A stretch of DNA of 35,650 nucleotides from Microthyrium microscopicum. Taxonomy: Eukaryota. Made by a program: the position numbers and the translations under genes. Below the pieces are notes generated by a model. The model did not search any database. It saw nothing but the letters and a program-made list of their open reading frames with translations, and was not told the DNA's origin. Location of the stretch: contig MU004234.1 in assembly GCA_010405405.1 (NCBI GenBank), positions 726,993 through 762,642 of the forward strand. The letters run 5' to 3'. Each line of letters starts with the position of its first letter. Positions within the stretch are counted from its first letter, which is position 1. Below are positions 1 through 35,650 of this stretch, one piece after another.

Positions 1-1
1 C

Positions 2-904
2 AAATGCCATCACCATGAGCGCTGTCTCAGAGGCACACCACTGCAGTGTGTTGACTGTCGGACGATACCGCCCATCTCAGATACTATCTGGGAGCAACAA
101 AAATCAGACCAGCGCGCCGCCCAGACATATTTTAGTCCTGAATCAATTGCAAGAATCTTAAACCACCAAAACCCTTCATCCAAAGACCATCCACCTACGC
201 CTGATCTCAAAGCTATCAACCCTCTTACCACAGAAGCACTCACAAAACCCAATAGACAGCCAAACGCACCTGGCTTGACAGACGAGCTACTACACCGGGA
301 ATTACATCGCGAACCCGATTTTAGCCAAGTGAACGTGGATACTTTCAAAGATTTTACAGACAGTTCCGACGAATCATCGTCTGACGAAGGACCATTGGTT
401 GGTATTTCGGCACGAGGAAGTATGACAGCACATAGGAAAGTTGGGGATAAGCACGGCGGACGCCGAACACATCCTAACAAAAGCACAAAGACTGCGTTTC
501 CCGCAGCCAAGGAGCATCCGCTGAAGCCAGACATGGGGAATAAGGATCCTGGAGCAGTCGCTACTGCATCAGCGTCGAAGGAACAGCCTGTTGGGGACAG
601 TACTGCGAGTTCGAGTAAGGCAAAAGTTGTTTGGACAGAGGCGCCGCCAAAGACTGCTGCGGCGAAGGATTCGAAGAAGGCTGTGAAGAAGCCGGCGAGT
701 CTGAAGTCTGTAGATTTAAAGTCTGATGCCAGCGAGGGTAAGAAATGCGAATCGCGCAGTGTCGATTCCTTTGCTGACGAGTTGATAGATGCGGAGTGGC
801 ATATTGTTGATGGAGACGATCTCGATGGGATTGCGCAGCACAAGGAGGCGCCGAAGAAGAAAGGGACTGTCACAGGGTGGGCGAAGAAGAAGCTTTTCGG
901 ATAG
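2..904 (+). CDS. 5'-partial hypothetical protein; Cys/His-rich segment (KCHHHERC...CVDC) followed by a Ser/Lys/Ala/acidic low-complexity region
   Basis: The frame of ORF 275..904 is open back to position 2 (KCHHHERCLRGTPLQCVDCRTIPP...), so the start lies upstream of the window. Ends KKKLFG-TAG at 904. Confidence 0.7.
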   Translation, partial: KCHHHERCLRGTPLQCVDCRTIPPISDTIWEQQKSDQRAAQTYFSPESIARILNHQNPSSKDHPPTPDLKAINPLTTEALTKPNRQPNAPGLTDELLHRELHREPDFSQVNVDTFKDFTDSSDESSSDEGPLVGISARGSMTAHRKVGDKHGGRRTHPNKSTKTAFPAAKEHPLKPDMGNKDPGAVATASASKEQPVGDSTASSSKAKVVWTEAPPKTAAAKDSKKAVKKPASLKSVDLKSDASEGKKCESRSVDSFADELIDAEWHIVDGDDLDGIAQHKEAPKKKGTVTGWAKKKLFG

Positions 905-1131
905 ACGGGGCGTTTGCTGGATAGCAATATCTTGCTGGCGAACCAGAACCAGCAGGTTGAACTGTTGAATACATTATTGAGTGGTCCTTGCAGTCGAGAG
1001 CGTTTGGTGGCTGTGTGAGTCAGAAGGATCTACGAATATTATAAATCTGAATCGTAACTTATGAATATGTATTCTTCATGACCTTGCCCAACAGCTATCA
1101 CGAGAAACGGAGATGCCGCTGACCAACATCA

Positions 1132-1239
1132 TACGAATGCGTAGACAGTTCCCTAGACAATGTCTTGGGTAATTTCCTGGACATTTTCCTAGATAGAATC
1201 CTACAGTGTGTTTCGGGCAGTTTCTTAGATGATGTCAAA
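1132..1239 (-). repeat. Degenerate 12-bp minisatellite, consensus YAG GAA AHT GTC on the minus strand, about 9 units
   Basis: Minus-strand units: TAAGAAACTGCC / CGAAACACACTG / TAGGATTCTATC / TAGGAAAATGTC / CAGGAAATTACC / CAAGACATTGTC / TAGGGAACTGTC. Confidence 0.55.
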
Positions 1240-2428
1240 CATAGATGCTCAACTAAGTCATCATGATCCACACCGTAATAGATAAATCGCAGGATCGTAC
1301 TAACGAAGCATCGAAGTCAGGTCCATATGACGATGATGAACCCATGGCTGTATGTAGTATGGTACGAACAGGATCCCGACGTACTCCTAGGTGGGCAGAT
1401 GCAGAATAAGCAGCAAGGAGGATGAAGGATGAAGTTGGAGATAGGTAAAAATGGCGTTGGATGATCAAGATTGACCAGTGAGGTTCAAGTGACACGGCCA
1501 TTTTTATTCTTCTCTTGCATGCAGCAAGGATCGGGATCAACCTTAATTGGACAAAGGTTTCTAGAAGGCTTATGTTCAGAAGAGAATTCGACCCTCCACA
1601 ATCTGGGCATGCAGTCCTGTCAAGCATGCGAGTGGAGAAAGGTCGAAATGATTGATATGATAGGATCCCCAGCCATATGGATAAGGGAAGACCCGAATGG
1701 CGTGGATATCGTACTACAACGTACATGGTCTGGTGGCCGCGTAGGTCACCAAGGTGATTCTGGAGATCATTGGAGTTTTGCCGCTGTTCATGGTTCATGG
1801 GATTTTCTCTGGCTGGGACAGCATCGTGATGGCATGAGACCTGCGATAAAGTCCAGTGGCGATCTTAAAGTTGCAAGAGCCGCAAGTGATCACTTACATA
1901 CCAACCACAGCATTTGGTAACTAGCACAACTGGACAACTAACACGTGGATAAGGTGAAATACAGAGCAGAAAGCAAGAAGGAATGGGAGGAAGTTGAAGA
2001 TTAAAGAAAACGCCTCCATCTCAGAGCATAACCCCAGCAGCCAATCACAACACAGAGATGCCCATTTCTCCAACTTCACCCCTGGATGATCACAGCATCT
2101 GTAGCCGCCCACTCTGCATACTGGCCAGTCTTCCATCCAATCACTATCAAAATACTCCTCTGCTGCTCAACGGTCCCTGAAATAGATCCACGCCAGCAAC
2201 ATGGAGCGCTTACAGTTTTCCACATGCCGCTGCTTTAACTACGGCCTTCCTCGCGAGTCAACATGGGCCCGACCAATTTCATACGCTTTACCCAAGCAAA
2301 AAAATCGCCGGCATCAATATCACTGTGATAGCAAGCACTAGACCGCATCTTCGACCAGACCCGTCTCTCAACCCACCTGCTTAGCGAGGATCTCTGAAAA
2401 GTCATACTACAAAGCACTAGACTTGGAC

Positions 2429-3098
2429 ATGGCCAACTCCCTCCTCCTCGCCAGCGCGCTCGCTGTCTTCTCCTTCTCACACACTGCACTCGCTGCAACA
2501 CCAAGTCTACAAAACCGCGCCGCGACAACAACCGCAGCTTCAAGTTTTCCTACCATAACAGATACTGAAAATACCGGCGCCCTGGATACCAGCAGTTCCA
2601 ACGGCGTAGTCGCCGGCGCAGAAGGAGGCAGTTCAGGAGTCTTTGAAGTATCGACAGGAGCCATCGTCGGAATAGCGATTGGCGTAGCAGTCGTTGTCAT
2701 AGCATTCAGTACGTTCTCCCCTGCGCCAGCGGGCCACCCTTTACTCTGCCCACCCTCTTCCTCTTCCAATACTAACAATCCACCTAGTAACGCTCTGGGC
2801 CCTATGGTTCATCGCCCAACGCCGCGACTGGGCCTACCGCGACACCCTAAAATACGCTTCCCGCCGCATAACACGCCGCGCAGCCGTCCCACCCACCCCC
2901 CGCACACCAGGCCGCACACCCGGCTTCCCACCCACCGCTCCTAGAAAAGCGGCGTACAGAAATACGAATGTGTCGTATGATGCGGATATGGAGCGTGGGA
3001 CTGCGGTGCCGAAGAAGAGTGCGAAGCCGAATAAGAGTGCTATGAAGCCGTTTCCAGGGTGGCTGGAGGAGGATGATGAGAAGGGGATGGTGCGGTAG
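2429..3098 (+). CDS. Single-pass membrane protein: signal peptide, Ser/Thr-rich ectodomain, TM helix, basic cytoplasmic tail; about 196 aa
   Basis: ATG 2429 with signal peptide MANSLLLASALAVFSFSHTALA. Intron 2709-2787 (GTACGT..ACTAAC..TAG). Spliced TM GAIVGIAIGVAVVVIAFITLWALWFIAQRR, stop TAG 3096-3098. Confidence 0.85.
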
Positions 3099-3604
3099 TG
3101 GATTTGGAAGGAAAGGGGAGAGATAGGGTGTATATGGGATAAGGGGAGGGGAGAAATGTATATAGATAATGTGTGGCATGTATAAGGCGTTTTTGTGGGC
3201 GCTGAGGGAGCTCGCTGGTGAGTTTTCTTGAGCGTGTGGAAAGCATATTAGCGTTCTGTTGTAGCCTTTTGATTTTGCAGGTGGATAGCTTGCAATGCAT
3301 GAACTTTTGATTGTTCATCTGACTCGTTTGTGTTCCTGCTTTGGTGTCTGCTATTGTGATTCATGGTGGTCTACGCTTGGTCTGCTTGGTACTGGTATGC
3401 TATGAGCCCATGTGGTCAGCACTGGACTCTCATCTTCTTCCTGTTCGTCTCTTGGACGTGATATATTCTGCTTTTATCCATATGACAATGCGTTATGCTC
3501 GCAATGAGTATCTCAAGTATTAATTGGCCTTCGCCAGTCTTCACTCCTGATTCCCCAACGCCCTGCCCAGACTCCCAAAACTCCCATGCTATCAAAGTCC
3601 ACAC

Positions 3605-4652
3605 TCATTTCGTCAAATATCCCAAATAATCCGCAACAATCAACGTTACCATCCTGGGTCAAATGATTAGCATATTATCCACCATTCAAAAACTGGACTC
3701 CAACTTACGCATGTGGTGCAATCCGCACATAATACGTTGCAAAACCTCTATAAAACCTCAACAAGCCTTCTTCTTTCGCCACCTTTTTGAAACAATCCAT
3801 CATTCCCTTATACGGTAGTGTTCCATCTGGTCGCTTACTCTGCTTCTGTAGCCGCGTCTTGACAAAGTCAAACGGCAGACTGAAAAAGCTCGCGAAAAAG
3901 CCCGCCACCCCACTGGCACATAACGTCTGCGTTCGAGGTCCAAGTCCTGTATCTTTGAGCCGCGTCTTTGCTTCGGAGAAGAAGGCTAGTTGGCCGAAAT
4001 TGAGTGCCATGGCGCGGACGACAGTTGGATATGCACCTGCCCACAGCGCAGTGACGCCCTCTGCTTTCGCGATCCTCGTGAGTGCATCAAGGACATTCTT
4101 ATAGTTGGCTCTTTCGGCTTTTGGTTTGAGGCCGTCTGATTGCATTCGTATGAGGGCGAGATCTGCTGGGTTCCCCACAATCGCCGCCAACCCACCCGCC
4201 GTAAGACCAGCCGCCGCACGCTCACTAAACCCAATACCCTTTCCCTTCGCTTTCGCCCTTTCCGTCAATTTTCCCATAAACGTATCGAAGAAACCCAATC
4301 GTGCCGTCGTATACACCGCCTGCCGTAGCAGACCAGCGGACAAGCCAGTGTAGAGGTCAAGTACTTTGCCAGCGGCAATGACTTCCCGGGCGACGCTCAA
4401 CGGTGTAGGTCGGGGACCGGTTTTTATGCCTTCGCCGGCAAGTTGGAGACGTACTTTTATCATGTCGATGGGCTGAATGGCAGCTGTGGCAGACATGCCT
4501 GCGAGACCGCCGTTGATGAAGGGGAGGGCTGGTCGGATGTAGGGATTGTGGAGGACGGAGGAGGTTGTTTGGGAAGGGTTTGCTGCTGCTGACGATAATG
4601 CTTCTGGAGCTTGAGAGAGCTTGTCTTTAGCTTTGTCGATAGAGGAGGACAT
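3605..4652 (-). CDS. Mitochondrial 2-oxoglutarate/malate (dicarboxylate) carrier, SLC25 family, 330 aa
   Basis: Three carrier signature repeats (PIDMIKVRLQ, PADLALIRMQ, PFDFVKTRLQ) plus GLLRQAVYTTARLG. Intron 3708-3654 (GTAAGT..GCTAAT..CAG) restores the C-terminus AMVTLIVADYLGYLTK*. Confidence 0.95.
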
Positions 4653-6605
4653 TGTGGTGGTTTGGTTGGTTATGATATGAGTGATCTGCTTGGACGGGCG
4701 TGGTTCAAAGAAAGTGTATATGCTGGAGAGCTTGTGTATGAGGCTCTAAAATTCGGAGAATATTTTGTCGGTGCCAGTGACGTGGAATTAACTGTGCGAA
4801 TATATGGGATGAAGATCTGGTAGAGTAGCAAGATCGGTGGTTAGCGGTCCACATAAAATCCAATGTTTATGGTGGAGCTTCAGAGGAACAGGAATCTATC
4901 GACCAGCGTTAACACACAGAGATAGCACACTGCGAGACAATGGCCCCCAGCTCATGTTATACAATGGCATGTCCATGGGTAAGACATGGTGTTTGCCGGT
5001 CAAAACATTAGTAGGAAAGACCCATAGCGCCGAACATTTCCGGCCAGCGTCGGTTGTATCTCGACTCTCAAGCCGTGGACTAGCGGAAGTAGGAAAAAAT
5101 GAAGGCATACCAAGTCAGCATTCACCAATACCTCATTCCTTGTCTCTTACTCTCCTCTATCGGCGACCTACGGGTCTCAACGTCACCGCCGTGGAATATG
5201 CGTGGTGGTGTTCAAGGCTAGATTCCAGCCTTGTCGTGGGGGTCAATTTGGAGGGGTATCAATTGTATGAAACGGCTTCTGGTACTTGTAAACTGGTATT
5301 GTTCACTGTCAACCTGATTCTTTGACGAAGTTGCAATTTGAAGAAGAGAGATTGTGCGAAAAGAGACGAGATACCCAGGTCGCTCGGAAAGAGGAGTCGT
5401 TGTAGTGATACCAGTACTCTCGCTCGATCAATGGTGACCAGGACGGCTTTCTACCCCGCTCCGAGTCAACAAGCTGCCAATGATCGACCCTTGTGCTCAT
5501 AAACCCGCAGTTTACATTAAAAAAGCGAGGGATACGTCGGCCGGAAGGGCTGCTCATTGGCGACAGTCTAGCCTGTACTGGTACTTTGTTTGCCGGCGCG
5601 TTCTCCTTTCTGTGTGATTGCGAACTGCGATGTATATGAGGGCTTGTATGGATGTCGTGTACAGCTCCTAGGGCGGACAACCTCGGGTGATTGTGTTAAG
5701 TAGAAGCTGCGATGATTTGGCCTCTTTTCAGTGTTTTCAGAAGCGAGGCTGGTCGATACTATCCCGCGTTCGGATGAAGGGTAGATGTGTGGTTGGTTGC
5801 TCGTGGTGTTGAGTGTCGCGTGTGTAAAGTCCTCATTTTCTGGTGACGTCACTGCCATCTTTTCGTCCAACTTCATGTCAACAACCACCACAAGTAAGAT
5901 TGCGGCCAGTAGGCTGAGATGCTTGTAAGCTTTGCCAGAAGTCCGATATGATAATGGTCTTCGACTCAGAAACCGCTTTGGGGTGAAACGCGAGCAGACT
6001 ATCCAGAAATTACCTTCGATATTAGATTTTGATTCCTCAACCTCTTTTCGCGACTCGAGATGAGAGTCATATCTATCGTTATATGTCTCACTGAAGTCAA
6101 TCGTTGTATGAGACGGGAAGTGGTAGACGTCATTATATTGTCTATCCTAACCGAAGACCCGTATTCAACATCAAAAAGCTGACAAAGACCACTCGCAATT
6201 CAAAGCAACAAGCTTTAATTGGTCTTCATCCCCTTTCCGAATTTTTTCATACGCGACATGCTGTAACATCAAAAGTCTTGGGTAGAGCAAGAACATTACC
6301 AACCCAATGCTGACGTTTTAGTACAGAATGTCTGGTGCTCCAAGGACCGTGCAAAATGAAGATGATGAAATCGAACAAAGCTCCAATGTCTGGGACTACA
6401 AAGCTCAGTGGCATTGACATAAAAAGGCTGTTGACCTTTTGCAGAAGACTTGAAGCATGTAAGGAAATCGTGAACGAAATGTCCAACACATGTCGTGCTG
6501 GACAAAATGCTTCCAGCGGCTGATTGAGATAAAGCCCGACTAGCCTTCGGTTATCTGATTTGATAAGGGTCTCCAGTATCTCCCCAGAGATTCGAAACGT
6601 CGGAT

Positions 6606-7401
6606 TCAGACGGCATCATCGTTGTCTTCATCCTCTTCCTCACTTGGCTCATGCCAGGTAATGGTAGGAGGCTTAAGACTCTCAGCTCCTGCAGCAATCA
6701 GTCGTTTGATCTGTAAATGGCGTGCAATGATGCTCTGGCGAGCAGCTGCAGGACCTCCAGACATCGGGATGTGTTTGCATGCAGTAGCAATGGCATCAAA
6801 CTTTACTTCGCGACGTTCCTCCAGGAGGTCTTCTATCTGGCCGGCAGCCACCCTGAGTTCCCTCTCTATCCTGTCTTCGAGCAGTGGAGGGTCTAAAGGA
6901 GGAAAGTCGGCCAGTCGGACCCTGTCATTATCGATGAAAGCTGCACGGGTAACGATCCGTTTGTAGTAATTGCTGAACTGTTCGTCGAGGCTGTTGTCGA
7001 TCATCATCTGGTCTGCAACTATCGAAGTTAGCTTCACACTATCATATGATTTGGTTTGACTCATAACAAATATAACTGGATCTGAATGGAAAGAACTCAC
7101 GTAATCGTCGGAACGTGAAACGCCCGTGGACGACTCCAATATGAACGTCAAGATCTTCGTCAGTTCGAAAGAGCTTCAGGCAAAGCTTGTCTGAGTTGTC
7201 AACTGTACATCGGCATAGCAATTCGCCTGGAACAAGGACAACCAAGCCGCCATCTTCTTCATAGAACTTGACTGAGTTTCGAATCTGGACTGGTATGCCC
7301 GATTTGATTCTCAACGCAAACCCTTGGAGAAGTCCAAAGTACGCCAGATAATTCTCATTGGATTCCAGACGCTTAGGATATATACTCGGGATGAGCGACA
7401 T
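6606..7401 (-). CDS. Hypothetical protein with one C2H2-like zinc finger and an acidic C-terminus, 237 aa
   Basis: ORFs 7042..7401 and 6606..7151 join in frame through intron 7100-7019 (GTGAGT..GCTAAC..TAG). Motif C(R)C..CLKLFRTDEDLDVHIGVVH fits C-x3-F-x5-L-x2-H-x4-H. Upstream TATAAAG at 7713-7707 and a candidate 5'UTR intron donor at 7580. Confidence 0.7.
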
Positions 7402-8632
7402 CGTGCGGTAGATGTAAGAACTAGAGCAGAAATAGGAGGAATATAGACTGTGGCTCGAGTGTTTATAATCCTCCGGAAGTTTTCTCTCTTGGCTGAGGCC
7501 TGATGTCCCGAAGAAAACTTAAGACTTTGCGTTAGCAAGAAAAATCGCGATCACGAGATTGCAGCTGGTCACTGACTTACTGATTGATGCTTCGACTGCG
7601 GTATGTGCTTGTTGTTGCGATGTGCTTGCTTCCGGCAAGATGCTCAATTTTCAACCAAGGATAGAAGAATAGGAAGAGTTGATGGAGCAGAGGAGCCAGC
7701 AATGGACTTTATACCAGCCAAGGCGCATCAGTTATTCACTTTGCTCAACAACTCACGCTAAATAACCATCCCAAGGCTCTAGCTTCCAAGTTCAACGCTG
7801 AAGAAGTGAGTCCTGAGATCGCTGCATTGATACCTACTCATCGAACCATGATGAGCGAAAGCTTAAGCGCTTGGCTCGCTCAAAGCTCACTCATTGATTG
7901 GCAGTGATACCAACTCGTGGTGACGTTTTCGAGTGTAGCTGCTACTGGAAGCGGTTGTTCGGGTTGAAGTATGGGCAGCAATTGGAAACCGCACATTGGC
8001 ATACTCGGTCTAGTGGAGCTCGCAGTTGCTCTATGCGAGTGCCTGGGAATGGGATTCATACAGTGCTTCAGATCAAAGTGAGTGGAGATTGGCACCAGAT
8101 GATACTAAAAGTGAGTTTGTGATATTATAACAGTCCGGGCTGGAAAATTGGAAACGATGGCAGAACCAAGTTGGATACACAAATGTGCTTCACTCGAGTG
8201 GCTAATCATGGGAAGAGCTAACCCTGGGATATACAGAGGCAGGAGTCATGTGTTTTTGGAGTGTTTGGCAGATATTCTACATGCTGAGACTGTGGTGTCC
8301 ATTTCCACTCGTTCTTAACAAAAGGTCCAAACAAGGCATAGCACTTTCCATCCTGACAACACAAGCAATCATAATGTCACGATGAACGCAGAACAATAGT
8401 TTGGTAGAAATCCAAATCGAGCAGGAATTGATTCATTACTCCGTCAAGAACAACTTCTCGGGTATAGCATCTCGATACATCACTGAAATCTCGATAAGAG
8501 TACACAGTCGTTATTGTAGAAGGCTACAACAAAGTTTCATAGTAGTCCTAATTTTCCTTGTCTTCTGTGTGCTCATCATCGTCTCTATCACCGTCCTAAG
8601 TCTCAGCTTTGTATTAATCAATGTCTTCATCC

Positions 8633-9386
8633 TCATGATTCATCCAATTCTTCGTCCTCATCAGACTTTTCCTCTTCATCAGACTTTTCCTCTTCATCAG
8701 ACTCTTCCTCTTCATCAGACTCTTCCTCTTCATCAGATTCCTCGATTTCATCGAAGCCTTTTTCTTCCTCGCTGTCTGTAAATGGATCCATGGCACCCCA
8801 ATATACCCTCTTGAGCAAATTATTATCGTGCTCCCAGAAATACCTAGCGAAAATTAGCATAACACTCTTACAGAATAAGATAGCAAATGGATTAGGTCAC
8901 GTACTTTGTTTCTCGGATTGGTGTTCGATCTTTGCAGTCAAGGCAAGTCTCAACAAGATGATCCTTACGATCTAGCCACGCGAGGAAGTCTGTTTGAAAC
9001 TGGCTGTACCAAGCAATCTGGCGGGACAAAGGTCCGTCATAGTCATGTCGGTGATAGTCCCATCCTCGACCCTTCCGGCATACCTCTACGACTCTGAAGC
9101 AAGTAGCCTTCCGGTACGATTCGCAGCCACAGCAGTAGAGGACTTTTAGACGGTGCAGAGAGTGAGTGCCACCCTTAGTCAGAAATCGCAGGTAAGCTAG
9201 ATCCGGAAAGGTGCCATCTTCGATCAGAAAGTCGGTGTTGGTCGGAGCGACAATGATGACGTGGTATGCTTTGGAGACTGTGCGAAGGGAAAGCTTGTCC
9301 ATGGCGCCAAGGTACTGGATGATATCGAGTTTGAGCTCATTGGGAATTCCTTGGAGCGAAGCGCGGGGAGGGACGTGAGCGGCCAT
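8633..9386 (-). CDS. F-box + CxxC/CxxC zinc-binding protein, array copy A, with acidic repeat tail; 230 aa from ATG 9386, or 239 aa from ATT 9469
   Basis: F-box ASLQGIPNELKLDIIQYLGAMDKLSLRTVSK; YCCGCESYR..F and ETCLDC. Intron 8904-8844 (GTACGT..GCTAAT..TAG) joins to YFWEHDNNLLKR...EESD repeats. Upstream intron 9458-9403. Confidence 0.85.
8658..8737 (-). repeat. 18-bp coding tandem repeat, about 4.4 copies, encoding (EEE[EK]SD)n
   Basis: Plus-strand unit TCATCAGACTYTTCCTCT starts at 8658, 8676, 8694 and 8712, with a partial copy at 8730. Confidence 0.9.
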
Positions 9387-9544
9387 CGAAACTTGTTGAG
9401 GACTGTCTGGCTGTTAGGATGCTATTTTATCTTTCAGGGAGAGAAAAAATATGCTTACGGAGTTTCAATCTTTTTGATATTTCGAAGTGGGCTGATTTTG
9501 AAGATTGTTGTCGGAGGGAAGCAGAGATTACAAAAGCGATGGTG

Positions 9545-9551
9545 CTATATA
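9545..9551 (-). promoter_or_regulatory. TATA box of F-box copy A
   Basis: TATATAG on the minus strand, 82 nt upstream of the leader-exon start (ATT 9469); same spacing as in the other three paralogs. Confidence 0.65.
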
Positions 9552-9879
9552 CACCAAGAATGCGGGTCGCAAAATCACCTATGATGTCAATTTTTGAAAG
9601 CCTAGTCACACGTGCAGTCAAGGATGAGACTGAGACTGAGGTTTCAAGGCTTAATTGGGGATGCTTAAGGTAAAGCTCTCATCGCTTAGGAAACGGCAAA
9701 AGCCGAGTTATAGCACGATGTGGAAGGCAGTGTTGTTGATCTTCTGTAGGTAGCTTCTTCTTCCGGGTTGTGATACTGCAGAGCTAATCACAGGAAAATC
9801 AAGATGCTTGGTTTGGATATCATTGATCGAATGTGCTACCGCCCACACTTCCAGCTACCTACTTTAGGTACCCGTGTAC

Positions 9880-10559
9880 CTAGGTAGGTACGACATATAC
9901 GTGCCGGACCCGAAACTCTTCCAACAATCCCTCAAAATCCACAAGCCAAATGTAACTACGAGTACGAATTAGCACAAACCCTATAAACTCAAAAGTGTAA
10001 AGGCCAACAGACACCTCTGCCTTAAGAACATCTGAAAGTTCGCAATCAATACAGGTCTCCAGACGCCAATGTTTGTGGCGTCTCCACTTCCCTAAGTCTT
10101 GGTTGAAATGGAAGCTCACGTTCCGCGAGACGGCGGATTCGATACCACTATACCAGTGCTCTGGCTGTGCAGCGTACGAAGAATGCCGCTCAATATTTTG
10201 GGACATTCGACCCATTCTGAAATTCTTGATCTTGCGATATTTTCGACATTCAGCGCAGTGAAGAACTGGGATGTTCTGGAATCGACGGTTGCGAACGAGG
10301 TCATCATTTGCCGGGAGATCGGTGATAAGGGTGTGGTAATCTTTGGAAAGAGCATGAAGAGCCAGTTTTCCTAGTGGGTCCAGGTGCTTCACTATCTCAA
10401 GCTTCAGCTCTGCCGGAATACCTTGGAGAGAAGCGCAGGGAGGTAGTGGGAGTGGTGGACGAGTGGCCATGTTGGGTGCTGGAGCTCTATAATGATTCAT
10501 GTTAGAGCTGTTAATGACTTGAGAAGCTAAAGAAAAGGATATACTCACAGCTCTGCCAT
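9880..10559 (-). CDS. F-box + CxxC/CxxC zinc-binding protein, array copy B, about 186 aa
   Basis: Leader exon ATG GCA GAG CT (10559-10549) and intron 10548-10487. F-box ASLQGIPAELKLEIVKHLDPLGKLALHALSK; HCAECRKYR..F and ETCIDC. Probable 57-nt in-frame intron 10012-9956 (weak donor GTCTGT) before YIW; TAG 9882-9880. Confidence 0.8.
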
Positions 10560-10633
10560 GGCGTAGTGAGGCCCCTTTCGCAGAAGGTTGTAAGAGTGTT
10601 GCAACAGAGTCGAAGATGAAGTGCGGGATAAGA

Positions 10634-10640
10634 CTTTATA
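10634..10640 (-). promoter_or_regulatory. TATA box of F-box copy B; a CRE-like TGACGTCA lies at 10669-10676
   Basis: TATAAAG on the minus strand, 81 nt upstream of ATG 10559. Confidence 0.65.
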
Positions 10641-11199
10641 CTGTCCAAAAATCCAAGTGGGAAAACTTTGACGTCAGCCTAATTTGGGAAAGTGCCGGGT
10701 GTGATTGAGGACCCGAGTATTTGGGAAGGAGCAGAACAGGACAAATGACATGACCCATTACAGAAGCCGACTGAGCTCTGACGTGTTTTTCCTTCCGAAT
10801 GTGAGGACTGTGGAAGAGGAAGAGCGATCAAAGCTAGCAATCGCTTAGAATTTTGATATATCGTCGGGTTGAAGCCTCTGGGTTAGCTAGTGTTGTGTTC
10901 GGATCGAAGAGAAGTAGCACACTCTTGGCCTAGCAATGTGAAATTATTCGAAACCTAAGCCGGATAGGTTTGATGGTCGGGAGATGTTCGTGGCTGTTGA
11001 TATGAGCTAAGCTGAGAGAAACCACATACACTTATCACATTCATCGAACGCAATGATATCTTTAATTCCCATTAGCTATGGTATCCCGTCTTTTGTGAAT
11101 ATAAGAGCAGGCCAGAGCAACACAAGGAATCCGGAGCGAGAGCAGCAGAGAGCAGCCAGTGCCTCAAGTATAGCTAGCATCTCACCTCTTTTCTTCCTC

Positions 11200-11810
11200 T
11201 CAGTCATCCTCTGTTTCATGATTTGTAGCCTGATCGATGTCCCATTTCTCGTAGAAGTCTGGCCGCCAATTTTTCTTCTTCAGCAAAGCCATTAGTGGGC
11301 CCAGGGGCTGTTGCCAAAGGTATCTAAAAGGTCTGAAAATCAGTACAGGAACAACTTGGAGTGGCTGAGTTGATGTGTAAAGACTTACCGATCTTGCTAA
11401 AGCTGACAGTCAGTACAAAGCTCGAGGCGAAAGTCCTTGCGCCGCCGCCATCGCAGCATGGCAGAAATCCACCAACACCAGAACTTGTTATCCTGGTTAA
11501 TCTCATCGTCATTCCGCGGGCAACGACGTTGAAGAGCCTGTACTTCTAGGTACAGTTTTGAGATATCAAAATGATGGGCAGCGCGGTACGTTCCACAAGA
11601 AGCGCAACGGATGACTTTGAGCATATCGACGTAACATTTGTCGGCTAGTTCGTCATTTGTCAACGGCTCGATGATGTTGTAGTAATGCTTGGAGACAGTT
11701 CTTAGAGTAAGTCTTGCGTATGGACCAAGGTACTTTACGATCTCGAGCTTAAGTTCGTCTGTTATTCCTTGGAGAGAAGCGCGTGGTGGAAGTGGAAAAG
11801 GGGTAGACAT
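11200..11810 (-). CDS. F-box + CxxC/CxxC zinc-binding protein, array copy C, with an in-frame premature TAG (137 aa truncated, 181 aa if recoded); pseudogene or recoded gene
   Basis: F-box ASLQGITDELKLEIVKYLGPYARLTLRTVSK; RCASCGTYR..F and ELCTDC. TAG at 11399-11397, then CAA GAT CG|GTAAGT intron 11388-11324 and an intact exon YLWQQPLGPLMALLKKKNW...ETEDD-TGA (11202-11200). Confidence 0.8.
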
Positions 11811-11969
11811 TGTGCTTGCTGAGGGCTGCAACGATATTAGAATCGTTGAGAAGTTCTGGGCCAAAGCGATGGAAGTACTTAAGGCTTTGCCATCGCAAGT
11901 TGAAGCTCAAGTCGCAGGGTGTTGTGACAGTGGTGAAGGAGAGTTGAGCATGAGGTGGCAGGAGAATGG

Positions 11970-11976
11970 TTTTATA
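11970..11976 (-). promoter_or_regulatory. TATA box of F-box copy C
   Basis: TATAAAA on the minus strand, 83 nt upstream of the homologous leader ATG 11893. Confidence 0.6.
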
Positions 11977-12480
11977 CACCTTAAAAGTACCGAATGAGTC
12001 CGACAGGTGACAAAATCTCCGGATTATTATTGCAACCTGATCATTGCAGGGGGCAGCCGCCTGGCTTTGAGAAATGGCATGATGGCAATAGTGCAGAGGT
12101 GCTGCATGACCGGGAAAGGGAGACTACGGCATGCCTCTGTGTCAATTTAGTCCTGGCCCACGACTGAGTCCACATAGAGCATGCCTATCAGCTAACAGGT
12201 AGTCAAGCCTAACACTGTATGCCTTTCTTCGAAACTTGAGTACTGCGAAAGGGCAAAAAGGCATAAGATTTTGGAACAGCGTTCAAGACGTTCATCGAAT
12301 GATGGTATTGATTCATACCTTCGATCCGGTGTGTGAAGTTGGAATATCGTACCAAAAGAATTCAGAGATTGGATGTATAGAAAGGCGCCAACCAATTCAT
12401 TCAAGTACGGATTAAGATTCTGTTATATATCGCTGTTCATATGGTGGCCGTGGCCTTTGACACCTCGTCATCTCAATCGA

Positions 12481-13169
12481 TCATACAGTACACTTGGGAA
12501 CAACACCCAGCTTTCTGCGAGGACCGATATCTCCAATACCGCTCCAATTCTCATGGAATAGTTCCATGACCTGCACGAACTTCATGTCCCAGATGTAGCT
12601 TCAAACCAAGTCAGCAGATGTGCGAGAGAAACTACAGAGCTGAAGTGCGACTTACTCCTTGTCTTGCTTGCCATTCTCATCCTTGCAGTCACCACAAATC
12701 TCGTGAAGGTAGACTTGGTTTCTCCGCCATGAGTCCATATCTCTCTTGAGCTTGCCTGTAAACCATCGAGCGAACGGACTAGTTATTGCGCCAAGTCGAT
12801 GAAGCTTCTTAAAGTAAAGATCTTCGTTGACTCCCTTGACAATGTTGAACTCGCTGGGTGGTCGAAATCCTTTGCACTGCTCACAGTACAAGACCCGAAA
12901 TTTGTTGACCGGGATTTTGGGGACAAAGTCGGAATTTGTTGGCTTTGGCAGAAAGCTGTACTCCAGACAACTTCCTCGGAGAGCAAGCTTGTCGAAAAGA
13001 CCGAGATATTGGACGATCTCTAATTTGAGCTCAACCGGTATCCCTTGGAGCGATGCTTTCGGCGGTGCGGCAAAACGAGCGTCGCTGCTGCCAGCTTGAG
13101 CGCTGTCACGATGTTAGCAATCCTGAAGTATATGGCTCAGAAAGAAGAAAATACTTACCGTTTCTCCAT
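12481..13169 (-). CDS. F-box + CxxC/CxxC zinc-binding protein, array copy D, 191 aa
   Basis: Leader exon ATG GAG AAA CG (13169-13159); introns 13158-13103 and 12655-12599, both GTAAGT..CTRAC..AG. F-box ASLQGIPVELKLEIVQYLGLFDKLALRGSC; YCEQCKGFR..F and EICGDC; last exon YIWDMKF...KCTV*. Confidence 0.85.
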
Positions 13170-13243
13170 GTTGTAAACGAGTGTCCAGTGAAGGTTGAAT
13201 TGAACAACTGGTGAATAGAACACAATAAGAGCAGGAGGAGAGG

Positions 13244-13250
13244 CTTTATA
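13244..13250 (-). promoter_or_regulatory. TATA box of F-box copy D
   Basis: TATAAAG on the minus strand, 81 nt upstream of ATG 13169. Confidence 0.65.
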
Positions 13251-13854
13251 CAACTCAACATTGCTGAGACGATTCCAGCATGTGCCATTTCCAAGTGAAC
13301 TTTCAAACCAAGAAGACGAAATTGGAAAGCTGCGGTTGCAGAGTTGAGAAGCAACACAGAACCATCGTTGTAGGAGAGCTGCTTAGAATGGAAAGATGTG
13401 CTGGAGGTTTCAAACTAAAATATGCGAATGTCGGGTTCGTAGCATTCGATCGTCGAGGTATGCTTACTTGAAAGGGAAGTCGTGGCTAAGCATGCTGTTG
13501 GAGAGTGTTGGAAAAGGGGCTGATGGGCGACGATGCTGTTACAACATTTCGCGTGCGTGGATTGGAAAGGAGGATGACAAGAAGCTGGAAGAGCTAAAAG
13601 ACCTGATATGCCAGAGAAGCAGTCAATTAATTATGAGCAAGATATCTTGCGGCGAGAGGAAGAGCATATTATAGCTTATATGATTGCAGCCTTGCCAAGG
13701 GAGGCAAGACGCCGTCAACACTGCATCTGGTCACTGCAAACATGCGATCGATATGAAAGACCAGATGTCATGAAACCATTCGTAATTTCCTTAGGATAAG
13801 AGTAGGCTGATTGGGAACATGGTATGGAAGAACTTCGAAAGGCTCTCTTGCCAT

Positions 13855-15246
13855 TCAGTCTACCCGAACAATGTCCCTAACCAACAACCACTTCCTAACA
13901 GTCTCACTCTGATACCTCTCCAATCCCCCCTTTGCCCACGGCGTCACCCCACCCAACAGCGCATTCGGCGCCTGTAGGTCAACCAGCTCAGCATCAACAT
14001 CCTGAATCCGCCGGTCTCTCGTCGCCAACAAAATGTTCAGAATAGTCTTCGCCCCTAGAAAACTCTGTATCGCAGGCACCAGCTGCAAATTCGGCATCCA
14101 CGAGTTCGCCAATTCACTCGCGCGACTCGTCATCTTGGAAACAGCAGTGCCAATAAAACCAGCCGGGGCATATTTGCCCATATCGCCATAGACATCGCCA
14201 GAGCCTTGCGTTAGCTCGCCTCGCATGCTAGTTTCTAGGGCTGTGAGAGATGCTCGGGCGCCGCGTTGGAGAATTTGGTTGGCTGGATCGTTGGCCGCGA
14301 TGGATGAGAAGAGCCAGTGCAACACGAGATCTGCGCAGACAGCGTTGGGAATGACAGGCGTGGTCAGCGCATTGGGTAAACTGAAGAGAAGCTTTTCGAC
14401 GATGTTGACACCTGTGCGGAAGAAGCGGAACTTCTGGCGTCCGAGGTCGTAGTGGCAGCCAGGGAACCAGCGCTCGTTAATAGAGAAGTCTGAATCATCT
14501 TTGTGTTCGAATGTAGCTGAACGTCTTGCGCGACAGGGTTGGAAGGCCCAGAGACGATCGTGCATGGAGCAAGCGTGGTAGACACGCCGGACGGACGCGC
14601 TGACGTCTTGGCTGAAGAATTCGGGATAGTCGAAACCGCCGGCCTGTGCGTTGAGGCGTGGGATTCCGAGGGAGCCGACTGTGTCAATGATCCCGAGGAA
14701 GGCGATGGGGGAGTTGACTTGCCAAGAAGCTTTGGCGCGGAAGGTCTGCATGGATGGGTGGGAAGGTTTGTCTTCGTCGTAGGGAGAGCGGTAGATCGCG
14801 TAGACTTCTTCGACTAGGCGGCGCGTGGAGTCTGTAGTGAGTAAAGGTTTGACGATACCACAGTTGTTGATCATGCCACCGATACAGCGGACAGTGTAGG
14901 AGCCGCGGCTGAGGCCGAACATCCAGATATCAGTGTCGTCGTCAAAGTTTTCAACGATGTATTGATAGCCTTTCATGCATTCTTCGCCAATGGTATTTGC
15001 GGTAGCGCCGTCGAAGAGGTAGTCTAGAAAAGTTCCTCCAAGACCGATGCCTGGGAAGTAGCACGCTTTTAGGCTTCTAGATGGATCTTCGTATGTGAGC
15101 GGTTCAGTATCTGTTGGTGCTATGCTTGCTGGAATTCCAATGGCTTTTGCGATAAGGGAGACATTAGTTTCAGTGCCTGTTTCTCTGCCACACCATGTCC
15201 CGTCAAACAGTACAACTAGCTTCTTAGAACGCTCGAATTTAGACAT
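13855..15246 (-). CDS. DUF2235 / T6SS Tle1-like alpha/beta-hydrolase domain protein, 463 aa, intronless
   Basis: Family motifs LVVLFDGTW, TNV, FGLSRGSYTVR (nucleophile G-x-S-x-G), DTVGSLG and WFPGCHYDLG. First ATG at 15246. Confidence 0.9.
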   Translation of the reverse strand: MSKFERSKKLVVLFDGTWCGRETGTETNVSLIAKAIGIPASIAPTDTEPLTYEDPSRSLKACYFPGIGLGGTFLDYLFDGATANTIGEECMKGYQYIVENFDDDTDIWMFGLSRGSYTVRCIGGMINNCGIVKPLLTTDSTRRLVEEVYAIYRSPYDEDKPSHPSMQTFRAKASWQVNSPIAFLGIIDTVGSLGIPRLNAQAGGFDYPEFFSQDVSASVRRVYHACSMHDRLWAFQPCRARRSATFEHKDDSDFSINERWFPGCHYDLGRQKFRFFRTGVNIVEKLLFSLPNALTTPVIPNAVCADLVLHWLFSSIAANDPANQILQRGARASLTALETSMRGELTQGSGDVYGDMGKYAPAGFIGTAVSKMTSRASELANSWMPNLQLVPAIQSFLGAKTILNILLATRDRRIQDVDAELVDLQAPNALLGGVTPWAKGGLERYQSETVRKWLLVRDIVRVD

Positions 15247-15597
15247 GGTGAGAGGTAACAGGGCAATGAAGATGGCGAACAAGTTTATAGATTCTTCCAG
15301 CACTTGGAGACTATAAATTCAAACTTGTCAAATTCAGGAATACGGTGCTGCTCCCACCATTTTGAGGCCAGCTTCAGCTGCCCAGACTGTTCGTATTGGC
15401 ATGCATCTCAGCCGCAAGCTTCATGCATATATTATGCAAGGTGGGCTGACATCTTTGAGGCCGCAGCTTGAAAAAACAGGCGATACAAGGCCACTTGGAA
15501 ATTTGGAACCCAGCATATGCTGCAAGTATTGACCAAGAGGAGTAATCTTTCAGACTCTACAGAGTGTGTAACGGTATTTGGGCCGAGTTGGAGAGCT

Positions 15598-16336
15598 TCA
15601 ATCCAAATCACCCCAGTCACTGCGTGCAGCCACAAAGGCTTTTGACGATGTTCCATTCGCCATCTGATCGAGCTCATTGGTGGTTGCGACCTGAGGTAAG
15701 GCGCTCGTGATAGCGTCAACGGTTTCTCTCATCTTCTTGACAGATTGTATTTGCGCTTTACGTGTCTCAACTTGGCCCTCCAGGATTTCGATCAACGATT
15801 GACGGGCTTGATGGGGTCGGTATTCATTGACAATATGCAGCACATTGATAAATAGGTTCTCGATATCAGCCCATTTGTTCCAGGCTTGGGTAGCGTCTTG
15901 AGAAAAGATCCCAACGAGTTCAAGAAAGTTTACAAGGATAGATCGAATGGCTCGTTGGAGGTGGACCGCTCGATCAACTGACCAGTCGGACTGCGCTTTG
16001 TCTTGTGTGTCGCCAGATTCTTTAGGTCCGCTCGGAAAGAGGTTGGTGAGGCCTATTTCCTCGAGAGGTGGAAGTGTATTGTGGATCTACAATGTCAGGT
16101 GGATGCGATGCAGAGGGGGCTCTGATACTCACATCGTAATTGCCGCTAAAGACGACATACTTGCCATCAGCGGGAGGAGGAGGAGGAACAAGGGGTATCA
16201 GATCTTGAGGTATATCTTCCCCTTCGCGTTGAAGGTCCTTGACCGTGTCTACATTTTCTTGGGTAAACAATTGCCAAAATGGTGGGGGAGCTGGAAAGAG
16301 TTCGCTAAACGCGCTGTCTTCTTGTGGGGCAGCCAT
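15598..16336 (-). CDS. MED7: Mediator of RNA polymerase II transcription subunit 7, 230 aa
   Basis: N-terminal FPAPPPFWQLFT and LVPPPPP; SILVNFLELVG and VNEYRPHQARQSLI. Intron 16132-16087 (GTGAGT..CTGAC..TAG). Confidence 0.93.
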
Positions 16337-16418
16337 GGTAATGCAAAGAACAGGACCGACTTTGAGGTAATATGGAGGATGATATCAACGATGCTGCAGA
16401 GAAATGACAGGACGGCGC

Positions 16419-16496
16419 TCGATGCGACAACAACAGAAACAGAATGTATCGGGGGCGCCGTCGATGCGACAACAACAGAAACAGAATGTATCGGGG
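16419..16496. repeat. Direct duplication of a 36-bp sequence (period 42 bp) between the divergent MED7 and phosphatase genes
   Basis: TCGATGCGACAACAACAGAAACAGAATGTATCGGGG occurs at 16419 and 16461. Confidence 0.9.
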
Positions 16497-16856
16497 AGGT
16501 GAAGCATATCAAATGTAGGGGAAGTGAAGAAGTTACAAACTCGAGCAATCTTCACGCACGGAAAGAGCAAAGCATCGCGCCGTGGCAAGCGCAGGTCAAA
16601 CTGCGCTAGCAAGGAAGGAACCATTGACCCATGCTCCTCCCTAGGTGATCGGCATGCCGAGACGGGCCGACTTGTACCTCCCATCCGAAACCGCCTTCGA
16701 CATTTGATCTGGACTGGAGCTATTGAATTCCGGTTCAAACCAACAATTCACGTCGGGACTATCGCAAGGTGTTAACACTGTCCAAGCATCTTGTTTCTGT
16801 TCGATGTCTCCTCTCATGATCAAGAGCTAATCATCAGCGGAAGACCAAACAGCGCC

Positions 16857-17799
16857 ATGACTGTCCTGGAATCTGTTCAGCGGTTCTGTCAAGTAAGCAA
16901 TGCAACAAGTTCCAATAACTAGACACTAATTGAGTCAGCGTACATATGCCTTCGAGTATATCGGTCTAGGGATTCTAATAGCTGGATACACCCTAACCGA
17001 AATTTCCTTCGAACCTTTCCATACACTGTTCCGCCTCGACGATGCCCGAATACAATATCCACATGCTGAGGTTGAGCGCGTCTCCCTCCTGATGCTTCTG
17101 ATCTACAGCATTGCCGTCCCATTCATATTGATCGCAGTCTACAATCTCGTCAGCAGATCGCCTGCCCATGCGTTCCAGGTCTCGTTGCTCGGTCTATCAA
17201 TTAGCTTGATGCTTACAGAACTCGTCACCAATGTCTTCAAGAACGCAGTTGGTCGTCCAAGACCAGACTTGATCTCGCGATGCAAGCCAAAGCCGGGTAC
17301 TCCAACAGACCAACTCGTGGGAATCGAAGTATGCACTGAGACTCGAGTTCACACTCTACAAGATGGCTGGAGGAGCTTTCCAAGTGGTCACAGTAGTTTC
17401 GCATTTGCCGGTCTAGGATATTTAACACTATACTTCGCCGGACAGTTTCACCTTTTCAGGCCCAACAGCAACTTGACCTCGCTAATCTTAACGGTCATAC
17501 CACTTATTGGCGCCGGTATGATTGCCGTCTCTCGCCTGGAAGACTATCGCCATGGTCCAATCGACGTCCTGACTGGAAGTCTGCTCGGCTTCATAGTCGC
17601 TTACGGCGCATACCGAAGATACTTCCCGGCATGGCGTTCGCTAGAACCACACATACCCCACAAACTCCCGACGGATAAGAGACGTATTCGGGATGAAGAG
17701 ACGGGTGGCCGTGGCGCAGTACGACCAGATCATGAAGATTTTGATCTTGCTGATGATGACGATTCCGATGAGATCCCATTGACCTCTAACCGCGGTTGA
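16857..17799 (+). CDS. DPP1: PAP2-family lipid phosphate phosphatase (diacylglycerol pyrophosphate phosphatase DPP1-like)
   Basis: Catalytic motifs KNAVGRPRP, PSGH and SRLEDYRHGPID; multiple TM segments. Intron 16893-16938. A further upstream exon (ATG 16654-16673, intron to 16837) would extend the frame and is possible. Confidence 0.9.
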
Positions 17800-18091
17800 T
17801 AGGCCTCAAGGATTGTTAATGTGATTATGGTTATTTTCAAGAGTATAATAGGAGGCCGGTTTCCTAGTCAATTTCGATATACTTTAGCTTGGAGTTTTCC
17901 CGGTTCAGGGTACGATTAATATCGACTAGCAATAACAGCAAATACCTTACAATATATTCGACACACGGTCTCAGTGCAATGTCAACTTCCTCAACATTTT
18001 TATTCTAACCTCGCCATAGAAATGTAATACTAAACAAGTCCCCGCACCACCAAAACAATTCTCAATAGCTGGTTATCACTCTTTTACAACC

Positions 18092-19399
18092 ATGCTCACC
18101 ACACTCCTTACCTTCCTGCCCCTGGCCCTCGCAGCGCCTCAAGTCGCCTTCCCCGGCGCAGAGGGTCTCGGCCGCTTCGCAACCGGTGGACGCACCGGCA
18201 CGAACTACGTCGTTTCCACCCTCGCTGACAGCGGAACTGGCTCACTTCGCGATGCTCTTTCACAGCCCAACCGCATAATAACCTTCAACGTCTCTGGCGT
18301 AATCCACATCAAAAAGCGCCTCGTCATCCCCAAAGCCACCACAATCCTCGGCCAAACCGCGCCCGGCGTCGGCATAACCACCTACGGCAATGGATGGTCA
18401 GGCTCCGGCGCCTCAGACAGTATAGTACGCTACATCCGCGTGCGCATGGGCGCTCAAGGCGACAAAGGCAAGGACGCAATGACAATAGCAAACGGCCAAA
18501 ACATGATCTTCGACCACGTAACCTACACCTGGGGCCGCGACGAAACATTCAGCATCAACGCGTATGAAAAGGCTGCAAACATCACTATCCAAGATTGTAT
18601 CGTTGCCCAAGGGCTCCAGACACATAGCGCTGGCGGTCTAATGCAAGTCAAAGCCGGGCTCTCTCTATTCCGTAATCTATGGGCAGACAACAAGACGCGC
18701 AATCCAAAAGTCAAGGGCCGCAACGATTTCGTCAACAATGTAATCTATAACTGGGGCGGTGGAGGAGGTTATATTGCGGGCGGTAGTGAGGGCGACTCGG
18801 TAGCGAATATTGTGGGGAACTATTTCGTGGCTGGGCCGAGTACAGGAAAGACGAAGGCGTTTGTGAGAGGGAATGAGCATTTTAAGGCTAGTGTTAAGGG
18901 AAATTATGTGGATCATAATAAGGATGGGGTATTGAATGGTGAAGAGTTGAAGGCTAGTAGTGATGCGTATGGTGGTATGGCTGTTGTGGCGACCGATATG
19001 GGGTTTCCGGGACCAGAGAAGGTTATGAGTGCGCCGGAGGCGATTGTGTATGTGTTGAAGAATGCTGGCGCGAGTAAAGTGAGAGATGCGAATGATGAGC
19101 AACTCATCAAGGAGGTTATGAGTTATGGGAAGTCGGGGAAGTTGATTCATGATGAGAGTGAGACCGTTTGGGGGATGGCGTTTGGGGCGGGCAAGAAGGC
19201 GCCTGAAGCGGAGGGTAACAAGACACCTGAAGCGGAGAGTAAGGAGAATTGGGCGATGATGGCTGATTCTGATGGAGATGGGATTCCAGACTGGTATGAG
19301 ATTAAGATGGGCTGGGACGTTAATGGCCACGATGCGATGAAAATTCAGGACAGTGGGTACACGCGTATTGAAGAATATGCTAATTCTCTACTAGTCTAG
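18092..19399 (+). CDS. Secreted pectate lyase, polysaccharide lyase family 1 (PlyC-like), 435 aa, intronless
   Basis: Signal peptide; AFPGAEGLGRFATGGR, DSGTGSLRDA, TILGQTAPG, IFDHVTYTWGRDE, NKTRNPKVKG, VNNVIYNWG; C-terminal DSDGDGIPDWYE and YTRIEEYANSL. Confidence 0.92.
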   Translation: MLTTLLTFLPLALAAPQVAFPGAEGLGRFATGGRTGTNYVVSTLADSGTGSLRDALSQPNRIITFNVSGVIHIKKRLVIPKATTILGQTAPGVGITTYGNGWSGSGASDSIVRYIRVRMGAQGDKGKDAMTIANGQNMIFDHVTYTWGRDETFSINAYEKAANITIQDCIVAQGLQTHSAGGLMQVKAGLSLFRNLWADNKTRNPKVKGRNDFVNNVIYNWGGGGGYIAGGSEGDSVANIVGNYFVAGPSTGKTKAFVRGNEHFKASVKGNYVDHNKDGVLNGEELKASSDAYGGMAVVATDMGFPGPEKVMSAPEAIVYVLKNAGASKVRDANDEQLIKEVMSYGKSGKLIHDESETVWGMAFGAGKKAPEAEGNKTPEAESKENWAMMADSDGDGIPDWYEIKMGWDVNGHDAMKIQDSGYTRIEEYANSLLV

Positions 19400-19507
19400 A
19401 TATGTACCTTCATCTATCTCTCGTTTGATCTCTGCTGAGTCCCTCTCTCTACGTTCAACGGTCTGTGATATCGGTTAACACCAACTCGATATAGTGAAGA
19501 AAGAGAC

Positions 19508-21794
19508 TCACTCAATCGGACTAATATCCTCCCTCAACTCCCGCCACCACTCATTATTATTCTGCGCCTGTCCATGGCCACCTACAACACTCATCAAGCT
19601 ACTATAATTACTCGTCGCACTCATAGCAGAAACCCGTCTCCCCGCCCCATCCACACTACGACTATGTCGATTCAACCCCGGCCTACTCATCCGATGTCCA
19701 CCAGTCCCCTGCTCCACCACAACCGCAGCCGGCGGCGAGCGCACACCACTCACACTTTCCCGCTTCGCACTCGTTGACCGTCTCCGTCCGCGCCCCACAC
19801 TACCCGGTCTAAACAGCGGTGGATTCGGCAGCGTCGTCGGATACGTCGCCATTTGCGGCGCCACGGGATACGTATGCGGCGGACTAGGCACCAGTGTCGC
19901 CGGACTACCTCTCGACGCCCTCGCATCATCAACCAGGTAAAACGACTGCGGAGCCTCACTGTATGCCAATGACAACGTGCTGCCAGCATATGCGTTTGCG
20001 GCAGGTATAAGTGGTGTGACGAGATGATATTGGCCAGTCGCTGGATCCATGGCAATGCTGTTCCGGCCATCGGGGAATGTGCTGATAAGGCTGAGGGATG
20101 GGCCACGCGGCATACCCATTTCACGCGGTATCGGTGGTACCGGGTAGTCAGTGTCGATTTCTGGTGGACCAGTGTAGGTTGTGTCCATGGAGGTGCGGCC
20201 GCTGGCGATATTGAGAGATTCGTGGGAGTTTTTCTGGGATATGGATGTTCGGCGACCACTTAGGGGAGATGGGCCGATGGGCACACGTTTGAGAGAGTTG
20301 CTGCTGCGCTCTTCCGAGACGGGAGACATTGGTTGGGCTGGAGTGTGGGAGAAGCGGTGTTGGCGGACTGGTGGCTGGGGCGCGTATTCGTGGCGCGAGG
20401 TGTAACCCTTAAGGGCGGCTTCTTCGTCGCTGGCAGTGGACCATGATTTGGTATGGGAGCGGGCTGCGTGGGTGGCGAGTTGGGTCGGTGTTACGAAGGT
20501 GCTTTCTGGACTGCCTCCGCCTCTTTTGCTGTTTTGGGAACTGCTTGTGGAGTCGAAGGTGCCGTGTGGCCCGATGTAGAAGTGTCTGTCCATGCGGAGG
20601 AAGAAGAGCAGATAGACGACGAGAAGCTCAGGGACGAGGGAGACGAGATAGAAGACGGGTTTAGTGAAATACCACTCTAGTGGTTGACTGCCTGGCACTG
20701 GTGTTGGCCATGTTGTACCACAAATCCAAGCGGCACGGAAAGTGAGAAGGGCCGCTACGACTATGATAATCAAGATACGCCTGCGGGCAGTGCTGGAACC
20801 GAGAGATGATGTTGCCGGTGGCCGATGAGCAGTGACATGACTGAGGAGCAAAAATGGAATCGGTAGGAAGGCGATGATGGCGAAGAATGTGGTGCCGTAC
20901 AACTGGATGCTGCGGTCTATGTGCCGTACTTTGATATCAGATGTGTAAGCGGATTGTATGGCGGCAATGATTAAGAAGCATAGAGTGACAAGAATCGACA
21001 GAAGAAAGAAACGGCCGGCGATCCTGAACAGAAGTGACTCTCCGACATGAGGGTGCTGAGATCGAATATGTCGGTACAAACATGAGCCATTGACGATATA
21101 CAGAATAACAGTCCCAGCTGCAACAAAGACTCCGGCTGCAAGAGCAAGGGAAGCGTCGGTTTGGTGAGATCCCCAAGCCATCCGAAGAGAAAGAGTGATC
21201 AGGCGTATGAAGCAGAAAACTATACGTCGTCAGCGTGTGTATGAGAGTAGCAGTAGACTTTGTGATAAGATTACCTGCTACAGCCACAGAGAAGGGAAAG
21301 AATCGGCCTCTATTCTTGTTGTGTCTAAATTGATACACATGGGCGAGAAATCCAAGGAAGAATAGGAATATTCCGAGTCCGCTGGCTGCCAAATCTGAAC
21401 TAGGACTTGGAATTCCACCCAAGGCTTGAGCTTGTACAGACGGGCCCCCATTGTGTGCTGCTACAGGCAAATCTGTTGCAAAAGTTGGTATCGCTGCTGT
21501 GGCGTTTGTGAACTATCAAACGGTTAATAGCTTTCTGCTACTTCGTGTAATTATACTTACAAAGGATGAAGTTGTAGATGGTGAAGGAGTAAAAACTACC
21601 GGCGAAACGGTTGTTATTGCCACAAATGTATTTGATGAAGTTGTGGAGGAAGATGTGCTACTGGTAACACTTGAAGAAATTAAAGAAGTTAGAGAAGTCA
21701 ACGAGGAGGTCTTGGTTGCAATAGAAGAAATTGTTGAGGACAAAGTAGTTGTCGTGCTCGACAATGCTTTTGTTGTAGTTGATGTTGTCGACAT
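19508..21794 (-). CDS. Multi-pass membrane protein, DUF3112 / RTA1-like (fungal GPCR-like), with Ser/Thr-rich N-terminus and long disordered C-tail; about 727 aa
   Basis: Introns 21560-21513 and 21274-21220 join three ORFs in frame. LGGIPS..DL, FCFIRLITLSLRMAW, AAGVFVAAGTVILYIVN and WYFTKPVFY..PELLVV..RMDRHFYI are motifs I recognise from the DUF3112 family. Confidence 0.82.
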
Positions 21795-24409
21795 TTTGAT
21801 TATTTGTCCAAAGTTCGGATTACAAAAAGCATTAAATTAGAAAAGAACAGGCCCTGCCTTGACAAGAAATGAAAAGAATAGAATAATAGCAAGTTGAAAG
21901 AATAGGCTTAACTGAGAAGATGAATTCTCACCGTGGTAGATCACTCATTACGAAGAATCCTCTAATTCAAGCCCGGCTTGAGGACGCTTCTAGTACAAGT
22001 ACTCTGCTATACAGTGATACTCTGCTAAAATCGGGGGTTATAGGGCAGTTCATGTGTCGTGAGAAGTTTTACATAGTGCATCTGGGGCACTCTAGAGTAT
22101 CTGGAAACATTGAACAGACAGCATATCAACGATTAGTATCAACCCAAAAGTTGATCAGGGCAGTGATGTTTCGCAAACTGCCTACCCACAGCCGTGTTGT
22201 TCTATGCTGTTTAACACAACATATGTTCACCACATACGGATCTCCACTTGGCGTAATCAAAGTCGTATTTTGGTAACTATTATTGAGTTATTGCGTATAG
22301 TGGTTGTTGTGGGACAGCATATCCAACAAGAATTGGTTTTATGCTTAACACGTAATATGATGATGGCCTTGTGGCCAGTACCATGACTATGTGACTGTAC
22401 ATGTACAGAGGTAAGGTAGGTTGGAAACTGCATGGGTATTGAATCTTGATTGAATCTCTATTGAAACGCCACAGACGTTGATTCAAAACAGCGTCCACAT
22501 CTTCAAAGGGAAGCTCACATGGCAACAGGGGTAGGGAAAAACAATATCAACTGTTGGGGGCTTCAAAGGAAGCAGTCTTTTCGCATAAAGGACTATACTT
22601 ACCTCCTGTTCTTCGTCATCCTCGTTGGAGTTTTCACATCCGACATTGCAAATCTTCGTTAAAACGTCGAACGAAAGTTGTGTAAGACATCTCGCTCCCG
22701 TGCCGATTATTAGGAGGCTGGAATACATATTGTGCATAATCAGCTTGCCAGTTTTTGATGGGCTGGCAGTGGCATTTTGATGAATTATCCACCTGTAACA
22801 TTATTCAGAGAACCAGAGCCGCAAACGGCGTAATTTGCCAGCAAAGATCGACCAGTCCCACCGCCTAGCCAACCTCGTGGTGGAATCGGAGGATTTTTGC
22901 AGCGCTACAACTCACCGATTCTTCCAGGCTTGGGAAACTCGTGGGGTTATTTGCAGCACTCCATAACAGATACATGAAAAATACGAGTGGATACTGGATA
23001 GGTAAGAAATAAGGTCTGCTTTCTAAACTTTCCTGAGCGAGTTTAATTGTCAGCTGAAACCAATTATCTGACTCGTGCCCTCGAGCTGAACCATCGAATC
23101 CAGGTCGAATTCAATCTCTCGACATCTGACAAAGTGATCGAGTCGTTGACTTGTTACAGATTCCTGCTAGAGACGTGATCATCCCACAGAGTATGAAACC
23201 GAATCTTCAGTCCCCCGCTTGTCTTCCCATCTCCCCGAACTATTGCTGCTTGAAGATGCTTGGCTCCTTAGCCGCGTAGCTAGCCTCACCACCCGATCTC
23301 TGCATGGTTATGCAGTAGTCTCGATTCTTCATCCTTGAACCCATCATGGACGCGCTCTCCGCCCCACCTTGATGCTACAGAAATCAATATCTTTGGTTGT
23401 TATCGTTACTGCTGGTCAGCGTTCTGCACCATCGGGCATTGAGGGGGCCGTATGCAGCGTTACCCTTCGTATTAGTACAATGTCGTACTCTTACTTAACT
23501 TTCGGTATCTTCCACCACTATCGTTCACCTTGAGGAGTAATGTAGATCCGTATACAACAAGGACCTTGTGCAAAGTATTATCACCAGCACATCTGGGAGG
23601 CATTGTGTGCGGATATTGCCTGATTATGAGAGATTACGAAACCAAATAGCTATTGATTTTTCCCTCAAGTCAGTACAATGATAACGAGGAGTTCGAGGTA
23701 ATCATCCGCTGTGAATAATTACTGGTGAGAACTGAGAAGACATATCAAGAGCTTCGACGCAATCCTTGGGTGTTTATGGCTTGACTTGGGCTGGTCCAGA
23801 AAGTCGGAAACACTTTCTTAAGAACGACCGATTGTGGATCGTGGCGTCCAAGTTCCTGCCGCCGGCTTCTAGCCTAACCACGTTTACAGCTCGCCAGGCT
23901 TGTGTGGGAATAATGATAACCGAAAGTTGGAACTTTTTGGCTGAACAATCTCGCTACCGCTATCAAACAGGTCTGTTATCCAAGATTGTGGCTGCCCTGT
24001 TTCAATTGACGTGATCATTACCTATATTATCTACAATTTCCCCGCGGCATTCCAGACCTTCTTTCCTCCTTGACTTTGTTCCATCAGTGGTTCAATTACT
24101 CACCACTGTCAGACAAGGGTGACGACGGTTCTCCGCCAGCTTCCCGGCACAGTTACAAGGCCCTTGATACGAATTATCAGGGACCATATCACCTCAGCAC
24201 AATACAAAAGTCTAATCCTGGCCTTTATCGTCAAATACTTGTTTACTACATTGTCGGACTCTCGGCTTTTCTTTTTGGCCAAGAGATAACTAGTGACAAT
24301 CATCTCACTAGCGCAAAGTATGAAATCTTGATTGATTATCGTATGTCTCCAATTTGAAAGAAATTTGTATACTTCAACATCTAACCAGGCGATGGCAGAT
24401 TGGTGAATA

Positions 24410-25098
24410 ATGGGGTTGTTTCGATCACGAAAGGCGCCAGCTTCGGACCCACCCGAGCCTTCTTCACCCTTATCATGGACGACTCGATTAAATCCTTTCA
24501 GTCGTTCAAGCTCTCGAGCTTCATCTCACAGATACATCGAACATGAAGACCAAGTTCAAACCACTCTTCGTCGGTCCAACACAACCTCTACTCAATCCTA
24601 TCTTTCTCCAAAACCTTCCAACGCGAGCTCTAGACCACCAACGAGTATGGGACTTATGACCCCAAGCCCTACCTCCTCTATTCCGCCAATTCCTCGAAGC
24701 GCTACCTATCCGCATCGATCACACAGCATTAGGCGAGACTCGTCCAGGATACCACCATCACTTCCCCGCAACACAAGACTTGTTGTTCCACAATCCCGCT
24801 CCCCACTGGAGGTACAAGAGGATGACCTGGTTCTCACCGCAACTGTACGTCCGTACAACATGATCACAATGACGTATCTAATACTTAATAGTCCCTATAC
24901 CCCACCGGCATCGCTGCTGAACTATACGTCCCCGAGGACTTGACCTACAAAACCGTCATGGAACGCGAAAAGGAAATTCGTAAAGCAGAGCGAAGAAACT
25001 CCCTAAAGATGGGGCCCAGCAACTTGATACGCCAAAAATCACTTGTACAAAGCCAACAGGATAAGATGCGAATCAAAAGAATGAGCATTAATTTCTAA
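24410..25098 (+). CDS. Hypothetical Ser/Pro/Arg-rich protein, 213 aa
   Basis: ATG 24410; phase-0 intron 24845-24891 (GTACGT..CTAAT..TAG); open exon 2 to TAA 25098. Confidence 0.7.
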
Positions 25099-25527
25099 AG
25101 CGGGATTACTTTATGGCATTTCACGGCATTTTCATTTCTTTTTGTACGTACCTTTTTTGGGTCTTCAAGCGGTAGGAGTTTGGACAAAATACCCGGTTTT
25201 CTTTGGTGGCAATACCAAACTTTGTGGATTTCTAGCGCCTACATTCAGCTCAAATTGACAAATTTAGCAAGCTTTGCCTTTTGCTTCTCCATACAAAACT
25301 CGTTGTTTGGCCATTGAACATAGAGCAGCTAGTGCAAAACGTGGTACCGATGCAGGAACGATTGAGATGGCTCCTTCCTCATCATACTCACCTCCATGAA
25401 CCTTATTTCAACTCCCCTGAACATTTCCGCGAGCTTCCTTCTTCTTACCACGGAGTTTTAGGACGGTGCTATTTCTTCTATTTATACAATATCTAGCTCG
25501 GAGTTTCGGTGATTATATGCCAACGAC

Positions 25528-27110
25528 ATGACTGAGCGATACACAGGCTGGGACCAGAGCAGCGTACACCAGGGTCCAGCTAGCTCACCAGACCCAGGAC
25601 CCGTACAGTGAGTGATCCTCGAGTATGAATGCAACCTGCTCAGCGGCTGATCAAGATTCTTTGCAGGCAAACTGTTGCGGGATGGTCTCCAATCAATGCA
25701 CCACAGCAGACGGTGACTCTACCTCAGGAACCACTTGCCTGGCCACTTATGTCGGCTGCAATGTCCTCATCCAAGAAGAGATCTCGGGCAAAGAAAGGAG
25801 AGAATATTGCACCGCCAAAAGAGCTGAAGACACCAAAAGCGCCACGAGCGAGGAAGGCAAAGACCGAAGCTCCACGCAAGCGCAATACCGGTGGTACATT
25901 GAGCCGAGCCAAACGGATCAAGCTTATTCGAGAAGACAGTCTGCCAACTGATCTGGAAAACATGTCTAAAAGGGATGGCGAGAACCGGCTCGGTAACTCC
26001 CTCGATGAAGTGACCATGTCAGTCGATGAGCCAAAGAGATCACAGCGACCCGCTCAGCACTCTAGAATGGCTTCCGCACCCTCAATTGGAACGATCCTAG
26101 AGCCAATCTCAGAACTGGACGAAGACAATGCTGATCCTAGAGATCAAGCCGCACTCATGGCCTTTTCCCGCGACGACGAATTTGACCCAGATCAGTACTT
26201 AGCAGCAGCCCACAACGATGCAAGTACTGCGTGGGATGAATTTGACCAAGGATTTGATGCAGATGATGAGTATGGTACAATTGATGACGACGATCTCATG
26301 ATTATCGACGAGCAGCTGCAGAGATTCGGCTCTTCGTCTACATGCGTCTCTAGTGACCCCTTTCCGGAGAATGAAGCAAGCTCCTCACCAACTCTGAACC
26401 AAGGAACTGAATGGGTGGAAAACGTCCAAGAAATCGAGTCAATGTTGGACTCTTTGGAAGTTGAGACTTTTGGTGCAAACGACATTCCAGAGGAAGATGG
26501 TTACGATGACATTGAGATACCTCGGAAACATCATACCCCTAACGATGACTTGGCAGTCGGCAAACTCTCCGATCCAGTTGCTGGCATATTCAGCTCCAAA
26601 AGCAAGGGTATTGGCAAAACATTCAAATCTCCTGTCATCAAAAAGCCGTTTGTGAGACCAACTCCACCTCAGGCGATCCGTGACCGATCTCCAATCATTG
26701 GCCTGTCAGCCTCAACTCTTCTCCGTACGTGCTTTCGCGTTGGCGAAGCCATCAACATTGGCACTACCGCCATTAAGAACAACAAAGACATTGTTATTGA
26801 GCTCTATGCTAGAGTTATCTCATCTTATCGCGAACCCGAAGGCATCAAACAGCATTTCGTATTCTGCGATCTGTTTTACGAACGTCCGCCTCACCTGAAT
26901 GGCGTCTATGAATTGTGGAAGGGTAGTGATCTGTGGACCTATGAGAGTGGAGTATTTCTGGGGGATTGTGATCAGCCCAGGTTTTGTCGTGTTGCTGGAC
27001 GAATGAAGAAAGATGACAAGAAAGTATTCTTTCACATGCTGAATATCTGGGAGGCATCATGGGATGATGTGGAGTATGTCAAAGGAGTGGTTGAAGCTGC
27101 TGGTCGTTAA
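25528..27110 (+). CDS. Conserved fungal hypothetical protein: basic and acidic disordered N-terminus plus a globular C-terminal domain; about 507 aa
   Basis: Long ORF; exon 1 25528-25607 and intron 25608-25666 are in frame. C-terminal domain RDRSPIIGLS..LLRTCFRVGEA..ELYARV..QHFVFCDLF..PP..CRVAGRMKK..NIWEASWDDV. Confidence 0.82.
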
Positions 27111-27516
27111 ATGTTCTGCAAGTTCTCCGTCAGCTGGTTTTGCAAGGAGTGCATTTGTTATGATGTCCTTAGGTACTAAAAAGCGTCAATTAATTGTCAT
27201 CTTTCCTGGTCCTGTAATCAGCGTGCAATCAGGCTGGAAAAAAGGCTGAACACGATCCGAAACAAAGTGCAGCTTCCGACTATAGATAAGATTAGATGCA
27301 TACAACTTCCAAATCCCGAAACCAGTTCAAACGACAAAGGCAACCTCACCATTAATCCAAACACCTTCAAAGCCGCTGCCAGCCTCTGCCAATCGCCTCA
27401 CATCTGTAAACCTTCAGGGTCGAATCCTCTAGAACTTCCAGACCTGTCACGTCCCAAATTAGCGCCAAAGAGTTATCACCGCCCGCTCCAACCCCTTACT
27501 CCTCAACACCATCACA

Positions 27517-27978
27517 ATGTCCTCGGAAGCCTACGAACGAGAAAGGCAAGCCTACACCACACGAAACCACTAGAAGCCCAAGCGCTAACAGCCAATAGGC
27601 AAAATAACGCCCAACTCGATGCCCTCGCCAGCAAAGCCTCCGCGCTACGGGGCATAACAGTAGACATATACGACAATGCGCGAAACCACGATTTAATAGA
27701 CGCCAACGTAAGTACACATCACACCAAGTACACATTACAATATACACCGCCTGCCTACTCTCCCACTCCCGATCACATACCACGATATGGAATGGTAGAT
27801 GCTGATGTGCAGTTAGAACGAACAATTTACCAGCTTTGGCGCAGGTCTTGGACAAAGTGCAACACGGCTTACGCGCATGGCGGCTTCGGGAAATAAGATT
27901 GCGATCTTCAAGTTGGCGGGCATATTGGTTGTGTCTATTGTTATATTATATTGGATCAAGAAGCTGGTCTTTGGATGA
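27517..27978 (+). CDS. SFT1: Golgi Qc-SNARE, Sft1/Bet1-like, 99 aa
   Basis: MSSEAYERERQNNAQLDALASKASALRGITVDIYDNARNHDLID...RLTRMAASGNKIAIFKLAG plus a C-terminal TM. Introns 27546-27598 (GC-AG) and 27708-27816. Confidence 0.88.
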
Positions 27979-28392
27979 GCTGGTAATGGGCCAAAGGATC
28001 GGTGGGATCGTGTACTTGTATTGGGGCGACTGATATGGCGAATGTTGCATAGTATGGCGTTGTTTCCTCGTTTTATGAATGGTTTATGTATTATGTACAG
28101 CTTGATGGACGACATAGCGGGTGCATTGCTTAGCGGGGCGGGTTCTGTCTATTGCGCAATGTACAGGTTCGCAATGTATATATTATATTGTACGTTGCAG
28201 CTAAGAACGAGTCCAGCGCAGTAACAGGACATAAGAGAGATTCATATCTTTGGTGTAGAGAAGCTAAGTTTTACAATATTTCGAGACCAGCAATTTAAAG
28301 TATTACATTCGCCACTAACCCCGGCTGCTAATAGACTTGCTATGATTTCGTACAGCTTGCTATTAAACCGTGCGACGAAACATGGTTTGAAG

Positions 28393-30897
28393 TTAAACAA
28401 TCGTGACTACGACCTCCTTCGTGCTCTCAGGCCCCGATTTCTTATCCCGACGCCAGAACTTCCATTTCCTTGGCCGCTCAGTAATGTCGAACTGGTGGTC
28501 TTCCTGAGCAATAGCTGTTGCAGTTGAGCGCTGAGCTATATCGATCGTAGGAGGTCTTGTACTACGTGAAGACCTTGCGCTCGTGGAATCGTCAGGACAA
28601 TCACTGTCGTTCCAAAGTCTCTCTGGTTCCTTGGTGGTCGAATCCGTAGTACATTTTAAACCGCTAGGTTGAAGTCTTTTGTAAAGTTGAGTTGACCGAA
28701 AGTACTTGGTAACGAATCTCGTTACCCGAACACGCATAATAAATTCCAAAGCCGCCCAAACAGCCATGCCTGTGACTATCAGGGACACAAACTCTGCTGT
28801 TACTACAGACCATTAGCTATTCCCTCTTCTGAAAGAAGTTTGATTCACTTACCCATCCATTTGCCAATATATTTGACCGTATACTTCGGGGTTCCATCGT
28901 CAGAACCTGGCGGCGACTCGTTGTGTGGGAAGATATCCACCGACAGGGAGAACAGCGCTGCAAGGAACGATAAGGGAGTAAAGATGATAGTAATAACAGT
29001 GAGACCGAACACAGCCGCGCTCATAGCGGAAGCTGTACGGCTCTCTCTCAGACTGGCATGTTTCTGCTTGAGATCCAGTTTGACGAGAATGGACCTTTCC
29101 ACTCTTTCAGCGTCTTTGTCTAATTTGGCCATTCGTCGTTTTATCTTTGGGAACTGCATCTGTGGTTTCTCCAATAGAGTCATTATCTCTGGTACAGAGA
29201 GTTTCGTATCCAAAGGCTTTTGAAACTGTCCATCTTGCCCATTGGGCCAGAAATGGGGTAGCGATTTGTACATGATTTCTCTCCAGATCTCTTCTTGTTG
29301 AAGAACCACGCTCTGAATCATGGAAAGCTCATCACGCACGTCAGCAATTTCATGCAGGAAATTTCCTTCTGTTTCGAGACTGATTGAGTCCAATTCCCTG
29401 AGATATCGATTGACCCTCTCCGAGACGTTAGAAATTGACGTCTCAAATACATTGAGGATCGGTTCAGAGAGACCGCCCATTGTCGGGCGATGGAACAGGT
29501 CTAAAAACCGTGACATAACCAGTCCGGCCAAGAGTTCCGGAGAGTCTGTAGTTGCAGAACCATCAGAGCCCGAGCGGCTTCTATGTGGCAATCCATAAAT
29601 GTAATCGAAACACATACTTTCTGAGCTAGTGCCACCTTCAGTCCAAACAAGGTTTTGTAAATCCTCCGATGATGCAGTCATGTATATTTCACCGATCTTC
29701 CATATCCACAACTGAGGGATAGTTATCAGCCGAATCTGATTCAGGTCTTGGTTTTTAACACCGCCTTGGTATCGGACTAGCACTTGATCATTGTTGCGAC
29801 GATTTAAAGTACACTGGTCAAGACCTGGGTTACAATACTCATCTAAACTAAGGGGCAGATATTCCTGGTCTTGGTCGAAAGCACTGACACAATACTTTCT
29901 GTTTTTGGATACCAAGTTGCGCTTTCGGCGAGCTCTGAAACTGGCAATTGACTCTGTGTGAACTAATGGTATCTGGATGAGTCAGGAGGATTCTGCAAAC
30001 AATGAAGAATGGGGGGCTGGGCTTACTACTGCTGTCCAACATTCGTAGGATTGATCAATTATGTTCACAGTTATGTTTCCAATACTCAGCGACGCTTCTC
30101 TAAATACCAGAGAGCGACTGGAAGCCCACTCTTTGTTGAACCCTTCAGCGAGATACGTGAGGGCTGCATGTAACAAGCATATATATCTGAAGCAGTTGCT
30201 GCCATTGGGGTGTTTTCCAAGCTCGTTGCATCTGAAGATGTGTCGGAACAATGCCTACTCTAGCATCTCAGCAGTTGATTTCGAGCATTAGGTAGGCATA
30301 TCTCAATAGGTTTGCACATACCCGTATCCAGAATAACTGTTCTGCGAATTAGTCAGGCTCAAAGATATTAACTTGCGAATTTAGATATTATGCTACTCCT
30401 TGAACAAAAACAAAACTTACATCATTGCCATTGACATGGTACCACTTGCACTCGCGCTCCTGAAGCTTGTCCTTGCGCTGTAACTCTTTCAATGTAGAAA
30501 TACGACTGCGTGCGTAAAATGTCCGACCTTGACCATTCTTTTCTAGATTTTCGGCTTCGACAAACGCGAAAGCACCCTGTGTCGCATATTTTCGAAACCT
30601 CAAGGCGAGATCCCACGGGGTATAGTCGTGCAATTGAGGCCGAGTCTGGTCCCAACGGTCCTTGCCGAAGGTCGGGTCGATGCTCTCACCAACATCGCCT
30701 GATTCAGCAGCCACTCGTAGGCATGGATTGGCACCTTTTGTCAGTAGCATCTCGACCACTTCACAGTGGCCGAATCTAGCAGCTAAGCAAAGCAAAGTGT
30801 AGCCCTCGGCGTCCTTATCTTCGATATCAATCAGATTTCTGGAAAGAAGATACTCCACAATCCGAAAATAGCCAAACCTAGCAGCGGTATAGGCCAT
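28393..30897 (-). CDS. Ankyrin-repeat + CorA-like two-TM-domain protein, probably 5'-truncated by a transposon; about 749 aa remain
   Basis: Ankyrin repeats (AYTAARFG, GYTLLCLAARFGHCEVVEMLLTKGAN). Introns 30420-30337, 30321-30255, 30026-29973 and 28852-28803 give one continuous frame. CorA-like motifs SLDEYC..RNNDQV, IPQLWIW, EIADVRDELSMI and FGLTVITIIFTPLSFLAALF. Confidence 0.82.
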
Positions 30898-30900
30898 ACT

Positions 30901-33900
30901 TAAGCCTATGCTAAGGCATAGGTTGGGTAACCTATTAGGGTTGACCCAATATATATAGGTTCTTAGCATTAGGTTAGGTTTTAAAAATATTTTATAAAAC
31001 CTATACCTAACCTAAGTAAGATAAAATTATTATAGGTTAGACCTAAGGAACCTAAAGGACCTAAATTAGGAACCTATTAAATAAAGTTTATTTAGTATAT
31101 AACTTATTTAGGTTATAAAAAAAAGGTTACTATACCTAATATAGTTAGTAAAAGCTAAATAGGTAGAGATAATCTAGTATATAAATTAAAGAGTTAAAAA
31201 AGTATTAATTAAAATATTTAGTATAGTATATAGATTAAACTATATATTAACTAGCTACTATTACTAAAATCCTAATAACTAGTTTAAACCTTTTTCTTCT
31301 TACTAGCCTTATTAGAGACTATACTTATTAGTAGTTACTTTTACTTATTCTCTAATTCCTACTAAAAGGTAGACTTAAATATTAGTTTATAAACTCTTTT
31401 ATTAGTAGTTATTATAAGTAGAAACTTACTAATATCTTTTAGTAATTATCTATAAAAAAAGTCTTAAGTATTACTATCCTTTACCTTATTACTATTCTTA
31501 CTATTATCTAAATTTATACTATAGAATCTAGAAGAGGTCTTTAAGCCTATAGATTTACTAGTATTAGTACTCTTAAGGTTTTTTTCTTCTTTAGTAAACT
31601 TAAAATTAGTATTATTTTTATTATTAAAACTATCTTTACTAGCTTTATTTATGTTCTTATTTAAAATATTATTATCCTTACTTAAATTATTTAAATTATC
31701 TTCTCTATTAGAAATAATAAGTAACCTATCTAAATCTTTATAATAAGTTATATAATTAAATATTTAATAGTATATAGTATTAAGATTACTAAAATGAATA
31801 TAATTAAGTAGGGTATTTATAAGTTATTTTATAATTATATTAATATATTTTTTATATATACTAACCTCTACTTTAATCTTATTAAAATTACCTTAATAGT
31901 CTAAAATATTAGCTATTAATTTAGTAAACTTATTATTATTATATTAATAGAGTATATCTTATAATAGTATAAGGTTATAAAATATCTAAGAAAAGTAAAG
32001 ATAATTATATTTAGATTAGTTATAAATAATAGAAAAGATATATTCTACTCTAACTTTAGTAGCTAATATATAAAAATAATTACGTGCTATATAAGCTATT
32101 ATTAAATAAAGGTCTAGATTATTATTTTCTTTCTATATAAGAAGAGAATTATTATTCTTTATAAATACTATTATTATATTAGTAAATTATAAATAATATA
32201 ATAATAAAGATATACTACTTTTAAAGTATTATATAAACTTATTAAATAAAGATAAGCTAGTTAGGCTATTATCTACTATAATATTATTATTATCTATAAT
32301 TAGTTCTATATTATTAAATTAAGTATTTAAATTACTATACTTCTTAAGCTAAACTTTATAAAGATCTTTAATTATTACGTTACGTTAAAATAAACTATTT
32401 AAATTAGAGTAATCTTTCTACTAAGAATTAGTAAAGATAGACTTAGCTATATAAGGAGATAATAATTAACTAAAAGTATAAATACGTTATAGTTAAATAT
32501 TAATTTATATTAAGTTAAAATATACTTATAGTTTTCTTTAAGCTTCTTTTAGACTAGACTAAAGTTTACTCTACTAATATAGTTAAGTACTTACTAGTAT
32601 ATATTTACTTAGAATAGCCTCTTTATTATTAATATATTAAAAGAGCTTTTAGAAGTATAAAAGGACTTTATAAATAGATAAAGCCTTAAATTTATTAAGA
32701 ATCTAAATTATAGCGTTAAATAGAGTAGTAAACTAAACTAAATACTTAATATTAGCCTATTCTATATTAAATAGTATAAGAATCCTTACCTATTACTAAT
32801 CTTTCTTTTTTCTAGCTTTATAAGCTTTAGTAATAAAAAAGTATATAAGAAGCATCTTAATAATTTAAAAGTAAAGTCTTATTATTATTATTAAGTCTTA
32901 GCGTATTTTAATATCTTAGATTAGCTAAAAGTTACTATAAGAATTAAGATTATTCTAGTATTTATTAATAAAGTATAGATTAGATATTTAGAATTTATTA
33001 GAATAAAAACTAGCTAAGTAAGTAAGAAACCTAAAAAGATATAGTTTAGAAGAGCTAATATACTTAGTAATACTATAAGCCTAAATTATATTAGCTATTC
33101 TAATTAATACTTTTTTAACTTACTAAAAATAAGAACTAACTTATCTTATATAAAATAAGAATAACTAAGCTATATTTTATAATAAGTTTCTTCTCTTTTA
33201 AAATATCTTCTTTAATAAATACTTATTTAATTTCTTTATCTATAGACTTATAGCTAAGATAAGAAAGTAAAGCGCCTTATACTAGTTAAATAATATAAGA
33301 TATATAAAGAACTTAAATAATACTTATAATACGCTTAAAGTATTAATATATATTTAATATAGATATTATTATTTTATTATTACTAGCATTATTAACTATA
33401 ATAAAGCAAACTTTCTTAGTAATACTATATTAATTAAATATATTACTTATAAGTTTAGTATAAGCCTTATCTATAGACTTTCTAATAGTAGAAAAAAAGC
33501 TAAGAAGCTTCTCCTTTTATTCTTACTATAAAGTAATCTATTATCTAATAATAGCTAAGTACTCTTTATAAGTAAAATTTAAAGACTACCTATCTAGCTA
33601 AATACTAATATATATATTATTACCTAGCTAAATAAACTTCTCTCTTAACTTTATAAGATTAATTATAACTTATCTTATAACTTTTAAAGTAATAGTTTTC
33701 TATAAAGTAAATTAAGGTTAAATACCTAATAGTATATAGTAATTAATAACTTACTATATAAATTATAATTTAAATATACTAAGAGGAAGACCCTTAGCTA
33801 TAATTAAACGCGTTTATAAAATAAGAAAATTTTATAGTATAATCTTATACTTATTAAAGCTATAAGTAGCCTTAAGCTTTACGTTATATATCTATAAATA

Positions 33901-34620
33901 TTATAATTAATAATAATATAGTATAGTAGAAATTAAATATACTAGAGTTATAGTTAATCTTATTTAATTAAGTATAATCTAATTTTTATTACCTTTAGCT
34001 ATAGTAATATTATTATAATCTTAGAAAGTAATATACTTATTAAGTAATCTTTATTTAATAAGAGAGGTACTAGTATTATCTTTATAAAGATGATAATATT
34101 TAAGGAACTTATAATAATAAATATAGTAATAATAAGACTAGCTAGTAGACTTAAAGGCACCTACTTATATACTATTTTAAATAGGGCTTTTTTTCTTATT
34201 ATATTAATAAAAATCTATTTATATAGGAATTAGCCTTTCTTAGTTAATAGTAAACTAAGATATAATTTACTACTAAGTCTAGAAATAGTTATTAGTATCC
34301 TTACTCTATAAATATACCTTTTTTTCTTAATTACTAGATTCTTTTAATACCCTAAGTATTATACTAAAAATAAAAGAGATAGATACTAGTAGGCTAAAAG
34401 ATAATATACTAATAGGAAAGTTTAAGATAGTACTATTAGTAATAGTATCCTTATCTTAAATAGTAGGTTATAATAATAAAAAGGAAGTTATTAAGCTAGT
34501 TTTAAATATAAAGGAATTAGAAATAGAAGTAAAAAAAGATATAATTTAAAGTAGCGTTAACTTTATTAAAAAAACCTAAGGTTCTAAAGGAATAAAATTA
34601 GTAAGTTAAAAAAGTATTAA
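30901..34620 (-). mobile_element. RIP-mutated hAT-superfamily DNA transposon; right boundary approximate
   Basis: Short GGTTRGGT/ACCYAACC subterminal-type motifs at 30920-31080. hAT transposase motifs are recoverable on the minus strand after reversing RIP changes. A similar ACCTAAGGTTCT motif occurs near 34575. Confidence 0.75.
31990..33610 (-). pseudogene. hAT transposase relic: catalytic core and C-terminal dimerisation domain
   Basis: The minus strand reads ISI*LDR*S (LDGWS, 33597-33586), YLAIIR**IT, KEKLLSF, KVCFIIVNNASNN (DNASNN, 33393-33376) and *KE...IARNYFYILATKVRVEYIFS (W..MARDY.IPAT.VGVERIFS, about 32135-32031). The substitutions needed to restore these motifs are C>T or G>A. Confidence 0.82.
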
Positions 34621-35650
34621 TTAAAAATTTAGTATTATTTATATTATCTTATAATATTATTTATAAAAACTTCTATTTATTCTTCCTCTCCTTTTAATAT
34701 TAATTAATTATACTCTATATTCTAATTATCTACTTCTTAATTATACTAATTTAACTAATCTAATAATTTAGAAGATAACTAATATAACGTATTTCTCTTT
34801 TTAACCTCTTATATTACTATGCTATTAAACTCTTTCTTAATCTATTATATTTTTTAGCTCTCCTTAGAACTACTTAGCTTAGTCTTCTTTCTTTAAAAGT
34901 AATTCTATAAACTAGAGATTTATAAAGTTATTCTTTTATATAATCTATACTTAGTCTAATTATTACTAGTAGTTAGCTATTTTATTTTTCTTAACTAGTA
35001 TATTTACTAAAAAGTAATACTAGTTCTACCTAGGTAGTTATAATATATTATATAAGATATGCTAAATCTAAAAATTATTTCTATAATTAACTTTATTATA
35101 CTACTTAATATAATATTTAAACTTTAAAGTAAGAATATCCTAATAGCTTATTAATCTCTATACTTAATTTAAAAAGATAATATACTAATTAACCTCTATT
35201 ATATTTTCCTTATTATAGTAATAAAAAATGCTATCTAAATTAATCTACTTATATCTTTATATCTAAATAATAATTAAATAGTAGAGAATATTTTAGTCTA
35301 AAAATAATTATAAGGCTAGAAATAAGTAACTAAGGTACTTCTTACTTTAATTATTTTTAGTTATAAAGATTATACTACTAGAAAAAATTATAACTATTAT
35401 TAATAGCTATTTAAAGAGTATTATTACTAAAGTACCTACTAAAAAATAATAATTAGCTATTTATAAATTATATAACGCTTTTATATAGAAAGTTTTAGAA
35501 CTATAGTCTTAAAGAGTAAATAAGTATAGATATTAATAGTAGGAAGTATAAGTAGTATTATTATTATTATAGTAATTTAAGTTTATACTATTTATACTAA
35601 CTAGAAATATTTATAATAAATTCTTTAAAGTTTATTATATAAAAGTATAT

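What the first reader, a model, noticed from the sequence alone, without database searches (positions are those of the whole stretch)
8633..13250. Head-to-tail array of four diverged F-box / zinc-finger paralogs: candidate diversified SCF-adaptor locus
Seen: four minus-strand genes spaced about 1.1-1.3 kb apart. They share an F-box (ASLQGI[PT]xELKL[ED]I[IV]x[YH]L), a CxxCxx[YF]RxxxxF motif, a distal E[TLI]CxDC and a last exon beginning Y-[FIL]-W. The roughly 55-60 aa between the two CxxC pairs is almost unalignable. The ORF track shows only fragments and misses the F-box of copy D. Known: F-boxes bind Skp1 and recruit substrates to SCF ligases; RIP strongly limits survival of near-identical duplicates. 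Inference: a conserved Skp1-binding end with a hypervariable, zinc-clamped substrate end, retained in a RIP-active genome, fits diversifying selection (defence, allorecognition, anti-transposon/antiviral, or meiotic-drive antidote). The function is not demonstrated.
Basis: partly seen in the sequence, partly recalled or inferred. Interest (0 to 1): 0.85.

Follow-up and report, generated by a model that had tools for sequence, protein, structure and literature searches.

The report
Old tandem fungal F-box zinc-finger genes
A leaf-dwelling fungus carries four old, spliced neighbouring copies of a small gene that probably picks proteins for destruction; they are a remodelled offshoot of a common but unstudied fungal family, one copy looks damaged, and nothing found here shows that they are a defence repertoire.

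Summary
The array is real: four minus-strand paralogs in Microthyrium microscopicum (named), each with its own TATA box 81-83 nt upstream; 7 of 8 predicted introns are skipped in a public contig. They are an offshoot of a widespread, uncharacterised ascomycete family: F-box plus two C4 zinc fingers. Here finger 1 has grown from about 29 to 59-64 residues (a predicted helical hairpin) and finger 2 is lost. Two more members lie on a contig of the same length. A, C and D are intact; B has a dead splice donor, a changed F-box proline and an in-frame TAG. The copies are ancient (synonymous sites near saturation) and show no RIP trace, so the RIP argument carries no weight. The substrate end diverged faster than in the parent family, but its mean dN/dS is about 0.3, not above 1. 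Best reading: lineage-specific SCF substrate receptors in slow birth-and-death evolution; targets unknown. The scan has not noted this family on other DNA, but unchecked notes list several similar old adaptor arrays in this genome.

The parts
12481..13169 (-). Copy A, intact, 191 aa; exons 13169-13159, 13102-12656, 12598-12481 (KAF2670041.1)
   Evidence: both introns skipped in contig X5; model equals P0006
11200..11893 (-). Copy B, damaged: intron-1 donor reads TT so the first ATG (11893) opens a 4-codon uORF; in-frame ATG 11810; F-box Pro changed to Thr; in-frame TAG 11399-11397 three codons after the distal CxxC; intron 11388-11333; frame continues 46 codons to 11200
   Evidence: intron 1 not skipped, intron 2 skipped, no other letters at the TAG in X5 or X2
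9880..10559 (-). Copy C, intact, 186 aa; exons 10559-10549, 10486-10013, 9955-9880 (KAF2670039.1)
   Evidence: both introns skipped; model equals P0005
8633..9469 (-). Copy D, intact from Met 9386, 230 aa; ancestral first exon 9469-9459 has ATT for ATG and is now 5' UTR; introns 9458-9403 and 8904-8844; no protein model returned by the searches
   Evidence: both introns skipped; PF00646 23.2 bits
8649..8737 (-). 18-nt tandem repeat (4.9 copies) encoding the acidic (E/D/S) tail of copy D
13245..13250 (-). TATA box of A, 81 nt before the ATG
11971..11976 (-). TATA box of B, 83 nt before the first ATG
10635..10640 (-). TATA box of C, 81 nt before the ATG
9546..9551 (-). TATA box of D, 82 nt before the ATT that replaced the ATG
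12958..13056 (-). F-box of A (B starts 11780, C 10434, D 9362)
12685..12885 (-). Expanded C4 finger of A: CxxC knuckle, 59-aa insert (predicted helical hairpin), CxDC (B 11606-11406, C 10257-10042, D 9134-8934)

Best explanation
The four genes are old tandem duplicates of a lineage-specific SCF substrate receptor. Step 1 (shown): each has its own TATA promoter and is transcribed and spliced; A, C and D have intact frames. Step 2 (inferred from the F-box match and from established SCF biology): the N-terminal F-box docks on Skp1 and so on Cul1-Rbx1. Step 3 (inferred): four invariant cysteines bind one zinc and pin the base of a 59-64 residue, basic and aromatic, helical-hairpin insert that, with the short last-exon helix, forms the surface that binds a substrate; the substrate is ubiquitinated and degraded. 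Step 4 (shown by comparison): this architecture arose from a common ascomycete F-box protein with two C4 fingers, by a roughly 30-residue insertion into finger 1 and loss of finger 2. Step 5 (inferred): after duplication the F-box stayed under strong purifying selection, the substrate end drifted or specialised under weaker constraint, and one copy (B) is now decaying: ordinary slow birth-and-death evolution of ubiquitin-ligase adaptors. The substrates are unknown.
For: Splicing of 7 of 8 predicted introns, absent from the DNA run. TATA at -81 to -83 in 4 of 4 copies against a background of 12 such words in 30 kb. PF00646 above threshold in 2 of 4; profile-profile match to the parent family 99.1%, E 6.7e-19 over F-box, linker and first knuckle. 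Parent family: first spacer 29 aa in 15 of 23 proteins (range 19-42), four CxxC pairs in 19 of 23; the six Microthyrium proteins have one spacer of 51-64 aa and two pairs. The distal CxDC matches pair 2 of the parent: Tyr at +11 in A, C, D and in 20 of 30 pair-2 contexts, 2 of 27 pair-3, 0 of 30 pair-4; shuffle p 0.014. Six Microthyrium rows form one side of a branch, 97/94. F-box dN/dS about 0.1, spacer about 0.3; F-box pS 0.59-0.88. Three lesions in B. Filamentous fungi have 60-90 F-box genes and fungal F-box expansions come mainly from tandem duplication (10.1101/349894, passages); 73 of 74 A. nidulans fbx deletions are viable (PMC9744329 section 7).
Against: Skp1 binding and zinc binding were not tested. 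A has a degenerate third F-box helix and no Pfam match at E<=1 for its exon-2 part; C is below threshold; 28 predicted A. nidulans F-box proteins were not found with SkpA or CulA. The inter-CxxC identity in the array (15-31%) lies at or below the lowest value of 26 parent-family pairs of like F-box identity (31-79%), and 0 of 21 parent-family loci carry a second copy nearby: the array is unusual for its family, which past positive selection would also explain.
Confidence: 0.62

Rival explanations
1. Conflict repertoire: the copies are SCF receptors selected to recognise and destroy foreign or selfish proteins (mycovirus, transposon, a linked drive toxin), with the zinc-clamped hairpin as a variable recognition surface, like the F-box antidotes of Caenorhabditis toxin-antidote elements.
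For: Substrate end more diverged than in the parent family at matched F-box identity while its length stays fixed; lineage-restricted clade; tandem only here, 0 of 21 parent loci; precedent: six nematode antidotes are F-box proteins next to their toxin (PMC13733741, passages); a gene without Pfam match lies 1.2 kb downstream (7401-6606).
Against: Mean spacer dN/dS about 0.3; no young copies, no RIP trace, no repeats, GC like the flanks, between housekeeping genes; no toxin or target identified. Unchecked notes describe many similar old adaptor arrays in this genome.
Confidence: 0.15
2. Relaxed, dispensable copies: the array is kept only loosely; the substrate end is drifting and the set is on its way out, B first, with A and C losing F-box function.
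For: Three lesions in B, lost first ATG and a repeat-expanded tail in D, weak F-box scores in A and C. Most fungal fbx deletions have no strong phenotype.
Against: Three frames, all 16 zinc-ligand cysteines, spacer length, TATA spacing and intron positions survived while synonymous sites approached saturation; dN/dS below 1 in every region.
Confidence: 0.13
3. Non-SCF role: the basic, aromatic zinc-hairpin binds nucleic acid or chromatin, or the proteins act as Skp1 decoys, without substrate ubiquitination.
For: Spacer holds 10-14 K/R and 9-10 aromatic residues per 59-64 aa; the parent family's nearest fold hit is the Stc1 tandem zinc finger, not significant (E 0.74); non-SCF F-box uses are discussed in PMC9744329 (passages).
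Against: The spacer also has 5-9 acidic residues and no shared basic pattern beyond the WRR motif; no significant fold match to a nucleic-acid binder.
Confidence: 0.06
4. The TAG in copy B is a regulated stop, recoded to Trp by stage-specific A-to-I editing or read through, so B is a conditional full-length receptor and not a decaying copy.
For: The frame stays open 46 codons, the downstream intron is still spliced and YLW is kept; premature-stop correction is known in Fusarium (PMC10041177, passage); an unchecked note reports a shared in-frame TAG in another family of this genome (e1-7501803).
Against: Only 1 of 4 copies has it; no paralog has Trp or an aromatic there (C has Ser); no stable hairpin (z +1.3, +1.0, -0.4 in three folds); no other letter at the site in X5 (contigs drop variants); B has two further lesions.
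Confidence: 0.04

Closest known systems
Unnamed ascomycete F-box + double C4-finger family (e.g. Patellaria atrata KAF2838156.1, Fusarium falciforme KAM6513965.1; annotated only as F-box domain-containing or hypothetical protein)
   Same: N-terminal F-box, T/N-x-x-D/E-L linker helix, CxxC-x3-R-x4-F knuckle, CxDC with Tyr at +11, small size
   Different: Array proteins have 59-64 instead of about 29 residues between the pairs, lack the ADNM..RFC..G core and the second finger, have an intron after CxDC, and are tandem; 0 of 21 parent loci were
F-box proteins of SCF ligases (PF00646; Cdc4, FBXO4, A. nidulans Fbx set)
   Same: F-box motif and helices at the N-terminus; variable C-terminal part
   Different: No WD40, LRR or other curated substrate domain; Skp1 binding untested; 2 of 4 pass the Pfam threshold
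Stc1 tandem zinc finger (PDB 2luy, PF12898) and LIM-type treble-clef fingers
   Same: Top, non-significant Foldseek hit of the parent-family model (E 0.74), followed by LIM domains; CxxC knuckle followed by R-x4-F
   Different: No Pfam PF12898 match in 26 members at E<=1; array proteins keep one finger with a long helical insert; Stc1's role as RNAi-to-CLRC bridge (recalled) has no support here
Caenorhabditis F-box antidotes (SGYN-1, KSS-1 to 3) and nematode/plant fast-evolving F-box clusters
   Same: Conserved F-box, divergent substrate end, tandem clustering, lineage restriction (PMC13733741, passages)
   Different: No linked toxin shown, no homology of the substrate domain, four old copies with no sign of recent turnover or dN/dS above 1
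Tandem F-box expansion of Agaricomycetes (10.1101/349894)
   Same: Fungal F-box genes multiplied by tandem duplication
   Different: There recent and massive (67-1,199 copies); here ancient and small (six members found)

Membership tests
F-box protein (SCF receptor) | F-box sequence motif above the Pfam PF00646 threshold | tested here: met
   B 22.3 and D 23.2 bits against cut-off 20.5; C 13.1 (below); exon-2 part of A no match at E<=1. A and C are 55-61% identical to B and D over the motif
F-box protein (SCF receptor) | Three-helix F-box fold | tested here: inconclusive
   Model of A has helices 27-34 and 39-48 at pLDDT 84-89; no F-box chain among the listed fold hits for that model; the parent model aligns 36 residues to an FBXL5-Skp1 entry at rmsd 1.2, Z 2.0
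F-box protein (SCF receptor) | Binds Skp1 and Cul1 | not testable with these tools
F-box protein (SCF receptor) | Recruits a substrate for ubiquitination | not testable with these tools
   needs IP-MS and degradation assays
Ascomycete F-box + double C4-finger family | Homologous F-box, linker and first CxxC knuckle | tested here: met
   hhalign 99.1%, E 6.7e-19, 84 columns; parent profile finds 4 of 4 copies at E 1e-12 to 6e-16
Ascomycete F-box + double C4-finger family | Second CxxC pair about 29 aa after the first, with RFCxDCG | tested here: not met
   59-64 aa; CxDC and Tyr +11 kept, RF and G lost
Ascomycete F-box + double C4-finger family | Second finger (pairs 3 and 4) | tested here: not met
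   absent in 4 of 4; present in 19 of 23 parent proteins
Stc1 / LIM treble-clef zinc finger | Significant sequence or fold match | tested here: inconclusive
   no PF12898 match; Foldseek E 0.74 for the parent model; none listed for model A
Stc1 / LIM treble-clef zinc finger | Four cysteines meet around one zinc | not testable with these tools
   model coordinates are not exposed; 4 Cys invariant in 6 of 6 Microthyrium proteins
Fast-evolving defence or antidote F-box cluster | dN/dS above 1 in the substrate domain | tested here: inconclusive
   region mean about 0.3, 1.0 fits worse by 4.5 log units; four saturated sequences cannot test single sites
Fast-evolving defence or antidote F-box cluster | Polymorphism or copy-number change between strains; linked toxin | not testable with these tools
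   the three runs laid differ from the window at one letter in total; no relative's locus found
RIP-mutated repeat | TpA excess and CpA/TpG loss | tested here: not met
   composite index -0.34 to -0.71 for the four genes; 700-bp background -0.55 +/- 0.28; AT-rich end +1.4 to +2.0

The most novel reading that the evidence does not exclude
A zinc-clamped helical hairpin of fixed length and free sequence is a new compact variable-recognition scaffold, grafted into a common fungal F-box finger and multiplied as a small repertoire of SCF receptors that destroy selfish or foreign proteins; this would be an F-box antidote or immune cluster in an ascomycete, parallel to those of nematodes, with the unannotated gene at 7401-6606 as a candidate partner.
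Probability: 0.13. Interest if true: 0.72.

Novelty: new variant of a known kind. Interest (0 to 1): 0.3.

Why it matters
As it most likely is, it adds a clear, small example of how a ubiquitin-ligase receptor changes its substrate module (insertion into one zinc finger, loss of the other), corrects the annotation (D missing, B mis-spliced), and points to a widespread fungal F-box/double-C4-finger family that has no Pfam model for its C-terminal part. If the conflict reading held, it would be a fungal counterpart of nematode F-box antidotes and a new natural binding scaffold. The organism has, as far as found here, no second strain or close relative in the collections, which makes that hard to test.

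Tried and rejected
No whole genome was held, so copy number in the genome is a lower bound (six). Word-index protein searches were insensitive: 3 self hits with the four-copy profile, 7 hits with the mixed profile, none among longer proteins of 539-2000 aa (weak evidence against fused forms). No relative of the array clade in metagenome contigs (150 pattern matches, 0 confirmed). Fold searches gave no significant match for model A (Foldseek none at E<=0.001; best Z 5.6 to generic helical bundles) or for the parent model (best Z 2.8); this shows neither a new fold nor a known one. PDB sequence searches gave no hit at E<=0.001. Atlas: nearest clusters are ascomycete F-box or hypothetical proteins (0.95-0.96 for D; 0.85 or less for the part of A behind the F-box). 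No neighbour gene (Tle1-like, Med7, PAP2, carrier, two orphan frames) was found in 21 parent-family loci, so no conserved linkage. Polycistronic reading rejected: one contig spans all four genes but cannot show a single transcript, and each copy has its own TATA box. The reading that the distal CxDC is pair 3 or 4 of the parent (the 59-aa distance equals that to pair 3 in several parents) was tested and lost to pair 2. Recent gene conversion of the F-boxes rejected (pS 0.59-0.88). No listed run is on record as RNA; X5 is an RNA guess. X6 is low-depth and patchy and was not used. The C-terminal rows used a wrong frame for the last exon of A and are not used; corrected. No complex prediction was run. 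Rows dropped before counting: 5 of 30 (P0011 and P0025 low-complexity repeats, P0016 F-box only, P0017 double F-box, P0022 1161 aa not fetched).
Full report
OBSERVATION. The minus strand of 8633-13250 holds four paralogous genes. The F-box motif, the CxxCxx[YF]RxxxxF knuckle and the ExCxDC motif each occur once per copy; the F-box blocks are 65-73% identical in DNA to that of D and spaced 1072, 1346 and 1276 nt. The source annotation printed by the protein search names Microthyrium microscopicum, with consecutive accessions KAF2670039-41 for C, B and A; taxonomy: Dothideomycetes, Microthyriales. No whole genome was held.

GENE MODELS. Each copy has three exons with introns at the same places and a TATAWA 81, 83, 81 and 82 nt before the position of the first ATG; 12 such words occur on the minus strand of bases 1-30000. 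A 7290-nt contig of run X5 skips 7 of the 8 predicted introns with CT..AC ends, plus one in Med7, and the DNA run X2 skips none. X5 is only guessed to be RNA, and contigs give no level or stage, but the joints show spliced minus-strand transcripts of all four. My models of A (191 aa) and C (186 aa) equal the public ones. D (230 aa) has ATT in place of the first ATG, starts at an in-frame Met and ends in an acidic tail made by an 18-nt repeat; no protein record for it came back. B is damaged: the intron-1 donor reads TT (the one intron not skipped), which turns the first ATG into a 4-codon uORF; the F-box Pro is Thr; and a TAG stands three codons after the distal CxxC, confirmed by both runs. 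B can still make a 137-aa product with F-box and all four cysteines. The public model of B splices round the TAG; the contig does not show that joint.

FAMILY. Pfam finds an F-box above threshold in B and D, weakly in C, not in the exon-2 part of A, and no family for the rest. A profile of the four, run against 1.84 billion representatives, gave 30 hits at E<=0.001: 3 self, 2 further Microthyrium proteins on a contig of the same length (KAF2670130.1, KAF2670536.1), 20 small fungal-type F-box proteins with CxxC motifs, and 5 rows that I dropped. The 20, with four more and 21 metagenome loci, define a parent family: F-box, linker helix, CxxC-x3-R-x4-F, about 29 residues, RFCxDCG, then a second finger. 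Named members come from Patellaria and Fusarium; the Atlas places D nearest to ascomycete F-box clusters. Profile-profile comparison joins the two groups over F-box, linker and first knuckle (99.1%, E 6.7e-19). In 23 parent proteins the first spacer is 19-42 aa (29 in 15) and 19 have four CxxC pairs; the six Microthyrium proteins have two pairs 51-64 aa apart. The distal CxDC corresponds to parent pair 2: Tyr at +11 in A, C and D, in 20 of 30 pair-2 contexts, 2 of 27 pair-3 and 0 of 30 pair-4 contexts; shuffle p 0.014, 0.60, 0.21. So the array proteins gained about 30 residues inside finger 1 and lost finger 2. In a 36-row tree of the alignable N-terminal part the six Microthyrium rows form one side of a branch (97/94); a clade of the four alone is not rejected (p-AU 0.21), with long-branched P0020 inside. 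None of the 21 parent loci has a second copy in the DNA held, though several loci are near-duplicates and only 14 exceed 7 kb.

STRUCTURE. The model of A (mean pLDDT 70, pTM 0.55, 29 sequences) shows F-box helices, a short knuckle at C77/C80, two long helices (90-106, 113-131) forming the insert, and a helix from the last exon. The parent model is confident (pLDDT 87); its best Foldseek hit is the Stc1 tandem zinc finger, then LIM-type fingers, none significant. Model A has no significant match. Zinc binding by the four invariant cysteines is inferred.

EVOLUTION. Synonymous sites are near saturation even in the F-box (pS 0.59-0.88; dS 1.2-1.8 where estimable): the duplications are old. The window does show RIP (bases 31000-35650, GC 0.18, index +1.54), but the array scores like its flanks (-0.56), and copies this diverged are outside what RIP recognises (threshold near 80% identity, recalled). 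Their survival therefore says nothing about selection. The stretch between the CxxC pairs is 15-31% identical among copies whose F-boxes are 55-61% identical; 26 parent pairs of like F-box identity have 31-79% (parents were partly found through that motif, which inflates their figure). So the substrate end did evolve faster. But its length is fixed, a Trp is invariant, 4 of 6 pairs align above chance, and a codon model puts dN/dS near 0.1 (F-box), 0.3 (knuckles) and 0.3 (spacer), with 1.0 worse by 4.5 log units for the spacer. Saturation and alignment choice bias these values down, and four sequences cannot test single sites, so past positive selection is neither shown nor excluded. The three runs laid show one differing letter in total, so there is no population signal.

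MECHANISM. Shown: four promoters, spliced transcripts, three intact frames, F-box homology, the remodelled finger. From established SCF biology: the F-box binds Skp1 and the C-terminal part recruits a substrate (PMC9744329, passages). Inferred: the zinc-pinned hairpin plus last-exon helix is the substrate surface and the copies have different or relaxed specificities.

COMPARISON WITH WHAT IS KNOWN. It works like an F-box receptor; membership is met at motif level and untested at binding level. It descends from the double-finger family but fails two of its defining features, so it is a variant. Filamentous fungi carry 60-90 F-box genes and mushroom expansions arose mainly by tandem duplication (10.1101/349894, passages); in A. 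nidulans 73 of 74 deletions are viable, 8 genes matter for development and 28 predicted F-box proteins were not found with SkpA or CulA (PMC9744329, section 7). F-box antidotes beside toxins are known in Caenorhabditis (PMC13733741, passages); premature-stop editing is known in Fusarium (PMC10041177, passages). I found no paper on this family or locus in eight searches (listings only, except the four papers named); the library lacks most subscription papers, and I opened no supplements, where A. nidulans domain tables might list a parent-family member. Stc1's function and the limits of RIP are recalled. Unchecked notes of this scan list an F-box/LRR array, three BTB arrays and two small Cys-motif arrays of similar age in the same genome, which makes tandem adaptor arrays look like a habit of this genome; no look-alike of this protein was noted on other DNA.

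VERDICT. Real, expressed and structurally distinct, but most likely an ordinary kind of event. New variant of a known kind; interest 0.3.

Noticed in passing
window 6606-7401, minus: Probable two-exon gene (intron about 7100-7013, GTGAGT..TTGCAG, roughly 235 aa) 1.2 kb downstream of copy D; neither frame has a Pfam match. Candidate orphan; homologs not searched.
   Followed up: partly
window 13855-15246, minus: Intronless 463-aa protein with a Tle1-like catalytic domain (PF09994, E 4e-52) directly upstream of the array on the same strand; no such neighbour in 21 parent-family loci.
   Followed up: partly
window 31000-35650: Sharp switch to a heavily RIP-mutated block (GC 0.16-0.19, CpA/TpG almost absent), right after a CorA-like plus ankyrin gene at 28845-31011.
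   Followed up: partly
P0014, P0033, P0037-P0040, L001-L021: The parent family (F-box plus two C4 fingers, RFCxDCG core, often an acidic Trp-ending tail) is widespread, folds confidently and has no Pfam model for its C-terminal part; its weak best fold hit is Stc1. It may deserve its own study.
   Followed up: partly
KAF2670130.1 (P0008) and KAF2670536.1 (P0020): Two dispersed Microthyrium members of the same one-finger clade (spacers 51 and 57 aa), outside this window.
   Followed up: partly
window 8708-16086: One contig of run X5 runs unbroken through Med7, the Tle1-like gene and all four F-box genes, intergenic DNA included; overlap of UTRs, read-through or DNA carry-over cannot be told apart.
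   Followed up: no
L003:533-1186 and L014:5962-6698: Parent-family genes that come in two pieces (stop, frameshift or intron), possibly decayed copies in other fungi.
   Followed up: no
P0017: A parent-family protein with a second F-box and the start of a second finger after the first unit, an intragenic tandem repeat.
   Followed up: no

Follow-up and report, generated by a model that had tools for sequence, protein, structure and literature searches.

An in-frame TAG before the last exon of a tandem F-box paralog of Microthyrium microscopicum: a stop more likely ordinary than programmed, in a genome with signs of stop-codon editing

Copy C, one of a four-gene tandem F-box cluster in Microthyrium microscopicum, carries an in-frame TAG immediately ahead of its last intron and an open, paralog-like last exon. 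This stop is more likely ordinary than programmed: on balance we read it as a nonsense change that arose recently, in a tandem paralog that is drifting. A clearly less probable reading, though a serious rival because of signs in genes elsewhere in the genome, is that the UAG is a conditional stop that A-to-I editing would turn into UIG, read as Trp. All probabilities worded below are judgements and were not computed.

Results

Copy C, its transcript and its reading frame

By the window we mean the whole stretch of 35,650 nucleotides that was analysed. Re-reading it bore out the minus-strand sequence given by the first-pass annotation, TGT CAG CTT TAG CAA GAT CG followed by the donor GTAAGT. 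The features of copy C are the following:

11397..11399, minus strand: in-frame TAG, with the A at 11398 and the context TTAGCAA; used as an acceptor in public model P0001
11400..11810, minus strand: short ORF of 137 aa with the F-box and two CxxC pairs; ATG at 11810
11389..11396, minus strand: the eight bases between the TAG and the donor, CAAGATCG
11333..11388, minus strand: last intron, 56 nt, GT-AG; spliced in contig X5, and in the 3' UTR of the short form
11324..11325, minus strand: ancestral acceptor AG, homologous to that of the paralogs; skipped in X5
11200..11332, minus strand: last exon, PFR and then YLW...EDD, in frame past the TAG; TGA at 11202-11200
11667..11762, minus strand: F-box motif, residues 17-48 (Pfam)
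11595..11606, minus strand: first CxxC (C69, C72), invariant across the four paralogs
11406..11417, minus strand: second CxxC (C132, C135), invariant across the four paralogs
11879..11893, minus strand: ancestral start (ATG GCA AAG CCT TAA), today an upstream ORF of four codons, alignable to the first coding exon of B and D
11877..11882, minus strand: dead intron-1 donor TTAAGT; GTGAGT in B and GTAAGT in D

The F-box of copy C scores 22.3 bits against PF00646, above the Pfam cut-off of 20.5. Contigs from four public runs were compared with window positions 10900-12200. Two DNA contig sets from one sample, possibly the source of the window itself (X3 and X4), showed zero differences to it. A single 7,290-nt contig from another study (X5), of unstated tissue and taken as RNA by guess and from the one spliced joint in it, crosses 10900-12200 with no differing letter and one joint, where 56 nt with the ends CT..AC on the plus strand are missing; it is unbroken from 11389 to 12200, so that intron 1 is kept, with no joint there. 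The fourth (X6) spans only 166 bases (11631-11796), away from the stop. These public contigs show that the TAG is real, that copy C is transcribed, and that the intron behind the stop is spliced, with its acceptor at 11333. Sequencing error at the TAG, for which the first-pass annotation had advised a check, was ruled out, the same letters being present in the two DNA contig sets and in X5.

The splice alters the gene model. Of the phase-2 intron earlier placed at 11388-11324 the donor stands, but the acceptor does not, X5 splicing 11388-11333; the short ORF of 137 aa was correctly given, whereas the long form would have 184 aa and not 181, because of the X5 acceptor. The junction predicted for the long form was 9 nt off: read-through gives CQL, the stop and then QDRPFRYLW, and the corrected junction peptide is ...DRPFRYLWQQPLGPL, with W at the stop. 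The description of the last exon, open for 40 codons with YLW and an acidic end (...EDD) up to the TGA at 11202-11200, was accurate. A stop close before the last junction does not trigger junction-dependent decay, and as the copy C stop lies 8 nt before the junction, such decay of its mRNA should not be expected.

Public model P0001 (149 aa) evades the stop by taking the TAG as an acceptor, with another C-terminus as the result. It could be rebuilt exactly from exons 11810-11477, 11396-11389 and 11323 onward, and X5 contradicts both junction choices. The stop is thus hidden in an invented intron, and public gene models tend to hide premature edited stops in this way. That the TAG truly doubles as the acceptor of an intron at 11476-11397, used at a low level or in certain stages only, whose removal would take out the stop as in P0001, seems to us very unlikely: the exact match of P0001 to these exons, a CTGAC branch-like motif at 11413 and the pairing, in FgBUD14, of editing with splicing of a stop-holding intron (PMC11156358, in part) speak for it, but X5 is unbroken from 11389 to 12200 and uses acceptor 11333, and the intron would remove the second CxxC, invariant in the four copies, and put the last exon out of its ancestral frame.

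At 11398, X5 has an unedited A; as a single spliced contig of unstated tissue, and of a kind from which minor variants are lost, it is no test of sexual-stage editing. No edited or read-through product of copy C was found in the public contigs, of which X5 is the one that is spliced.

Comparison with the paralogs

The other three members of the cluster, 37-41% identical to copy C over the main exon, are these:

8633..9386, minus strand: paralog A, intact, with a long acidic tail; last intron 8904-8844
9880..10559, minus strand: paralog B, intact, public model P0216 (186 aa); last intron 10012-9956
12481..13169, minus strand: paralog D, intact, public model P0215 (191 aa); last intron 12655-12599

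In all three, a phase-2 intron is followed by one base and then Y-x-W, and the public models of B and D agree. The claim that the intron of copy C lies at the place of that in the paralogs holds for a homologous phase-2 intron but not for the exact donor position: from the last Cys to the donor there are nine codons plus 2 nt in A, B and D, and five plus 2 nt in C. The shifted acceptor adds three codons to copy C, leaving a linker of 9 residues versus 10 in the paralogs. The third codon past the last Cys is TAG in C, TCA in B, GAG in D and CGA in A; with the alignment anchored on the donor, D has AAG at the stop position, and no paralog has TGG or Trp there. B and D begin in a short first exon, the intron-1 donor being dead in C only, so that the ancestral ATG of copy C now opens the four-codon upstream ORF. 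Since paralog A also begins at the downstream ATG, loss of the first exon need not mean decay.

The last exon of copy C is free of stops and frameshifts, still shares its Y-x-W and helix pattern with B and D, and has a coding score of 0.065 per codon against -0.086 for exon 1, under a weak model. An open run of at least 46 codons after a stop is not rare, being found in 57 of 394 off-frame controls. It is homology beyond chance which shows that the exon was once coding; present coding does not follow from it. In the structure model of paralog D (mean pLDDT 66.6), values lie mostly at 70-90 over the F-box and Cys region and the model is for the most part confident to residue 150, while the last exon falls below 50, with an alignment nearly without depth there. 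A fold search with paralog D gave no match at E 0.001 or better, and only weak F-box matches among solved structures.

No ortholog of copy C was found outside the species by word search (5 candidates, only P0001) or among the 27 proteins of a profile search with the family, the best four of which come from this genome; a metagenome search confirmed 0 of 150 stretches. Ascomycete F-box proteins with a CxxC-x-R-L-R...F...CxxC region likewise have an F-box and then paired CxxC motifs, and the Atlas clusters matched at 0.94-0.95 consist throughout of ascomycete F-box proteins; compared with these, the Y-x-W last exon is restricted to the present cluster. A distant fifth paralog lies on the same contig (L006:1490-1870). 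Its public model ends four residues past the second CxxC, at a TAA that overlaps a phase-2 GTAAGT donor. The last intron of paralog B (window 9956-10012) is 57 nt long, with GTCTGT as a weak donor; as no stop lies in its frame, its retention would add 19 residues.

Context, fold and mutation at the stop

Editing context was scored by the base preferences of Fusarium graminearum from -2 to +4 (PMC9600606, in part). By these Fusarium preferences, applied here to a Dothideomycete, TTAGCAA at the copy C stop has 5 of the 6 preferred bases; contexts of at least 5/6 also occur at 15 of 62 ordinary TAG gene ends. Among the 81 possible nonsense changes in copy C, 36 give TAG and 7 give TAG in a context this good. 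The local fold reaches -8.0 to -8.8 kcal/mol (z +1.0), and 169 of 200 shuffles fold as well. No stable hairpin loop was found at A 11398, which sits in an interior loop or at a stem edge and is unpaired at 0.56-0.69; a hairpin loop at the edited A is a preference, not a requirement (PMC9600606, in part).

Exon 1 of copy C has a TpA/ApT ratio of 0.92, the highest of the four copies (0.52-0.65 in the others), and RIP-type mutation is, judging from base composition and repeats, active in this genome. Window positions 31100-35650 form an AT-rich block (GC 0.18, TpA/ApT 1.58) with a strong RIP-type dinucleotide signature. Repeats on four contigs (L007, L008, L011 and L012) are heavily C-to-T/G-to-A mutated and hold about 105-125 bases of the paralog B F-box region, a gene fragment captured by a repeat.

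UAG followed by CAA is the start of a leaky context. Low but useful ribosomal read-through of UAG-CAA, without any editing, could draw on the CAA directly after the copy C stop; we consider it improbable, as the next codons, CAA GAT, do not fit CAR-YYA and no cross-species conservation shows selection.

Host class and the reported range of mRNA editing

By the label of matching proteins, M. microscopicum is listed under Dothideomycetes, outside the Sordariomycetes and the Pyronema lineage in which editing is shown. The reported range of mRNA editing covers the Sordariomycetes and Pyronema and leaves out Aspergillus nidulans and Botrytis, other classes being open (PMC11156358, in part), and our literature search found no report for Dothideomycetes. 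The earlier doubt as to whether the fungal class is one that edits was therefore well placed. Feng et al. call for lineages that have a duplicated Ame1 to be tested (PMC11087585, in part).

Premature stops elsewhere in the genome

The main candidate outside the cluster is an AMA1-like gene (L115; G000:C7:1976886-1980962, plus strand), in which 342 open codons are followed by an in-frame TAG at L115:1027-1029 and then by an in-frame continuation to an intact WD40 domain. It is the third Cdc20-family gene and is called AMA1-like by elimination against the CDH1- and CDC20-like genes. All 17 homologous metagenome loci (among 80 fetched of at least 119) have TGG at the TAG codon; the search pattern allowed only TGG or TAG there and left out homologs with a diverged motif. 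Over this segment L115 is 48% identical to the homologs, versus 59% among the homologs themselves, and its stop context has 3 of the 6 preferred bases. At about L115:1452-1500, directly ahead of the WD40 domain, lies an intron of the rare AT-AC type (ATAAGT...CTAC) that is common to 12 of the 17 homologs, four having no intron there. FgAMA1 is a premature-stop-correction (PSC) gene, PSC33, in which stops arose six times independently at one site; its stop is edited up to 63%, and another gene of that set, PSC47, is an F-box gene (PMC10776026, in part). The likeness of L115 to FgAMA1 is at gene level. Qi et al. describe single species from other classes that carry premature stops at PSC sites (PMC10776026, in part), and the L115 stop may already be among those charted.

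Two further single TAGs, each with a long coding-like frame behind it, were observed in 836 kb of sampled sequence. An orphan disordered gene (L057:1473-4046, minus strand; stop at 2328-2330) has 572 codons, the TAG and 284 more codons; its DWA-stop echoes an upstream DWAW, with 6/6 preferred bases. ADA1/HFI1 (L036:910-2241, plus strand) ends in a TAG (1642-1644) that lies in a predicted hairpin loop, and the frame stays open behind it for 198 codons, which include an acidic stretch; this gene is about 6 kb from an OTT_1508 deaminase gene.

Open tails behind gene ends were sampled in 80 stretches of 10 kb, 60 of them evenly spaced and 20 targeted, and in the window (836 kb, about 2% of the genome). 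Tails of at least 46 codons followed 11/62 TAG, 8/62 TAA and 7/73 TGA ends (11/62 versus 15/135; Fisher P = 0.15). A rank test for TAG tails gave P = 0.077, and P = 0.043 on the evenly spaced stretches alone; with some 2% of the genome sampled, the test is low in power. An earlier, stricter filter kept 89 ends and lost ADA1. Coding-like flanks were seen at 16 stops (7 TAA, 7 TAG, 2 TGA), 14 of which were dropped by eye as intronic, antisense or in multi-stop frames.

No premature stop was present over the stretches read of the RID-like genes, SPO11 and SPO22, and DBF2 of this genome ends in TAA. In 19 regions from 128 kinase matches and in 6 WD40 regions, stops were all intronic or gene ends (L248 excepted); as these regions held none further, premature stops are not common noise in this assembly. 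Four genes with a DNA-methyltransferase domain were seen (L110, L111, L112 and L119), at least two of them RID-like in layout.

Candidate editing machinery

Among eight deaminase matches there are two intact TAD3-like genes (L024, C5:1209622; L025, C3:2068316) and one TAD2-like gene. The TAD3-like genes are 40% and 58% identical over two pieces, the C3 copy being longer and diverged. Three DUF726 genes were found, L026 on C7 and the neighbours L027 and L028 on C1, two of them Ame1-like. The protein of L026 (P0002) has the spacing of FgAme1 S531, D589 and H629, and carries L505-V506 at the probable Ame1 interface site, where K occupies 505 in 136 of 213 relatives; the second Ame1-like copy (L028) has RT at the site and Gly replacing the catalytic Ser. 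A KN-to-MV change at the interface of Ame1 with Tad3 is the step that enabled editing (PMC11087585, in part). The LV of P0002 would correspond to this MV site, the column having been mapped without a Sordariomycete Ame1 proper: the Sordariomycete matches retrieved in the region search belong to the other Ame1 paralog only, with NQ or SQ at the site, and the distance from the site to the catalytic Ser is 30 versus 31 in PMC11087585 (in part), so that the mapping needs a one-residue offset. As L or M stands in this column in 18 of the 213 relatives, P0002 included, the L is not peculiar to this species. No solved structure resembling P0002 was found, and a joint prediction of it with the N-terminal part of canonical Tad3, for which Tad3 was split into two pieces and no alignments were supplied, scored 0.00, which is evidence neither way.

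Five OTT_1508-type deaminases (L013-L017) lie on contigs C4, C7, C14 and C15, the window being on C5, and four of the five matches show an HxE...CxxC motif in the frame read. A crude scan of about 20 kb around each (frames of at least 200 codons, C2H2 pattern) found no C2H2 gene beside them.

Discussion

Several observations favour a nonsense change in copy C: (i) the paralogs have no Trp at the site, (ii) the first donor is lost, (iii) the context is a common one, and neither the F-box nor the CxxC pairs are missing from the 137-aa form, (iv) X5 is unedited and there is no stable hairpin, (v) RIP-type mutation is active in the genome, with TpA/ApT highest in exon 1 of copy C, and (vi) model confidence over the last exon of D is low, and the literature search found no mRNA editing reported in the host class. 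Two of these are weak tests, the missing Trp and the unedited X5, because the codon from which an edited premature stop derives is often not Trp, and transcription of many such genes is not limited to the sexual stage (PMC10776026, in part). Against a nonsense change stand the intact, paralog-like last exon with its coding-like score, the shifted acceptor, which leaves the frame intact (a 1 in 3 chance) and nearly restores the linker length, the fact that only 7 of 81 possible changes give TAG in such a context, and the several signs of stop-codon editing in the genome.

On the nonsense reading, copy C would have taken a fairly recent hit three codons past its last conserved cysteine. Its transcription and the splicing of its last intron, both seen in the public contigs, would persist, with the intron now in the 3' UTR, and the predicted 137-aa product would hold the F-box and four cysteines without the Y-x-W helix and tail. 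That the last exon is still open would then reflect the short time elapsed and not any use in translation. The dead first donor with its upstream ORF, the four lost codons and the shifted acceptor would reflect relaxed selection beside three intact paralogs.

Under the editing reading, which we hold possible but doubtful, every step is conjectural: a sexual-stage Tad2-Tad3-Ame1-like complex, or an OTT_1508 deaminase acting under stress, would edit the UAG and give a 184-aa form, other stages making the 137-aa form. The AMA1-like gene, with its TAG at an invariant Trp and an intact WD40 domain, is in keeping with it, as are the two TAD3-like genes, the LV of P0002 and the five OTT_1508 deaminases, the single TAGs within long coding-like frames of L057 and ADA1, and, at copy C itself, the 5/6 context and the A unpaired at 0.56-0.69. 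Weighing against it, RID-like genes, SPO11 and SPO22 show no such stop over the stretches read, and the stop codon of DBF2 is TAA; TAG ends have no significant excess of long tails (P = 0.15); the AMA1-like TAG is read from the assembly, has 3/6 preferred bases and could be a strain mutation; the LV-to-MV mapping of P0002 is indirect, with L or M there in 17 other relatives; no C2H2 gene was found beside the five OTT deaminases in frames of at least 200 codons; and a genome that edits could still leave the copy C stop alone. The idea of stage-controlled editing in the first-pass annotation has thus gained from the AMA1-like TAG, the two TAD3 genes and the P0002 pair, all outside the window, and lost in that nothing edited was seen and the site itself leans to nonsense. 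The alternative set beside it, a nonsense mutation, is retained, but not as equally possible: it is now ahead. That stop-restoring editing occurs somewhere in this genome we regard as slightly favoured; given such editing, copy C as an edited target is perhaps an even bet, lowered by the second lesion and the lack of a hairpin.

Among known systems, the premature-stop-correction (PSC) pseudogenes of F. graminearum come closest: there too a single in-frame TAG precedes an intact homologous coding part, with U at -1, G at +1 and an unedited transcript present, and an F-box gene (PSC47) is among the 71 (PMC10776026, in part). There, however, editing was measured, and the stops arose in Sordariomycetes and are mostly conserved (PMC10776026, in part), while copy C is a single member of a lineage-specific cluster in a Dothideomycete, known from DNA and one unedited contig. 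The spore killers Neurospora rfk-1 and Fusarium Skc1 likewise combine short and long products, an early UAG, a later stop and a small fast-evolving gene (bioRxiv 10.1101/2020.12.30.424869, in part); copy C shows no sign of drive or toxicity, and its extension is an ancestral exon, shared with the paralogs, behind an intron. Stop-loss editing of FgDBF2 also has a UAG and then a short in-frame extension, but at a normal gene end in a conserved hairpin (PMC13123824, in part), whereas the copy C stop is premature and folds no better than shuffles. OTT_1508-type deaminases are shared with the OLD-ZAO antiviral stop correction (PMC12754623, in part), from which copy C differs in that no OTT deaminase is near the cluster, it is not a C2H2 factor and no C2H2 gene was found adjacent to the deaminases.

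Taken together, a separately evolved Dothideomycete system of stop-restoring A-to-I editing might be proposed, with a duplicated Tad3, an Ame1 with a convergent hydrophobic pair, and the AMA1-like gene, L057, ADA1 and copy C as targets, copy C switching between 137 and 184 aa and its tail being substrate-binding or regulatory. We put this forward tentatively, as an unlikely whole.

Should the copy C stop be an ordinary mutation, what is gained is a corrected gene model and a further F-box paralog in decay; an edited stop would mark mRNA editing in a fungal class without reported cases. The best single target in the genome for a test of editing is the AMA1-like gene L115. With a candidate machinery that includes two TAD3 genes, and with exact sites at 11398, at L115:1027-1029, in L057 and in ADA1, the copy C stop has brought up a case for mRNA editing beyond the classes in which it is known, and one that can be tested.
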